Of a stretch of DNA of 64,000 nucleotides, positions 1-64,000 are shown one piece after another. Each line of letters opens with the position of its first letter. The stretch's first letter is position 1. The DNA comes from Candidatus Yanofskybacteria bacterium RIFCSPHIGHO2_01_FULL_44_24 (GTDB lineage Bacteria; Patescibacteriota; Minisyncoccia; 2-02-FULL-40-12; GWA2-44-9): the NCBI GenBank assembly GCA_001794215.1, contig MGJK01000012.1, positions 80,818 to 144,817 on the forward strand, given 5' to 3'. The notes under the pieces were generated by a model. That model was given only the letters and a program-made list of their open reading frames with translations, was not told the origin of the DNA and ran no database searches. The translations under genes were made by a program, and so were the position numbers.

Positions 1-237
1 GGGCGCCATCTTTACAATTAATGATTTAGAGCGAAAATACTATATAACAGGATCGGATATAACAAGATAGCCATTCAAAGAGCAGATAAATGAATGATAG
101 ATCTAGGGGCCGGTTGAATCGATAGGCAAAATAGTGATACAAGGTCATGAGTGATACAAGGTCAGGCGAGGCGGGGAAGGAGTAACTGTTTTATAAACTT
201 ATCGTAAGATAACTTTATAAAACATCATATTTACATC

Positions 238-759
238 ATGAGAGCAGATTTCATACCTCAATTCATAGGCGCCCTTATAGAAATCGGCAAAGAAATCCGG
301 GATATTTGGTCTTGGGAGTCTTTGTACTATAAGGGCATTAGGGTTAAGGGCTACGATCGTAGAAAGTTTTACAATGGTATTAAGAATTTAGAAAACCGCA
401 AATTGTTATATAAACATTCAAATGGCCGGTACGGACTTACAAAAAAAGGACACGGATGGTTTTCTGGTCGTTTACTAAAATTCCATAAAATCAGTCATAC
501 CCAATGGGACGGCAAGTGGCGGATTTTGATTTTTGATATTCCGCAGGAGCTACATAATAAAAGAAATTTACTGAGAGCCAAGCTTAAATCCCTCGGATTT
601 TATATGATTCAGAAGAGCGTATTTGCTTTTCCGTATCCTTGTGAAAAGGAGGTTTCAGCCTATGCCAATTACTTGGGTATCGCCGATTACTTAGATATTA
701 TTACCGCCTATAATTTAGGCATTGGGGAGCAAGCCGCTCGAAAGTTCTTTGCTTTATAA
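238..759 (+). CDS. PaaX-family-like regulator (winged-HTH N-terminus plus PaaX C-terminal-like domain)
   Basis: 173 aa. The C-terminal WDGKWRILIFDIPQ..R..LR..L..LGFYMIQKSVFAFP pattern is typical of the PaaX C-terminal domain. The N-terminal region is basic and wHTH-like. Confidence 0.5.
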   Translation: MRADFIPQFIGALIEIGKEIRDIWSWESLYYKGIRVKGYDRRKFYNGIKNLENRKLLYKHSNGRYGLTKKGHGWFSGRLLKFHKISHTQWDGKWRILIFDIPQELHNKRNLLRAKLKSLGFYMIQKSVFAFPYPCEKEVSAYANYLGIADYLDIITAYNLGIGEQAARKFFAL

Positions 760-847
760 TCTTATCGTACGCTATTTTATAAAGCATTAAATTTTTGATG
801 ATGTTTTGTATTTGATCTGGGGAATCCTTTTGGTATAATTGTAAAGT

Positions 848-1174
848 ATGAAAATTGATATGTATGCAAAAAATATGAGTTTAGACGGGCCGCTTAGGGT
901 CTTTATCGAAGATAGAATAGGCGGATTAGGAAAGTTTATCGGTAAAGGGCCGGTTGAGGCCCGGGTTGAGATAGGGCTTCCGTCAAAGCATCATCAGTCC
1001 GGCAAGATTTATTATGCCGAGGTTAATTTGAATATGGGCGGGAAACTGTTGCGGGCCACCTGTCAGCATGAAGATCTCCGCAACGCTATCGTTGATGTTA
1101 AGAATGAGCTGCAGAGACAGATCAAAAAGTTCAAAGACAAGAGGAAAGACTTATCAAGAACGCCCCATAAATGA
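848..1174 (+). CDS. hpf: Ribosome hibernation promoting factor / RaiA (short form)
   Basis: 108 aa. MKIDMYAKNMSL...VEIG...GKIYYAEVNLNMGG...LRNAIVDVKNELQRQIKKFKDK matches the HPF/YfiA sigma-54 modulation protein fold pattern. Confidence 0.8.
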   Translation: MKIDMYAKNMSLDGPLRVFIEDRIGGLGKFIGKGPVEARVEIGLPSKHHQSGKIYYAEVNLNMGGKLLRATCQHEDLRNAIVDVKNELQRQIKKFKDKRKDLSRTPHK

Positions 1175-3942
1175 TGGGGCTGTTTAATATTCGGACCATG
1201 TCGATATTAGGTAAAATATTCGGTGATGCTAATGAGCGATACATCAAATCGCTTCAGCCGACAGTCGATCGGATCAATGAACTCGAAAAAGAATACGAGA
1301 AGCTTTCAGACGAAGAGCTAAAAGCCGAAAGCCTAAAGTTTAAAGCCAGATTGGCCGAAGGAGAAACTCTTGATGACATTCTTCCTAAAGCGTTTACGGC
1401 GGTTCGGGAAGCTTCAAAAAGAACTTTGGGCCAGAGGCATTTCGATGTTCAGTTAATGGGAGGGATCTCTTTGCATCGGGGGAAGATAGCCGAGATGCGC
1501 ACCGGAGAAGGAAAGACCCTTGTAGCGACATTACCGGCGTATCTTAACGCTCTTACCGGAAAAGGAGTCCATTTGGTCACGGTTAATGATTATTTGGCTC
1601 GTCGTGATGGAGCCTGGATGGGTCAGATTTATAATGCCCTTGGCTTATCGGTAGGATGTATCAACCACGACTCGAGCTATCTCTATGACGAAAGCCATAC
1701 AAAAAATCCTAAATCCAAAATCCTAAATCCTAAATCCAAAACAGCTTCCAATTCAGAGAGTTCGGATTTAGATATTAGTGCTTTGGATTTGGACCACGAG
1801 CGTGATACGCTTGGGTCCTTCCATGTCGTTCATGAATTTTTAAGGCCGGTATCAAGACGCGAAGCCTATAGCGCGGATATTACTTACGGGACAAACAATG
1901 AGTACGGTTTTGATTATCTGAGAGATAATATGGTTCACAGTTCGGAGCAGATGGTTCAGCGCCAGGGAGGACATAATTTTGCCATTGTCGATGAAGTGGA
2001 CTCCATTTTAATTGATGAAGCCCGGACTCCTTTGATTATTTCCGCTCCCGATACAGATTCCACGAAATTGTACGAGACTTTTTCCAGGGTGGTGCCGAGA
2101 TTGGTTGAAAATCAGGATTATAACGTCGATGAAAAGTTAAAGGCAGTTTCCATAACCGAAAGCGGGATCGAAAAGGTTGAAAAGATGTTAAACCTCTCAA
2201 ATATCTATGAGGAAGGCGGCGTTCGCTATGTGCATCATTTAGAGCAAGCCCTAAAGGCCAATATATTATTTAAGCGTGACAAGGATTATGTGGTAAAGGA
2301 CGGTGAAATTATCATTGTCGACGAATTCACCGGACGGTTAATGCCCGGCCGGAGGTGGTCAGAGGGTCTTCATCAGGCTGTCGAAGCCAAAGAAGGCGTA
2401 AGCGTTCAGAAAGAATCCCGCACATTGGCTACTATCACATTTCAGAATTATTTTCGTTTATATAAAAAGCTTGGAGGTATGACCGGAACCGGGCAGACGT
2501 CGGCCGAGGAATTTCATAAAGTTTACAACATCGATGTGGTGACCATCCCGACCAATAAGCCGATGATGCGTCAGGACCATCCGGATATGATTTACAAGAA
2601 TGAAGTCGGAAAGTTCCGGGCTATTGTCAATGAAATTAAAGCGAGAAACCAAAAAGGCCAGCCTGTTCTTGTCGGCACCGTTTCCATAGATAAAAATGAA
2701 ACTCTTTCCATGATGTTAAGGCGGGAAGGAATTGAGCATAATATTCTGAATGCAAAGAATCACGAGAAAGAGGCAGAAATTATCGCTCAGGCCGGGCGAG
2801 CCGGAGGAGTAACCGTCGCTACAAACATGGCCGGCCGGGGAGTGGACATAATTTTAGGAGGCAATCCTTCTGATCCGGAAGAAGCTAAAAGGGTGCGTGA
2901 TCTTGGCGGTCTTCATGTCATTGGAACGGAGCGTCATGAGGCTCGAAGAATTGACGATCAGCTCAGGGGCAGGGCCGGCAGGCAGGGTGATCCCGGATCT
3001 TCCCAATTTTTCATTTCCACTGAAGACGAAGTCGCAAGGATATTCGGCGGAGACAGGATGAAGAACATCATGGAGACCCTGGGGGTGGGGGAGGATGATG
3101 TCATCCAGAATAGTTTTATTTCTCGGGCCATACAGCAGGCTCAGTCGAAAATTGAGGGGCACAATTTTGATATCAGAAAATATGTTCTTGAATACGATGA
3201 TGTGATGAATAAGCATCGGGAGACGATTTATGGGTTAAGGAAGAGCGTCTTGTTTTCGGAAGATAATCGGGAAGTTGTCAGGGGATATCTGCGCAATCAG
3301 ATCAATAACTTAGTGGATTTTCACTTGGCAGAATCACAGGTCAACTCTGATAACGGAATAAATGTTAAGGAAATAGCCGAGTCCGTTAAGTCGATGGCCG
3401 GAATTGAACTTTCTTCACAGCTAACTGAAGTCGTTGAAGAGAATGATCCTGAAAAAATAAAGGACCTGATAAATGAACAACTCGAAGCCGCGTACAATAC
3501 GAAAGAAAAAGAAGTCGGAGCCGATAATATGAGGCGCCTTGAGAAGCTGGTTCTCTTAAGAACCGCGGACGAACTATGGGTTGATCATATTGATGCCATG
3601 GAATATTTGCGGGACTCGGTAAGATTGAGAGCCTACGGTCAGCGCGATCCGTTAGTGGAGTATAAGATTGAAGGCCAGAAGATGTTTGAACAACTCACTC
3701 AATCGTTAGAGTCACAGGTTGCCAACCTCATATTTAAAGTCGGATTTATCGAGAAGCCTCGTGAGGTTAAGGTGGAAGAAAGAAGGCCCAATATTCTGAA
3801 TGATGAATTAAGAAGCAAGAATAATGATTCGGATAAACAAAATCATAGTTCTAAGACCCAATCTCATAATTCATCTTTAGGCCGGAATGATCCTTGTTTC
3901 TGTGGATCGGGGAAGAAGTATAAGAAATGCCATGGTAAGTAA
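1171..3942 (+). CDS. secA: Preprotein translocase ATPase SecA, with an about 60-aa low-complexity insertion and a C-terminal SEC-C zinc motif
   Basis: 923 aa. Canonical SecA motifs are present (GKIAEMRTGEGKTLVATLPAYLNAL, DEVDSILIDEARTPLIIS, the C-terminal CFCGSGKKYKKCHGK). The insertion KNPKSKILNPKSK...SALDLDHERDTL lies between the LSVGCINHD and AYSADITYGTNNEYGFDYLRDNM blocks. Confidence 0.95.
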   Translation: MMGLFNIRTMSILGKIFGDANERYIKSLQPTVDRINELEKEYEKLSDEELKAESLKFKARLAEGETLDDILPKAFTAVREASKRTLGQRHFDVQLMGGISLHRGKIAEMRTGEGKTLVATLPAYLNALTGKGVHLVTVNDYLARRDGAWMGQIYNALGLSVGCINHDSSYLYDESHTKNPKSKILNPKSKTASNSESSDLDISALDLDHERDTLGSFHVVHEFLRPVSRREAYSADITYGTNNEYGFDYLRDNMVHSSEQMVQRQGGHNFAIVDEVDSILIDEARTPLIISAPDTDSTKLYETFSRVVPRLVENQDYNVDEKLKAVSITESGIEKVEKMLNLSNIYEEGGVRYVHHLEQALKANILFKRDKDYVVKDGEIIIVDEFTGRLMPGRRWSEGLHQAVEAKEGVSVQKESRTLATITFQNYFRLYKKLGGMTGTGQTSAEEFHKVYNIDVVTIPTNKPMMRQDHPDMIYKNEVGKFRAIVNEIKARNQKGQPVLVGTVSIDKNETLSMMLRREGIEHNILNAKNHEKEAEIIAQAGRAGGVTVATNMAGRGVDIILGGNPSDPEEAKRVRDLGGLHVIGTERHEARRIDDQLRGRAGRQGDPGSSQFFISTEDEVARIFGGDRMKNIMETLGVGEDDVIQNSFISRAIQQAQSKIEGHNFDIRKYVLEYDDVMNKHRETIYGLRKSVLFSEDNREVVRGYLRNQINNLVDFHLAESQVNSDNGINVKEIAESVKSMAGIELSSQLTEVVEENDPEKIKDLINEQLEAAYNTKEKEVGADNMRRLEKLVLLRTADELWVDHIDAMEYLRDSVRLRAYGQRDPLVEYKIEGQKMFEQLTQSLESQVANLIFKVGFIEKPREVKVEERRPNILNDELRSKNNDSDKQNHSSKTQSHNSSLGRNDPCFCGSGKKYKKCHGK

Positions 3943-3948
3943 AATAGT

Positions 3949-4605
3949 ATGGTTAATAAAGAAAAATTAGGCGAGCCGATTGGGGTTGGCGGGGAGAAAA
4001 AAGTATACCAAGACCCGAAAAACCCTGATCGAGTAGTGGGAATTTTTAGAGAGCATATCGAAGAAACGCCCAATCAGATTAAAGCTCGATTTTATCTTAC
4101 AAAAATCCTGCACCTCTTATTTCCCAAAAATATCCCCGACATGCATTGGGCCGGAAGTGAGCCTAATGCATATCAGGCAGATAGAAAAGAGCACGACGAA
4201 AGGCATGCCACATTACGAGATTATGTGTTGTCCGGGGAGGGCGATAAATATATAGGTATGTCCGTTGAGGTCAAGAAAGACTTAGAAAGAAAAGCGGACG
4301 ACGCTTTCCAGGAGCATATAAAAGATAAGGATGTAAGAAGTTTCGTAGATAGGTTGGATGAATTAGGGATCAGGTCAACCGATATGGCATCAGTTAACTT
4401 TTCGAAAGACCCCGGGGGTAACGTCTTATATCTCGATACTTTTTATGTCTGGAAAAGGAACATGTATGACAGGCTCCAATTATTTTGTGATTTCGATAAA
4501 TTAGAGAACGCATTTGCGCAGTTGCCAGAGGCCGATCGGGCGAAGGCCAAGAATTATTTATCACGATTGAAAAAACTTTATGAGGAAGAAAGTAATTCCA
4601 AATAA
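3949..4605 (+). CDS. Hypothetical protein
   Basis: 218-aa ORF with no recognisable motif. It sits tightly packed between secA and the epimerase gene. Confidence 0.4.
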   Translation: MVNKEKLGEPIGVGGEKKVYQDPKNPDRVVGIFREHIEETPNQIKARFYLTKILHLLFPKNIPDMHWAGSEPNAYQADRKEHDERHATLRDYVLSGEGDKYIGMSVEVKKDLERKADDAFQEHIKDKDVRSFVDRLDELGIRSTDMASVNFSKDPGGNVLYLDTFYVWKRNMYDRLQLFCDFDKLENAFAQLPEADRAKAKNYLSRLKKLYEEESNSK

Positions 4606-5584
4606 TTTCTCTAATTATACAAAAGATGCCATGGGAAGTAATAAAATAAAAGTGGTTGTTACCGGCGGAGCCGGATTTATCGGCTCTAATTTAGTTGATG
4701 CCTTGGTAGGCGAAGGCTTTGATGTCCATGTGATTGATAATCTATCGAATGGAAAAAGGGGGAATGTAAATAAGAAGGCTCAACTGCATATTCAGGATAT
4801 TGCTGATATTAAAAACATCCAGCCGATAATAAACGGCGCCGAATATGTTTTTCATTTAGCGGCACTGCCTCGGGTTCAGTATTCCATCGAGAACCCCATC
4901 GAAAGCGATACGGCTAATGTAAGGGGGACGTTGAATGTCCTGGTTGCCTCTAAGAATGCCGGCGTAAAAAGAGTTATATATTCGGCCTCAAGCTCTGCCT
5001 ATGGCGACCAAAAGAAAATGCCACTCAAAGAGACAATGACCCCTTCTCCCAAAAGCCCCTACGGACTTCAAAAATATATTGGCGAATTATATTGTAAACT
5101 ATGGAGCGAAATTTATGGCTTACCGACTGTTTGTTTGCGCTACTTTAACGTTTACGGTCCTCGCCAGAATTCAGAAGGAGCCTATGCGCTTGTGATTGCT
5201 AAGTTTTTTAAGCAGTTATCCGGCGGTAAACCGATGACGATAACGGGCGACGGAAAACAAACCAGGGACTTCACGAGCGTCCATGATATTGTTCGGGCAA
5301 ATATTTTGGCTATGAAAAGCAATAAGGTGGGCAGGGGAGAGTCTATTAATATCGGGGCCGGCAGGAACCAGTCGATAGATGAAATAGCCCGGCTAATCGG
5401 CGGACCTAAGAAATATATTTCAGCCCGGCTGGAACCTCATGACACTTTAGCCGACAACTCTTTGGCCCAACAACTTTTAGGCTGGAGGCCGAAGGTTAGT
5501 ATTGAAGATGGGATAGAAGAATTAAAGAGCCACCCCTGTCTGTGCGGTTCTATGGAAAAGTTTAAAGAGTGTCATGGGATATAA
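4580..5584 (+). CDS. NAD-dependent epimerase/dehydratase (UDP-sugar 4-epimerase-like) with an appended C-terminal SEC-C metal-binding motif
   Basis: Rossmann motif VVVTGGAGFIGSNLVDAL and the YxxxK catalytic region (SPYGLQKYIGE). The final 17 residues, HPCLCGSMEKFKECHGI, match the SEC-C CxCGSxxK[FY]KxCHG motif. Confidence 0.85.
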   Translation: MRKKVIPNNFSNYTKDAMGSNKIKVVVTGGAGFIGSNLVDALVGEGFDVHVIDNLSNGKRGNVNKKAQLHIQDIADIKNIQPIINGAEYVFHLAALPRVQYSIENPIESDTANVRGTLNVLVASKNAGVKRVIYSASSSAYGDQKKMPLKETMTPSPKSPYGLQKYIGELYCKLWSEIYGLPTVCLRYFNVYGPRQNSEGAYALVIAKFFKQLSGGKPMTITGDGKQTRDFTSVHDIVRANILAMKSNKVGRGESINIGAGRNQSIDEIARLIGGPKKYISARLEPHDTLADNSLAQQLLGWRPKVSIEDGIEELKSHPCLCGSMEKFKECHGI

Positions 5585-6110
5585 AAACATGGTTGGATTA
5601 AAACGAGGAATGGTAAAATTAGTACCGCATAATCCCGAATGGGACGAGTTGTTTCAGTCGGAGAGGATGAAGTTACTTAAAGTATTTGGTGATCTTGTTG
5701 TGGATATCCAACACATAGGCAGTACCGCAATTCCCACCATACCAGCGAAGCCCATAATTGATATTGCCATTTTGGTGAAATTGCTTAAAGAAGTTAATAA
5801 TTATGTAGAAAAGATAGGGAGGTTAGGATATCAAAAAAAGCAGGAAAATAGACCAGAAAGATTGTTTTTTACGAAAGGGCCAGAAGACAATAGAATTGTT
5901 TACCTGCATGTTGGGGACGATAGTACGAATTACATTAAGGATATGATTCTATTTCGAGATTACCTGATACAGAATCCAAGGGAAGCTAAAAGATACGCAG
6001 ATTTTAAACAGGAATTGGCAGAAAAATTTGCAGATAATCGTGAACCATATACTGCCGCGAAAGAAAAGTTCGTTCAGGAAGCGATTGATAGGGCGAAGGC
6101 GTCAAGGTAA
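5574..6110 (+). CDS. GrpB/UPF0157 family nucleotidyltransferase-like protein
   Basis: 178 aa. LVPHNPEWDELFQ...IQHIGSTAIPTIPAKPIIDIAILV is the GrpB signature. Confidence 0.75.
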   Translation: MGYKNMVGLKRGMVKLVPHNPEWDELFQSERMKLLKVFGDLVVDIQHIGSTAIPTIPAKPIIDIAILVKLLKEVNNYVEKIGRLGYQKKQENRPERLFFTKGPEDNRIVYLHVGDDSTNYIKDMILFRDYLIQNPREAKRYADFKQELAEKFADNREPYTAAKEKFVQEAIDRAKASR

Positions 6111-6126
6111 ATAAAAAAGCCCGAAT

Positions 6127-6294
6127 TCATCGGTCTGGGAACAGGCGATCTTTGATGGGAGCAATGCGCTGGGCTCTTTCGCGTACGTCTTCTTCGTCCA
6201 GTTCATCGGTGGGCCGGCCATTCCATAATATTTCAATTTGTTGATCAGAATAATCGTATTCTTTCAGTATTTCTGCGAATCTTTCTCGAGTCAT
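6127..6294 (-). CDS. Small hypothetical ORF (55 aa), hand-called
   Basis: ATG...TGA ORF MTRERFAEILKEYDYSDQQIEILWNGRPTDELDEEDVRERAQRIAPIKDRLFPDR, convergent with grpB. Not in the ORF track (under 60 aa) and shows no homology signal. Confidence 0.2.
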   Translation of the reverse strand: MTRERFAEILKEYDYSDQQIEILWNGRPTDELDEEDVRERAQRIAPIKDRLFPDR

Positions 6295-6381
6295 TCCATG
6301 TCTCCAGAAAATCTAAATTCGCATGAGGATTCTATCAGATCAAGTTCGGACGGTCAATAAATACCGAAATTAATAAATGTC

Positions 6382-6876
6382 ATGGATTATCTAAAAGATC
6401 AAAAAGAAAAAGATGCCATCAAGTGGATGAATCAAGCGGCCAAGATGGCCGAGAAGGCTTTGTGTTTCAAGGCCAAGTGCGGAACGGTTATCGTGAAAGA
6501 CGGCGAGGTTATCGGCGAGGGGTACAATGCGCCGCCATTGGATAGGGAAGAAAATAGAACATGCGATAAGGAGTTCGGTTTTGGCAAGCCTAAGTATGAC
6601 CGAACTTGTTGTATGCATGCTGAGTGGAGAGCTATTATGGATGCCTTAAAGACTAATCCTGAGAAAATAATGGGATCGAAGCTTTACTTCACGAGAGTAG
6701 ACAACGGCGGGAAGCTTAAAAAGTCCGGCAAGCCTTATTGTACTGTCTGCAGTCGCATGGCTTTGGATGCGGGGATTGATAAATTTATTTTGTGGCATGA
6801 AAAGGGGATATGCGAATATGACACCGAGGAATATAACAGGCTTTCCTACGGTTATGTTCATGAAAATCGAATATAA
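6382..6876 (+). CDS. CMP/dCMP-type zinc deaminase family protein
   Basis: The CMHAEWRAI (H-A-E) and PYCTVCSRMALDAGI (PCxxC) motifs are characteristic of the cytidine/deoxycytidylate deaminase zinc site. Confidence 0.65.
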   Translation: MDYLKDQKEKDAIKWMNQAAKMAEKALCFKAKCGTVIVKDGEVIGEGYNAPPLDREENRTCDKEFGFGKPKYDRTCCMHAEWRAIMDALKTNPEKIMGSKLYFTRVDNGGKLKKSGKPYCTVCSRMALDAGIDKFILWHEKGICEYDTEEYNRLSYGYVHENRI

Positions 6877-6897
6877 AGGCTAAGAAAAAATTATCTT

Positions 6898-7110
6898 GAG
6901 GGCACGGTGTAAAAGTCACTCAGCCTTGGCTTATTCGAGGTACGCCATAAAGACGCTTTGCTTCAACCTATTCAGGGCACGGCATAGATTTTTGCTAAAA
7001 TCTTGCCTTTTACTCCCGCCAGTCGCGGTCCGTAAATCCCTTCATAGGTTGAAGCCTCGCTTAGGGTTTTAAATAAAGGTCAGCGCAAATCCTCTCATAA
7101 GCCAAGGCTT
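6898..7110. repeat. Modular intergenic repeat element, locus A (members of a dispersed family; see loci B-D)
   Basis: Segment 6971-7040 is 69/70 identical to the reverse complement of 48426-48495. Segment 6900-6940 is 39/41 identical to the reverse complement of 48526-48566. A ccgc-cagtc-gcgg hairpin is followed by tccgtaaatccc. Confidence 0.8.
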
Positions 7111-7183
7111 CGTTATTATTTTCCGCAAGTCCCTCTAAATAGCTCTTCTTTGCTATATAATAGTTGATATCAAGCCAATAAAT

Positions 7184-7381
7184 ATGAGGCCGATACTTTG
7201 GGGAATAATTGTTCTGGTTCTTAGCGCAATCGGATGGGTAATCTCCGTGGTTTTGAATGTGGTCACCTTGGGCAGTTTAAGGTGGGTCAGCAATATGTTC
7301 GGCATAATTGCTCTGTTCAGCATACCCGCGTCCGTAATATGGGAAATTATCAGAAAAAAGAGGGTTAGGCCGGGAGATTAG
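7184..7381 (+). CDS. Small hydrophobic membrane protein, hypothetical
   Basis: 65-aa ORF with two predicted transmembrane helices. Confidence 0.35.
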   Translation: MRPILWGIIVLVLSAIGWVISVVLNVVTLGSLRWVSNMFGIIALFSIPASVIWEIIRKKRVRPGD

Positions 7382-7447
7382 CCCGATGCATCAAGGCGTG
7401 GATAAGATCTTTGCCGTTAGCCGGCTCTTTTGATACAATGAGACCGT

Positions 7448-7864
7448 ATGAAATCCCTGTGGACAATCACCGCTCTTGCGGGTTTCCTGTCCCTCTCTAT
7501 TTTTGGGCTATGGTTAATGCCATATAGTCCGAACCACGATCATCGTTGTTTGGCGGCTTTTATTAATAACGCCAAGTCGCCATGTCCCGAGGAAGATCCT
7601 ATGGGATTTGCCAATTTTCACGGCGGTGCTCTCAAGAAGATAAGCTTAAGCATAGCCGGCGGATTAGAGGATCTGGGTGCGGCGTTCTTTGCCATAGTCC
7701 TGATGCTTGGTTATCTTTTCTGGGCTGATGGAAAGACCGGACTCAAGTTTGCGGGGCCATATTGTTATCAATCCGTATCGGCCAATCCTTCGCCCCCTGC
7801 GGCAGAGTTAGTTTGGTTAGCCCTTCATGAAAACAGCGGTCCAGGGCCTGCATATTTTAGATAG
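7448..7864 (+). CDS. Hypothetical membrane/secreted protein
   Basis: 138 aa with an N-terminal hydrophobic segment and no recognisable motif. Confidence 0.4.
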   Translation: MKSLWTITALAGFLSLSIFGLWLMPYSPNHDHRCLAAFINNAKSPCPEEDPMGFANFHGGALKKISLSIAGGLEDLGAAFFAIVLMLGYLFWADGKTGLKFAGPYCYQSVSANPSPPAAELVWLALHENSGPGPAYFR

Positions 7865-8053
7865 CTTTCGATGGAGACGCGATCATCATTCGTTGGCTAT
7901 CTAAAACTTGGAGGCCTTTTTGTTTTCAAAGACAGCCGTAAATGATCAAAAACATATTACAAAATCCGATAAAAACTCTTGCCCTTTCCGGAACTATAGT
8001 TGCCGGAATAGTGTTTTTGGCGGAGGTTATAATCATGTTCAGAAATCTATAAA

Positions 8054-8680
8054 ATGAATTACAAAACCAGGCAGTTACTAAAAAGGGGCGGGTTCTTAGT
8101 GGGTTTTGGCCTGCTGATCTTCGTAATCTATTGGACAAGCCAGAGCCTGTCTAAGCTTCAAGATTCTACGTCAGGCGGCCTTATACCCAAGGAATCTGTG
8201 GCTACTTTGGTGGAGTACAGCGATTTTCAGTGTCCGGCATGCGGACTTTATTATCCTTTCGTGAAACAGCTTAAAGAAGAAATGGGTGATAAGTTGGCCG
8301 TAGTTTATAAGCACTTTCCTTTGCGGACAATACACAAAAATGCTGATTTGGCTGCCCGGGCTTCGGAAGCGGCCCGATTGCAGGGTAGGTTTTGGGAGAT
8401 GCACAATATGATTTTTGAAAAACAAAAAGAATGGTCTGACTCCGATCAGGTTCTTTCCCTTATGACTGCTTATGCCGTTTCTTTGAGGATTGATCAGGAC
8501 AGATTCTTGGCCGATATTAATTCCAATACGGCCAGAGACAGGATTGACAACGATTATCAGGAGGGGATGCGCTTGGGAGTCAGGGGTACTCCGACGTTCT
8601 TTCTGAACGGCAAAAAAATAATTAATCCGAGAAGCTATGATGAATTTAAATCAATCGTTGAACAATCAATCCGGCGGTAA
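8054..8680 (+). CDS. DsbA-like thiol:disulfide oxidoreductase (thioredoxin fold)
   Basis: N-terminal transmembrane helix. CPAC active-site motif in the context YSDFQCPACGLYYP. The C-terminal GVRGTPTFFLNG is a cis-Pro loop pattern. Confidence 0.8.
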   Translation: MNYKTRQLLKRGGFLVGFGLLIFVIYWTSQSLSKLQDSTSGGLIPKESVATLVEYSDFQCPACGLYYPFVKQLKEEMGDKLAVVYKHFPLRTIHKNADLAARASEAARLQGRFWEMHNMIFEKQKEWSDSDQVLSLMTAYAVSLRIDQDRFLADINSNTARDRIDNDYQEGMRLGVRGTPTFFLNGKKIINPRSYDEFKSIVEQSIRR

Positions 8681-9134
8681 GCTATGGCTTAGAGTTATTA
8701 CCATTGTCGCGCTGATCGGGGTGGCCGATACGGTTTATCTAACCGCAGATCGTTACTTCGGGACAGGGGTTCAGTGTTTTCTTTTGGAGGGATGCGAGAT
8801 CGTGCTGAAGAGTCCGTATTCCGAGATGTTCAGCATACCGCTATCTGTTTTCGGCCTCTTATTCTACGGTGCGATTTTTATCTTGGCCAATATAGCCGAT
8901 ATATACCGCCAGCGGATCCTTGTTCAGCTGTTATTCGGAGCCGGTGTAGTCGGATTTATTTTCTCACTTTACTTTCTTTATCTGCAATTGTTCATTATTA
9001 AGGCCCTATGTCCGTATTGCCTTGCGTCTCTTGCCTCGTCGACTGTTATTTTTGTCTCTGCTTTTGTCTTATGGAAGAGGGGCTTTGGCGGCGGATCGGC
9101 CGGCGTTCATAACTCATACCAGATAACACCATGA
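8637..9134 (+). CDS. Vitamin K epoxide reductase (VKOR) family membrane protein
   Basis: Multi-transmembrane protein with loop cysteines (CFLLEGC) and a CPYC motif in a transmembrane helix. It overlaps and follows the dsbA-like gene, as in bacterial DsbA-VKOR pairs. Confidence 0.65.
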   Translation: MMNLNQSLNNQSGGKLWLRVITIVALIGVADTVYLTADRYFGTGVQCFLLEGCEIVLKSPYSEMFSIPLSVFGLLFYGAIFILANIADIYRQRILVQLLFGAGVVGFIFSLYFLYLQLFIIKALCPYCLASLASSTVIFVSAFVLWKRGFGGGSAGVHNSYQITP

Positions 9135-9385
9135 ACATCGTCTATCGCATATTTAGAATTTCATTCTTCGTTTTCTTGGATGTAAGCGGTATTTTACTCG
9201 GGATATTTCTGATTATGCTGGGGTCGGCTATGATATTAGGCTTGGAGGTCGCAGGTTGGATAGGCTGGGTCGTGCTGATACTCGGAATTTGCGCTTTTTT
9301 GCTGCATGTCGGTCATTACTTCAGCTTAAGATATATGCGCTGGACCTTCGGAGAAGATTACTTTGTTCAAAAAATTAAGAAATAA
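9131..9385 (+). CDS. Small membrane protein, hypothetical
   Basis: 84 aa with two or three transmembrane helices. Confidence 0.35.
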   Translation: MNIVYRIFRISFFVFLDVSGILLGIFLIMLGSAMILGLEVAGWIGWVVLILGICAFLLHVGHYFSLRYMRWTFGEDYFVQKIKK

Positions 9386-9450
9386 AAATTAATTGTTCTG
9401 GGTCGAGGAACAGGCGAAGTTAAATAAAACATTATTAAAATAAAAAACAA

Positions 9451-9843
9451 ATGAATAACAAATTGTTGGAATGGGTTTTGAGAATTTCCATTGCCGGTGA
9501 ATTCATCGGCCATGGCGTTTTTGCCATTCAGGGCAAAAAGGACTGGATAGGTTGGTTTGCCAAGTTTGGAGTGGGGGATCCGGAGATGGCAAAAAATTTG
9601 CTTTTCTGGATCGGTATCACGGATTTAGCAGTTGCTTTATTGGTATTAGTTCGTCCGATCAGAGTTGCACTTTTGTGGGCCTTGGTCTGGGGATTCTGGA
9701 CGGCATTGTTGAGACCGCTTGTCGGAATGCCGATTTGGGATTTTATCGAAAGGTGGGCTAATTGGGGAGCGCCCTTAGCGCTGCTACTTTACTACGGCTG
9801 GCCGAGGAGCTTGAAGAGCTGGTTCAAGGTTCGTGGCGAGTAG
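9451..9843 (+). CDS. Membrane protein, hypothetical
   Basis: 130 aa and hydrophobic. Confidence 0.4.
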   Translation: MNNKLLEWVLRISIAGEFIGHGVFAIQGKKDWIGWFAKFGVGDPEMAKNLLFWIGITDLAVALLVLVRPIRVALLWALVWGFWTALLRPLVGMPIWDFIERWANWGAPLALLLYYGWPRSLKSWFKVRGE

Positions 9844-9850
9844 GTAAATT

Positions 9851-10354
9851 TTGTCTCGCAAAGCTATGAGAGTATCATATTTCAGAAACTTTATATTCGG
9901 GGTAGAGGATGGTTTAGTTTCGACGGTTGGTCTTTTGTCGGGCATAGCAATTGCTGATGTCCCAAGCGGTACGATACTTTTGACCGGCATAGTCTTAGTA
10001 TTTGTGGAAGCTTTTTCAATGGCGGCCGGAAGCTTTTTATCTGAATATTCAGCCGAGGGATATGCGGAGAAGGTGGAGGAGCCCACAAAAAGGGATTTTG
10101 TCGCCGGGACGGTAATGTTTTTTTCCTATTTCATTTCGGGATTCATTCCTCTTTCGCCCTACATGATTATGTCTACAAATGACGCTCTCGGGCTTTCCGT
10201 AGTTTTATCGGTAGCGACTCTGTTCATTCTTGGCGTGGTCGGCGCCAAGATGTCTGGAACCGGTATAATGAGAAACGGTTTCAGGATGGCATTTGTCGGC
10301 GGTATAGCAATAACGGTTGGTATGATTGCGGGTAAATTCATTTCTAATTTATAA
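9851..10354 (+). CDS. VIT1/CCC1 family iron/manganese transporter-like membrane protein
   Basis: GVEDGLVSTVGLLSGIA...SMAAGSFLSEYS matches the VIT-family signature. Confidence 0.7.
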   Translation: MSRKAMRVSYFRNFIFGVEDGLVSTVGLLSGIAIADVPSGTILLTGIVLVFVEAFSMAAGSFLSEYSAEGYAEKVEEPTKRDFVAGTVMFFSYFISGFIPLSPYMIMSTNDALGLSVVLSVATLFILGVVGAKMSGTGIMRNGFRMAFVGGIAITVGMIAGKFISNL

Positions 10355-10357
10355 ATT

Positions 10358-11119
10358 ATGTTCGAACTTAAAGAGAAGGTCGCGGTAGTGACCGGTGGTC
10401 GAAGAGGTATGGGCAGGGCTCATGCCGTGGCTTTGGCCGCTCAAGGCGCTCATGTAGTCGTAACTGATGTCGATTCATCAGCGTGTCAGCCGGTAGTCGA
10501 TGAGATACGGCTGTCCGGAAGCAGGGCATCCTGTTTCAAGATGGATGTGTCTGATAAGCGCGAAGTCGATCGGGTCTTTGACGAGGTAATTAAGGAATAC
10601 GGGAAGATAGATATACTTGTAAATAATGCCGGAATTTTTGCCTCTAAGCCGGCGCTGGATATCAGCGAAGATGAGTGGGAGAAAATGATTCATATCAATT
10701 TGCGGGGCCAGTTTTTGTGCGCCCAAAGAGCCGCGAAAGAAATGGCGAAAAATAAGTGGGGGAGGATAATTAATATTTCTTCGATTGCCTCCGGCGGGGT
10801 TGGTGTCGGTTTTGCCGGCGCGGCTCATTACACTGCTTCCAAGGGGGGCATAATCGGCATGACCGAGACTCTGGCGGTGGAGCTGGCTTCATTGGGAATT
10901 AATGTCAATGCAATTGCTCCTGGAGCGATTGATACTCCGATGATCGATGCCGCTAAAATACCAAAGGAAGCGCTCGATGCCATGCTTCAGTCCATCCCTC
11001 TAAGAAGGATCGGCCGGCCCGAAGAGGTTTCAGCGGCGGTTATTTTCTTGGCATCGGAGGAAGTTAGCTATATTACTGGTGCTACTTTGTATGTTGACGG
11101 AGGCTGGTTAGCGGCTTAA
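10358..11119 (+). CDS. SDR-family oxidoreductase (FabG-like 3-oxoacyl reductase fold)
   Basis: TGGRRGMGRAHA (TGxxxGxG), NNAG, and the catalytic S...YxxxK (YTASKGG). Confidence 0.9.
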   Translation: MFELKEKVAVVTGGRRGMGRAHAVALAAQGAHVVVTDVDSSACQPVVDEIRLSGSRASCFKMDVSDKREVDRVFDEVIKEYGKIDILVNNAGIFASKPALDISEDEWEKMIHINLRGQFLCAQRAAKEMAKNKWGRIINISSIASGGVGVGFAGAAHYTASKGGIIGMTETLAVELASLGINVNAIAPGAIDTPMIDAAKIPKEALDAMLQSIPLRRIGRPEEVSAAVIFLASEEVSYITGATLYVDGGWLAA

Positions 11120-11142
11120 TCTGTGCTTAAATAAACAAACTT

Positions 11143-11598
11143 ATGACAAAATATCAAAAAATTTCGATGTTCTTTCTACGGTTATCTATCGGTTGGCTGA
11201 TGTTTTATGCTGGTATAACTAAGGTCATCAATCCCGATTGGTCGGCGGCCGGATATTTGAAGGGAGCCAAGATGCTCACGGGATTTTACGGATGGCTTAT
11301 CAGTCCCGGAATTCTTCCCGGTTTGAATTTTGTAAACGAATGGGGACTGACCTTGCTTGGTGTATCCCTGATTTTAGGAGTCGGAGTGCGTTTAAGTTCG
11401 GTTTTGGGCGCAATCCTGATGTTACTTTATTACTTGCCCCTTGGACTTCCTTATCCTAATCCCCATTCACTTATAGTCGACGAGCATATCATTTACATGT
11501 TTGTTTTACTCATGTTTGCTACCTATCGTGTCGGGCGAGTCTGGGGATTGGATAGTAAACTCTCGAATTATTCAAGCTTTTTTGCTAAGCTTGGATAG
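11143..11598 (+). CDS. DoxX-family membrane protein
   Basis: LRLSIGWLMFYAGITK plus hydrophobic helices. Confidence 0.55.
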   Translation: MTKYQKISMFFLRLSIGWLMFYAGITKVINPDWSAAGYLKGAKMLTGFYGWLISPGILPGLNFVNEWGLTLLGVSLILGVGVRLSSVLGAILMLLYYLPLGLPYPNPHSLIVDEHIIYMFVLLMFATYRVGRVWGLDSKLSNYSSFFAKLG

Positions 11599-12056
11599 TG
11601 AAAAAGAAAGTTTTAACACTCTGTCTGATTCATCAACATCCCAATCTTTTGCTTGGAATGAAGAAGAGGGGTTTTGGGGTGGGAAAATGGAATGGATTCG
11701 GGGGCAAAGTTGAGCCTGGCGAGGAGATAGAGGATGCCGTTTATAGGGAGGTCTGGGAAGAAGCCGGAGTGAAGATTGCCGGAGCCGAAAAGGTCGGTCA
11801 TATTAATTTTAAATTCGCAGGAGAGCCCGAAGCGCTTGAGGTACATATTTTTAAAGCCGGCAGTTTCAGCGGAGAGCCTCGGGAGAGCGACGAGATGAAG
11901 CCTCAGTGGTTTCATATTGACGAAATACCCCTTGATCAAATGTGGTCGGATGACAAGATTTGGCTGCCGTTATTTTTGGCCGGTAAAAAATTCAAAGGCG
12001 AGTTTTTCTTTGAAGGACATGATAAAATTTTAGAACATAAATTGGAGTTGATTTAG
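11598..12056 (+). CDS. NUDIX hydrolase, MTH1 (NUDT1)-like oxidised-purine nucleotide pyrophosphatase
   Basis: LLGMKKRGFGVGKWNGFGGKVEPGEEIEDAVYREVWEEAG is a NUDIX box. Whole-length similarity to MTH1-type enzymes, including the conserved DEMKPQWF and DDKIWLPLFL blocks. The true start is probably at the internal Met (MKKRGFG). Confidence 0.8.
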   Translation: MKKKVLTLCLIHQHPNLLLGMKKRGFGVGKWNGFGGKVEPGEEIEDAVYREVWEEAGVKIAGAEKVGHINFKFAGEPEALEVHIFKAGSFSGEPRESDEMKPQWFHIDEIPLDQMWSDDKIWLPLFLAGKKFKGEFFFEGHDKILEHKLELI

Positions 12057-13078
12057 TGAATAAGAATAAAAAGAAAATTGTTGTTGCTATATCCGGTGGG
12101 ATGGACCCTATTCATATCGGGCATATTAGGCTTATTCAGGAAGCGAGAAGGCTTGGCGATAAATTAGTGGTGATTTTAAATAACGATAATTGGCTTAAAA
12201 AAAAGAAAAGACATATTTTCATGCACCAGAAAGAGAGAAAAGAAGTCCTTGAGTCAATCGAGGGGGTCGATCAGGTCGTCTTGACCAGTCATCCCCGGAA
12301 CCCTAAGGATATGAGCGTGTCTCGGGAGCTACTGAAGATCAAACCGGATATTTTTGCCAATGGCGGAGACAGAAAGGGCGAGAACGATATACCGGAGGTC
12401 GGAGTATGCAACAGGATCGGCTGTACGATGGCTTTCAATGTTGGTCGGGGCGGGAAGATCCAGTCCAGTTCCTGGCTCTTAAGCAGGTACGTGAGCAAGC
12501 TTAAGCCGGTACGCAGGCTCAAGGTTAAAAAGATTCTTGAGGAACTGAAGATAGCTCTCGGTAAATCCAATGTAAAATTGTCATTAGTCCTGAAACTCAA
12601 AGCCGCCAAGATCATGCTTAAGCTTATGAATAAGAAAACTGGATTCGGCCTTTTTGTTATTTTGGGGTGGCAGAATAAGTGGCGAAGCCATACCGATTTG
12701 CCCGACTCGGTCCAGGATATTTACGTAGAACATCCGCATAATATTTTAAAAGCATATCGGACGGGCAAATATAATATAGAAACTACCATCAATTTTGACG
12801 GCGCTATTCTGATAGATGCAAGGGGGAATATCATTCATTCAGGGATAATCATCGAAGGTTTAAAGCCTCGGTCAGCGGCTGATAAAATAAATCCGGGAAA
12901 GTTCAAGGACTTATCTGAGCAGTTCGGTTTCAGAAAAAAGGTGCATTCACGCCACCTCTCGGCCATTACGGCCTCATATATTTTTAAAGGTACGACCGTT
13001 ATGACCGTTTCCGAAGAAACAAACTCTTTTCATGTATTTGAAAACGGGCGCATAGCGTATAGAATGTATGATGAATAA
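12056..13078 (+). CDS. Fusion protein: cytidylyltransferase-like (HxGH) nucleotidyltransferase domain plus diadenylate cyclase (DAC/DisA_N) domain
   Basis: N-terminus: VVAISGGMDPIHIGHIRLIQEA (HxGH) ... GGDRKG. C-terminus: FDGAILIDARGNIIHSGIII ... SRHLSAITAS ... TVMTVSEETNSFHVFENG, matching the DAC motifs DGA / (T)RHR / VSEETG. Confidence 0.65.
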   Translation: MNKNKKKIVVAISGGMDPIHIGHIRLIQEARRLGDKLVVILNNDNWLKKKKRHIFMHQKERKEVLESIEGVDQVVLTSHPRNPKDMSVSRELLKIKPDIFANGGDRKGENDIPEVGVCNRIGCTMAFNVGRGGKIQSSSWLLSRYVSKLKPVRRLKVKKILEELKIALGKSNVKLSLVLKLKAAKIMLKLMNKKTGFGLFVILGWQNKWRSHTDLPDSVQDIYVEHPHNILKAYRTGKYNIETTINFDGAILIDARGNIIHSGIIIEGLKPRSAADKINPGKFKDLSEQFGFRKKVHSRHLSAITASYIFKGTTVMTVSEETNSFHVFENGRIAYRMYDE

Positions 13079-13505
13079 ATCAACGGAACAGAACCAGCAA
13101 CCTAAGGTCGGCATCGGGGTAATGATATTCAAGGATGGCAAGGTGCTGTTGGGCAAAAGAAAAGGATCGCACGGAGCGGGGGAGTATTCTTTTCCCGGAG
13201 GGCATCTTGATTACATGGAATTTTTCGCCGAATGTGCAAGGCGGGAAACATTAGAGGAATGCGGGATAGAAATTCAAAATATCCGCTTTCAGTTTTTAGC
13301 GAATGAAAAACTTTATGCTCCCAAGCACTATACCCACATCGGCCTTACTGCCGATTGGAAAAGCGGCGAGCCGAAAGTCCTTGAGCCTAATAAGTGTGAA
13401 TCCTGGAGCTGGTATGAGGTAGAAAAACTGCCGAGCCCCCTTTTTGATACTTGCCGTTTGGCCATCGACAGTTATTTAAATAATAAAAATTATTACGATG
13501 AATAG
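13068..13505 (+). CDS. NUDIX hydrolase
   Basis: GHLDYMEFFAECARRETLEECGIE NUDIX box. It overlaps the neighbouring genes by a few nucleotides, indicating an operon. Confidence 0.8.
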   Translation: MMNKSTEQNQQPKVGIGVMIFKDGKVLLGKRKGSHGAGEYSFPGGHLDYMEFFAECARRETLEECGIEIQNIRFQFLANEKLYAPKHYTHIGLTADWKSGEPKVLEPNKCESWSWYEVEKLPSPLFDTCRLAIDSYLNNKNYYDE

Positions 13506-14469
13506 CCTATCTGAGGCCAAGAAAATAAAAATTGTTTGTTTTGGCGGAGGAACCGGGATGCCTTCGCTTCTTTCCGGCTTAAAACATAATCCATGGCTGG
13601 ATATTGCGGCGGTCGTAAATATGTTTGATACCGGCGGGAGTTCGGGGGAGTTAAGGGATCGATTCGGCATTCTTCCTCCCGGTGATATCCTGAAATGCCT
13701 TTTAGCTTTATCTGAGGACGATGCCGTCGCCCGGAAAATTCTGCTTAAACGGATCAGTCACAATTCTTATCCCGGCCACACCGGAGGCAATCTTCTTTTG
13801 CTTGGCTTAGAGAAGGTCTACGCCAACTATCAGGAGGCGGTGGACTCATTAGCCCAGATTCTTTCGGTGAAGGGCCGCGTGCTACCGGTTACATTGGCTG
13901 ATGCGACTTTGTGTGGAAAATTCAAGGACAAGACCGTCTATAAAGGCGAAACAAGTATTGATGTCGGGATATTCGAAGGCAGAGAGGTCGACGAGTTATT
14001 CTTAGAGCCTGCGGTGAAGGCATCGTCTCAGGCGTTGAAAGCAATACGCGACGCCGATGTTATGTGTATCGGGCCGGGCAGTTTCTATACCAGCGTCCTG
14101 CCGAATTTTCTTCCGGTCGGAATAAAAGAAGCCATCAAAAAATCTAAAGCGCCTATCATATTTACCTCTAATCTTTTGACCGAAGGCATGGGGATGCGCG
14201 GGTTTACATTGGACAAAATAGTCAAAGTCTTAGAACGGTATACGGGCCGGAGAATTAATGCGGCGATTGCAAACAAGAAATTGCCCAGCCGGGATGTGTT
14301 GGATAAATACGCCCAGGAAAGAAAGCATCCCATCGTCATTAAAAATAAAATTAAGGGTACGAAGCTTATTAGAGCCGACCTCTGGATTGATACGGCCATT
14401 GCCCGCCATGATTCTATGCGTTTGTCGAATCTGATATTCGGAACAATTCACCGGCTTCTCAAAAAATAA
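13498..14469 (+). CDS. YvcK/CofD-like (UPF0052) gluconeogenesis-factor family protein
   Basis: KIVCFGGGTGMPSLLSGLK ... VVNMFDTGGSSGELRDRFGILPPGDI signature. Confidence 0.85.
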   Translation: MNSLSEAKKIKIVCFGGGTGMPSLLSGLKHNPWLDIAAVVNMFDTGGSSGELRDRFGILPPGDILKCLLALSEDDAVARKILLKRISHNSYPGHTGGNLLLLGLEKVYANYQEAVDSLAQILSVKGRVLPVTLADATLCGKFKDKTVYKGETSIDVGIFEGREVDELFLEPAVKASSQALKAIRDADVMCIGPGSFYTSVLPNFLPVGIKEAIKKSKAPIIFTSNLLTEGMGMRGFTLDKIVKVLERYTGRRINAAIANKKLPSRDVLDKYAQERKHPIVIKNKIKGTKLIRADLWIDTAIARHDSMRLSNLIFGTIHRLLKK

Positions 14470-14494
14470 ACCGTATATTATAATAGTTAACAAT

Positions 14495-15136
14495 ATGGAT
14501 TCAGAAAATAACCAAAACCAACTCGACGCGGCAAAAGAAGCTTTTTCCCGCAGAGAACAGAAAAATAGGGAAGCCGCCGCCAGAAGGAGAAAGAAGACTT
14601 TGAAGAAAGCGGTTGTTTGGGCTGTTTTAATCTTAGCTATATTTCTGGTCGTCTTTATTTCTTCTAAGAATGAAACTACTCAAGAACCGACTAATTCCGC
14701 AGAGCAGTTTTTCGCGGCTCAAAATCGGGACCATATCAAGGTCGGGGAGTCTCATCCGGCATATAACTCCGATCCACCGACGGGCGGATGGCACTACGAT
14801 CAGCCGGTCCAGTCGGGGATATATGATAAGGAATTTCCAGACGAACAGCTTATACATAACTTAGAGCATGGACACGTTTGGATTTCCTATCGGGCAGATT
14901 TGGATCAGGAAAGCATAGAGAAGCTTGCCGATATTGCGAAGGATTTCGGATCCAAAATCGTTATGACCCTAAGATCAAAGAACGATACCAAAATAGCATT
15001 AGCATCATGGGAATATCTTCTCAAAATGGATACGGTAGACGAGGCCGCGACAAATGAATTCATCAAAGATCACCGCGGGCGCGGCCCGGAGAATATAGTG
15101 GATTTCGGATTTAAGGATTTCCGAACCACGAAGTAA
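14495..15136 (+). CDS. Membrane-anchored DUF3105-like protein
   Basis: N-terminal K/R-rich segment then a transmembrane helix. SHPAYNSDPPTGGWHYDQP...LIHNLEHGHVWISY resembles DUF3105. Confidence 0.45.
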   Translation: MDSENNQNQLDAAKEAFSRREQKNREAAARRRKKTLKKAVVWAVLILAIFLVVFISSKNETTQEPTNSAEQFFAAQNRDHIKVGESHPAYNSDPPTGGWHYDQPVQSGIYDKEFPDEQLIHNLEHGHVWISYRADLDQESIEKLADIAKDFGSKIVMTLRSKNDTKIALASWEYLLKMDTVDEAATNEFIKDHRGRGPENIVDFGFKDFRTTK

Positions 15137-15181
15137 TCGAGCTATCTCGGTGAACCTGTCAGACGCACCGTTTGACTAACG

Positions 15182-16501
15182 GTGCTTTTTGTAGTACCTT
15201 CTGGCCGAGAACCTTTACATTCGGGGTGGACAATGAAGAAGGTCAGTGTCGGTATCCTGAAGAACGGAATGCGTTTCTATACTCAGGGCGACCCCAGCTC
15301 AAACGTTTCGGGTATCGGCGTTAAGTGCGGTTCTATGCATGATCCGCCTGGCTGTGTCGGGCTTGCTCATCTTGTGGAACATATGCTCTGCAGAGAATCC
15401 AGGGATTTTCCGGGACTGTCAGTGGACTTAATGATGGAGAAATATATGGGCGGGCCCGATGCCGATATTAACGTCAGGATCGATCGTTCGAGCACTTTTT
15501 ACGGCCACGATTCGATTCTGTACCGCCAGCATATGCTGGAGTGCTTCAATATGTATGCCAGTCTTCTCAAGGACAAGACAACCAATATGGAAGCTCTTCA
15601 GTTGGAATCCGCGGCGGTCCATCAGGAATATTATCTTTACGGCATAGATTACATCCCCAACTTGGTGGATGATCTGATTCACGAGGTGATGTACGATCGA
15701 AATCCGGCAAGAAACAGAGTTGATTGCAGGCCGGAAGATCTGTCTGCCATAAATCTTCAGCGGGTTTCTTCCTTTGTCAGGAAGTATTATGTGCCGTCAA
15801 ATATGTTCATTGTGTTGCTCGGACCGAGCTTCCATGATTCCAAAAAGATGGTTGAACGGCTGTTCGGAAGATTGCCTCAAGTTGAAAGCCCCAAGCTTGA
15901 TCTCGATTTGAGCGAAAGATTCCCAAACCTTACGCACACTCGGTCTTTGGAGATTGAAAGGCCCGGGATTCACCAATACCATCTTGGGATCGGTTTTCCG
16001 ACCGAAACATACTTGAGTAAAGACGCTGAAGCGTTAGATACCTTATCCCGGATCCTTGCTTTCAGGGTAAAACTAAAGCTGCGCGAAGGTAATCGGGATT
16101 TCAATAAGGGTGTTTATCGAGCCCTCTCCTATACTCCAAGGACTTTTGCTCACGGCCTGATCTATGTGTCTGTCGCCACGACCAGCGCCGAATTTATCAG
16201 AGAAGCTGAAGAGACGATCATCTCTGAGTGTAAGAGATTAAGGGAAGAGCCTGTGAGCAGTGAAGAGCTCGAGGCTATGACCCGAAGCCTCCTGTACTCT
16301 TATCGCAACGCCTTTATTAAGTCTCCGGGAGTCTTGTCGGAACTTATTATCGAATCAGTTTGCAACGGCGATGAGGACCTGATTCACCTCCATTCTTTCA
16401 GGGATCGTTTGAGAAAAGTCACCCGAAGGAAAATCATGGAGGTTGCCAATAAATACTTCTGCCTGCCCAATTACGGCAGAGTATTGATAAAGCCCACATA
16501 G
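15182..16501 (+). CDS. M16 (pitrilysin/insulinase) family zinc peptidase
   Basis: The inverted zinc motif HxxEH (GLAHLVEHMLC) sits near the N-terminus, in a two-domain protein of about 420 aa. The likely start is the internal MKKVSVG around 15233. Confidence 0.7.
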   Translation: MLFVVPSGREPLHSGWTMKKVSVGILKNGMRFYTQGDPSSNVSGIGVKCGSMHDPPGCVGLAHLVEHMLCRESRDFPGLSVDLMMEKYMGGPDADINVRIDRSSTFYGHDSILYRQHMLECFNMYASLLKDKTTNMEALQLESAAVHQEYYLYGIDYIPNLVDDLIHEVMYDRNPARNRVDCRPEDLSAINLQRVSSFVRKYYVPSNMFIVLLGPSFHDSKKMVERLFGRLPQVESPKLDLDLSERFPNLTHTRSLEIERPGIHQYHLGIGFPTETYLSKDAEALDTLSRILAFRVKLKLREGNRDFNKGVYRALSYTPRTFAHGLIYVSVATTSAEFIREAEETIISECKRLREEPVSSEELEAMTRSLLYSYRNAFIKSPGVLSELIIESVCNGDEDLIHLHSFRDRLRKVTRRKIMEVANKYFCLPNYGRVLIKPT

Positions 16502-16541
16502 GGCTTTTTGTTTTGGTAAATTTTATTGTACTATATAACAG

Positions 16542-17276
16542 ATGCCTAAACTCCAAAATACTCTTAAAATCTCGCGGAGCGGGTTGAAATTGTTTCTTGA
16601 ATGTCCAAGATGTTTTTGGCTTGATGTAAGACACAAGATCAAACGGCCTCCCGGATATCCTTTCACACTTTCTATAGCCGTGGACTATTTGGTCAAAAAG
16701 GAATTCGACGTTTATCGAGAAAAGGGTCAGTTGCCTCCGGTTTTGAAAAAGTTCGGTATCAAAGATGCGGTACTTTATAATGGCGAGCACCTATCCGAGT
16801 GGCGCAATAATTTTAAGGGCGTTGCTTATTGGAACGAAGAACTGAACGCCATACTATACGGAGCGGTCGATGATGTCCTGGAGTTTTCGGATGGTTCTCT
16901 GGGTGTAATTGATTACAAATCTTCCGGGGCCCGGGAAATTACTATCTACGATGATTATCAGAAGCAGATGGATGTTTATAATTATATTTTGAATCAAAAA
17001 GGTTTTCAGACTTATCCTGAGGCATTCTTCGTTTTTTATAAAGTCATTAAGGAAGGGGAGTCCGGGTTTTACAACGCTCTCAAATTTACCGAGGAAGTCA
17101 GGCCGGTTAAGGTCAATTCCGGCTGGGTCGAGTCTGTTTTCGAACAGGCCGTTGCGACGGCCCGCTCTGAAACTTCTCCCGGGCCCGGCACGGGCGGGAA
17201 AAATGGCCACTGTGATCATTGTCATTTCGTAGAGATGGCCATGACGCACAAGATTAACCCTGATTCCAATGAGTAA
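16542..17276 (+). CDS. PD-(D/E)XK nuclease, Cas4/RecB-like, with Cys cluster
   Basis: N-terminal ECPRCFWL. Core motifs D...VIDYKSSG...QMDVYNY. C-terminal GHCDHCHF, a four-Cys arrangement like Cas4 Fe-S nucleases. Confidence 0.6.
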   Translation: MPKLQNTLKISRSGLKLFLECPRCFWLDVRHKIKRPPGYPFTLSIAVDYLVKKEFDVYREKGQLPPVLKKFGIKDAVLYNGEHLSEWRNNFKGVAYWNEELNAILYGAVDDVLEFSDGSLGVIDYKSSGAREITIYDDYQKQMDVYNYILNQKGFQTYPEAFFVFYKVIKEGESGFYNALKFTEEVRPVKVNSGWVESVFEQAVATARSETSPGPGTGGKNGHCDHCHFVEMAMTHKINPDSNE

Positions 17277-17288
17277 TCAAAAGACCGC

Positions 17289-17744
17289 CTAAGAGGCGGT
17301 CTGGTCTTTCTTTGCGTAAAGCCGGTCTATGGTTTCTTGGCTTATGTTTGTGAGCTTAAGGCGGTTGCTGAAGTTCATGATTGGCCGAGGAGCTATTATC
17401 GAGAGGATAGCGAGGGGTATTGAGAATAAGCCGACGAGCGTACAGATCGTGAAAATTGCCATAGCGGGAGCGAAATTCAGGAAGTCGGGAGAAACCTTGC
17501 CTATCAAGCCGGTTAAAATAAAAAATCCCATCATCGGCAAATAGCAGAGAAGTAGGTACGAAAGAAAGTTCCCAAAATAATTCAGGTCTTTCCTTACCCA
17601 GTCCCAACCGGGATTGCTCGGTCCTATCCATGTCGATAGTTCTGCCGCAACCAATTTGGGCAGGCGATTAGTTACGATTTTTCTCATCATCTGAATATAA
17701 AAAATTCCGATTATCAGGTATAGAACGTTCAGAAGGAATAGCAT
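17289..17744 (-). CDS. Polytopic membrane protein, hypothetical
   Basis: 151 aa with four predicted transmembrane helices. Confidence 0.45.
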   Translation of the reverse strand: MLFLLNVLYLIIGIFYIQMMRKIVTNRLPKLVAAELSTWIGPSNPGWDWVRKDLNYFGNFLSYLLLCYLPMMGFFILTGLIGKVSPDFLNFAPAMAIFTICTLVGLFSIPLAILSIIAPRPIMNFSNRLKLTNISQETIDRLYAKKDQTAS

Positions 17745-17821
17745 CCCGAGCCCTCGTTGTTAAAGAATCAATCTACCAGACTATATCAGATCATTCATGA
17801 TTGTCCAGAGATCCGGCTTAC

Positions 17822-18200
17822 GTTAGGGAGGGCTCGATCTATAGGGCACGGCATAAATTTCTGGTGAAATTTTGCCTTTTGCTCGCCTCGGCCAGTCTGC
17901 GCAAATCCCTATAAATCAGGCCCTCCCTAACGATCAGGTAGCCAAATCAATTATTATTTTAGGGATTTACGCAAAACTACATAGCGAGCCCCCTTGTCTA
18001 TCTGAGGCATTTGAGACCCCGCCCCTTGCATGGTTCTGAAGGGGCGGGGCGAACATAGCTGAGTCCCGTCGTTGGCGGGACGGAGGCGTGCTGAAGATAG
18101 ATAGGGGGTGAGTAAAATTTATGGCATGCCTCGAATAAGCCAAGGCTGAGAGGCTTTTATGTCGTGCTCGAAAGAGACTTGCTTATCGGCTTATTAGCAT
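17822..18200. repeat. Modular intergenic repeat element, locus B (about 108-nt unit bounded by 11-bp perfect inverted repeats)
   Basis: ttagggagggc (17823-17833) and gccctccctaa (17920-17930) flank a segment containing tatagggcacggcataaa and gcgcaaatccct. The locus also holds a GC-only 9-bp hairpin ccccgcccc/ggggcgggg (18017-18049), gcatttgagacccc, and cctcgaataagccaaggctgag (18129-18150). Confidence 0.75.
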
Positions 18201-18269
18201 GATGTGTCTTGATTTTTCGGTACAAATTGGTTAGTATAATAACGCTTTTATCCCACAAGGAGTGAAGGC

Positions 18270-19013
18270 ATGCGAAAGTCAGTTCTTTTACTGTCGTCTT
18301 TGTTTTTTGTTTTGTCGGTTTCCACTCTTGTTTATGCTAAGGCTCGAGATTATGAGTCTATTTTCTCTGCGGGATACGGCAGCGGTAATATTCAGGCTGT
18401 TCCGAGGCAGGATCCTCCTCCTCCTCCAAGAACGCTGCCTCCTTCAGGCGGATCATCCGGCGGTTCTGATCCCGATCGGGGTTCGGCCGGTAAGCGTACG
18501 GGCGAGAATAATAGAGGCAGGGATCGTGATAATTCACCCGTAAACGGCAGAGCGATTCCACGTTCTCAGCCGCCGCGAGTTTACATTCAGCGGGACCCGA
18601 TATATTTCGGATATGGACAAAACTTGTGTTGGCCTCGGAGTTACTATGACCGCAATTATTATGGTTACGATCCAAGGTGTGATCCTTACTTTTGGCGTCA
18701 TCCCCATAGTTCACCAAGAATCCGTTACGTCTATAGTCCCGGAAACAGCAGACCGGCCGTACCCGAAGCTCCTGTGATGGGTTCGATTCGTCTGAGGGTT
18801 AATCCCAAGACTGCTTCGGTCCTTATTAACGGAGTCCTTATGGGTATCGTCGATGAGTTTGACGGACTGACCAATCATTTGAAGCTTGAGCCGGGATTAT
18901 ATCAGCTTGAAATTCGAGCCGACGGCTATAAAGTTTTCAGCAAAGAGCTGAGAGTCGTTGGCGGAAAGACCGTCACTGAGCGCGCTACTCTCCAGAAGGT
19001 TCAGAAGAAATGA
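18270..19013 (+). CDS. Secreted Pro/Gly-rich protein with a C-terminal PEGA domain
   Basis: Signal-peptide-like N-terminus, a PPPPPRTLPPSGG low-complexity region, and the C-terminal GSIRLRVNPKTASVLINGVLMG...LEPGLYQLEIRADGYKVFSKELRV, which is PEGA-like. Confidence 0.55.
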   Translation: MRKSVLLLSSLFFVLSVSTLVYAKARDYESIFSAGYGSGNIQAVPRQDPPPPPRTLPPSGGSSGGSDPDRGSAGKRTGENNRGRDRDNSPVNGRAIPRSQPPRVYIQRDPIYFGYGQNLCWPRSYYDRNYYGYDPRCDPYFWRHPHSSPRIRYVYSPGNSRPAVPEAPVMGSIRLRVNPKTASVLINGVLMGIVDEFDGLTNHLKLEPGLYQLEIRADGYKVFSKELRVVGGKTVTERATLQKVQKK

Positions 19014-19072
19014 TTTTTGAAAAACCGTCTTAGGGGCGGTTTTGTTTTGAGGTTTTCCATATTTTCAAAAGT

Positions 19073-19639
19073 ATGATACTATACTGTAGCCTTTGCATCC
19101 ATAAACAAAGGAGGCAGGAAGTGAGGAAGACAGTTCTTTTTATCGTTGTCGCTTTAATCGTTAGTATTCCTAATATCATTTTTGCCCAGGAGCGTACCAA
19201 TCCGAATGATCAGAATCCTTCGTCCCAGGGCCAAGCCGTAAAGAGACCGCCCCAGAAACAGCCGGATAATCCTCCTCCGCCTCGGAGAGCAAATCCAAAT
19301 CAACCTTCTTCTCGCCAGCGAACGGTTCAGAATCCACCGCCTCGGCAACACGCCGTTCCGCGGCCGCCTCAGAGGCCGCAACCTCCTCAGAACCAGCAGA
19401 TTCGGCCTCAGCCTCAGCGCCGGGACAATCTGAGAGACAGTATTATGTGGGGATGGTACGGGGGCTGGAATCGGTACGATCCGCGCTACCGCAGACCATA
19501 TCCGCCGAGACCTTCAATTTGGATCTGTGTTCCGGGCCACTGGGTTCTTGATCGCTACGGATACAGGGTCTGGGTTCACGGCCGATGTAATATCCCGAAC
19601 CATCGGCACGATCTCTACTTTTATTACGGTTACCGCTAA
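19073..19639 (+). CDS. Secreted proline-rich protein, hypothetical
   Basis: Signal-peptide-like N-terminus, extensive PPxxP/QRPQPPQ low complexity, and an aromatic/Arg-rich C-terminus (YGYR). Confidence 0.4.
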   Translation: MILYCSLCIHKQRRQEVRKTVLFIVVALIVSIPNIIFAQERTNPNDQNPSSQGQAVKRPPQKQPDNPPPPRRANPNQPSSRQRTVQNPPPRQHAVPRPPQRPQPPQNQQIRPQPQRRDNLRDSIMWGWYGGWNRYDPRYRRPYPPRPSIWICVPGHWVLDRYGYRVWVHGRCNIPNHRHDLYFYYGYR

Positions 19640-19645
19640 AGTCCT

Positions 19646-21211
19646 ATGACGGGGCTTTTTATTTTTCAGGAAGTAAATTTCTCGGCGGCTTTAAAGCATC
19701 ATCTTCATCATCTTTCCAAGTGCAGAATTTTTATATACAATTGGCTTATGTCTAAACTTAAATTAACGGGTGACCATTTTTATAAATTTTTCCAGTGTCC
19801 TCATTGGATTTGGTACGATATCTACGGCGAAGCCAAAAAGAGGAGGGAAGCTCCGCCTCTGTTAGAGATGATTTATAAGGGCAAGGTTGCACAGGCTAAT
19901 CAAACTCTGGGCCAGCATAAAAAATTCGAAGAGGTTAAGCCGGAACTTTTGCGTGATTTGGACGAGGGTTTTTTGGCTACCTTAGAGCTTATGAAAAAGG
20001 GAAAAAATATATATCACGGAGTTTTGATGAGCGAAAATTGGGTCGGGATGCCGGATCTTCTTGAGGCAAGGCCCGGTAAGTCGGATCTTGGCGATTGGTA
20101 TTATGTTGTCTACGACGTTAAAAGCTCTCTCGATCTAAGCGATGAGTACAAGTTTCAGCTTATTTTTTACAGTTTGATACTTGAGCGTCTTCAGGGCGTG
20201 AGGCCGAAGGAGGCTTATGTCATAGATGCCGAAGGCACCGAAAGGGCGTTTGCGATTGATGATTATATCGATCAATTCCATCTGACTCGTCAGCAGATAG
20301 AGAAAATTCTTGACGGTGAAAAGCCCGCCCCATTTCTAAAGAGCGGCTGTAAAAGAACTCCTTGGTATTCTCTTTGTATTTCCGAGACTGAGGGCTGTGA
20401 CGACGTTTCGCTTATATACAAGATCAGCCAAGCCGATCAGAGGCGTCTTTATGAGGTGGGAGTCAAAACAGCTCACGATATGGCCGATGCCGATGTCAAC
20501 CAGCTTCAGGCTAAATTGGAAGACTGGCCTTTTGATAAAATTATCAGGTTCAGCAATCAGGCCAAGTGCCTGATAAGTCAGGAGCCCAAAATTTTAAGAA
20601 AGCCCAATTTTCCCGACGTAGCCCACGAAATTTATTTTGATATTGAGAGCGACCCCACTCGGGATATAGATTATTTGCTCGGTTTTGTTATAAAAAGTAA
20701 AACAAGCCCCGAGGAAGTTAAGTACGAGTATTTTTTTGCCAATGATAAAAGCGAAGAGCCGGAGATGTGGAGAAAGTTCTTAGATTTTTTGGCTGGCTTG
20801 GATAATTTCGTCATCTACCACTATGCGTTTTACGAAAGGCAGGTTTTCGATCGCTTAGCTCTTCGTTACGGTGCCCCCACTACATTAATAAATAAATTCA
20901 AAGATAATACGATCGACCTTCATCTCAAATTAGTTGATTCAGCCGTTCTGCCGCTGTACTTCTATGGTCTCAAAGATGTTGCCGGATACTTGGGGTATAA
21001 ATGGGATAATCCCGAGGCGGGAGGAGCGGAGTCTGTTGTCTGGTATAATGACTGGCTTGATAAAAAGGACCTGCCTGACCGGCAGGCAGGCGATGCGATC
21101 CTCAAGAAGATTTTAAAATACAACGAAGACGATGTCCGGGCCACCTTGCTGATTAAAGAATGGCTCTCTTCTCAAAAACCATCCAAGCATAAGGAGAGCT
21201 TAGACGAGTAG
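19646..21211 (+). CDS. TM0106-family RecB-like PD-(D/E)XK nuclease with a C-terminal RNase-H-like (exonuclease-like) domain
   Basis: N-terminal FFQCPHWIWYD Cys motif. VYDVKSSLDLSDEYKFQLIFYSLILE (D..K PD-(D/E)XK). C-terminal IYFDIESDP...DYLLGF. The likely start is the internal MSKLKLTGD. Confidence 0.65.
   Translation: MTGLFIFQEVNFSAALKHHLHHLSKCRIFIYNWLMSKLKLTGDHFYKFFQCPHWIWYDIYGEAKKRREAPPLLEMIYKGKVAQANQTLGQHKKFEEVKPELLRDLDEGFLATLELMKKGKNIYHGVLMSENWVGMPDLLEARPGKSDLGDWYYVVYDVKSSLDLSDEYKFQLIFYSLILERLQGVRPKEAYVIDAEGTERAFAIDDYIDQFHLTRQQIEKILDGEKPAPFLKSGCKRTPWYSLCISETEGCDDVSLIYKISQADQRRLYEVGVKTAHDMADADVNQLQAKLEDWPFDKIIRFSNQAKCLISQEPKILRKPNFPDVAHEIYFDIESDPTRDIDYLLGFVIKSKTSPEEVKYEYFFANDKSEEPEMWRKFLDFLAGLDNFVIYHYAFYERQVFDRLALRYGAPTTLINKFKDNTIDLHLKLVDSAVLPLYFYGLKDVAGYLGYKWDNPEAGGAESVVWYNDWLDKKDLPDRQAGDAILKKILKYNEDDVRATLLIKEWLSSQKPSKHKESLDE
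21070..21090. repeat. GC-rich near-palindrome cctgcctg(a)ccggcaggcagg, copy inside a coding region
   Basis: 21-nt in-frame copy encoding DLPDRQAG in the nuclease gene. 20-nt perfect-palindrome copies occur at 29631-29650 and 51709-51728. Confidence 0.8.
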
Positions 21212-21300
21212 CGTCTCAGGAATATTTTAAAACCCCTCGCCTATCGGGGTTTTAAAATACTTGAATTGATATTGGTGAATATGTTAAGCTCAATAACGTT

Positions 21301-22623
21301 GTGAAAAACAATCATTACCTACTTGCAGTTATAGCGCTGGCATCGATTTTTTTGTTTTGTTTCGTCTATCCCCAAGGAATCAATCGGGGGATAGATTTTT
21401 TGAATAATAAAACTAAGATAAGCATTCCTCATTGGCCCGGGTTTTTAGATATGCCATTCAGTCTGGGGCTTGATCTTTTGGGGGGCGCCCATCTTTTATA
21501 CGAGGCGGACCTTACGCAGGTACCCGGCAGTGATAGATCGGATGCCATGCAGGGCGTTCGCGATGTAATTGAAAGAAGGGTTAATTTTTTTGGCGTAGCC
21601 GAGCCGGTTGTTCAGGTAAGCGGAAGCGATCGTTTGATAGTCGAATTAGCAGGAATAAAAGACATCAATCAGGCTATTCAGATGATAGGGGAGACTCCGT
21701 TTTTAGAATTCATGGAAGAAAAGCCGAATTTCGACGATATAGTAAATAATAAAGCCCAGTTCGAGGATCCTTTTCAGAGTACCGGCCTTGACGGGCAGCA
21801 CCTGAAGAGAGCCCAACTGATCTTTGATCCTCAAACAGGCGTTCCCGAAGTCGGTTTGGAACTTAATGAAGAGGGTACAAGGCTTTTCGCAGAAATTACA
21901 AAGAGAAATTTGGGGAAGAGGGTGGCTATTTTCTTGGACGGCTTCCCGATCAGCATCCCCGTTGTTCAAACCGAAATTTCCGATGGCCAAGCGGTTATCA
22001 GCGGCAAATTTACTCCTCAGGAAGCAAAACTTTTAGTAACGCGGCTGAATTCAGGAGCCTTGCCGGTTCCCATCAGTTTAGTATCCCAGCAGACCATCGG
22101 CGCCTCTCTTGGCAGCGAGTCATTAGCCAAAAGCCTTAAAGCCGGCGTTTACGGGCTTGTTTTCGTAGCTTTATTCATGATTCTGTTTTATCGGTTGCCG
22201 GGAGCCGTTTCGGTCTTGGCTTTAGCCATATATACCCTGATCGTTCTCGGATTTTATAAGATCATACCCGTTACGTTGACCTTGGCCGGTATCGCGGGCT
22301 TTATTTTGTCTTTAGGCATGGCAGTAGACGCCAACGTTCTCATATTTGCCAGAATGAAAGAAGAACTGAAGCTCGGCCGTTCCGTTTCCCATGCTCTTAA
22401 AGAAGGATTTTCAAGGGCTTGGCTATCTATCAGAGACAGCCATGTGACTACGCTTATCGGTGCGGCGGTGTTATATATGTTTACAACCTCAATCGTTCGG
22501 GGGTTTGCCCTTACTTTGGGGATCGGAGTCTTAACGAGTTTACTTACCGCTATCGTGATTACGCGCTCATTCCTTACTTTATTTGCCGGTCCATTTTATG
22601 AAAAAAGAAAATGGCTGTTTTAA
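21301..22623 (+). CDS. secD: Protein translocase subunit SecD
   Basis: 440 aa with a periplasmic domain and C-terminal six transmembrane helices. Paired with secF immediately downstream. Confidence 0.9.
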   Translation: MKNNHYLLAVIALASIFLFCFVYPQGINRGIDFLNNKTKISIPHWPGFLDMPFSLGLDLLGGAHLLYEADLTQVPGSDRSDAMQGVRDVIERRVNFFGVAEPVVQVSGSDRLIVELAGIKDINQAIQMIGETPFLEFMEEKPNFDDIVNNKAQFEDPFQSTGLDGQHLKRAQLIFDPQTGVPEVGLELNEEGTRLFAEITKRNLGKRVAIFLDGFPISIPVVQTEISDGQAVISGKFTPQEAKLLVTRLNSGALPVPISLVSQQTIGASLGSESLAKSLKAGVYGLVFVALFMILFYRLPGAVSVLALAIYTLIVLGFYKIIPVTLTLAGIAGFILSLGMAVDANVLIFARMKEELKLGRSVSHALKEGFSRAWLSIRDSHVTTLIGAAVLYMFTTSIVRGFALTLGIGVLTSLLTAIVITRSFLTLFAGPFYEKRKWLF

Positions 22624-22644
22624 TAATAGTTCTAAATATAAAAA

Positions 22645-23538
22645 ATGCATCCGGTATATAAAATAATGTTCTTCTTATCTGCGGCGCTGACCCTCGCCGC
22701 TTTGGCCGTTGTTTTATTTTTCGGTCTGAATTTCGGAGTAGATTTCAGAGGCGGCAGCGTGATGGAGGTAGAGTTTGCGGGCGGCGCGCCCTCGATACGG
22801 TCATTTACCGATGCCGTGACTAAGGTAAGCGGAGGGGCCGAAATGAATATAAATTCAAGCGGTGACAGAGGATTTATTTTGAGAACCAAGGAGCTGAACG
22901 AAGCGGAACATCAGGATCTTTTCGGCAAAATAAAGGGTTCGTTTTCAGATAATGAACTTATCGAAAGAAGGTTCGACTCCGTGGGGCCGGTGATAGGCCA
23001 GGAGCTTAAGAGCAAAAGTATTACGGCGATTGTTTTAGTTCTTTTAGGCATAGTTTTGTATATTGCTTTAGTCTTCAGAAAACTTTCAAAAACTCTTTCA
23101 CCGTGGATCATGAGCTTTTCTGTTATTGCCGCCCTTCTTCACGACATCATTATTCCGATAGGAGTTTTTTCCCTGCTTGGCAAATTTTATAATGTTGAGA
23201 TAGGAGCCGTATTCGTTGCTGCGATTTTAACTATCCTTGGATATTCCGTATCGGATTCAGTCGTAATATTTGATCGCATCAGAGAAAATATCATAAGGGG
23301 CAGCGCGAAAGAAGGCTTCGTATCCACCGTTCATAAAAGTATCATGCAGACCCTGAGCCGTTCGCTGAATACCACCTTTACGACCCTGTTGTCGCTCGTA
23401 GCCATTTATTTATTCGGAGGGGAAAGCGTCAGATATTTTGCCTTGGCGCTTATAATCGGTATATTCTTGGGAGCCTACTCATCGATCTTTGTTGCATCGC
23501 CGTTGTTGGTATGGTTTAATAATAAGGCCAAGAAATAG
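22645..23538 (+). CDS. secF: Protein translocase subunit SecF
   Basis: 297 aa. GLNFGVDFRGGSVMEV at the N-terminus is typical of SecF, followed by six transmembrane helices. Confidence 0.9.
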   Translation: MHPVYKIMFFLSAALTLAALAVVLFFGLNFGVDFRGGSVMEVEFAGGAPSIRSFTDAVTKVSGGAEMNINSSGDRGFILRTKELNEAEHQDLFGKIKGSFSDNELIERRFDSVGPVIGQELKSKSITAIVLVLLGIVLYIALVFRKLSKTLSPWIMSFSVIAALLHDIIIPIGVFSLLGKFYNVEIGAVFVAAILTILGYSVSDSVVIFDRIRENIIRGSAKEGFVSTVHKSIMQTLSRSLNTTFTTLLSLVAIYLFGGESVRYFALALIIGIFLGAYSSIFVASPLLVWFNNKAKK

Positions 23539-23653
23539 ACCCATTTGACTAATTTAGACGGATTTATTAATATATTGAAGTCGCATTGACTAAAAACTAT
23601 TAAAATGCTATCGTATAAGGTGTAATTATTAGGAGGAATTACGCCTAAATAAC

Positions 23654-24715
23654 ATGCCCAACAACAACGCAGGCGCTATCGCCAAAACGGTCGTCGGTTT
23701 AGTTAAGAACCTGTCTACTCGAAACAGGGATATAATATCTCGTCGTTTTGGATTGAAAACAGGCAGAAAGGAGACTCTTGAGTCTATAGGCAAAAGCTAC
23801 GGGATTACCCGGGAAAGAGTCCGGCAGATAGAGGAGTTTTCCATGAATCAGCTTGCCAAAACCGCTAACGTCAATCCGGATGTTGCCCGGTATGTCTCTG
23901 CGGCCGAAGGCATTCTTCGGGATAACGGCGGCGCAGCCAAAGAAAGAGATCTGTTTAAGGCTTTCAGCGGAAACGATAAAGACAGCGTTGCCAATGCTTC
24001 GCTGGTCTTTTTGCTGACCCTGAATAACGAACCCGTTCGTTTTCATGAAAATGATGATTTCCACTCTTTTTGGGCGCTTAATTCTAAATTCGTAGATTAT
24101 CTCAGAAATACTTCCGCGTCGTTAGCTAACGCTATGAACAAGACCAAGAAGATAGTTCCGGCCGATCAATTCAAAGACTTTTTAAGATCAAACCATGTTT
24201 CAGGTCCTGATGGAGACGAGGTTTCCGATGGTCATGTTCAGATGCTTCTCTCTGTGAGTAAGAGCGTCTCCAAGAACATTTTCAACGAAGTCGGTCTGTC
24301 GGATTGGTCCGATATCAGGCCCAAGGGCGTCAGAGACAAGGCTTATTTGGTTTTAAAAAAAGAAAAATCACCCAAGCATTTCACCGATATCGCCAAGCTT
24401 ATAAATGTCGCCACTTTCTCAAGCAAGAAAGCCAACATTCAGACCGTCCACAACGAGCTTATTAAAGACCAGAGATTTGTTCTGGTCGGCCGAGGCATGT
24501 ATGGGTTGTCGGAATGGGGATACCAGCCGGGGACGGTTAAGGACGTTTTGGTTAGTGTTCTGAAAAATTCTTCCCAGCCTTTGCCCAGGGCCCAGCTCGT
24601 TTCCAGGGTTATGGATGCCAGGATGGTCAAAGAAAATACAGTGCTCTTAAATCTTCAAGATTCCAAAGTTTTCCTTAAAAAAGAAGACGGCACCTACGCT
24701 TTGCGTAAAGCGTAA
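23654..24715 (+). CDS. Sigma-70 region-4-like HTH domain protein (N-terminal) with an uncharacterised C-terminal domain
   Basis: ISRRFGLKTGRKETLESIGKSYGITRERVRQIEEFSMNQL matches the region 4.2 HTH pattern. The remaining roughly 280 aa have no recognised motif. Confidence 0.45.
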   Translation: MPNNNAGAIAKTVVGLVKNLSTRNRDIISRRFGLKTGRKETLESIGKSYGITRERVRQIEEFSMNQLAKTANVNPDVARYVSAAEGILRDNGGAAKERDLFKAFSGNDKDSVANASLVFLLTLNNEPVRFHENDDFHSFWALNSKFVDYLRNTSASLANAMNKTKKIVPADQFKDFLRSNHVSGPDGDEVSDGHVQMLLSVSKSVSKNIFNEVGLSDWSDIRPKGVRDKAYLVLKKEKSPKHFTDIAKLINVATFSSKKANIQTVHNELIKDQRFVLVGRGMYGLSEWGYQPGTVKDVLVSVLKNSSQPLPRAQLVSRVMDARMVKENTVLLNLQDSKVFLKKEDGTYALRKA

Positions 24716-24773
24716 TAAAAGGTTAAAAGTTAAAAAATAAAATTTAATTAAGCTACGCGTGTCGGCTACCTGA

Positions 24774-24808
24774 ATTTTTCATTTTTCATTTTTAATTTTT
24801 AATTTCTG
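24774..24808. repeat. Tandem 7-bp A/T-rich repeat (atttttc x2, attttta x2, atttctg)
   Basis: Five contiguous heptamers immediately upstream of the GTG start at 24811. Confidence 0.8.
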
Positions 24809-24810
24809 TT

Positions 24811-26055
24811 GTGGTTTTCTCTCTTACTCTCGATATTTTAAAAGCAGCTTTTTCTCTACTCGCCTATTTTTGGTGGCTTTATCTGCCGATTCTTTTGTTG
24901 CTGGCCGTAATCGGTGTTTTTGAATTTCATAATCAACTCAGATATTTTCAGGGACTAAAATGGGTTCTCCTGGAAATGAAATTTCCGAAGGACCTGCACC
25001 GAAGTCCCAAAGCTTTTGAGCAGGTCTTTGCCGGTCTTCACGCGATCACCATACCTATTAAATGGTGGGAGAAGATTTTTGTAGGGAAAATACCGGACTG
25101 GTTTTCTTTTGAGCTGGTCGGAGTAAGCGGAGAATCTCATTTTTATGTAAGGACTCTGGAGCAGTTTAAAAATTTGGTTGAGGCTCAGGTTTATGCCCAG
25201 TATCCCGAAGCCGAGATTGTGGTAGCTTCGGATTACATGGACGAACTGCCGACATATCTGCCGGATCATAAGTATGATCTTTGGGGTTCTGAATTGATTC
25301 TTGAGAAAGAAGATGCCTATCCGATAAGAACCTATCCTGAGTTTGAAGAAAAAGCGGTTGCGAAGGAAGATATCAGGCGCATCGACCCCTTGGCTTCGAT
25401 AGTGGAGCTAATGAGCATGCTCGAGTATGGCGAGAGGATTTTCGTTCAGTTTATCGTCCGGCCTTCCGGCGATGAGTGGGTAAAGAAGGCGGAGGCGGTA
25501 ATTGACAAGATCATGGGTAAAAAGCCCAAGGCCTCCAAGGAGAGTTTGGCCTCTAAGATAGTTTTTGGCATTGATCGAGCGATAACCGGACCGGGAGGGG
25601 GAACGGAAACTCCCAAGGAAGAGAGGCGGGCGGATCTTAGTCCCGGCAAGCAGGAGGCGCTTAAGGCGATCGAAAAGAGCATCGCCAAGATCGGTTATTA
25701 TACCGGTATCAGGTTTATGTATATAGCTCCCCGCGAATCTTATCATCGGGCTCATGTCGCGGGAATTTTGGGTACTTTCAAGCAGTTTTCTACTCATAAT
25801 TTAAACGGATTCAAGATGAACAAGCCCACCCGAACAATGACAAAGGGTTTATTCAAAAAAAGCAGAGAGTATAGAAAGAAAATGTTTTTATTCAGGAACT
25901 ATGCTACCAGGAAGAAGCCGCTCAAGGAGTTTGTTTTAAATATTGAAGAGTTAGCGACGATTTACCATTTTCCGGATGTTGGAGTGCGGGCGCCGTTATT
26001 GCCCCGCGTTGAAGCGAAAAAGGGAGAGCCGCCGGTTGGTTTGCCTACAATATAG
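24811..26055 (+). CDS. Membrane-anchored hypothetical protein (two N-terminal transmembrane helices plus a roughly 350-aa soluble domain). A possible membrane partner or split N-terminus of the downstream ATPase.
   Basis: Hydrophobic N-terminus LLAYFWWLYLPILLLLAVIGVF with no recognisable catalytic motif. Lies 83 nt upstream of the T4CP-like ATPase gene. Confidence 0.4.
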   Translation: MVFSLTLDILKAAFSLLAYFWWLYLPILLLLAVIGVFEFHNQLRYFQGLKWVLLEMKFPKDLHRSPKAFEQVFAGLHAITIPIKWWEKIFVGKIPDWFSFELVGVSGESHFYVRTLEQFKNLVEAQVYAQYPEAEIVVASDYMDELPTYLPDHKYDLWGSELILEKEDAYPIRTYPEFEEKAVAKEDIRRIDPLASIVELMSMLEYGERIFVQFIVRPSGDEWVKKAEAVIDKIMGKKPKASKESLASKIVFGIDRAITGPGGGTETPKEERRADLSPGKQEALKAIEKSIAKIGYYTGIRFMYIAPRESYHRAHVAGILGTFKQFSTHNLNGFKMNKPTRTMTKGLFKKSREYRKKMFLFRNYATRKKPLKEFVLNIEELATIYHFPDVGVRAPLLPRVEAKKGEPPVGLPTI

Positions 26056-26138
26056 GAAATGTAAAATGCAAAAATAAAAGTGCAAAATTAAGATTTTCGG
26101 AATTATTAATCTTAATCTTCGTACTTTTATGTTAACTT

Positions 26139-27929
26139 ATGCCAGACAATGACGAACAATTAATAGTACTTGGTGAAACCAACTTCAGAAACCACAGGTC
26201 TCGTTTCGGAATAAAGACCGACGATCGGAGGCGCCATATGTATGTCGTCGGTTCAACCGGCATGGGCAAGTCGGAATTTTTGAAGAATATGGCCATTCAG
26301 GACATTGAAGCCGGCCATGGCGTGGCGTTTATCGATCCTCACGGCGATCCGTCCAACGACCTTCTCGATCATATACCCGCCCATAGAATCAAAGACGTTA
26401 TTTATTTCGACCCCGGAGACTTAGAGTACCCGATTGCATTCAATGTGATGGAGGGCGTCGGTTTTGATTACCGTCATTTGGTAGCCAGCGGTTTGGTCGG
26501 AGTATTCAAAAAAATATGGGGAGTTGAGGCGTGGTCCGGAAGAATGGAATATATTCTTAACAATACCATCTTGGCTCTCTTGGAGTATCCGGATTCTACC
26601 TTATTAGGAATAAACCGGCTGATGTCGAATAAAGAATACCGCAAGAAAGTCGTTTCTTCGCTCAAGGACCCGATCGTAAAAGGGTTCTGGGTGGAGGAGT
26701 TCGCAAAGTATGCCGATAAGTTCGCCACAGAAGCTACGGCCGCCATTCAGAATAAAGTCGGTCAGTTCTCTTCCAACAATCTGATCAGGAACATCATTGG
26801 CCAGTCAAACTCCAAATTAGATATCAGGAAAATAATGGATGAGGGGAAAATCCTCATTGCCAACGTTTCGCGGGGTAAAATAGGAGAAGACGCCTCCCGT
26901 CTTTTAGGAGCCTTCTTGGTCACCAAGATCCAGTTAGCGGCTATGTCCCGGGTTGATATTCCTGAGAACAAAAGGCGCGACTTTTATCTTTATGTCGACG
27001 AATTTCAGCACTTTGCCACGGAATCATTCGCCAACATTCTTTCCGAGGCGAGAAAATTCCATTTAAGCCTGACCATGGCCCATCAGTATATCAAACAGAT
27101 GGAAGAGCCGGTCAGGGATGCCGTTTTCGGCAACGTCGGAACCATCGTGACATTCAGAGTCGGAGCGGAGGACGCTGAATTTTTAGAAAAATGGTTTGCT
27201 CCGGATTTTATGATGGCGGATATAGTGAATCTTGGAAAATACAATATATATCTCAAGCTGATGATAGACGGAATTTCATCAAAGGGTTTTTCGGCTGCCA
27301 CTCTGCCGCCTTTTCCCCCGATGGATAAGAGCAATCGGGAAGCAATCATTGATTATTCCCGAAAGAATTACGGAACGCCGCGGGCCGAGGTTGAGGCCGG
27401 TATCGCCGAATGGGCCGGGATGCTTGAGTCCAAAACCGAGCAGGCAAGAGACGACAGACCGCGCCAATTTCGCGACGACAACAGGTCGGCGCAGAGATTT
27501 GATGACAGACCGCGCGCTCCTCGCTCAAACTACGACGCAGGGAGCAGATATGATAATGGTCCCAGGGATTTTCGTCGCGACGACAGAAGCGGCGGAGGAC
27601 AGGTCCGCGATATAAACAGAGATTTTTCTATTCAACAGCGGGCGCCGGCACCTCAGAAATTTCCGGATAGGCCTCCGGTTCAGCCAAGGCAGCCTATTGC
27701 ACAGCCTATGCCCGAAAGAAAACCCGAGCCAAAATTAGAACTAAAACCGGATTTGCCCAAACCGAAACCATCCGGCCTCTCTTTGGACGAAACTTTAAAA
27801 TCCGGGCCGGTTAATTTCAGGGGCCAAAAAATAGAACCTCGACAGCCCAAAGAAAAGAAAGAGGTTGATACGGGGGAATTGAGGAAGATCTTAGAGGGAA
27901 TGGGCAAGAAGGAGGAACAGAGCGGATAA
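26139..27929 (+). CDS. Type IV coupling protein-like P-loop ATPase (TraD/TraG/VirD4 family-like) with a long disordered R/D- and P-rich C-terminal tail
   Basis: Walker A VVGSTGMGKSEF and Walker B FYLYVDEFQHFA. IYFDPGDLEYPIAFNVME resembles the DP...NPL block of coupling proteins. The C-terminal approximately 170 aa are RDD/RD repeats then PxP-rich. No transmembrane segment. Confidence 0.55.
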   Translation: MPDNDEQLIVLGETNFRNHRSRFGIKTDDRRRHMYVVGSTGMGKSEFLKNMAIQDIEAGHGVAFIDPHGDPSNDLLDHIPAHRIKDVIYFDPGDLEYPIAFNVMEGVGFDYRHLVASGLVGVFKKIWGVEAWSGRMEYILNNTILALLEYPDSTLLGINRLMSNKEYRKKVVSSLKDPIVKGFWVEEFAKYADKFATEATAAIQNKVGQFSSNNLIRNIIGQSNSKLDIRKIMDEGKILIANVSRGKIGEDASRLLGAFLVTKIQLAAMSRVDIPENKRRDFYLYVDEFQHFATESFANILSEARKFHLSLTMAHQYIKQMEEPVRDAVFGNVGTIVTFRVGAEDAEFLEKWFAPDFMMADIVNLGKYNIYLKLMIDGISSKGFSAATLPPFPPMDKSNREAIIDYSRKNYGTPRAEVEAGIAEWAGMLESKTEQARDDRPRQFRDDNRSAQRFDDRPRAPRSNYDAGSRYDNGPRDFRRDDRSGGGQVRDINRDFSIQQRAPAPQKFPDRPPVQPRQPIAQPMPERKPEPKLELKPDLPKPKPSGLSLDETLKSGPVNFRGQKIEPRQPKEKKEVDTGELRKILEGMGKKEEQSG

Positions 27930-27986
27930 TCCTTTCACCTTCGGCACGTCTCCGATTGCTCCTGCGGTAATCTCAACTATTTCTCA

Positions 27987-28023
27987 CCCTGCCATTTCAG
28001 ATCCGAGCAAATGGCAGGGTTTC
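27987..28023 (+). terminator. Rho-independent terminator-like hairpin
   Basis: ccctgccatttcagatccgagcaaatggcaggg is a perfect 11-bp stem followed by ttt. Confidence 0.5.
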
Positions 28024-28230
28024 GAATGTCTCAGGTAAAAAGATTATCCGCTTTGTGGCAAGGTAGAAGCTGAGAAGTTGACCATGGCATCGAAAAACTA
28101 TTGTCGGAAACGGCGGGTTTGCCGGGGAGTGAATTTTTGAACTGTCTTGCGTCTATTGCACCTTGGGAGCCTTTCAAAAATCTACTCCTCGGTTTTAATT
28201 TTTACGGAACTGTGTTAAGTTAGGCTTATA

Positions 28231-29502
28231 ATGCCGAGCAAATATTATAAAAAATATATAAGGATTCCGCCGGGCGACAGTATTGATATCAGGAATATTT
28301 TGCCGGTTATAAACCATCCGCTTTTCCAGCGGCTTTTGCATATATCACAGCTCGGGACGACGCTGATGGTTTTTCCGGGAGCGACCCATAACCGACTTGA
28401 GCATGCCTTGGGAGTTTACGCTAAGGCGACCCGATTTTGCCGTAAGATGGCCCGGGAAGGCTTTCTGACAAAGTTTGAATCAGTTAATGTCCCGTTATTC
28501 GGGTTGCTTCATGACATAGGCCATGGCCCGTTTTCTCATGTTATCGAAGAGCTTACGCCTTTGAGTGGAGATGAAAATGAGAACGGACTTAAAGTCGTCC
28601 AGTTTTTTAAAAAAGAAATTAAAAAGGCCGGCGGCGATTACGACTTTATAATTTCTCTGTTTAAGCATAAAAATCCTTTGTATAAGATAATAATGGATAA
28701 GAACGTCGGCATGGATAAGCTTGATTATCTGGAACGGGATACTTACCATACCGGTTTTGGCCAGAGACCCGACATCGAGAGTCTTTTTAACTATTTGATT
28801 TTCTTAAAGGGCAAATTGGTAATCGATAAGAAATCTCTTGAGGCGGCCAAACAGATGCAAAGGCTCTATATATACATGTACAAAGAAGTCTATCTTCATA
28901 AGTCGGCCCTGATAAGCCAGAGGTTTTTGCAGAAGATGATTTCTTTATTCATAAAATTAGAAAAGGTTAACCCAAGAGATCTTTGGCTGATGAATGATGA
29001 GGAGCTGATGGCCAAGATCTATATCCATAACGATAAGAGGATCCAATTTCTGTACCAGTCCTATAGAAACAGGAATCTCCCAAGAACAGGATTAGTTTTC
29101 AGGATGAAAACAAGAAAATTCAGCGAGCGGGTCGCGGGAAAATCCATTAAGGTCATGGAAGAAGATGGGTCGTTTTTCGGTAAATTTTTAGAGCATTCCG
29201 AACCGGAAGACCTTGAGAATCTGGAAGAATTAGTTGGGAAGGCGCTGAAAGTGCCGGTGCATAAGATAGTGATTGTCCCGACCCTCACCCCGTGGCGTTT
29301 TGCTCCGGAAGATATCTTGTATCATGACGACGGCAGTATTCTGTCTCTAAAGAAATATTATCCAGAATATTTTAATGCGTTAAAATCCGAGCTCGGAGAC
29401 TATATGGCGGTCAGGGTCTGTATCGTCGGGAACAGGAGAGTGATCTATAAAAATGCCGCTAAGGTCCGTTCAATTATCAGGAGCTACCTTAAATCTAAAT
29501 AG
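28231..29502 (+). CDS. HD-domain dNTP triphosphohydrolase-like protein (dGTPase/SAMHD1 family)
   Basis: HNRLEHALGV ... GLLHDIGHGPFSH HD motifs in a protein of about 420 aa. Confidence 0.75.
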   Translation: MPSKYYKKYIRIPPGDSIDIRNILPVINHPLFQRLLHISQLGTTLMVFPGATHNRLEHALGVYAKATRFCRKMAREGFLTKFESVNVPLFGLLHDIGHGPFSHVIEELTPLSGDENENGLKVVQFFKKEIKKAGGDYDFIISLFKHKNPLYKIIMDKNVGMDKLDYLERDTYHTGFGQRPDIESLFNYLIFLKGKLVIDKKSLEAAKQMQRLYIYMYKEVYLHKSALISQRFLQKMISLFIKLEKVNPRDLWLMNDEELMAKIYIHNDKRIQFLYQSYRNRNLPRTGLVFRMKTRKFSERVAGKSIKVMEEDGSFFGKFLEHSEPEDLENLEELVGKALKVPVHKIVIVPTLTPWRFAPEDILYHDDGSILSLKKYYPEYFNALKSELGDYMAVRVCIVGNRRVIYKNAAKVRSIIRSYLKSK

Positions 29503-29564
29503 TCGAGATCTAATTTGTCGATCGCTTGGTTTTGTGATATAATTTTTTTGAATTTTTACTGATT

Positions 29565-29663
29565 TATATCCGCCCTTAGCCCCGGCTTCCTGTCGGCTTC
29601 GGTAGGAAATCAAATATATCCGCCCTTAGCCCTGCCTGCCGGCAGGCAGGTCAGTTGGTAGAG
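29565..29663 (+). repeat. Two partial 5' copies of the tRNA-Lys gene; the second is interrupted by a 20-bp perfect palindrome
   Basis: tatatccgcccttagc occurs at 29565-29580, at 29615-29630, and again at the intact tRNA (29913-29928). The second copy reads ccgcccttagc + cctgcctgccggcaggcagg + tcagttggtagag, which is tRNA positions 1-11, the inserted palindrome, then positions 12-24. Confidence 0.8.
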
Positions 29664-29669
29664 ATCAAT

Positions 29670-29909
29670 ATGTATTTTGTATATATTTTAAAAAGCGGCA
29701 AAGACGGCAATTTGTACATAGGCCTTACTAATAACATAGAGAGAAGGTTGAACGAGCATAATCGGGGCAGAAATTTATCTACAAAACACAGGGTGCCGTT
29801 TAAGCTTTTGTATCAGGAGCGGGTAGGTAGTAGAATTGAAGCAAGAAAGCGAGAAAAGTATTTCAAATCAGGAACTGGTCGGGAATGGATCAAAAGTAGC
29901 TTAAGATAA
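29670..29909 (+). CDS. GIY-YIG nuclease superfamily protein (small, UPF0213-like)
   Basis: MYFVYILKSGKDGNLYIGLTNNIERRLNEHNRG... is a canonical GIY-YIG module. The track ORF begins at TTG 29655, inside the duplicated tRNA D-arm segment. Confidence 0.85.
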   Translation: MYFVYILKSGKDGNLYIGLTNNIERRLNEHNRGRNLSTKHRVPFKLLYQERVGSRIEARKREKYFKSGTGREWIKSSLR

Positions 29910-29918
29910 TTTGTATAT

Positions 29919-29991
29919 CCGCCCTTAGCTCAGTTGGTAGAGCAGCTCCCTTTTAAGGAGACGGTCGTAGGTTCGACTCCTACAGGGCGGA
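29919..29991 (+). tRNA. tRNA-Lys (anticodon UUU)
   Basis: Hand-folded: 7-bp acceptor stem ccgccct/agggcgg, D arm gctc-agttggta-gagc, anticodon loop cTTTTaa, T arm gtagg-ttcgact-cctac, discriminator A, and no encoded CCA. Very similar to the E. coli tRNA-Lys(UUU) backbone. Confidence 0.85.
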
Positions 29992-30595
29992 CAATATAAA
30001 AAGTCAGCATTTTTTGGAGTGTTGGCAATTCGGGAATATGCCTTTTTGTATTGTATTTCCTGAATCTCTTTGTTTTGGAACCAAACGTTCCAAAGTAGTG
30101 AATTTATCATTTGATACCTTTTTGAATCTTCGCCATTTAAAAAGTCATTTTTGGCGTTTTTAGCTTGTAAAAATACTTCTTTTGTCCGTTCCAAAGTAGA
30201 TAAGGCGGTTTCCGGATTATCCTTTTTAGTCCGGCTTAACTGATTTTCTAATTCAACCCTCTGATTATTGAGTTCCCTTATCTTATCGTCATATAACTCA
30301 ATTCTAAGGCTTCCAGAGGCCATAGCATCAGCCAGGCGGGATTCTCTTTCGTCTATCAGTTTCAATTCTTTTTGAATACCGGAAATGATAGTTTCAGACC
30401 TATCACTTGCCCCTATCTTCTGTTTGGCCGCCTCATACATGATTTCAATGGCCTCATCATCAAAAGCCAGATCGCCAAGCTTATCGGCAATCATCTTTGT
30501 AATAATTTCTTCCCGCATATATGCCTTGCCCTGTTCGCAAGAACCCTTTCCATTTGTGCAGTAATAATACCTATAACCCTTCTGCCACAGAGTGC
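29992..30595 (-). pseudogene. C-terminal fragment of a large serine recombinase (zinc-ribbon remnant plus coiled-coil region); N-terminal catalytic domain absent
   Basis: The minus-strand frame upstream of the track ORF start reads STLWQKGYRYYYCTNGKGSCEQGKAY-MREEIITKMIADKL... This is the YYxC...C half of the recombinase zinc beta-ribbon, followed by about 180 aa of coiled-coil. An in-frame stop lies just upstream, so there is no resolvase domain. The track ORF 29925-30518 runs antisense through the tRNA, so its last roughly 20 codons are artefactual. Confidence 0.45.
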
Positions 30596-30660
30596 TTTAC
30601 TTAGTTCAAAAACCGTGCTATCGTATAGTGCGGTTTTTAGTTCGTTGAAAAGGAAGCGAT

Positions 30661-31194
30661 ATGTTCACGGAAGATACGCCTAAACATAGCGACCCATCAG
30701 TAGAGCAATTGCTCGTCGATTTCAAAAAACTCAGAAAGATCATTAATGCCGTGAGATCCGGCTCGGTAACAAAGGCCCAGGCAATGGAGTACGAAGTCTC
30801 GGTCAATAAATTATTAAATCATGCCGGGACAGTAGATAGGGTATGCAAAGAAAGAGTCGAGCTATTAGACGGTGCCGACAAGGCCGTAAAAAAATTGGAA
30901 CAATTTGCAGAGAAGCGATTTCCGGCAGATGGAGAGTTCGGGTACCTTATGGTGGTCGAGCTGGACGAATCAATGCCTGGTGGCGAAAGAATATTCATCG
31001 GCGGGGGCAAGAGAAAGCCTGGAGAGGTCGGCGAGCCTTACGAGCCCGGGGTTTATGTGTATTGGGATGTGTATCTCTACGGTTATGCCGACGGCGGTCC
31101 GCACGACAGGCGGATCAATTCTTTGAGGGAAATCAAAGTTACAAATGAACAGTTAAGGAAATTTGTGGAGGCCGCAGAATCTTTGACGCGGTAG
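30661..31194 (+). CDS. Hypothetical protein (island cargo)
   Basis: 177 aa with no motif. Followed by the terminator at 31264-31296. Confidence 0.4.
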   Translation: MFTEDTPKHSDPSVEQLLVDFKKLRKIINAVRSGSVTKAQAMEYEVSVNKLLNHAGTVDRVCKERVELLDGADKAVKKLEQFAEKRFPADGEFGYLMVVELDESMPGGERIFIGGGKRKPGEVGEPYEPGVYVYWDVYLYGYADGGPHDRRINSLREIKVTNEQLRKFVEAAESLTR

Positions 31195-31263
31195 AGTTCT
31201 GAGCTATTCCCGGAGGAGAATCATAAGATTGTATCCAGCATTTTTTCTGATGGCTGAAAAGAC

Positions 31264-31296
31264 GCCGACTAATAAGTCGGCTTTTATTTTTTTTAA
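31264..31296 (+). terminator. Rho-independent terminator
   Basis: gccgactaataagtcggc hairpin followed by a T-run of 8 or more. Confidence 0.65.
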
Positions 31297-31308
31297 ATTC
31301 ATGGTAGC

Positions 31309-31596
31309 TTGTTAAGACAATTTAGTTTTTTAAAAAGGAGAGTCATGAAGATTCCGTATACCCGTATCGAAGCAGGCGAAACAGATATTCCAACCCACCA
31401 AATCGTTAAGCGGATCAGAGATGAGTACTTAGCCAAACTTGGCGGGGAGTTTGTAAGAGAGGTAGGCGGTAAGTACATGTTAATGGAGGAAACACGCACA
31501 TCTCATCGCTTTGAATTTGACGTGAGGGAACTGACCGAAGAAGAAGTAGCAAATTTTCAGGTTATTAATAGGCTCATTGTTTTCTTCATGAAATGA
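31309..31596 (+). CDS. Hypothetical protein (island cargo)
   Basis: Likely start at the internal MKIPYTRIEAG, preceded by a strong aaaaggagag RBS. Followed by the terminator gccggcagttagccggc+ttttt at about 31615-31637. Confidence 0.4.
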   Translation: MLRQFSFLKRRVMKIPYTRIEAGETDIPTHQIVKRIRDEYLAKLGGEFVREVGGKYMLMEETRTSHRFEFDVRELTEEEVANFQVINRLIVFFMK

Positions 31597-31614
31597 CCCT
31601 GACAACAGATTCGA

Positions 31615-31637
31615 GCCGGCAGTTAGCCGGCTTTTTA
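31615..31637 (+). terminator. Rho-independent terminator
   Basis: gccggcagttagccggc hairpin followed by ttttt. Confidence 0.6.
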
Positions 31638-31747
31638 TGAGAATATTTACGTGCAGCTTACTGCGCGTTCAAGTTTAAGTTTAAGTTGACAATATATCGT
31701 GAGGATGATATCCTATTTAAAAGTTCGTTTCACAATAAGGAATAAAA

Positions 31748-32122
31748 ATGTCCGGAAATCGCAAGACCCCCATTTACGTGACGGTAGGCAATTTTTGGAA
31801 AGAGGTCGAAGAGGCCGGACACAGGGTCGGAATGCCTCCGGAATTAATCAGCTGTCTCCGGGTTCTTATAGGATCGCACATCCATTCTCAAATGGGTCCT
31901 CGGGCGTCTCCTCATCTGATACGGCTGGCCAAAGAGTATGTTCTTGGCGGAGTTGTTATATCCGATTTTGTGAGAGAGGAAGAGCGTGTTCTTGAGGTGA
32001 TGGTTTTTATACCGAAGTTTAATCCTGATCCGGAAAAAGTCGGGCATCCGTTTTTCAAGCTCGTACCTACTTATTCAAACGGAGTGCTTCGGCGCCTTCA
32101 AGATATTTTGCCCGAAGATTAG
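31748..32122 (+). CDS. Hypothetical protein (island cargo)
   Basis: 124 aa. Preceded by an aaggaataaaaATG RBS. Followed by the terminator aaccgac...gtcggtt+tttt at about 32126-32156. Confidence 0.4.
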   Translation: MSGNRKTPIYVTVGNFWKEVEEAGHRVGMPPELISCLRVLIGSHIHSQMGPRASPHLIRLAKEYVLGGVVISDFVREEERVLEVMVFIPKFNPDPEKVGHPFFKLVPTYSNGVLRRLQDILPED

Positions 32123-32234
32123 CTTAACCGACCGAGATCAGAGTTAGTCGGTTTTTGATTGGAAAATACTTTACAAACTTTGTTGGAAGTGATACCTTGA
32201 CCCTGCCTTTTTAAGCAATCAAAACGAGGAGCCG

Positions 32235-32474
32235 ATGAGGATTTACTGGGACGCCAAGAGCCGAGGAACCAAAGCCGAGATCGTTCAGGATATGGAAAAT
32301 GATGCCGCCCGGCTGTTGGCGGAATCTGAGCCGGAATCGCACATTAGAGTAGGAGTTGAAAGGGTGTTCATTTATCCTTCCAGTTACGGCGTTAGCGGGT
32401 ACTCTTTGACCCTTGAAGATTTAGAAAGACTTGCTCAGGCGCTTAGGGCAAACAGCACAGACAGTTTTGCTTAA
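32235..32474 (+). CDS. Hypothetical small protein (island cargo)
   Basis: 79 aa. Followed by the terminator ccccacagaacgggg+ttttt at about 32475-32496. Confidence 0.35.
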   Translation: MRIYWDAKSRGTKAEIVQDMENDAARLLAESEPESHIRVGVERVFIYPSSYGVSGYSLTLEDLERLAQALRANSTDSFA

Positions 32475-32544
32475 CCCCACAGAACGGGGTTTTTGTTTAG
32501 GCATGCTCTAACCAAAAAGCGGGCAATGCCCGCCGAAACAACAG

Positions 32545-32994
32545 CTACCTTTTTCGAGGCTTCGAGAAGCAGATTCTTGTCGAAGCTTTTTTATTGGAAT
32601 TGACGTGAGGCGCAAATTCCGCGGCCGTATAGGTATCGACGTTAACGATTACGTGGCCGCGAGTCTCGTCTGAAACCAACGCGACAGCTCTGATCAGGTG
32701 CTCATCTCCAGAGATGGGTCGAAGAAAATGCGTAGTTAGGGTCTGAGCCGGAGTATGGAACTCTTCTTCCGAAACGGGGATGGTGCTCATCGCGGCATAG
32801 ACTCCGGCGAAGTCTGCGATTACGTCAATGACGCCTCCTTGGACGATTCGCTTGCCGGCAATAAGAAATTCTGGCCGGATCAGGGCGGTTAAGACCGCAT
32901 ATCCTTTTCCGATCTTTTCAAGCTTTATGTCCATAAAGATTACCAGGGGCTCCGTATCGAACCTTTGTCTCAGCTGATCAATCCGCTCGTTCAT
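32545..32994 (-). CDS. PaaI/4HBT-like hotdog-fold thioesterase
   Basis: 149 aa. Central GKRIVQGGVIDVIADFAGVYAA resembles the PaaI-type thioesterase helix. Followed on the minus strand by a gcgggcattgcccgc+tttttt terminator. Confidence 0.5.
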   Translation of the reverse strand: MNERIDQLRQRFDTEPLVIFMDIKLEKIGKGYAVLTALIRPEFLIAGKRIVQGGVIDVIADFAGVYAAMSTIPVSEEEFHTPAQTLTTHFLRPISGDEHLIRAVALVSDETRGHVIVNVDTYTAAEFAPHVNSNKKASTRICFSKPRKR

Positions 32995-33015
32995 GGACTT
33001 TCTCCTTTTTCGGCT

Positions 33016-33378
33016 TCAGCCTATGAGATCGTTGACCCGTAAGCTGATTTTATGTTCAACGGTGATTCCGCCGCAGTTAAGGAGCAAAACCCTTCTGAGG
33101 GAGGATTCTTTCGGGTCGGAGACTGAGATGCTGACTTCGTATCGAGGCTCGGGATAAAGTTTGGCGTAGGCATTTCTCAGTTCTTGGGCGAAGCCGTCTA
33201 CAGTTCCTCCGCGATGGGCGACGAGCTCCGTTTCGCTGGTTCTTCTCAAGAAATTACGGGAGCTGTACCGGACTTCAACCAGAATGGGTTTGTCGTTCAT
33301 TGTTTTCTCGGTTGTGTGAAAGAGCAAAGATAAATTACTATAACCATATCCGTCTGTCAACCCTTCAGTTGACACCAT
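33016..33378 (-). CDS. Hypothetical protein
   Basis: 120 aa. Likely start at the internal MNDKPILVEV. Confidence 0.3.
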   Translation of the reverse strand: MVSTEGLTDGYGYSNLSLLFHTTEKTMNDKPILVEVRYSSRNFLRRTSETELVAHRGGTVDGFAQELRNAYAKLYPEPRYEVSISVSDPKESSLRRVLLLNCGGITVEHKISLRVNDLIG

Positions 33379-33437
33379 GATAACTTTTATCTATAATATG
33401 CGGTAGTTTCATTTACATCTTTAGAATAGGAAAACGA

Positions 33438-33986
33438 ATGGATCAGACAGGTTTGGCTCTCAGTAACGACTTAGTCGGTCTGCTGGATAGTCTTAAGAAC
33501 GAGGCTCTCAAAGTGATAGAAGTGCCCAAGTTTCGTATACCGTTTTGGCCAAAAGGCCTTATGTGCATCTCGGATCTTGGAAAGAGAGGGTACCGCGTTC
33601 CTTCCGAGGATTCAAACGGCTTGCTCTCCTGGAAAAAAGGCAAGCACAAGATCTCCTTTGTCGTAGGAGTAGACGGCGAGATAAGATTCGAGTTCCGCGG
33701 GATGTTTAAACAATGGAGAAAATTCCCCGTCTTTTCTTCGGTGCAGGTTAGTGACGGTTACCGCGGATATTATGACTCCCCGGTTTACCAGGCTTCTTCC
33801 GACCACGATAGTAGTAATATCTCACGGTTGGGAGCGTTAGAGCTGTTTGATCAATTCAAGGTGGAAATTCTTTCTCTTGCGCTTGAGACAATCCGAACTT
33901 CTGAACATAAAGAAGTGGCCGAATCGGTCAAGAAAGCTTTCGAACCCTTTGTGCCGTTTGTTGTGGCGGATATGCTGTTGAAGTGA
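33438..33986 (+). CDS. Paralog 1 of a novel ~180-aa protein family, motifs EVPKFRIPFWPKG ... LFDQFKVEIL ... VKKAFEPFVPFVVADML
   Basis: Shares N-terminal, central and C-terminal blocks with the ORFs at 37075-37602 and 37599-38147. No transmembrane segment and no known domain. Confidence 0.5.
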   Translation: MDQTGLALSNDLVGLLDSLKNEALKVIEVPKFRIPFWPKGLMCISDLGKRGYRVPSEDSNGLLSWKKGKHKISFVVGVDGEIRFEFRGMFKQWRKFPVFSSVQVSDGYRGYYDSPVYQASSDHDSSNISRLGALELFDQFKVEILSLALETIRTSEHKEVAESVKKAFEPFVPFVVADMLLK

Positions 33987-33993
33987 GAATCAG

Positions 33994-34596
33994 ATGATCG
34001 GCGTTCTTACCCTTGATAATTTAAGAAGTTACGCTCGTTGGGGCAAATTAGGGAAGATAGATTTTTTTCAGCATAATTTGAGCCGTCGCGCATACCCCAG
34101 TCTGTCGGATTTACACAAGCTGATTGTTCAAATGGCGGATCAGTATGGTTTAAGAGAGGAAAATGTTTTAGCCGTTGTTGCCATCGGTTCGGCTATTCAT
34201 CCCTCGAAATTCAAGAACAGCTATAGTATAAGGCGGAGGTTCTTCCTGTTCGGGCCTCTACGGGCTAAGCATAGAATCGTCCAGATAGCCCCTAATGACT
34301 TTGATTTTTTGGTGTTAACGGACCGTGATTTAGAGGCGAAAGGGGCCTGGATGAGGAAAGGTAAAATCCACCTGATAAACCGGAGTATCGGACAGATTCT
34401 TAGGTGTCGCGAGAATGGAGATACGGTGAGTATCAATGCTCTGCGCCGGGGGGTTATGATTTTTCGGACTTTTCTTTTTGAAGATAATGATTGGGCCAAT
34501 CTCGGCATCCGGGCAGGCGTTAAACGGGATGCATCGAGACCTCGGGCTTACTATTATAAGGGTCCTCACAAATATCTGGAGATCAGCGTAGGTTGA
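33994..34596 (+). CDS. Hypothetical protein with a weak nucleotidyltransferase-like GS ... DxD pattern
   Basis: VVAIGSAIHPSKF ... NDFDFLVLTDRD. The GS-to-DxD spacing is longer than in canonical minimal NTases, so the assignment is tentative. Immediately downstream of paralog 1. Followed by the terminator gaggagttcagaacgaactcctc+tttatttt. Confidence 0.3.
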   Translation: MIGVLTLDNLRSYARWGKLGKIDFFQHNLSRRAYPSLSDLHKLIVQMADQYGLREENVLAVVAIGSAIHPSKFKNSYSIRRRFFLFGPLRAKHRIVQIAPNDFDFLVLTDRDLEAKGAWMRKGKIHLINRSIGQILRCRENGDTVSINALRRGVMIFRTFLFEDNDWANLGIRAGVKRDASRPRAYYYKGPHKYLEISVG

Positions 34597-34783
34597 GAAG
34601 ATCGAGGAGTTCAGAACGAACTCCTCTTTATTTTACTCCGTAATACGGCAAGATTGGCAAATCAGCCGTTCTGCCATAGCCTACACTCCATTCCCGGTAT
34701 CATCCATAAAGCTCTTGACTTTATTAGTATTTTAATTTAAAATATGGCCACAAGTTCATTGTCAATTCAAAGAGAAAACAAAC

Positions 34784-35773
34784 ATGAGACCGAAAGAAGT
34801 CAGCGCGTTTTTGAAGTCTCTCACGCACTATTCTAAGGCCCCCGCGGTCTTTATCTGGGGTCCTCCCGGAGTAGGGAAGTCGAGAGTATGCGAGCAGGTG
34901 GCCCGGGAGGAGAACATGGGCTTTGTCGATTTGAGATTGGCTTTGATGGATCCGACCGATCTTCGGGGCATTCCTGTTCCGGAAAACGGTAAGGCCCAAT
35001 GGTTGGCCCCCTCGGCATTACCCACGGAAGGCAGGTGGATCATCCTCCTGGATGAATTTAACCTTGCTCCTCCGCTTGTGCAGTCGTCCGCTTATCAGCT
35101 TGTGCTTGACCGTAAGCTTGGGGAATACACACTACCCAAGGAATGTCTTGTGATCGCCGCCGGGAACAAAACCGAACATGGCGCCAATACATTCAAGATG
35201 GCGATGCCTCTCCGCAACCGATTCGTCCACATTGATTTCGAAACCCATATTGACGACTGGAGAGAATGGGCGATCCGAAACGAAATAGAATCGGAAGTCG
35301 TAGAATTCATCAGTTTCCGGCCGGACCTTCTTTTTCAGTTTGATCCGCGAAGGCAAGAGAATGCTTTTCCTACGCCTCGAAGCTGGGAATTTACTTCGCA
35401 AATCATAAAGAGCAGAAATGGCTTGGGTGAAGAAATTGTCCAGAAAGTAATTGAAGGGACTGTCGGTGCGGGAGCGGCAACGGAGTTGAAAAGCTACCGT
35501 CAAATGAAGGCAAATCTGCCGTCCATCGACAGTATTCTTAAGGGTGAAGACTATGCTCCCGAACAGGCCGATCTCGCCTGTGCCGTTGCCACCGCTCTTG
35601 TTATCAGGGCCAATGCGGATCAATTCGACAGGGTACTGCGCTATTCCGAAAAGCTTCAGGCTGAAATCACCGTACTGATCGGCAAGCTTCTTGCCGTCAA
35701 AGACAAGCAATCTCTGATGAAGTGCTCCTACTGGGCTACCTGGTCTAAGAAGCATTACGGCCTTATAGGATAA
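34784..35773 (+). CDS. MoxR-family AAA+ ATPase (AAA_5 / CbbQ-NorQ-GvpN-like)
   Basis: Walker A GPPGVGKS, Walker B ILLDEFN, sensor-1 AAGN, and RNRF. About 330 aa, the MoxR size. Confidence 0.85.
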   Translation: MRPKEVSAFLKSLTHYSKAPAVFIWGPPGVGKSRVCEQVAREENMGFVDLRLALMDPTDLRGIPVPENGKAQWLAPSALPTEGRWIILLDEFNLAPPLVQSSAYQLVLDRKLGEYTLPKECLVIAAGNKTEHGANTFKMAMPLRNRFVHIDFETHIDDWREWAIRNEIESEVVEFISFRPDLLFQFDPRRQENAFPTPRSWEFTSQIIKSRNGLGEEIVQKVIEGTVGAGAATELKSYRQMKANLPSIDSILKGEDYAPEQADLACAVATALVIRANADQFDRVLRYSEKLQAEITVLIGKLLAVKDKQSLMKCSYWATWSKKHYGLIG

Positions 35774-35782
35774 GGGCTGATC

Positions 35783-37078
35783 ATGAGTGGAAATAAGGCG
35801 GTCAGAGAAAGGATAATCAGGGAAAGGGTTCAGCTCCTGCTTCATCGTCCCTTTTTCGGGTATCTCACTCTAAGTCTTGATCTGAAAGAAGAGCTTGGAA
35901 TACCTACTATGGCGACAGATGGAACTCGCCTTTACTATAATCCGGCTTTTGTGGATGGGCTTGATCCTAAAGTTCTTCAGATGATTCTTGCCCATGAAAC
36001 GCTTCATTGCGCCTTGGGCCATCTCTGGAGGCTTGAAAAACGTAATCGTGAAAAGTGGAATTATGCCACCGACTATGCGATCAATTTGATGCTGAAAAAA
36101 GAAGGATTCACGGTGCCGGCCAATTGTTTATGCGACGATAAATTTGACGGTATGTCGGCTGAAGAGATATATCACAGACTGCCTGATCAAAAACCCAAGG
36201 GGTCTTTAGTCAGCTCTCACGATAAATGGCCGGGTAAGAATAAGTGTAAGGATAAAGAGAACAAGAAGGCGTCTCAGACTCCGCAAGATAAAAGCGGTGA
36301 AGGGGGAGATAAAAAGCCTGAGAATCAGGGCCAGCAGAGTAAAGACGATTCTAAAGAGGATGGGAGCGGGGGCGACAATAAAGACAGGATTGAAGGCGAT
36401 CAGCCTCAGTCCGCCCCGCCCCAAATTTTAAGTGGCGACGATCAAGAGGAGCTTGTGAAAGAGTGGCAAGATAAACTGATCCGCGCCGCTAATGCGGCAA
36501 GAATGCAGGGTAAATTGCCCGGCAGGATGGGTCAGCTTATCCAGGATGTTCTTGAGCCTAAGCTCGACTGGAAGGTAATCCTGAAGGATTTAGTCACTTC
36601 TTTGGTCCGAAACGATTTTCGTTTATTTCCGGCCTCAAAGAAGCATCTTTGGCGTAATATCTATCTGCCTTCCCTTCACGGTGAGTTGATAGAATTAGCC
36701 GTAGGCATAGATACTTCCGGCTCAGTTTCTGATGAGCAATTCCAGGAGCTGATTGCCGAAGTGCGGGGCATTGCCGAGCAATTTGAGAATTTCACCCTTC
36801 ACTTGTTTTTCTGCGATACAGAGATCCACGACCGGATGACCATCTCATCTAACGACGTATGGCCGGATAAATTTACCAAAAATGGAGGCGGTACGAGTTT
36901 TGTTCCGGTGATAGAGCTGATCGACAAAGAGCTTCCGCATATTGCCGGACTGGTCTACCTTACTGACGGGGATGGAGCGTATCCTAAGAATCCGCCGGAC
37001 TATCCGGTGATCTGGGTGCTTAATAAAGATAAGGTCATGCCCTGGGGCGAGAGCATTAAGATGGAGGAGGCCCGATGA
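35783..37078 (+). CDS. VWA-domain protein with an N-terminal zincin-like HExxH domain (DUF2201-like) and an acidic/K-rich linker
   Basis: AHETLHCALGH contains an HExxH motif in the N-terminal domain. The C-terminal GIDTSGSVSDEQ is a MIDAS DxSxS motif in a VWA-like fold. Start is 10 nt after the AAA gene stop, the classical MoxR-VWA pairing. Confidence 0.8.
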   Translation: MSGNKAVRERIIRERVQLLLHRPFFGYLTLSLDLKEELGIPTMATDGTRLYYNPAFVDGLDPKVLQMILAHETLHCALGHLWRLEKRNREKWNYATDYAINLMLKKEGFTVPANCLCDDKFDGMSAEEIYHRLPDQKPKGSLVSSHDKWPGKNKCKDKENKKASQTPQDKSGEGGDKKPENQGQQSKDDSKEDGSGGDNKDRIEGDQPQSAPPQILSGDDQEELVKEWQDKLIRAANAARMQGKLPGRMGQLIQDVLEPKLDWKVILKDLVTSLVRNDFRLFPASKKHLWRNIYLPSLHGELIELAVGIDTSGSVSDEQFQELIAEVRGIAEQFENFTLHLFFCDTEIHDRMTISSNDVWPDKFTKNGGGTSFVPVIELIDKELPHIAGLVYLTDGDGAYPKNPPDYPVIWVLNKDKVMPWGESIKMEEAR

Positions 37079-37602
37079 CACCGACTCAAAATCTTTCCGA
37101 ACTCAAAACATACCTTGATCAGTTTAAAGAGGAGATGGCTCAAATTGATATCCGGAATCTTCAGGAAATTCCCAAATTTCGTATCCCTAATTGGCCGGAA
37201 GAAGCAGGGTCTGTGGCGGTTGACTTCTGGTTCAGAGAGCTAATGTATCCTTGCCGGGGCGAGGCATCTTCCATGCTGAACGTTCGAAGAAAAAGGGTGC
37301 GTCATATGAGGGTTGAAATATATCATGGACTTATCTACATAACCAAGATGCATTTGAATTCAAGCAACCAGGCTTTTCAATCCGACAATCTTACCGGGCT
37401 TAATCGCACCAATTGTTTCATTATTTTCCATCAGCTTATCGACCCGATTTGCAGGGCAATAATCAAAAAGCTTAAGAAGAGATATCGTAAGTTCAAGGAT
37501 GAAGCGGAGCAATATAACAGAGTCTGTGACGCCGTCAAAAAATCCTTCGAACCTCTGATCCCTTTCATTGTGGCGGATATTTTGGAAGGGGAGGAAGGAT
37601 GA
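37075..37602 (+). CDS. Paralog 2 of the novel ~180-aa family (EIPKFRIPNWPEE ... VKKSFEPLIPFIVADIL)
   Basis: Start overlaps the VWA gene stop (ATGA), suggesting translational coupling. Conserved terminal motifs are retained, the middle is divergent. Confidence 0.5.
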   Translation: MTPTQNLSELKTYLDQFKEEMAQIDIRNLQEIPKFRIPNWPEEAGSVAVDFWFRELMYPCRGEASSMLNVRRKRVRHMRVEIYHGLIYITKMHLNSSNQAFQSDNLTGLNRTNCFIIFHQLIDPICRAIIKKLKKRYRKFKDEAEQYNRVCDAVKKSFEPLIPFIVADILEGEEG

Positions 37603-38147
37603 CAAGTTCCATTTCGATAGTCCCGATGAGTAAGGCTAACATGGGCGAGGAATTTTCCGGGATTGAGTTTCAGGATATCAATGTTCCAAAGTTCAAAATT
37701 CCAAACTGGCCCAAAGGGGTAGGCATATCCCTTAAGTTAAGCAAGAGGCCGTATCATATTCCCGTGGAGTCTGACGGCAAGTACCTATGGTATAGGAATA
37801 AGCATAGGCTGTTCGTTGAGATAACGGGCGAGGGCTTCATCAGGTTTCAGTTCTTGCGCGCCGTCCTTGGATTAAGGCCGGCCCAATTTTGCGGTAGCTA
37901 CGCATCCAACGGCTATACGGTAAGTTGGTTAGATGTCGGCCATTACTGGGTTGATTCCGGTGCGGACGACTTACCGAGAAGGCTACCCGCCCTGATGTTG
38001 TTTGACCAGTTCAAGGTCAACATTCTTCTGGAGCTGGTTTCGAAGCTGAAGAACGATTCTGCGATACATAATCAGGTTGTTGAAGAAGTCAAGAAAGCCT
38101 TCGAACCCTTTGTGCCGTTTGTTGTTATGGATCAGTTACTGTCATAG
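37599..38147 (+). CDS. Paralog 3 of the novel ~180-aa family (NVPKFKIPNWPKG ... LFDQFKVNIL ... VKKAFEPFVPFVVMDQL)
   Basis: Overlaps paralog 2 by 4 nt. The paralog closest to paralog 1 across the full length. Confidence 0.5.
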   Translation: MTSSISIVPMSKANMGEEFSGIEFQDINVPKFKIPNWPKGVGISLKLSKRPYHIPVESDGKYLWYRNKHRLFVEITGEGFIRFQFLRAVLGLRPAQFCGSYASNGYTVSWLDVGHYWVDSGADDLPRRLPALMLFDQFKVNILLELVSKLKNDSAIHNQVVEEVKKAFEPFVPFVVMDQLLS

Positions 38148-38318
38148 GACGAGAGCAAGATAATTTCTTGCTCTTTTTGTTTAGCTAAAAGCCCAAAAGA
38201 AGGATAAAATATCAGAGTATTTATCATTTTTGTCAAATTTTTTGTTCCTTGTGGAGGTTCTGCGGGAGTGGTATTTTTAATGTATACTGGTTAACAAAAT
38301 CAAATCAGCCTGCTTACT

Positions 38319-39161
38319 ATGAGCAACTCCAACAAAAGATTGAAATACGCCAAACACCATGCCGAGACAGTCTATGTGGGCGAATATATAGATCTCAAGA
38401 AAGTTCAGGAGGGCATCAGGCACTATGTTTATCTTAATCGCGATCATCCGCTGGTCATCCGGGTTTTAAAAGAGCAATATGTGGTTTTGACCAAATTCGG
38501 AGCTGTTACATTTTGGAACGTTTCCCAGCGTTTAAGGAAGGAATTTTTAAAAGAAATCATACCCTTTGTCAAGAATAAAAAGACCAACTATCCTTACGAC
38601 GAAGAAACCAAGGTTTTTATAGGCGGCGAAGTTGAAAAAATAACTTTCGATACCGTCTATCTCACCAAACTCGAACCGAGCGAGATCAAGATCATCTCCT
38701 ACGTCCTATCCCAGTCAGTCGCATTGGAGCGCTACGAGGATGAGATAGAAGCTAATCTTTCCGAGATCGGAGTTATCGTGGAAAATCTGAAATCGACCGG
38801 ACGAGCCATGCTTAACGAACGAGGGCTCTTGAAGCAAATCGGCAATGTTCTGTCGGTAAAGCAAACGGCGGTTGCGCATTTGTCTCTGTTTGATAAGCCG
38901 GAAGAGGTTTGGGAGTCTCCCGGACTGGAGAGTCTCTACAACAGAATGAATTTCGAATATGAGCTACAAGATAGATTCGACATTCTTGATGAAAAAATTA
39001 AGTATCTTTCCGATATTTCCCAGATGCTTATGAATTTTTTGGCTGAAAAACGAAACGCTTTTTTGGAGACCATTATTATACTTTTATTTGTTGTTGATTT
39101 AGGCCTCTGGTTCTTGCCTCCTTTTCCGGAAGTATTGACCTACATTCGCTCGCTGTTTTAA
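38319..39161 (+). CDS. DUF155/RMD1-like protein with a C-terminal transmembrane helix
   Basis: 280 aa. Overall architecture is a soluble domain with ETIIILLFVVDLGLWFL at the C-terminus, resembling DUF155. Assignment made by pattern only. Confidence 0.4.
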   Translation: MSNSNKRLKYAKHHAETVYVGEYIDLKKVQEGIRHYVYLNRDHPLVIRVLKEQYVVLTKFGAVTFWNVSQRLRKEFLKEIIPFVKNKKTNYPYDEETKVFIGGEVEKITFDTVYLTKLEPSEIKIISYVLSQSVALERYEDEIEANLSEIGVIVENLKSTGRAMLNERGLLKQIGNVLSVKQTAVAHLSLFDKPEEVWESPGLESLYNRMNFEYELQDRFDILDEKIKYLSDISQMLMNFLAEKRNAFLETIIILLFVVDLGLWFLPPFPEVLTYIRSLF

Positions 39162-39323
39162 TCAGGATAAACTTGGGGGGTTGAATTGATAAAATCCCCC
39201 TTTGTGGTATAGTGGCTTTCGTGCCCAGTAATACAGCTTTTGGTCGGCTTCAGTTATTCCAGGGCAGTATAAGGATGCTGGGCTTTAATTCCTAAACAAA
39301 TTACCTTAACCTCGGCGTGCCGG

Positions 39324-40337
39324 ATGCATGAATATCCGGAAGCTGATATACTGGGCGTGCCCCGCAAGCTTCTAAAAATCGGCGTTTTAATGGGCGGGCC
39401 TTCGTCTGAGCACGAAGTCTCTTTGGCTACGGGAAAGAATATTATCGGCAACCTGGATAGTACGAAATACCAGCCGGTTGCGATAAAAATATCCAAAAAG
39501 GGGCAGTGGTCTTTAGGTGGTCAGATCGTTGATATGCCCGCGGCATTGAAATCGGTTGATATCGTCTTTAACGCTCTTCACGGTACTTTTGGCGAAGACG
39601 GAAGGGTCCAGGCTCTCATGGAATATTACAATACGCCGTATACAGGGTCAGGCATTACCGCTTCGGCTTTAGCCATGGATAAGCTAAGGAGCAGGGAGAT
39701 TTTTAAATTAGCCGGTTTTTGCGTTCCCAAAACATTGAAACTGAAACGGGGTGAAAATTACGAAGCAAGACTGAACCTCTTTGTCAATAAAGTAGTCAAG
39801 TTTCCGGTGGTAGTTAAGCCCTGCTCAAACGGGTCGTCGGTAGGAGTCAAAATAGTCGACAGTCCGGCCGATTTAGAGCCAGCCATTCAGGAAGGTTTTA
39901 AGTTAGACAAGAAAGTGCTGGTTGAGGAGTACATTAAGGGCAGGGAGCTGACCTGCGGCGTGCTCGATAATTTTAACAATCAGCCCGTTGCCGCTTTGCC
40001 GGTGACCGAAATCACTCCGGTAAACGGCCACAGATTTTTTAATTATGACTCCAAATACAAAGACGGGCAGGCAAAGGAGATAACGCCGGCTTTCGTCGAT
40101 AGTGTAATATATTCAAAAGCTCAGGAAATTGCTTTGACCGCGCATCAGATTTTAGGTTGCCGGGGATATTCAAGAACTGACATGATCTGGACCCCCGGAA
40201 ATAATGATGTTTATATTCTTGAAGTAAATACGCTTCCAGGCCTCACTCCCAACTCATTGCTTCCCAAGGCGGCTCAATCTTCGGGTCTGTCGCTTGCACG
40301 GCTTCTCGATGCCATAATCGAAAGTTCGAGGGACTAA
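39324..40337 (+). CDS. ddl: D-alanine--D-alanine ligase
   Basis: KIGVLMGGPSSEHEVSL ... HGTFGEDGRVQALMEYYNTPYTGSG ... ATP-grasp C-terminus ending LARLLDAII. The likely start lies a few codons downstream of the track start. Confidence 0.9.
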   Translation: MHEYPEADILGVPRKLLKIGVLMGGPSSEHEVSLATGKNIIGNLDSTKYQPVAIKISKKGQWSLGGQIVDMPAALKSVDIVFNALHGTFGEDGRVQALMEYYNTPYTGSGITASALAMDKLRSREIFKLAGFCVPKTLKLKRGENYEARLNLFVNKVVKFPVVVKPCSNGSSVGVKIVDSPADLEPAIQEGFKLDKKVLVEEYIKGRELTCGVLDNFNNQPVAALPVTEITPVNGHRFFNYDSKYKDGQAKEITPAFVDSVIYSKAQEIALTAHQILGCRGYSRTDMIWTPGNNDVYILEVNTLPGLTPNSLLPKAAQSSGLSLARLLDAIIESSRD

Positions 40338-40454
40338 GCCGGCATTTAAGTTTAGAGAAACGGTCCGAGCCTCCTTAAGGGCTTTTTTGTTTGACGATTA
40401 AATTTTTGTCTGATAAGATTCGAGGGGCAATAGTTATGTTTTGAAGAGGTATGA

Positions 40455-40628
40455 ATGATGGTGAAGCTACTCGCAGTCGGCTCAATTTTAATGGGAGTAT
40501 TCAGGTTTATTGATTATCTTTATTACGGAAATAGTCATTTTCAATATGCCCTAACAAAGGCCATCGTCTCGATAGCCATGGGTCTATTGCTTCTTTATGT
40601 GAAAAATCGAGAAAATAGGTCGAGGTAA
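40455..40628 (+). CDS. Small membrane peptide (57 aa), hand-called
   Basis: Strong RBS gaagaggt 5 nt upstream. Reads MMVKLLAVGSILMGVF...AIVSIAMGLLLLYVKNRENRSR. Not in the track (under 60 aa). Confidence 0.3.
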   Translation: MMVKLLAVGSILMGVFRFIDYLYYGNSHFQYALTKAIVSIAMGLLLLYVKNRENRSR

Positions 40629-40719
40629 GAAGTTCGGGCAGAAGAGGCCTCTTGTCTATCATTTAAAATCGGATATTTATCCGATTTTGTTTTAAGGGGT
40701 TTTATGATAATATCTGATT

Positions 40720-42108
40720 ATGACTCGGACAAATATCAGCGAAACAAAAGATCTTGTCGGAAAAGAGGTTGATCTCGCCGGTTGGATTAATGTACGACGA
40801 GACCACGGCAAAATAATTTTTATTGATTTACGGGACCGTTCGGGGATTGTCCAGATGGTTTTCGTGCCTTCGAATAAGGAGCTTTATGATAAGGCCAGCC
40901 AACTTCGCGCTGAATGGGTTGTACGCGTAAGAGGCAGGGTCAAGCAACGGCCTGATAGGATGGTAAATCCGGACATCGAAACCGGTAAAGTTGAGATCGA
41001 ACCGTTAGGATTAGAAATACTCAACGAATCATTGGCCTTGCCCTTTCCGATCGACAGCGACGGTCATGACATCGACGAAGAGATCCGTTTGAAGCATCGT
41101 TATCTTGATCTGCGTCGTCCCCGATTGGCTAAAAATATTAAATTACGCTCTGAACTCGTTGATCGCGTCAGGCAGTTTTTGTTTAATAAAGGATTTTTAG
41201 AGATAGAAACACCGATTCTTTCAGCTCCGACTCCGGAAGGTTCGAGGGATTTTGTCGTGCCGTCCCGTCTCAATCCGGGCAAGTTTTTTGCACTTCCTCA
41301 GAGCCCGCAGCAATATAAGCAGCTCCTGATGGTCGGCGGGTTTGAAAAGTACTTCCAAATTGCCCGCTGTCTCAGAGACGAAGATTTAAGAGCCGATAGA
41401 GGTTTCGAGCATACCCAAGTTGATATAGAAATGAGTTTTGTTGATCAGAAGAGTTTTGTGGCTCTTGATGAAGAAATGATTACTACGGTTGTCGAGGGTA
41501 TGGGATACAAGATCAAACAAAAACCCTTTCCGGTTTTTACATATCAAGAAGCTATGGATCGGTTTGGGGCGGATAAGCTTGACCTAAGAACCGAAGAAGA
41601 TAAGAAAAATGGTGTTCTTGCTTTTGCCTGGGTGAAAGATTTTCCGTTTTTTGAGAAAGACGAAGAAGGCAATTGGACCTTTACCCATAATCCTTTTTCG
41701 CATGCCAAACCGGAACATGTTCCCTGGCTTTTAAAGGGCGAGCATATCGAAAAGATCTTAACGACCCAGTATGATATGGTTTGCAACGGATTTGAAGTCG
41801 GCGGAGGAAGCATCCGCGCCCACAAGCCTGAAATGCTCAAGGCCGTCTTCAAGATAATGGGTTACGAAGATAGTCAAATCGAGGAGCAGTTCGGACATAT
41901 GCTCGAAGCGTTTAAATACGGAGCTCCGCCTCACGGAGGCATTGCCCATGGCATTGAGAGACTGATGATGACTCTGCTCGGCGAGGAGTATCTGAGGGAG
42001 ACCCAGGCTTTTCCTCAGACCAGCTCGGGACGGACTTCAGTTATGAATGCGCCCGGTGAATTAAGCAAAAAACAGCTCAAAGAGCTGCATCTAAAAATAG
42101 AAAAGTAA
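40720..42108 (+). CDS. aspS: Aspartyl-tRNA synthetase, short archaeal/eukaryal-type
   Basis: 462 aa. OB-fold N-terminus (GWINVRRDHGKIIFIDLRD), class II motifs FRDEDLRADR, and the C-terminal GGGSIRAH. Lacks the bacterial insertion domain. Confidence 0.9.
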   Translation: MTRTNISETKDLVGKEVDLAGWINVRRDHGKIIFIDLRDRSGIVQMVFVPSNKELYDKASQLRAEWVVRVRGRVKQRPDRMVNPDIETGKVEIEPLGLEILNESLALPFPIDSDGHDIDEEIRLKHRYLDLRRPRLAKNIKLRSELVDRVRQFLFNKGFLEIETPILSAPTPEGSRDFVVPSRLNPGKFFALPQSPQQYKQLLMVGGFEKYFQIARCLRDEDLRADRGFEHTQVDIEMSFVDQKSFVALDEEMITTVVEGMGYKIKQKPFPVFTYQEAMDRFGADKLDLRTEEDKKNGVLAFAWVKDFPFFEKDEEGNWTFTHNPFSHAKPEHVPWLLKGEHIEKILTTQYDMVCNGFEVGGGSIRAHKPEMLKAVFKIMGYEDSQIEEQFGHMLEAFKYGAPPHGGIAHGIERLMMTLLGEEYLRETQAFPQTSSGRTSVMNAPGELSKKQLKELHLKIEK

Positions 42109-42109
42109 G

Positions 42110-43042
42110 ATGAAATTCAGCCTAAATTTAATCATCGGAGCCTTATGTATTCTGCTTTCCCTTAACCTTTTTTTTATTTTCAGTTCATTCGGCAGTGTAA
42201 ATACGGAAAGCGGAACGGGAATAAATTTGCCCGATACCAAAGCCTATATTTTACCCGTTTCTCAGGCAAGCTACATACCCATTCTTGATTCGGATATCGT
42301 TAAGCCGGAAATAAGCGCCAAATCGGCTATTGTATACGATACGCGGTCGTCGAGGTTTTTATTCGAGAAAAATACCCAGCAGAAGCTTCCCGTAGCTTCT
42401 CTGACTAAGATTTTAAGCGCGGTGGTTGTATTGGAATCGATGAATTTGGATGACCTAGTTATTATTCCCAAAGAAGCTATCAGGGCGGACGGAGAAAAGC
42501 AAGATCTTTACTTGGGCGAAAGTTTGACTGTGGAAAACCTTTTAAAGCTGATGCTGATTCAGTCATCCAATGATGCCGCATACGCATTGGCCGCACATTC
42601 TAAAGATCAGGGCGTGGATTTCGTTTCGGCGATGAATCATAAAGCCGCGGTTCTTGGAATGAAAAATTCTTTCTTTCTTGATCCGGCCGGTCTGAATGAT
42701 AATGCCTACTCAAGCGTTGAAGATCTGATACTCTTAATAGAGTACTCTTTAAATTACAGCCAAATCTGGGATATTTCCGCCGAAAAAAGCATAATCGTAG
42801 AATCGAGCGACAAGAAAATAAAGCATTATTCCGTCAGCACTAATCAGCTTCTGGGGGTTTTGCCTGATATTCTTGGCGGTAAAACCGGATACACGGACGG
42901 AGCGTTGGAGTGTCTGATACTGATAATCCGGCTTCCGGATTATCCGAGCAAGATAGTCAGTATCGTTTTAGGATCTCGCGATCGGTTCGGCGATACTCAA
43001 AAGCTGGTTGACTGGACTCGCCAGGCCTATCGATGGAAATAG
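42110..43042 (+). CDS. D-alanyl-D-alanine carboxypeptidase (S11 / PBP5-like)
   Basis: SxxK (ASLTKIL), SxN (SSNDAA) and KTG (KTGYTDGA) motifs, plus an N-terminal transmembrane or signal segment. Confidence 0.8.
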   Translation: MKFSLNLIIGALCILLSLNLFFIFSSFGSVNTESGTGINLPDTKAYILPVSQASYIPILDSDIVKPEISAKSAIVYDTRSSRFLFEKNTQQKLPVASLTKILSAVVVLESMNLDDLVIIPKEAIRADGEKQDLYLGESLTVENLLKLMLIQSSNDAAYALAAHSKDQGVDFVSAMNHKAAVLGMKNSFFLDPAGLNDNAYSSVEDLILLIEYSLNYSQIWDISAEKSIIVESSDKKIKHYSVSTNQLLGVLPDILGGKTGYTDGALECLILIIRLPDYPSKIVSIVLGSRDRFGDTQKLVDWTRQAYRWK

Positions 43043-43064
43043 GGCAGATTGTTAATTCAAATTT

Positions 43065-44126
43065 ATGACCGAAGAAATTTTTACAATTTTTAATATAGTG
43101 CGCTTATTTACCGTGGCGACCTTGGCTTTTTTTGTTAACCTTATAATTACCTTTTTTTGGACAAAGGTTTTATATAAGTATTTCAGGCCGGGCAAGGAAA
43201 TCGAAAAGCAAAACGCGCCCGTTTTTAACGCTTTGCATAAGAAAAAAGAGGGGACACCGACTATGGGCGGCCTGCCTATCTGGATAACGACTGCCGGACT
43301 GACGGTTTTTTTCTGGCTTCTCTCCAATACGATTGACGGTTTCTGGTCTCGGGTTAATTTCTTGTCGCGGGGCCAGACCCTGCTGCCTCTGGGCATTTTG
43401 ATTTTTGCCGGTTTATTGGGTATGGCTGACGATATCTTGGGGATCTTTAAAAGGGGGGGGCTGAGGATGAATAAGCGCCTATTTCTTTATATTTTTGTAG
43501 CTATTGTCGGAGCCTGGTGGTTTTATTTTAAACTGGATAGAGACGTGATCAACATTCCTTTCTTGGGGGATTTTGTCATAGGCTGGTTATATATTCCCTA
43601 CTTTATATTTATTGTCGTTGCGACGGCTTTTTCGATGAATGAAACGGATGGCCTTGACGGACTTTCCGGCGGAGTATTCTTGATTATTTTTGGAGCCCTG
43701 ACCGTGATTGCCTTTGACCAGGGAAGGATGGATTTGGCCGTATTTTTAATGGCAATAATCGGAGCTCTTGTCGCATTTTTGTGGTTTAATATATATCCGG
43801 CACGCTTTTTCATGGGAGATACCGGCGTGATGTCTTTAGGCTTTACCGTCGGAGTCGTTTCATTGCTGACCAATACCGCTCTGCTCCTGCCCCTGATCGC
43901 GGTTATTCCGATGGTTGAGTCTTTGTCGGTAATAATCCAAATGGCATCCAAAAGACTTCGGGGCAAAAAAATATTTCTTTCCACTCCTATTCATCATCAT
44001 TTTGAAGCTTTGGGCTGGCACGAAACTCAGGTGACTATGCGTTTCTGGATGGTCAGCGCTATCGGAGCGGTGATCGGCTTGATTATATTCTTGGTCGACT
44101 CCAAGATCCCTCCCTTATTCCAATAA
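43065..44126 (+). CDS. mraY: Phospho-N-acetylmuramoyl-pentapeptide transferase MraY
   Basis: LGMADDILGI, NIYPARFFMGDTG, and the C-terminal PIHHHFEALGWHETQV signatures. Confidence 0.9.
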   Translation: MTEEIFTIFNIVRLFTVATLAFFVNLIITFFWTKVLYKYFRPGKEIEKQNAPVFNALHKKKEGTPTMGGLPIWITTAGLTVFFWLLSNTIDGFWSRVNFLSRGQTLLPLGILIFAGLLGMADDILGIFKRGGLRMNKRLFLYIFVAIVGAWWFYFKLDRDVINIPFLGDFVIGWLYIPYFIFIVVATAFSMNETDGLDGLSGGVFLIIFGALTVIAFDQGRMDLAVFLMAIIGALVAFLWFNIYPARFFMGDTGVMSLGFTVGVVSLLTNTALLLPLIAVIPMVESLSVIIQMASKRLRGKKIFLSTPIHHHFEALGWHETQVTMRFWMVSAIGAVIGLIIFLVDSKIPPLFQ

Positions 44127-44136
44127 AAAGGAGCCC

Positions 44137-45966
44137 CTATTGGACTCCGTCTATCTGCGCTATCTGGTGGTCAACTAATTTCTTATATGTCTCGCACGAG
44201 GCGTAGAGTTCTTTATGGGTTCCCTGGCCGACTATCCGGCCGTTATCCATTACGATAATTCTGTTGGCATATCGGATAGTCGAGAATCGATGAGCGATTA
44301 TGACCGTTGTTCTGCCGCGGGAGGCTTCACGAATGGCATCTCTAATCTCTGCTTCTACTGCCGCGTCCAAACTGCTCGTTGCTTCGTCAAAAATCAGAAT
44401 TGAGGGATTCTTGATCAGTGCCCGGGCTATACCGACTCTCTGGCGTTCTCCGCCGGAAAGCTTAATGCCTCTTTCCCCGATAAGGGTATCGAACCCGCTT
44501 TCTAATTTGTGAGTGAAGCGGTTGATCTGGGATATCTGGGCTATTTTTTCTATGTCCTGGTCGGATGCGCTGATTGATTCCTGGTCGATGCCGTAAAGTA
44601 TGTTATCGCGGATACTCCGGTCGAATAGCGGAACGTCTTGTTCGACTATTCCGATTTGGGATCGGTAGGAATGAAGGTCGAGACTTCGAAGATCATGACC
44701 GTCGATCAGGATTTGACCGCTGGTAGGGTCGTTTGCCCTGATGAGTAGGCCGGCAAGGGTTGTTTTCCCGGAGCCCGATTCTCCTACTATGGCTATCATT
44801 TCGCCCGGTTGAATCGTCAGAGAAACATCTTCAAGGGCCGATTGTTCGCCGGCTTCTCTTTCGATCGGAGCAGGATCATCTTCTGTGTCGTAAGATACGA
44901 GCATCCGGCTTTGGTATCTGAAGGAGACATTTTTCAGCTCTATCAGACCCTTGACCGGTGCGAGCACTATCGGATTGGCGGGAATCTTGATATCCGACTC
45001 TATATTCATGAATTCGCAATACCTGACTATCGATGTCCACATTTTCATGATTTGCCTGTGGAGTCCTCCGATATGCCAAAGTCCGTCAAGGGCCATGTTT
45101 GACCATGCCCAGAATATGACTATGGTTCCGATTGAGTATTGTCCGCCGTAAACGTAATGAGCGCCCAAACCGAGAATCAGAACCTTGGCTAAGGTGATTA
45201 TTGTTCCCTTTTCGTGGCCGAAAAGAATGAACTTGAGCCAGATGGGCTTGGCCATGGCGACTACTTCGCCGTACTTGGCGTCCGCCTCAGTCCTTGCCTT
45301 GTCTTCCTGGGCATTGGCCAAGACGTGGCTTACGTTGCAGAGTATCTCATTTCTGAATTTTGATTCCTGATTCCACATTCTTTCCGAGATTTTCAGCTTT
45401 TTTCTGGAAGCATGGTTGGTCAGGTAGGTCATTATCAGAAAAATCAGCAGAGCTCCGAGGACAATTAAACCGAGGGCCCGGATCAGCCAGATCATTGCTA
45501 TCGTCATCAGGATTATCCGGGTGAACGTCGGGATTATGTCGTAGATGAACATGAACACTAAAGCATTCAGAGAATGCTGACCCCTGTTGATTACGCTTTG
45601 TTTCAATCCGGAATGCTGGGCATTGTGCTGGCCGATTGAGAGGCTGAGCACCTGGCCCATTGTCCGGTCGCCGATTCTCGAGTCTATATCGAAATCGACC
45701 CTTTTAACCTCATGGCGTTCTCTCAGGTAGCCCGTCAGCCAAAGGCTTGTAAGCCATATGCCCGCCGTCCAGTAGATCAGAATCAGCACCTCATCAAAAC
45801 TTCTCTGCTGGGTCATTTTATCGATGATTTGGCCTTGGACGTAGGGGCCGACTAAGTTGAGGCCCTGATTAACGGCTATCAGTAAAAGCACTATGGCTAT
45901 TCTCCACTTCAAAGGCCAAAATATAGCCCAGATCTGCTTAAAAACCTGCTTTCTTGTTGATGACAA
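44137..45966 (-). CDS. ABC exporter, fused permease plus ATP-binding domains (MsbA-like)
   Basis: Six transmembrane helices at the N-terminus. Walker A GESGSGKTT, signature LSGGERQRVGIARAL, and Walker B ILIFDEATSSLD. TTG start. Confidence 0.9.
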   Translation of the reverse strand: MSSTRKQVFKQIWAIFWPLKWRIAIVLLLIAVNQGLNLVGPYVQGQIIDKMTQQRSFDEVLILIYWTAGIWLTSLWLTGYLRERHEVKRVDFDIDSRIGDRTMGQVLSLSIGQHNAQHSGLKQSVINRGQHSLNALVFMFIYDIIPTFTRIILMTIAMIWLIRALGLIVLGALLIFLIMTYLTNHASRKKLKISERMWNQESKFRNEILCNVSHVLANAQEDKARTEADAKYGEVVAMAKPIWLKFILFGHEKGTIITLAKVLILGLGAHYVYGGQYSIGTIVIFWAWSNMALDGLWHIGGLHRQIMKMWTSIVRYCEFMNIESDIKIPANPIVLAPVKGLIELKNVSFRYQSRMLVSYDTEDDPAPIEREAGEQSALEDVSLTIQPGEMIAIVGESGSGKTTLAGLLIRANDPTSGQILIDGHDLRSLDLHSYRSQIGIVEQDVPLFDRSIRDNILYGIDQESISASDQDIEKIAQISQINRFTHKLESGFDTLIGERGIKLSGGERQRVGIARALIKNPSILIFDEATSSLDAAVEAEIRDAIREASRGRTTVIIAHRFSTIRYANRIIVMDNGRIVGQGTHKELYASCETYKKLVDHQIAQIDGVQ

Positions 45967-46095
45967 GCGGTCCCTCCGCGCTGTAGGTTATTAAAGGACA
46001 ATCTTGCATACTATATCATAAGATATTTATATGTCAAACAGGTCCTATGGATCGACTACATTTCAGAATGCGGGAAAATATATTAGAATTCGTAT

Positions 46096-47172
46096 ATGGC
46101 CAAATCTTTATTGGCGGTTGTCATTGTTATTTTGGTCTTCGGGTTGGTTGTTTTATCTTCGGCCGGAATTGTCGACGGGCAAAAGAAATTCGGGTCGGCT
46201 TACTACTATCTAATCCATCAGCTCTTATACGGCGTTTTGCCGGGCCTATTATTCATGTTCGGTTTATCCAGGACGGATTATAGGCGTTGGAAAAAACTTG
46301 CTCTTCCGATATTGGCCGGCGCTCTTTTCCTGATGGTGCTGGTCTTTGTTCCCAGCGTCGGTCAGGGCCTCAAGGGGGCGACGCGCTGGCTTAATTTGGG
46401 CATCTTTTCTTTTCAACCCTCGGAAGTGTTAAAGTTATCCCTTATTTTGTATTTTGCGGCTTGGTTCGGAAATCGGGACGAAAGGATTAGGGGCTGGACT
46501 TACGGCATGGCCCCCTTTTTTGTTGTTTTAGGCTTGGCCGGAGGGCTTTTGTTATATCAGCCGGACGTAGGCACCCTTATTGTTGTTGCCGGCATAATAC
46601 TTTCAATGTATTTTTTCGGGGGAACAAATTTGAAAAGACTGGGAATAATTATTCTTGTGTTGATAGCTGTTATGGCGGCGGCTATTTACGCCGAGCCTTA
46701 CCGCTTTGATCGGGTGAAAACATTTTTCGATCCATCAATTGATCCCCGCGGGATATCTTATCAGGTTAATCAGTCCTTAATTGCGATAGGTTCGGGCGGG
46801 TTGTTCGGAGTCGGATACGGTAACAGCACTCAAAAATTCGGTTTTCTTCCTGAGGTGGTTAACGATTCTATTTTCTCGGTGATTGCGGAAGAATTGGGTC
46901 TGATCGGCGCCTCGGCGACCATCGGATTATTTCTGATCTTGGCTTTTTTTCTGACCCGGATAGCCAAGGAAGCTCCTGATAAATTCGGACGGTTGGTAGT
47001 GATGGGAATGGCGGTTTGGATAACGGGCCAGGCCTTCTTAAATATAGCTGCGGTTTCCGGATTGGTTCCCTTGACCGGCATTACTTTGCCGTTTATCAGT
47101 TACGGCGGAACGGCTATAGCCTCTCTTTTAGCCGGCATGGGGATTGTAATCAATATTGCCAAGAGGACTTAG
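46096..47172 (+). CDS. ftsW: SEDS-family peptidoglycan polymerase (FtsW/RodA)
   Basis: 358 aa and polytopic, with the conserved ...GATRWLNLG...FQPSE... and C-terminal GLVPLTGITLPFISYGGTA blocks. Confidence 0.85.
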   Translation: MAKSLLAVVIVILVFGLVVLSSAGIVDGQKKFGSAYYYLIHQLLYGVLPGLLFMFGLSRTDYRRWKKLALPILAGALFLMVLVFVPSVGQGLKGATRWLNLGIFSFQPSEVLKLSLILYFAAWFGNRDERIRGWTYGMAPFFVVLGLAGGLLLYQPDVGTLIVVAGIILSMYFFGGTNLKRLGIIILVLIAVMAAAIYAEPYRFDRVKTFFDPSIDPRGISYQVNQSLIAIGSGGLFGVGYGNSTQKFGFLPEVVNDSIFSVIAEELGLIGASATIGLFLILAFFLTRIAKEAPDKFGRLVVMGMAVWITGQAFLNIAAVSGLVPLTGITLPFISYGGTAIASLLAGMGIVINIAKRT

Positions 47173-47220
47173 CTCTCGTAAATTAAAAGTTTAAAACTAA
47201 AAGTGAAAAATTTAGGAAAT

Positions 47221-47250
47221 CAAAATCTGCCTTTTAGGCAGATTTTGATA
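47221..47250 (+). terminator. Rho-independent terminator after ftsW
   Basis: aaatctgccttttaggcagattt hairpin followed by tg. Confidence 0.55.
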
Positions 47251-47423
47251 ACAATTTTGCGGCGGTGTTACTTCGATGAAATGATGCCTTGAGACAATAG
47301 CCGTGCCGCTGCGGATTTTAACCGGGCGGCTTTGTTCCCCGCACTACAACGGGCATATGCCAACGCATGCTTCCGCATGTGGCATAGAGAAGAGATGCCT
47401 GTTGAGTGTCGGGGCAAGCAGTG

Positions 47424-47696
47424 TTATTTCAACGCATCAGATTTTTTAGACAGCAACCGTGCTGCCGCTGATTTGAGTCTCGAGGCCTTGTTCTTTTTGA
47501 TAACGCCGGTTTTGGCAGCCTTGTCTATCTTTTTATAAACCTTAGGAAGAAGTTTCTTGGCCGCTTCTTTGCCGGTGGCTGCAAGCTTCTTCAGTTCCTT
47601 CATTACGAGCTTGTAGGCGTTGCTTTTGGCTAAGTTACGGATTCGTCTGGTTTTCGATTGTCTTAGGGCCTTTTCGGCCGATTTTGTAATTGGCAT
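47424..47696 (-). CDS. rpsT: 30S ribosomal protein S20
   Basis: MPITKSAEKALRQSKTRRIRN... is a canonical bS20 N-terminus. The track ORF extends 7 codons further upstream to a TTG start. Confidence 0.85.
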   Translation of the reverse strand: MPITKSAEKALRQSKTRRIRNLAKSNAYKLVMKELKKLAATGKEAAKKLLPKVYKKIDKAAKTGVIKKNKASRLKSAAARLLSKKSDALK

Positions 47697-47707
47697 GTAG
47701 ATAAATT

Positions 47708-47740
47708 CAGAATGCAAATATCAAAATGCAAAGTGAAAGG
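47708..47740. repeat. Tandem 7-bp repeats (cagaatg caaatat caaaatg caaagtg) upstream of rpsT
   Basis: Four or five heptamers. The same caaaatg/caaagtg word recurs upstream of the ATPase gene (26061-26090) and of atpG (59389-59420). Confidence 0.7.
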
Positions 47741-47863
47741 TTAAGCGCTAAAATACCGTAATAGAATAACAAGTTTATTCTATTTACGCAATATATTGAC
47801 ACTTGTCAAATCCCGGTGTATTATTTGAAGGCCTTAGGAAAGTTCTTTCGGGCGGAGGGAGCA

Positions 47864-48007
47864 ATGGAATATCTACTGATCGTCGGAGGATTGACTGTCG
47901 CAATTGCGGGTTGTCTGCCGAGCGTCAGGAAAAGATCCCTCGGCACCCTACTCAGGGTTTCGGGTGGATTCATGTTCGGATGGGGTATCGGCAGGTTATT
48001 CTTATAA
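47864..48007 (+). CDS. Small hydrophobic peptide (47 aa), paralog a
   Basis: RBS ggaggga. MEYLLIVGGLTVAIAGCLPSVRKRSLGTLLRVSGGFMFGWGIGRLFL. Followed by the hairpin terminator agcggcgtttcgccgct+tttt at 48011-48031. Confidence 0.35.
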   Translation: MEYLLIVGGLTVAIAGCLPSVRKRSLGTLLRVSGGFMFGWGIGRLFL

Positions 48008-48103
48008 TTTAGCGGCGTTTCGCCGCTTTTTGTATTTCTGGCGCTTGACAGGATAGTAGTAAAAAGCTTATTATGCAAAAGCACCATTAGGGCGGGAGAA
48101 TTA

Positions 48104-48250
48104 TGTGATTGTATCGGCTTCATTGTTGATTGTTTGTGGTGTTTATTGGACGGTGCGTGGTGTTAAAAGTAATAGCTTGTGGTCATTTCCGATGCTTATG
48201 CTCGGCGGATATTGTTTAGGGTTTGGCATCAGGCTCCTGTTCTTCTCTTA
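48104..48250 (+). CDS. Small hydrophobic peptide (48 aa), paralog b, hand-called
   Basis: GTG start after a gggagaa RBS. Reads ...VKSNSLWSFPMLMLGGYCLGFGIRLLFFS, sharing the C-terminal GGxxxG[WF]GI[GR][RL]LF motif with paralog a. Followed by the hairpin agcgggatttatcccgct+ttt at 48251-48271. Confidence 0.3.
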
Positions 48251-48361
48251 AGCGGGATTTATCCCGCTTTTCGTTTTTCCGGAGCCTTGACTATTTATGT
48301 TCAGATTACTCAAGCGAAACCTTAACCCAACGAAGAGATTTACAAAAAGCTATATGGCGAA

Positions 48362-48612
48362 GCCCCTTGTCATTCTGCAGCATTTGAGACCCCGAAACCG
48401 CTCAAGCGAGGCCATAATCCATAAAGGGATTTACGGACCGCGACTGGCGGGAGTAAAAGGCAAGATTTTAGTAAAAATCTATGCCGTGCCCTGAATGGGT
48501 TATGGCCGAGCGTTTTTATGGTCTGCCTCGAATAAGCCAAGGCTGAGTAACTTTTACGCCGTGCCCTGAATGGGTTGAAGTAGAGCGTCTTTATGCCGTA
48601 CCCTGATTAACC
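48362..48612. repeat. Modular intergenic repeat element, locus C
   Basis: Contains gcatttgagacccc, the segment 48426-48495 (the inverted copy of 6971-7040), cctcgaataagccaaggctgag (48526-48547), and three degenerate copies of t[at]tgccgtgccctgaatgggtt at about 48480, 48555 and 48593. Confidence 0.8.
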
Positions 48613-48627
48613 AAGGCGGAGGCCTTT

Positions 48628-50643
48628 TTATATTGAATCATTCTTTATCTTCCGTATCTGTTCCCGCAGAACCATCGCCCGGTCATAGTCGAATTTGCGG
48701 GCGGCCTTTTCCATCATTTTAGTCAGCTGCATGACTGCCCGTCTTTTGCTTGAATCGCCGAATATTATTATTTCATTTTCTTGTTCTTCCCGTCCGTATC
48801 TCCTGGATTTCGTAATGCCGTTATTGGATACGGGCATATCAAAACTGCCTATGTCTTTCTTGATAGACTGCGGAATGATGCCGAATTTTTTGTTGTGTTC
48901 TTCCTGTTTCTTTCGGCGCCTTAAGGTTTCTTTGACGGCCGAATCGATCGATCCGGTTATCTTGTCGGCATACATAACCACATGGCCGTTAAGGTGCCGG
49001 GCCGCTCTCCCCATTGTTTGGATGAGGGTGGTCGTATTTCGCAGGAAGCCCTCTTTGTCTGCATCTAAAATAGCGATCAAAGATACTTCAGGCAGGTCAA
49101 GGCCTTCGCGTAATAAATTGACGCCTACTATAACGTCATGATGGCCCATCCGGAAATCTTTAAGAATCTTAATCCGGTCGAGCGTCTTTATTTCTGAATG
49201 AAGATAGTTCACCTTAATTCCGTTATCGGCCAAGTGTTCAGAAAGATCCTCGGCCATTCTCTTGGTCAGGGTTGTAACGATTACCCGTTCTTTTTTGGCG
49301 ATTCTTTCCTCGATTCTTTTTATTAGGTCGTCTATCTGGTTTTCGGTCGGATGCAGTTCTATCGTCGGATCAAGCAATCCGGTCGGGCGTATCAATTGTT
49401 CGGCTATACTATTTTTGCCGGCTTTTTCAATTTCATATTTTCCGGGCGTGGCGGAAACATAAACCATTTTTTGGATTCTCTTTTGAAACTCGGGAAATCT
49501 TAACGGCCTGTTATCTATAGCCGAAGGAAGCCGGAAGCCGTATTCGACCAGGGTGCTTTTTCTGGAAAAATCGCCGGTATACATGCTTCGAAGCTGGGGC
49601 AGAGAAATGTGGGATTCATCGATAATAGTAAGAAATTCTCCTTTCGAGATGAAGAAGTCGAGCAGGGTATAGGGCGGTTCGCCCGGTTTTCGAAAATCAA
49701 GGTGCCGGGAATAGTTCTCGATGCCGTGGCAGTATCCGGTTTGGCGCATCATCTCAATGTCTTGAAGCGTTTTTTCTTGGAGCCGAGCCGCTTCGCTGAA
49801 TTTTTTTTGTTTTTTGAGAACTTTAACATGCCGCTGCAGCTCGCTCTTTATATTTTCTATAGCCACGCCTATTTTATCATCCGAAGTTATCCAGTATTTG
49901 GCAGGCAGGACAGTAGTCTCAACTATCCGTTCAAAACGGGGATCTTTGGTATTAAGTTCATCGGGGTCGGAAATGACGGCCTTGGTTATTTTGACTATTT
50001 TGTCATCTACGAATGCAATTTTTAAAATATTCTGGCCGTCGGGTCCCATGATCTCAATTTCATTGCTCGTTTTCCTGAAGCAACCTCTTTTTAATTCTAT
50101 GTCCGGAGCGTACTGTAACCTTGAAAGGCTTCGGATTAGGTCGCCCGGTTTTATTTTCTGTTTTTCGAAAATATGGAGACCCATGCTCTTGTATTCTTCC
50201 GGAGATCCTAAGTTGTAGATGCACGAAACCGAAGCTACGATGATTACATCATCGCGCGACATCAGGGCCTGGGTCGTGGCGTGTCTTAAGCGATCGAGTT
50301 CCTCGTTTATCTTAGAGTCCTTTTCTATGTACGTATCAGTGTGGGGGATATATGCTTCCGGCTGGTAGTAATCGTAATAGCTGACGAAGTAATGGACGGC
50401 GTTTTTAGGGAAAAATTGCTTAAATTCTTTATACAGCTGGGCGGCCAGGGTTTTATTGTGAGAAATGATCAAAGTCGGTTTTTGGTAAGCCTCAATTACT
50501 TTGGCCATAGTGAAGGTTTTTCCGGAACCGGTTACGCCCAAAAGCACCTGGTGTTTTTTACCGGATTTCAGTCCTCGGGTCAGCTTTTCTATCGCCTCAG
50601 GTTGATCGCCCGTGGGCTTATATTTTGATGTTAGTTTAAACAT
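48628..50643 (-). CDS. uvrB: Excinuclease ABC subunit B
   Basis: 671 aa. GVTGSGKTFTMAKVIE Walker A, the helicase motifs, and a C-terminal UVR-like region. Confidence 0.95.
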   Translation of the reverse strand: MFKLTSKYKPTGDQPEAIEKLTRGLKSGKKHQVLLGVTGSGKTFTMAKVIEAYQKPTLIISHNKTLAAQLYKEFKQFFPKNAVHYFVSYYDYYQPEAYIPHTDTYIEKDSKINEELDRLRHATTQALMSRDDVIIVASVSCIYNLGSPEEYKSMGLHIFEKQKIKPGDLIRSLSRLQYAPDIELKRGCFRKTSNEIEIMGPDGQNILKIAFVDDKIVKITKAVISDPDELNTKDPRFERIVETTVLPAKYWITSDDKIGVAIENIKSELQRHVKVLKKQKKFSEAARLQEKTLQDIEMMRQTGYCHGIENYSRHLDFRKPGEPPYTLLDFFISKGEFLTIIDESHISLPQLRSMYTGDFSRKSTLVEYGFRLPSAIDNRPLRFPEFQKRIQKMVYVSATPGKYEIEKAGKNSIAEQLIRPTGLLDPTIELHPTENQIDDLIKRIEERIAKKERVIVTTLTKRMAEDLSEHLADNGIKVNYLHSEIKTLDRIKILKDFRMGHHDVIVGVNLLREGLDLPEVSLIAILDADKEGFLRNTTTLIQTMGRAARHLNGHVVMYADKITGSIDSAVKETLRRRKKQEEHNKKFGIIPQSIKKDIGSFDMPVSNNGITKSRRYGREEQENEIIIFGDSSKRRAVMQLTKMMEKAARKFDYDRAMVLREQIRKIKNDSI

Positions 50644-51015
50644 TATATTTGACTAATTGGTTGGCTACTGTTACTATATTTTAACCATACTTCGATTGAT
50701 AAAAGGGCGACGGATGAGAATAGTTCAGAACCAGTTCTTCCGTATTTTCTTTAGCGTTTTATCCGGTCTGTTCGTTAGATATTTTTTGGGATTTGGTTGG
50801 GGTCTGGTGGCTGCGTTAATAGTCGTTATGTTTCTCAACGTCCTTGCCGGGATTGACCGGGCTCGAGGCCGCTCTTAGCGGCCTTTTTTATTTCTTTTTT
50901 CAGTGGTAAGCTTAGATAGAAGTACCCGCCTATGCCCTTCAGGCTTCGGCGAGGTGCTGAATTTTCTAACAACTCGGCTTCGCAAGCATTCGCTTGCCTC
51001 GTTGAGGAAATTCGC

Positions 51016-51630
51016 ATGATCTCATTCCTCGAAGGAACAATTGAACATTTGGGCGAAAAACATGCAATTTTGAATGCCGGCGGCATAGGCTATAAGGTGA
51101 CTATGGTCCCTAAATTGATTAATATTCTATCAAAGTCAACATCCTCTGTCAAGGATCAGAAGGGCGGTTCTTCGGATAGGGTGAGGTTATTCGTGCATTC
51201 CCAGCTAAATCTTCGCGAAGGTACATTTGATATGTATGGGTTTGATAAGAGAGAGGATCTTGAATTGTTCAATCTGCTGACCTCCGTATCGGGCATAGGA
51301 CCCAAGGGGGCAATGAATGTTCTGTCGGTAGTGGATCCGAAGCACCTAAAAGCCGCCGTGGTTAACGAAGATGCCGATTATCTTAAAAAAGTTTCCGGTT
51401 TAGGACCCAAAACTGCATCAAGGCTGATTCTTGAACTGAAAAATAAATTGGATCATATCGATATGGGAGATTTGGCCGGAGTCGATTTGGGCCAGGAGGG
51501 CCAGGCCATCGAGGCGTTGATGGCCTTGGGCTACAGCCAGTATCAGGCCAAAGAAACTCTTAAAGAGACTAAAGGAAAAACTCTCGAGGAGAGAGTTCGT
51601 GAAGCACTCAAAAGTTTAGGGAAAAAGTAG
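51016..51630 (+). CDS. ruvA: Holliday junction DNA helicase subunit RuvA
   Basis: MISFLEGTIEH ... GIGYKV ... two HhH motifs (LLTSVSGIGPKGAMNVLS; LKKVSGLGPKTASRLILEL). The track ORF starts 28 codons upstream. The ATG at 51016 fits the RuvA N-terminus. Confidence 0.9.
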   Translation: MISFLEGTIEHLGEKHAILNAGGIGYKVTMVPKLINILSKSTSSVKDQKGGSSDRVRLFVHSQLNLREGTFDMYGFDKREDLELFNLLTSVSGIGPKGAMNVLSVVDPKHLKAAVVNEDADYLKKVSGLGPKTASRLILELKNKLDHIDMGDLAGVDLGQEGQAIEALMALGYSQYQAKETLKETKGKTLEERVREALKSLGKK

Positions 51631-51639
51631 GCGCTCGGC

Positions 51640-52055
51640 TTTCAATCTACTAACGGCACGCCATAAAATGTTACTCGGGTTTAACCAATGAAGGGCACGA
51701 TGTAAATTCCTGCCTGCCGGCAGGCAGGTCTACTGAAATTTCATCTTTTACTCGCTCCAGTCGAGCTCCGTAAATCCCTTCATTGGCTAAACCCTCGCCC
51801 TGAGCTTGGTCAGCCTGCACAAATCCCTTAAGAGATTAAAAGCCTCGCTTGAAAAGCTCGGGGTCTCAAATGCTTCAGATGGACAAGGGGCTTCACCTTA
51901 GTTTTTTCGTAAATCCCTTCATGGGTTAAGGATTCGCTTGATGCTTGAACAAACAACCTGCGCAAAGATATTGTGGCTCTGGTTTTCGAACGGCCCTGAT
52001 GGGTCTTGACAAAAATTTTGGTTAGGTGTATTGTATCGTAAATCCATGAAGCAAC
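51640..52055. repeat. Modular intergenic repeat element, locus D
   Basis: Contains ggcacgccataaaatg, the palindrome cctgcctgccggcaggcagg (51709-51728), the hairpin gctc-cagtc-gagc then tccgtaaatccc (51754-51778), and three copies of the cgtaaatccc(t)tcatNGGNTAA word. Also has ggggtctcaaatgc, the reverse complement of gcatttgagacccc. Confidence 0.75.
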
Positions 52056-52068
52056 GGTAGGTGGTAAG

Positions 52069-52356
52069 ATGCCTGGGAAAATTCTGTGTGTCCTAGGTTT
52101 TCATAAGTTTGGCAAGGTGGAAGAGAGCTATTTCAAAGATACCGGTAAATATGGAGGCCCTTGGGGCAACGATGGCGTTTGGATTGTCCAGAAAGGCGTG
52201 AAGAGATGTACGAGAGAAGGCTGTAATTATGATAAGCTGGTTTGGCGTCAGGGGTGGCATAATCTCCCTAATCCTGAATTCGGGCGTTGGCGCCGATTAA
52301 GCCAGAAAAGAGAATCTTCTATTGATGCTTTGCCGGACTTTTATCTGATGGGTTGA
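52069..52356 (+). CDS. Small Cys/Trp-rich hypothetical protein
   Basis: 95 aa. C..(x)..CTREGC pattern. No homology recognised. Confidence 0.3.
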   Translation: MPGKILCVLGFHKFGKVEESYFKDTGKYGGPWGNDGVWIVQKGVKRCTREGCNYDKLVWRQGWHNLPNPEFGRWRRLSQKRESSIDALPDFYLMG

Positions 52357-52449
52357 TAGGGTCCTTCGGGACCTTTTTGTTTTGGATTGACCTGTTCCGT
52401 TTAAAGTACTAATAATATAAGAGGCCGATCCTTAAAAGGAGAGTTTTGC

Positions 52450-52773
52450 TTGGAAGAGGCGGCGGTTTATGCGTCTTTGACGTTCATGATCTTGGCCGGG
52501 ATTTTTTTCTTTAAATCCATGATATGCGCCCTCAGGGCATCTAAGGTTTCTTTTCCAAGCCGTGATCATGCCTGGTCCAGCATGTTTATGAGTCTCGGGT
52601 TGTTGTCTTTATACTCTTCAGGCATGGTCCTGTCTCTGTTCTACGGAGATCCGATTTGGTCAAAGCTAAGATGGACCATGTTTTTCTTCCTGATACTGGC
52701 TACGTTGTTTTACTTGGCTTTCAGGTTTACTCATGCCAAGTTAAGAGAAGACGAAGAAGATAAACAGGACTAA
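52450..52773 (+). CDS. Small membrane protein, hypothetical
   Basis: 107 aa with three transmembrane helices and an acidic C-terminus. Confidence 0.35.
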   Translation: MEEAAVYASLTFMILAGIFFFKSMICALRASKVSFPSRDHAWSSMFMSLGLLSLYSSGMVLSLFYGDPIWSKLRWTMFFFLILATLFYLAFRFTHAKLREDEEDKQD

Positions 52774-54194
52774 GAAGATTTTTTAGTAAGCAGAGAACCG
52801 TATATGGTGTCTTCGATTTCATAGCCCAGATTTTGTATCTGGGTTCTTATTTTGTCTGATTCTTTAAAATTCTTTTCTTCGCGGAATTTTTCGCGTTTTT
52901 CGACTAAAACTTCTATTGCGGGAGGGATTTCATCCTGAGTGTCCGGAACAATTCCGAGTATTGAGTTAATGTAGCTAAGCATCTGCGACGCTTCTTCTGC
53001 CCCTTTTTGTCCTATTGAATCGCTGGTCAGATCGGTGTTCATTCTTTTTATGAATTCAAATATAGCACCAAAGGCCTTGGGAGTATTAAAATCATCGGTC
53101 AAAGCTTCATCGAAGGCTTCTCTAAGGGCATAAGCAACGATTCCGTCGTTTTTGTTCCTTTCAATGTTCTCAAGTTTTTTTGTCAGCTCTTTTATTCTTT
53201 GAATACCTGCCCGCGCCTGTTTGAGCGCTTTATCGCTGAATTCAAGAGGCTGGCGGTAATGACCGCTCAAAAGATAAAATCGCAGAACCTCTTTCGGGTA
53301 TTGTTTCAACAATTCGTGAACTGTCGTGAAGTTACCCTTGGATTTAGACATTTTCTCCTCTTTGTTTATCAGAAATGCCACGTGCATCCAGTATTTAACA
53401 AAAGGTTTTTTGCCCGAGGCTGATTCTTGCTGGGTGATCTCGGCTTCATGGTGAGGGAATATCAAATCTTGTCCGCCGCCGTGGATATCATACTGCGGAC
53501 CGAAATAGTGCTCAGTGATGGCCGTATCCTCTATGTGCCAACCCGGCCGTCCCCAACCCAACGGTGTGGCCCAGGCAGGCTCACCGTCAGCAATTTCCAA
53601 TTTCCAATTTCCAATTTCCAATTCTTTACCAACTTTTACTAATTTCCAAAGGCAGAAGTCGCCCTTATTTCTTTTTTTGTCATTTTCATCTATCCGGCTG
53701 ACTGCATCGTCGGCCATCTGGGCTTTTCGTCCAGATAATTTCCCATAATCTTTGAATGTAGAAAGATCGAAATACCATCCGTCGCCTTCGATCAAGTAAG
53801 CATGTTTCCGGTCGATTAATGCTTTGACCTGTTTAACGACTTGCCCGATATGCTCCGTCGCCGGAACGTATTTGGGAGAGTCTATTCCGAGAGCCTTCAT
53901 GTCTTCTTCGAATTTTTGGCGGTATTCTTTTGCCCACATTAGAGGGTCTTTTTTATTTTCCTTGGCTCGCTGGATGATCTTGTCGTCTATATCTGTAATA
54001 TTCTGTATGTAATCAACTTGATAGCCTCGATATTTTAGATATTTGGCGACAACATCAAAAAAAACAAAAGTCCGGGCATTGCCGATATGAATATAGTCAT
54101 AAACCGTCGGTCCGCAGACAAACATTTGTATTTTTTTATTCTCGCGCGGAACTATTTTTTCTTTAGTTTTAGTAAGGGTGTTGTGGATGATCAT
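52770..54194 (-). CDS. cysS: Cysteinyl-tRNA synthetase (contains an in-frame insertion encoded by a 7-nt tandem repeat)
   Basis: Class I HIGH (HIGNARTF) and KMSKS (KMSKSKGN). GEPAWATPLGWGRPGWHIEDTAI is a CysRS zinc and anticodon region. The insert KELEIGNWKLEIAD is encoded by caatttc x5 at 53591-53625. Confidence 0.9.
   Translation of the reverse strand: MIIHNTLTKTKEKIVPRENKKIQMFVCGPTVYDYIHIGNARTFVFFDVVAKYLKYRGYQVDYIQNITDIDDKIIQRAKENKKDPLMWAKEYRQKFEEDMKALGIDSPKYVPATEHIGQVVKQVKALIDRKHAYLIEGDGWYFDLSTFKDYGKLSGRKAQMADDAVSRIDENDKKRNKGDFCLWKLVKVGKELEIGNWKLEIADGEPAWATPLGWGRPGWHIEDTAITEHYFGPQYDIHGGGQDLIFPHHEAEITQQESASGKKPFVKYWMHVAFLINKEEKMSKSKGNFTTVHELLKQYPKEVLRFYLLSGHYRQPLEFSDKALKQARAGIQRIKELTKKLENIERNKNDGIVAYALREAFDEALTDDFNTPKAFGAIFEFIKRMNTDLTSDSIGQKGAEEASQMLSYINSILGIVPDTQDEIPPAIEVLVEKREKFREEKNFKESDKIRTQIQNLGYEIEDTIYGSLLTKKSS
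53591..53625. repeat. Tandem heptanucleotide repeat (caatttc x4 plus caattct) inside the cysS coding sequence
   Basis: Read directly. 35 nt of 7-mer repeats, translated on the minus strand as (E)LEIGNWKLEIA. Confidence 0.85.
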
Positions 54195-54199
54195 ATCAA

Positions 54200-55507
54200 T
54201 TAAAACCAGGAGCCGATGAGGGCTCCGGCTTTATCGGCGGGGAATTCGGTTATAAACAATACTACTATCGCCGCTATCATTACCACAAGAGTAGTATAGC
54301 CGAGGATATTTGATGTTCGGCCGTTTACATTGGGGCCGACGATGGCGGGATTATTGGACATATGCAGGATTATGGATATCAGAAATGGAGCAACGATGCC
54401 ATGGATAATGGCCGTAAAGAATAAAGCTTGTATCGGGCTGATACCGGTATAGGTGATCATTAAACCGACAAGGGTTGAGAATATGATTACCATATAAAAA
54501 GCCTTAGCCTTAGAGAAGGGTCGGTCTAATCCGCCCTTCCAGTTGAATATCTCAGCCAAAACATAGGCTGATGATCCGGCTAATATCGGTATGGCAAGGA
54601 GTCCGGCGCCTATTACACCCAGAGAAAATAATATATACGCATAATCGCCGGCCAAGGGGCGTAAAGCTTCGGCTGCGTCTTTGACCGTTTCTATGTTGTG
54701 TATTCCGGCATTAAACAAAACGGAACTGGTGAGGGCGATTATAAAAAAACCGATTAGGTTCGAGAAAAACATTCCAAGCTTAGTATCTTTTGCGGCTCTT
54801 CTCAACTCGCTTCGTGTTACTATTTTGTATTCACAGATATAAGGACCGTCTTCGGACTTGTCTTTTATTCTTTTTTCTTCTGCCTCTTCACTGGCCTGCC
54901 AGAAAGCTAAGTAAGGAGAGATGGTAGTTCCGAACAGCGCTACTACGATAAGAAAGTTGTCTCTATTGATTTGAAACGAAGGAGCGATCATTTGCCAGGC
55001 CAATTTCGGCCATTCTTCGACAACTATGAAACCGGCCGCAATATATGCCAAAAGGGTCATCGAGAGCCACTTGAATATGACGACTATTTTTCTGTAGGGT
55101 AAAACTACGGTCAGGAAAAGAATTGCCACTACTATTATCCACGATAATAGTTGAGCTGACCCCGGCATTAAGAGCTCTATAGCTGAAGCCATACCGAAAA
55201 TATCCGCGCCTATGTTAAAGGTATTAGCCAGTATAATCAGAGAAGATATTAGTATCAGGGTGATCTTGGAATAATGTTTTTTGATGTTTCCGGCCAATCC
55301 GCACTGAGAAGCCAGTCCTATTTTAGCGCTCATCTCTTGCACCACGGTCATCAGGGGCAGGGTATAAAGCATAGACCAAAGGGCGTGAGGCCCCATTTTT
55401 GCTCCTGCAACCGAATAAGTGATGATTCCCGAGGGGTCATCGTCCGAAGCCCCGGTAATTAAGCCGGGCCCAAGCGATTTCCATAGATTTTTTATTTTCT
55501 GCAGCAT
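54200..55507 (-). CDS. mntH: NRAMP-family divalent metal (Mn2+/Fe2+) transporter
   Basis: GPGLITGASDDDPSGIITYSVAGAKMG ... MTVVQEMSAKIG is the NRAMP consensus. About 11 transmembrane helices. Confidence 0.85.
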   Translation of the reverse strand: MLQKIKNLWKSLGPGLITGASDDDPSGIITYSVAGAKMGPHALWSMLYTLPLMTVVQEMSAKIGLASQCGLAGNIKKHYSKITLILISSLIILANTFNIGADIFGMASAIELLMPGSAQLLSWIIVVAILFLTVVLPYRKIVVIFKWLSMTLLAYIAAGFIVVEEWPKLAWQMIAPSFQINRDNFLIVVALFGTTISPYLAFWQASEEAEEKRIKDKSEDGPYICEYKIVTRSELRRAAKDTKLGMFFSNLIGFFIIALTSSVLFNAGIHNIETVKDAAEALRPLAGDYAYILFSLGVIGAGLLAIPILAGSSAYVLAEIFNWKGGLDRPFSKAKAFYMVIIFSTLVGLMITYTGISPIQALFFTAIIHGIVAPFLISIILHMSNNPAIVGPNVNGRTSNILGYTTLVVMIAAIVVLFITEFPADKAGALIGSWF

Positions 55508-55570
55508 TATTGTGATTATATCATAAATTGAGCAATCGGCTTATCTGGCTGTTTGAATTTTTAGTATTTT

Positions 55571-56374
55571 ATGCTATTATTTTGTTTTCGCATCACTATG
55601 GCTGAAATATCCATCAAGGCGGAACCTATTTTTCATATCGGTTCTTTTGTTTTCACCAATTCCTACCTTTTATCCGTAATCGTGGTAGGAATTTTTGTTT
55701 GTTTATCTTTGTGGTTGAAAGATCATTTGAAAACCATTCCCGGCAAGCTTCAAAGCGTATTCGAGCTTTTAACTGAAGAAATTTTCAAGATGATGGATAC
55801 CGTATTGGGCTCTCGGAGCCTTTCTGAAAAGTATTTCCCGATCGTAACTACGGTTTTCCTTTTTGTATTACTGTCAAACTGGCTGGGCCTCCTCCCCGGA
55901 GCGGGTTCCCTGGGTATTCTGCATGAGATCCAGCATGAGGGAGAGTACCGGACTATCCTGGTGCCTTTTCTGAGGGCTCCTTCAGCCGACTTGAATTTTA
56001 CCGTTGCCCTTGCCCTGGCAGTTATGTTTGCTATTAACTTCTTTGGCTTGACCGCCCTGGGCATCAAGCGCTATGCCGGAAAATTCTTCAACTTTAAAAA
56101 CCCTATTTATACTTTTGTCGGCCTGCTTGAATTAATTTCAGAATTTGTTAAAATAATCTCGTTTTCGTTTCGTTTATTCGGTAATATATTTGCAGGCGAG
56201 GTACTGCTTATCATCATAGGATTCCTTGGCCCTTATTTTTTGCCGCTACCGTTCCTTTTTTTGGAAGTATTTGTAGGGTTTATTCAGGCGTTTATTTTCG
56301 CTATGCTCACGCTGGTATTCATAGGAATGTCCGTGAGTCATCACCCTGACACCCACCAAGCAGATATTTCTTAG
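55571..56374 (+). CDS. atpB: F0F1 ATP synthase subunit a
   Basis: LSNWLGLLPG ... FRLFGNIFAGEVLL, including the conserved Arg in the RLFGN motif. The likely start is the internal MAEISIK. Confidence 0.9.
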   Translation: MLLFCFRITMAEISIKAEPIFHIGSFVFTNSYLLSVIVVGIFVCLSLWLKDHLKTIPGKLQSVFELLTEEIFKMMDTVLGSRSLSEKYFPIVTTVFLFVLLSNWLGLLPGAGSLGILHEIQHEGEYRTILVPFLRAPSADLNFTVALALAVMFAINFFGLTALGIKRYAGKFFNFKNPIYTFVGLLELISEFVKIISFSFRLFGNIFAGEVLLIIIGFLGPYFLPLPFLFLEVFVGFIQAFIFAMLTLVFIGMSVSHHPDTHQADIS

Positions 56375-56510
56375 CAGCTGTCGCATAGACGCGAATTTAT
56401 TAAGTTCTTGCCAATAGCCTGATGAGTCCCGTCTGAACGCGGGAATAAAAGAAGCAACTGCTTGGTGGGTGTGAGGGATCGCGAAGAGGTCGAGCAACAT
56501 TAAATAACTA

Positions 56511-56845
<335 letters not shown>

Positions 56846-56961
56846 TTGATCTAATTTCTGATTAACCTAAAAAATATCTAATTTCTGAATTTTAGACATG
56901 GGTAGTTGTGAATTATTTAGAGCAATTAGGCTGATCGGATTCATTAGGTCAATTTCCGGTA

Positions 56962-57456
56962 TTGTCCGAACTCTTCTCCCAATTGGGGATAGAATGGAAG
57001 CTCCTCTTGGCTCAGGGGGTGAATTTTTTGATTTTGTTGGTTGTTTTAACCAAGCTTGTTTACAAGCCCTTGATGAGGATGGTGGAGGAGCGGAGGAAGA
57101 AGATAGAGCTTGGAGTTAAGGGAGGCGAGATGGCACAAAAGATCATCGAACGAGCCGAAGAAGAAAAGTCCGGGATAATTAGGGGAGCCGACAGTCGGGC
57201 AGTTGCTATTATTTCCGAAGCCGAGAAGGCAGCTAATAAAAAAGCGCAAGAGATTGCCCTCCAAGCCGATAAAAAAGCCCAGCAGACCCTGCGGGAAGTC
57301 CTCCTTTTGGCTGACAGGAAGCAGAAAGAAGAGATGGAAAAGGTTTCGGCCGAGGCTAAGAAGTTGGTTAAAGAGGCAATTATTAAAACCGTTGAATTAA
57401 AACCCGAACAGATTGATGATAAATTAATTGAGGATGCTATTAAGGGATTAGTGTAG
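56962..57456 (+). CDS. atpF: F0F1 ATP synthase subunit b
   Basis: N-terminal transmembrane helix (LLLAQGVNFLILLVVLTKLVY), then a long charged helix KPLMRMVEERRKKIE... The precise non-ATG start is uncertain. Confidence 0.75.
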   Translation: MSELFSQLGIEWKLLLAQGVNFLILLVVLTKLVYKPLMRMVEERRKKIELGVKGGEMAQKIIERAEEEKSGIIRGADSRAVAIISEAEKAANKKAQEIALQADKKAQQTLREVLLLADRKQKEEMEKVSAEAKKLVKEAIIKTVELKPEQIDDKLIEDAIKGLV

Positions 57457-57464
57457 AAAATAAT

Positions 57465-57833
57465 ATGCGCTATCCGTTAAACAATTATGTGGATGCGTTT
57501 ATGGAGGCTTTGGAAAAGGCATCCCAGGAAAAGGCCATCAGCGGTTTCGTCAGACTACTTAAAAAAACTGGCGACATAAAGGCAGCCGACAAAATATTTA
57601 CAGCCATCCATAAGAAAATGATTAATCTCGACGGAGGCAGATGGGTAAAGGTAGAAACGGCCAGAGAGATTTCAGAAAAGAAGCTCGAAGCACTGGAACA
57701 TAAGTTTTCAAAAAAAGATCATGCTGTTTTCAGTATAAATCCTGATTTGGTGGCTGGGCTGAGGGTTACAGTTAACGGGGAAGAGGAGTTGGATAATTCT
57801 CTGCAGAATAAACTAAATAAGTTATTTAAATGA
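57465..57833 (+). CDS. atpH: F0F1 ATP synthase subunit delta (OSCP), shortened
   Basis: 122 aa. The C-terminal [26 protein letters not shown] matches the OSCP C-terminus. The position between atpF and atpA fits. Confidence 0.65.
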
Positions 57834-59356
57834 GCTACGAAATAATAGAAAAACTGAAGAAAGAGATCGCCGGCTATAAAGATGAAACGAAATTTGAAAC
57901 AGTCGGTATCGTTACCGAGGTTGGTGATGGTATCGCCAAAATTTCTGGCTTATCCAAGGCGTTGAGCCAGGAATTATTAACCGTCGAGACTAATAGCGGT
58001 AATGTTTCTTCGATTGCTTTTAACCTTGAAGAGAATTTCGTCGGGGCCGTTATCTTAGGAGACGCCCAGACAGTCAAAGTAGGCGATAGAGTCCATCAGA
58101 CGGGTAAAGTCGTTTCTATTCCCGTAGGAGATGAATTGATCGGCCGAGTCGTTGATCCTTTGGGCAATCCGCTGGACAATAAGGGAGTAATTTTTACTAA
58201 ACCGGAAAAGGCTAAAAATTATCCTCTTGAACGTTCAGCTCCGTCGGTTGTGGCCCGCGAATCGGTAAATACCCCGGTTCATACGGGAATTAAGGCTATT
58301 GACGCCATGATTCCGATCGGCCGAGGCCAACGAGAGCTTATTATCGGGGATAGGCAGACCGGTAAAACCGCTATTGTTTTAGATACAATTTTAAATCAGG
58401 GACAAGATGCCGGCCGTCGACAAATGATTTGTATCTATGTTGCCGTTGGTCAGAAGAATTCCAAAGTTGCCAAAATCGTGAAAACCCTCGAGGAAAAAGG
58501 CGCCCTCAAATACACTATTGTCGTTTCAGCCCCGGCTTCTTCTCCGGCTTCAGTTCAGTATCTTGCTCCTTTCGCCGGGTGTGCAATCGGAGAGTATTTT
58601 ATGGACAACGGACAGGATGCCCTTGTCATATATGATGATTTATCAAAGCACGCCGATTCCTACAGGCAACTGTCTTTGTTGCTGAGGAGGCCGCCGGGCC
58701 GGGAGGCTTATCCGGGAGATGTATTTTATCTTCATGCCCGGTTGCTTGAAAGAGCCGCTAAATTAAATCAAGAACTCGGCGGAGGTTCTCTTACGGCCTT
58801 GCCCATTATCGAGACCCAGCTTGGCGATGTTTCCGCTTATATTCCCACCAATGTTATTTCTATTACCGACGGTCAGATATATCTTGAATCCGACCTTTTC
58901 TACAAGGGGTTGAGGCCGGCGGTTAATGCCGGACTATCCGTCTCCCGTGTCGGATCTTCGGCTCAGACCAAAGCCATGAAAAAGGTTGCCGGTAAGTTAA
59001 GATTAGAGCTTGCTCAGTTCAGAGAATTGCAGGCATTCGTTCAGTTTGCTTCGGACTTGGATGAGAATACGAAAAAGCAGATTGCCCGTGGACAGCGTCT
59101 CACTGAGATCTTAAAGCAGGTTGACAGCGCGCCCATCTCATTTGAGAAAGAGGTCTTAGCTATATATATGGCGACGAATGGATACCTGGATGATGTAAAA
59201 GTTGAAGAGGTTCGGTCGGTTGCCGAAAAAATGATAGATAATCTTGAAAAACTGCACGGAGACATTCTGAAAAAAATCAGAGAGACCAATCAGATGGATG
59301 ATAGTACCGAAACACAGATGAAGTCGGCGTTCGATGAATTGAAAAATGTTGGTTAG
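57830..59356 (+). CDS. atpA: F0F1 ATP synthase subunit alpha
   Basis: 508 aa. [10 protein letters not shown] Walker A, and [43 protein letters not shown]. Confidence 0.95.
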
Positions 59357-59388
59357 CAGTTTCTTGAGATAGTATAAAATTAAAAAAT

Positions 59389-59463
59389 CAAAGTTCAAAA
59401 TGACAATGCAAAATGAAAAGTTTTCCGATCATTTTAAATCCTAAACTGTCATTTTCCACTTTG
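59389..59463. repeat. Imperfect inverted repeat (caaagttcaaaatgaca ... tgtcattttccactttg) enclosing a caaaatg heptamer word, in the atpA-atpG spacer
   Basis: Read directly. The 17-nt arms have 14-15 complementary positions. The loop contains aatgcaaaatgaaaag. Confidence 0.6.
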
Positions 59464-59517
59464 ATGTTTACATTTTAAATCAAAAAGCCCTTCTCGAATG
59501 AGTCGGGCCGTAGGAGA

Positions 59518-59709
59518 TTAGTTTGATGAATCTTTTGTAAAAATAGTGCCTAATTTCAGAAACTGTAGAGATATAATGAGGGTGCCTAACATTATCAGAG
59601 AGGCACTGGTAAGATTGTTACACCATCCTAACGTCAGACTGAGACCCCCGATTACGGATACCGGGACCATCAGCAAAAAGAAATATCCCAGAACTTTAGT
59701 CTTTTTCAT
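59518..59709 (-). CDS. Small membrane protein encoded antisense within the atp operon spacer, hypothetical
   Basis: 63 aa with two hydrophobic helices. No homology. May be spurious. Confidence 0.2.
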   Translation of the reverse strand: MKKTKVLGYFFLLMVPVSVIGGLSLTLGWCNNLTSASLIMLGTLIISLQFLKLGTIFTKDSSN

Positions 59710-59768
59710 CCTAACCTCGTATTGTTAAATTTAAGCAGCTGGTCAGATAGTAGTTTATAAAATTAGCC

Positions 59769-60737
59769 ATGTCAATAATTGAAGTCAAAAATAGAATAAA
59801 AGCCGTTAAGAATATCGGACAAATCACGAAAGCGATGGAAGTTGTGGCGGCGACGAAGATGAGAAAGAGCCAGGAAGTGGCTCTGCATTCGCGTCCCTAC
59901 GCTTTTAAGGCGCTTTATTTGCTTTCGACCTTAGCTAAGCACGCAGAAGTTAAGACAAAACTGATGGAGGTTCGCCATATAAAAAAGACTCTCTTGGTTA
60001 TCGTTACCTCCGACAGGGGACTTGCCGGTTCTTTTAATTCCCAGGTTTTCAGGATGGCCGATTCCTTTTTGAAATCATATCAGGATATCGGAAATGACGG
60101 ACTGAAGGTTATCGCGGTTGGCAAGAAGGCTATTTCTTATGCCGGGAAAAAGAAACTCAACATGGTTGACGGTTTTTCGGGATTCGGAGATTTTGTAGAG
60201 CCGGCAGAGACCTATCATTTGTCGGATAAAATCACCTCAGCTTTTCTTTCGGGCGAGTGGGACAGAGTTATAACCATTTCGACTCATTTCCGTACGACTC
60301 TCAAGCAGGAGGTTTTAATGAGGCAGATTTTACCGGTTGATTTGGAAAAAATTCAGAAAACAATCGACGAAATTATTCCAGAATCAGGCCGATTTGCCGG
60401 ATTGAGAGTAGAAAGTAGAAAGTTGAAGGTAGGAAATTCAGATTCAGAGCCACTTTCCACGCCCCACCTTTCACACTCTCCGGATTACATTTTTGAACCA
60501 AGTCCGGCGGAGTTAATTGAATCCCTCGTCGATCACTTGGTTAAAATGGAGGTTTATCATCTTGTTTTAGAGGCCAATGCCTCGGAACATTCGGCGCGGA
60601 TGGTGGCAATGAAAACAGCCTCCGATAATGCCCAAGAACTTTCCGAAAATCTAAATTTAGAGTATAATAAGGCGCGTCAGGCTGGAATCACGAAAGAGTT
60701 AATTGAGATCACGTCTGCAGTGAATACACTGCAGTAA
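59769..60737 (+). CDS. atpG: F0F1 ATP synthase subunit gamma (with an internal insertion of about 30 aa)
   Basis: IKAVKNIGQITKAMEVVAATKMRKSQ at the N-terminus and ITKELIEITSAVNTLQ at the C-terminus. The extra segment GNSDSEPLSTPHLSHSPDY lies in the middle. Confidence 0.9.
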   Translation: MSIIEVKNRIKAVKNIGQITKAMEVVAATKMRKSQEVALHSRPYAFKALYLLSTLAKHAEVKTKLMEVRHIKKTLLVIVTSDRGLAGSFNSQVFRMADSFLKSYQDIGNDGLKVIAVGKKAISYAGKKKLNMVDGFSGFGDFVEPAETYHLSDKITSAFLSGEWDRVITISTHFRTTLKQEVLMRQILPVDLEKIQKTIDEIIPESGRFAGLRVESRKLKVGNSDSEPLSTPHLSHSPDYIFEPSPAELIESLVDHLVKMEVYHLVLEANASEHSARMVAMKTASDNAQELSENLNLEYNKARQAGITKELIEITSAVNTLQ

Positions 60738-60744
60738 ATCCGAA

Positions 60745-62214
<1,470 letters not shown>

Positions 62215-62230
62215 TAGGTAGAACGTAGCT

Positions 62231-62587
62231 ATGGCTAAAAATTATGAAAACTTAAATATTTGGAAGAAGAGCATAGACTTTGCCTCTTTCATATATAGGA
62301 CCACAAAGAACTTTCCCAGAGAAGAATTCTATGGACTCGTTTCCCAGATTAGGAGAGCCGTTGTATCGATATCTTCTAACATAGCAGAGGGCGCAGGGAG
62401 AGGTTCTAAGAAAGAATTCTCAAGATTTATTTCGATAGCATCCGGATCCCTCAATGAGGTTGAGGGTCAGCTCCATATAGCTAGTAATCTAGATTATATA
62501 AAGAAAGAAGACTTTGAGAAAGTCCTGGAACTTATTAAAGATCGGGGCAGTATGTTAGGTGGTTTTCAAAAATTTCTTAAGAAATAA
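62231..62587 (+). CDS. Four-helix-bundle protein (TIGR02436 / so-called 23S rRNA intervening-sequence protein family)
   Basis: RRAVVSISSNIAEGAGRGSKKEFSRFISIASGSLNEVEGQLHIA is the family signature. Inserted between atpD and atpC. Confidence 0.8.
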   Translation: MAKNYENLNIWKKSIDFASFIYRTTKNFPREEFYGLVSQIRRAVVSISSNIAEGAGRGSKKEFSRFISIASGSLNEVEGQLHIASNLDYIKKEDFEKVLELIKDRGSMLGGFQKFLKK

Positions 62588-62619
62588 ACCACTTACTACA
62601 TTCTACCTTCTACGCTCCA

Positions 62620-62859
62620 ATGCGCTTAAGCATTATTTCATTGAAGGGTATTCAATTTGAAGGAGATGCCGCTTCGCTGAACCTAAAGACAAGAAGCGGA
62701 GAGATTACCGTTCTCGATCACCATCGTCCTTTGGTTGCTCAGTTATCTTCGGGGCAAGCCATAGTTACGAAGCCAGACGGTAATAAAATGGAATTTTATA
62801 TCGCCTCCGGATTTTTAGAAGTAGGAGGAAATAATCAGGTCACCATACTTGCAGGGTAG
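62620..62859 (+). CDS. atpC: F0F1 ATP synthase subunit epsilon, N-terminal beta-sandwich domain only (C-terminal helices absent)
   Basis: 79 aa. MRLSIISLKGIQFEGDAASLNLKTRSGEITVLDHHRPLVAQLSSGQAIV matches the epsilon N-terminus. Stop comes right after the beta-domain. Confidence 0.75.
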   Translation: MRLSIISLKGIQFEGDAASLNLKTRSGEITVLDHHRPLVAQLSSGQAIVTKPDGNKMEFYIASGFLEVGGNNQVTILAG

Positions 62860-63382
62860 TTCTTGTGGTGGTATAATATATCTCGGCACATTAAACCAAA
62901 AGGCGGGCATGAAAAAGACACAAACAAAAAAAGCGAAGAGGGAGTATGTCTACAGGGGCAAATCCCGCTTAGAGCACTATAAGGCAGGTGCTTTCGTTGT
63001 TCGATGTCTTGATAGCCGCTTTTGGAAGATCGCCAAGCGGTTTATAAAGAGCTTGGGCCTAAAGCATATTGATCCGGCTTTTCCTGCCGGCGGGTCCAAA
63101 GTTTTCTCTTCGCCGTTTGACGAGCATGAGACCGAACATTATCTGGGCCAGATAGCCAAATCAATCGGGCTACATCATACGGAAAGAGTAATGCTTTTTT
63201 CCCATCACGATTGCGGAGCGTATGGAGGATTTGTTCATTTTGGAAATGATCCGGCGAAGGAATTAGAGTTTCACCGGGGGGAGCACAGGAAAGCCGTCGC
63301 GGCAATCAAGAAAAGATTCCCTCGATTGAAGGTAGAGACCTACTTTATTGATCCGGACGGGATTATTGAGACAACGAGTTAA
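62849..63382 (+). CDS. Beta-class carbonic anhydrase-like protein
   Basis: CLDSRF (CxDSR) and HHDCGAYGG (HxxCG) zinc-ligand motifs. The likely start is the internal MKKTQTKK around 62909. Followed by the terminator gccgagcttagctcggc+gttttctttt. Confidence 0.5.
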   Translation: MQGSSCGGIIYLGTLNQKAGMKKTQTKKAKREYVYRGKSRLEHYKAGAFVVRCLDSRFWKIAKRFIKSLGLKHIDPAFPAGGSKVFSSPFDEHETEHYLGQIAKSIGLHHTERVMLFSHHDCGAYGGFVHFGNDPAKELEFHRGEHRKAVAAIKKRFPRLKVETYFIDPDGIIETTS

Positions 63383-63428
63383 TGATGAGGCCGAGCTTAG
63401 CTCGGCGTTTTCTTTTCGGGGCGGTTGA

Positions 63429-63455
63429 TTAGCACTCTTGACTTGGGAGTGCTAA
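63429..63455 (+). promoter_or_regulatory. CIRCE operator (HrcA binding site)
   Basis: ttagcactc-N9-gagtgctaa is a perfect match to the CIRCE consensus TTAGCACTC-N9-GAGTGCTAA. It lies about 150 nt upstream of hrcA. Confidence 0.85.
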
Positions 63456-63606
63456 TTTAATAAAATGTCCCTATGCTCGGTAACACAGCCTCCAAAGGTT
63501 TTTAGCCGATCGAATTGTAATACCGGGTAGATAGTATAACTTATTCAGTCTTTAGTTGTCTGGTTTTTCACAAAACCTTAAGGTGATTGGAGTCTGATAT
63601 GCCGGG

Positions 63607-64000
63607 ATGCTTACCGATAGACAGGAAAAACTGCTTAATATTCTGATCGACCGGTATATCAAAACAGCTGAGCCGGTCAGCTCAAAGTCCTTAGTCAATT
63701 CGAGGTTTTTTAACCTAAGTTCGGCCACTCTGAGAAACGAGATGAATGACCTTGAAAGCAGGGGCTATTTAACTCAGCTTCATACTTCGGGCGGGAGAAT
63801 TCCGACTGACAGGGCCTATCGTTTCTATGTGGATAACTTGATAAGCTCTGAAGATTTAGATATTTATCCCAATTGTCAGAAAAGGATTGACGCCACTCTG
63901 TCCGGTGTCGGCGACGATCCTCGTGAAATCAATAAAATAATGGCACAGCTTTTATCGGATCTTTCCGACAACGTTGTTATTGCGGGCATAGCCGAAGAGG
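63607..64000 (+). CDS. hrcA: Heat-inducible transcription repressor HrcA (N-terminal part; runs off the window end)
   Basis: MLTDRQEKLLNILIDRYIKTAEPVSSKSL ... LRNEMNDLESRGYLTQLHTSGGRIPTDRAYRFYVD is a canonical HrcA wHTH N-terminus. Confidence 0.9.
   Translation, partial: MLTDRQEKLLNILIDRYIKTAEPVSSKSLVNSRFFNLSSATLRNEMNDLESRGYLTQLHTSGGRIPTDRAYRFYVDNLISSEDLDIYPNCQKRIDATLSGVGDDPREINKIMAQLLSDLSDNVVIAGIAEE

Follow-up and report, generated by a model that had tools for sequence, protein, structure and literature searches.

Several described systems come close to the repeat considered here. The ERIC (or IRU) sequences of enterobacteria are imperfect palindromes of ~127 bp. REPs are simple hairpins of 20–40 nt with a conserved GTAG head, and are associated with a RAYT gene, which encodes a Y1 HUH transposase. 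A classical MITE is bounded by conserved terminal inverted repeats and by target-site duplications, and derives from a parental insertion sequence. CPR bacteria (Patescibacteria) have small, compact genomes, the non-coding part of which has hardly been explored. TIGR arrays consist of alternating 8–12-nt edge and loop repeats with 9-nt spacers, or of box C/D stem-loops, with an adjacent Tas (Nop-domain) gene (PMC12045711).

The present locus lies in a 64-kb window, that is, the whole stretch of DNA that was analysed. An earlier note had drawn attention to a 4-bp stem, which reads CCGC/GCGG in two loci (A and C) and GCTC/GAGC in a third (locus D), with an identical CAGTC loop and identical flanks, and with two of the four pairs swapped (C:G to G:C, and G:C to T:A). 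Exact pattern matching confirmed these observations. The pattern TTACTC-NNNN-CAGTC-NNNN-TCCGTAAATCCC (TTACTCNNNNCAGTCNNNNTCCGTAAATCCC) was found exactly three times in the window, at 7010–7040 (+), 48426–48456 (−), and 51748–51778 (+), with no match expected, and was found in none of 100 dinucleotide-preserving shuffles of the window. The swap, spotted by eye, had flagged a real structure. The hairpin is "stem b", the apical stem of a folded intergenic repeat of 110–130 nt, which belongs to a previously undescribed family and is most likely a mobile palindromic element, not a stand-alone RNA gene. Of the functional RNA hairpin proposed in the note, the conserved base pairing was borne out, but the hairpin is one arm of a three-way junction within the repeat, rather than an independent unit. 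A literature search on this sequence, on MITEs of Patescibacteria, and on Yanofskybacteria, found no description of the element.

On the strand read in the earlier note (the GGGCACG strand), the 66-nt core consists of GGG, the junction CAC, hairpin a, C, hairpin b, T, and CCC. In hairpin a, a bulged T separates a 4-bp stem from a 7-bp stem, which is closed by the loop TGCT; hairpin b is composed of TTTAC, TC, one strand of the 4-bp stem b, a loop (CAGTC, CGTC, or CAGCC), the other strand of stem b, TCC, and GTAAA. The core stands on a basal helix (P1) of 15–29 bp, which starts with a conserved two-by-two pyrimidine mismatch, and the sequence of which varies among copies with its complementarity kept. 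In loci A, C, and D, the unit is enclosed by one to three outer "shells", each of which runs from a 5′ arm and the first 14 nt of a core (GGCACGnnnTAAA), through the inner unit, to a core end (the last 10–20 nt, ..GCGCAAATCC or CCGTAAATCCC) and a 3′ arm complementary to the 5′ one. Nested units were found at loci L142, L149, and L168, as well as at loci A and D of the window. A search with the full covariance model (see below), with filters off, revealed four family copies in the window, all of them intergenic, at 84–105 bits, whereas the next-best match scored 12.9 bits. Their features are as follows:

6896–7135, + strand: whole array of locus A, with the P1 arms of the inner element at 6960–6974 and 7041–7055.
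6911–6940 with 7091–7120, + strand: pairing arms of the two shells of locus A that enclose the inner element.
6975–7040, + strand: core of locus A, 66 nt, with CCGC at 7016–7019, the loop at 7020–7024, and GCGG at 7025–7028; 104.8 bits.
17821–17932, + strand: locus B, a complete divergent copy with its core at 17844–17909; 88.9 bits.
17821–17843 and 17910–17932, + strand: the 23-bp P1 arms of locus B.
17961–18180, − strand: shell fragments and a GGGGTCTCAAATGC module beside locus B, in the orientation opposite to it.
48308–48610, − strand: whole array of locus C, downstream of uvrB, with three tandem units of ~37 nt (conserved 5′ end and 5′ arm); the order is tandem units, core, 3′ arm, GGGGTCTCAAATGC module, and solo 3′ end with 3′ arm.
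48426–48491, − strand: core of locus C, with CCGC at 48450–48447, the loop at 48446–48442, and GCGG at 48441–48438; 99.6 bits.
51631–51966, + strand: whole array of locus D, which begins immediately 3′ of the ruvA stop codon.
51631–51654, + strand: 5′ arm of the outer shell of locus D, with the conserved 5′ end GGCACGCCATAAAA at 51655–51668.
51677–51692, + strand: 5′ arm of basal helix P1 of locus D, GGGTTTAACCAATGAA, pairing with 51779–51794.
51693–51778, + strand: core of locus D, GGGCACG...CCGTAAATCCC, a three-way junction with hairpins a and b, 86 nt; 84.2 bits.
51754–51766, + strand: hypervariable stem b (4 bp) at the apex of the locus D core, with GCTC at 51754–51757, the loop CAGTC at 51758–51762, and GAGC at 51763–51766.
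51779–51794, + strand: 3′ arm of basal helix P1 of locus D, TTCATTGGCTAAACCC.
~51808–51827, + strand: remnant GGTCAGCCTGCACAAATCCC on the 3′ side of the outer shell of locus D, with the 3′ arm at 51828–51852.
51908–51941, + strand: solo conserved 3′ end and 3′ arm in the array of locus D, with a 3′-end remnant at ~51956–51966.

The region of locus A folds at −85 kcal/mol (z = −7.1). In locus B, TTTGC...GCAAA replaces TTTAC...GTAAA, and stem b is rearranged. The three tandem degenerate copies of cgtaaatccc(t)tcatNGGNTAA, which the earlier note had described in locus D, were recovered in part: those at 51769–51790 and 51908–51929 fit, and the third, at ~51818–51841 (GCACAAATCCCTTAAGAGATTAA), is degenerate. 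They are not arranged head-to-tail, but lie 50–90 nt apart and represent the 3′ halves of nested shells. Short tandem repeats of the type AAATCC(T/G)AAAT were also seen at 1690–1748, inside the long ORF 1171–3942, and at 60736–60800; the word AAATCC is common to these repeats and to the conserved 3′ end of the core. A module, GGGGTCTCAAATGC..GGGGCTTC (GGGGTCTCAAATGCTKCAGAWGGACAAGGGGCTTC), occurs at 48353–48395 (−), ~51858–51900 (+), and 17990–18030 (−), always beside repeat arrays, and its copies are 85–88% alike. Adjoining locus C, on the strand opposite to ORF 47821–48123, a strong promoter-like site (TTGACA-18-TATTAT, 11/12) is followed ~180 nt later by a terminator-like hairpin at 48250–48269, and this stretch, 48045–48269 (+), may give rise to a small transcript.

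The core of locus D is 86 nt long because its hairpin a bears a 20-nt palindromic insertion in the loop region, at 51709–51728. This palindrome, CCTGCCTGCCGGCAGGCAGG, occurs twice in the window and might represent a very small palindromic insertion in its own right; the other copy, at 29631–29650, interrupts the second tRNA-Lys fragment, with TTAGC on one side and TCAGTTGG on the other. The tRNA-Lys 5′ end (with upstream TATAT) is partially copied at 29565–29660 and 29919–29992, ~300 nt before the real tRNA-Lys gene, and a small ORF with a GIY-YIG-like motif (GNLYIGLTNNIERRLNEHN) lies at ~29690–29905, between the partial copies and the gene. The arrangement resembles that of a mobile cassette by which the tRNA end was duplicated. 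Two further features were observed elsewhere in the window. The intergenic sequence TTAGCACTC-TTGACTTGG-GAGTGCTAA at 63427–63453, which follows a hairpin at ~63388–63408, matches the consensus of the CIRCE/HrcA heat-shock operator perfectly. At 56344–56477, a 29-bp inverted repeat (86% complementary) surrounds 76 nt containing CCTGATGAGTCCCG...CGGGAAT; the CCTGATGAGTCCCG segment is reminiscent of the hammerhead CUGAUGA box, and no Rfam family matched it, even at E ≤ 10.

The family was searched for with a loose pattern in one genome per species, and with a strict pattern in metagenomes. The loose scan returned mostly chance matches in unrelated phyla, and only the loci of Yanofskybacteria and Paceibacterota were real (Yanofskybacteria RIFCSPLOWO2_01_FULL_39_28, another Yanofskybacteria MAG, and a Paceibacterota MAG); the strict scan returned 53 loci, mostly from groundwater. 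A covariance model built from 18 copies gave 97 matches, 69 of them distinct and mostly at 83–107 bits, in the window, the Yanofskybacteria loci, and the groundwater metagenome loci. In 737 kb of unrelated and viral loci, nothing exceeded 25 bits (best 24.6 bits), and nine pattern matches in viral contigs contained no family member. The E-values of the custom model are rough, and a gap of ~60 bits separates members from non-members. Rfam 15, run over the whole window at the gathering threshold, recognized tRNA-Lys only and no family matching the repeat, and at E ≤ 10 it gave only chance-level matches to locus A (12–16 bits). The family was found in a small clade of groundwater Candidatus Yanofskybacteria/Paceibacterota.

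Standard pairs fill 97% of the cells of the 28-pair structure across the 69 distinct sequences, compared with 79% in shuffles, and 20 of the 28 pairs show compensatory changes. The covariation score was 0.485, compared with 0.163 for shuffled alignments (none of 500 reached 0.485), and fell to 0.126 or less when the partners were slid by one to three columns. In stem b, all four pairs covary (CG/GC/UA/AU), and 98.5% of the cells are paired. This stem was found in 24 sequence versions (including CCGC, GGCC, GGTT, GCTC, AGCT, GGCT, CCAC, CCTC, CTGC, GCCC, GCGC, ACTT, and AATC), which are freely combined with the different forms of hairpin a and the classes of arms, and the claim of stem covariation made from three loci therefore holds in the larger family. 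The alignment was fitted to the covariance model, which favours pairing; the stems, however, are ungapped and anchored by invariant flanks, and the finding that stem positions do not vary without compensation therefore stands. Together, the data indicate that selection acts on the pairing of a molecule in single-stranded form.

Folding probably takes place on the strand complementary to GGGCACG. With the copies being kin and the counts not independent, the basal helices on the GGGCACG strand contain 783 Watson–Crick pairs, 34 A·C, 8 G·U, and 7 other mismatches, and the core helices contain 28 A·C compared with 12 G·U. An A·C mismatch on one strand corresponds to a G·U pair on the complement. 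The excess of A·C over G·U has the same sign in copies that are sense (12:1) and antisense (3:1) to the neighbouring genes. A mutational bias was rejected as its source, since the sign does not flip with gene orientation, and C-to-T deamination of the sense strand, or of the G-rich or leading strand, would predict the opposite. The complementary strand folds better by 8.2 kcal/mol in 67 of the 69 copies, and there the conserved pyrimidine mismatches become tandem G·A pairs, which are a common RNA motif. A K-turn or box C/D reading of these G·A loops was discarded: K-turns have a 3-nt-bulge geometry, and the loops are symmetric (2x2 or 3x2) and, on inspection, lack box C/D sequences. The complement was taken as the selected fold because of the mismatch asymmetry, its independence of context, and the folding energy; the folding single strand could be ssDNA during mobilisation, or RNA.

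The arms fall into three classes, according to their junction-proximal sequence:

Class I: CTTTTTC-GGG / CCC-TCAAAAG.
Class II: CCYATTCA-GGG / CCC-TTCATRGG, with the ends CGCTCGG.. / ..CCTCGCT; window copies A, C, and D.
Class III: ..AGAGTTGATTTCTG-GGGG / CCCC-ATAAATCAACTCT..

In the class I basal helix (19 copies), two conserved pyrimidine–pyrimidine mismatches are followed by ~20 positions that are 84–100% Watson–Crick paired, with all four pair types occurring at nearly every position, and pairing collapses past position 22–23. Arm identity between copies is 37%, compared with 28% in shuffles, and the arms are therefore homologous but nearly saturated. Within one subfamily, arms are shared between copies at different, non-orthologous sites (L108:1588 with L157:1410, and window locus D with L139), indicating that the arms travel with the core. 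These observations led to the rejection of the idea that each copy has unique arms, with the core inserting into pre-existing palindromes or making an inverted target duplication, as residual homology and subfamilies are evident, the same arms recur at different sites, and the lone empty site (L181) has no palindrome. Arms acting as guides to other genomic sites were likewise rejected, since in 0.65 Mb they match only themselves, the partner arm, and sister copies. Adjacent pairs are convergent in all 12 cases, and usually combine one class I and one class III unit; only some of these composites are bounded by a 10-bp inverted repeat, GTGCTAATYA/TAATTAGCAC.

All copies lie between ORFs, and their neighbours are unrelated housekeeping genes (uvrB, ruvA, dCMP deaminase, dprA, yebC, ruvC, and tyrS). 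On crude ORF calls, the GGGCACG strand is sense in 27 and antisense in 10 of the co-directional spacers, where a copy lies at a shorter distance from the stop codon upstream (median ~46 nt) than from the following start (~200 nt). The GGGCACG strand is the G-rich strand in 30 of the 47 copies with a clear local GC skew, and this 30:17 split led us to reject a strict replication-strand orientation of the kind seen in IS200/IS605.

Comparison with four relatives, in which RuvA is 74–81% identical and the synteny of ftsW, S20, uvrB, and ruvA is kept, revealed no copy in 71 kb. The uvrB–S20 spacer is 30 nt in one relative, compared with ~900 nt, including locus C, in the window. All four relatives differ from the window downstream of ruvA, where the window has locus D; in three of the four, ruvA abuts or nearly abuts femAB. 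Between aligned flanking genes, the spacer measures 358 nt with two copies in L168, and 17 nt in L181, and a class III unit that is present in L108 is absent from L157 at the same junction, with clean ends and no duplication. The genomes in these presence/absence comparisons are ~20–25% divergent, so insertion and deletion are indistinguishable at such sites. The cores are 80–93% identical between species whose coding DNA is 73–78% identical. A look-up of the exact RuvA protein for strain polymorphism returned only near-identical strains with the same spacing, and placed the window in a Candidatus Yanofskybacteria genome (MGKL01000003.1 / LCJR01000032.1). In the NCBI assembly MGKL01, the divergent uvrB–ruvA spacer is 41 nt shorter than in the window (~50644–50931) and in the other near-identical contigs (L172 vs. 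L171). A different long palindrome, with an internal hairpin, occupies the post-ruvA spacer of a family-free relative (L183, 10600–10830), and such long palindromes between genes may be widespread in the clade.

On balance, we consider it somewhat probable that the family consists of interspersed, hairpin-forming intergenic repeats that spread as mobile DNA of the MITE, REP, or ERIC type, because the copies have unrelated housekeeping neighbours, occur in either orientation, are missing from the same sites in four relatives, and show site presence/absence. Judging from this distribution, the family would spread in the manner of MITEs, REP/BIMEs, or ERICs, moved by a mobilising enzyme. Selection would keep every helix paired because the single-stranded form must fold, and the strand to fold would be the complement of the GGGCACG strand, with the conserved mismatches as tandem G·A pairs. 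Where copies are transcribed, their long, near-perfect helices would presumably form stable stem-loops within the intergenic RNA. Neither a transposase nor any other gene for mobilisation adjoins a copy among the enclosed and flanking genes in ~0.65 Mb of family-bearing sequence, and the unassigned ORFs beside the window loci have no Pfam match. The junctions of L108, L118, and L168, and the one at which L108 and L157 differ, showed no direct repeat that could be a target-site duplication. As for terminal inverted repeats, the arms are inverted repeats that differ between copies, and the 10-bp pair mentioned above bounds some class I and class III composites only.

A structured non-coding RNA family is a possible, though less favoured, explanation. 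The element would then display a three-way junction, to which a protein or ligand binds, on a helix whose sequence is arbitrary. It would act in cis as a 3′-end, processing, or stability element, or as small RNAs with promoters of their own, and its copies would have arisen by duplication, not by selfish mobility. The conserved centre with variable arms is the reverse of the classical MITE arrangement and matches what is expected of such an RNA: the apical core is conserved, including the unpaired bases of the junction and loops, the stems vary with compensation, and the length of the basal helix is tightly set at ~20 bp. The number of compensated stem variants implies long-term selection on pairing, for which a cellular function could also account. 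Also in keeping with an RNA are the tandem G·A pairs formed by the conserved internal loops on the better-folding strand, the wobble asymmetry that is intrinsic to the element strand, the greater conservation of the core than of coding DNA between species, and the position of co-directional copies close to the upstream stop codon. That neither terminal repeats, nor target duplications, nor a transposase were seen would suit a function as RNA or as ssDNA. However, the copies show no consistent gene association and use both orientations, no U-tract follows the helix, no promoter-like site occurs at a fixed position, and the family is absent from the same sites in close relatives. G·U pairs are rare on either strand, and Rfam has no match. 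The 27:10 orientation bias runs in the direction opposite to the one that a role of the better-folding strand in read-through mRNA would predict. The nesting, the truncated shells, and the decaying arms in copies of the same subfamily are typical of selfish repeats.

A more specific reading, which we put forward only tentatively and hold to be doubtful, is that of more than selfish DNA: a new class of folded nucleic-acid module specific to these CPR bacteria, in which the conserved three-way-junction core on a ~20-bp arbitrary helix with tandem G·A pairs is recognised by a dedicated protein. This protein could be a nuclease or recombinase that is specific for structure and works on ssDNA, or a factor that binds or processes RNA, in either case on the complementary strand. 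If so, stem b would be a deliberately variable, always-paired 4-bp element.

The earlier note had offered, as its other option, a dyad-symmetric protein site that tolerates symmetric changes. Such a double-stranded DNA site for a dimeric protein (an operator, or a recombination or partition site) is now highly improbable. The helices are nearly pure Watson–Crick with very few wobble pairs, as a duplex site would have them, and several versions of stem b are self-complementary tetranucleotides (GGCC, GCGC, and AGCT). A duplex site, however, does not require its variable positions to covary, as most pairs of the fold do; the conserved loops TGCT and CAGTC, the junction CAC, and the 3′ end TCCGTAAATCCC are asymmetric; conserved pyrimidine–pyrimidine mismatches interrupt the dyad at fixed places; and both the mismatches, with A·C far exceeding G·U, and the folding energy are strand-asymmetric.

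A guide-RNA array, TIGR-Tas or CRISPR-like, was prompted by the ~37-nt tandem units of loci A, C, and D, and can hardly be entertained: units of conserved 5′ end and arm do recur with a ~37-nt period in loci A and C, and TIGR systems do exist in CPR bacteria (PMC12045711), but the "variable" segments pair with each other as arms of nested helices and match just themselves and sister copies in 0.65 Mb, box C/D motifs are missing, the units are dispersed among housekeeping genes, and a scan of 20 neighbouring proteins for a Nop domain gave no match. An intrinsic terminator was rejected, with no terminator-like site at locus A and no T-run after the basal helix on either strand of the listed copies; a riboswitch or gene-specific cis-regulator was rejected on the unrelated neighbours and the use of both orientations, and known ribozymes were considered and rejected as well.

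The mobile palindromic repeat favoured here takes up 110–400 nt between genes, at a density of about one copy per 16 kb of the window, and ~45 base pairs are kept through dozens of compensatory variants, pointing to maintenance by a mobilisation machinery or by a cellular factor. The family provides a covariation data set for a branched fold, a strain-level marker of genome dynamics in groundwater Yanofskybacteria, and a concrete target in the search for the protein that recognises it.

Among known systems, the repeat resembles ERIC/IRU in being an interspersed, intergenic, imperfect palindrome of ~120 nt with a conserved central part, found in either orientation, with longer forms that arise by internal insertions, and with long stem-loops when transcribed. 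It differs from ERIC/IRU in that there is no sequence similarity, the host phylum is another, two covarying hairpins meet in a three-way junction at the centre, the arms are highly divergent between copies, and nesting is systematic. With REPs, BIMEs, and REPINs, it shares mosaic hairpins in alternating orientations, often as inverted pairs, a folded single strand as the presumed substrate, and the lack of target-site duplications and long terminal repeats. Unlike a REP, the unit is ~110–130 nt long, with a 66-nt branched core on a helix of 15–29 bp, although convergent doublets do occur; the ~0.65 Mb of family-bearing sequence showed no RAYT-like gene. Like the Correia/NEMIS, RUP, and BOX MITEs, it is non-coding, high-copy, intergenic, and patchy, and forms long hairpins of the RNase-processable kind, but, in contrast to classical MITEs, its ends vary and its centre is conserved, and neither a duplication nor a parental element was found. 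TIGR arrays (Faure et al. 2025, PMC12045711) likewise occur in CPR bacteria, and combine variable palindromic segments with short conserved motifs; the present repeat has no box C/D and no Tas gene nearby, is dispersed, has a much larger conserved core, and its variable parts pair with each other rather than act as spacers. Because it combines a branched conserved centre, a ~20-bp helix, and compensated variants, without terminal repeats, target duplications, or a transposase, the family is at least a new architectural variant among palindromic repeats.
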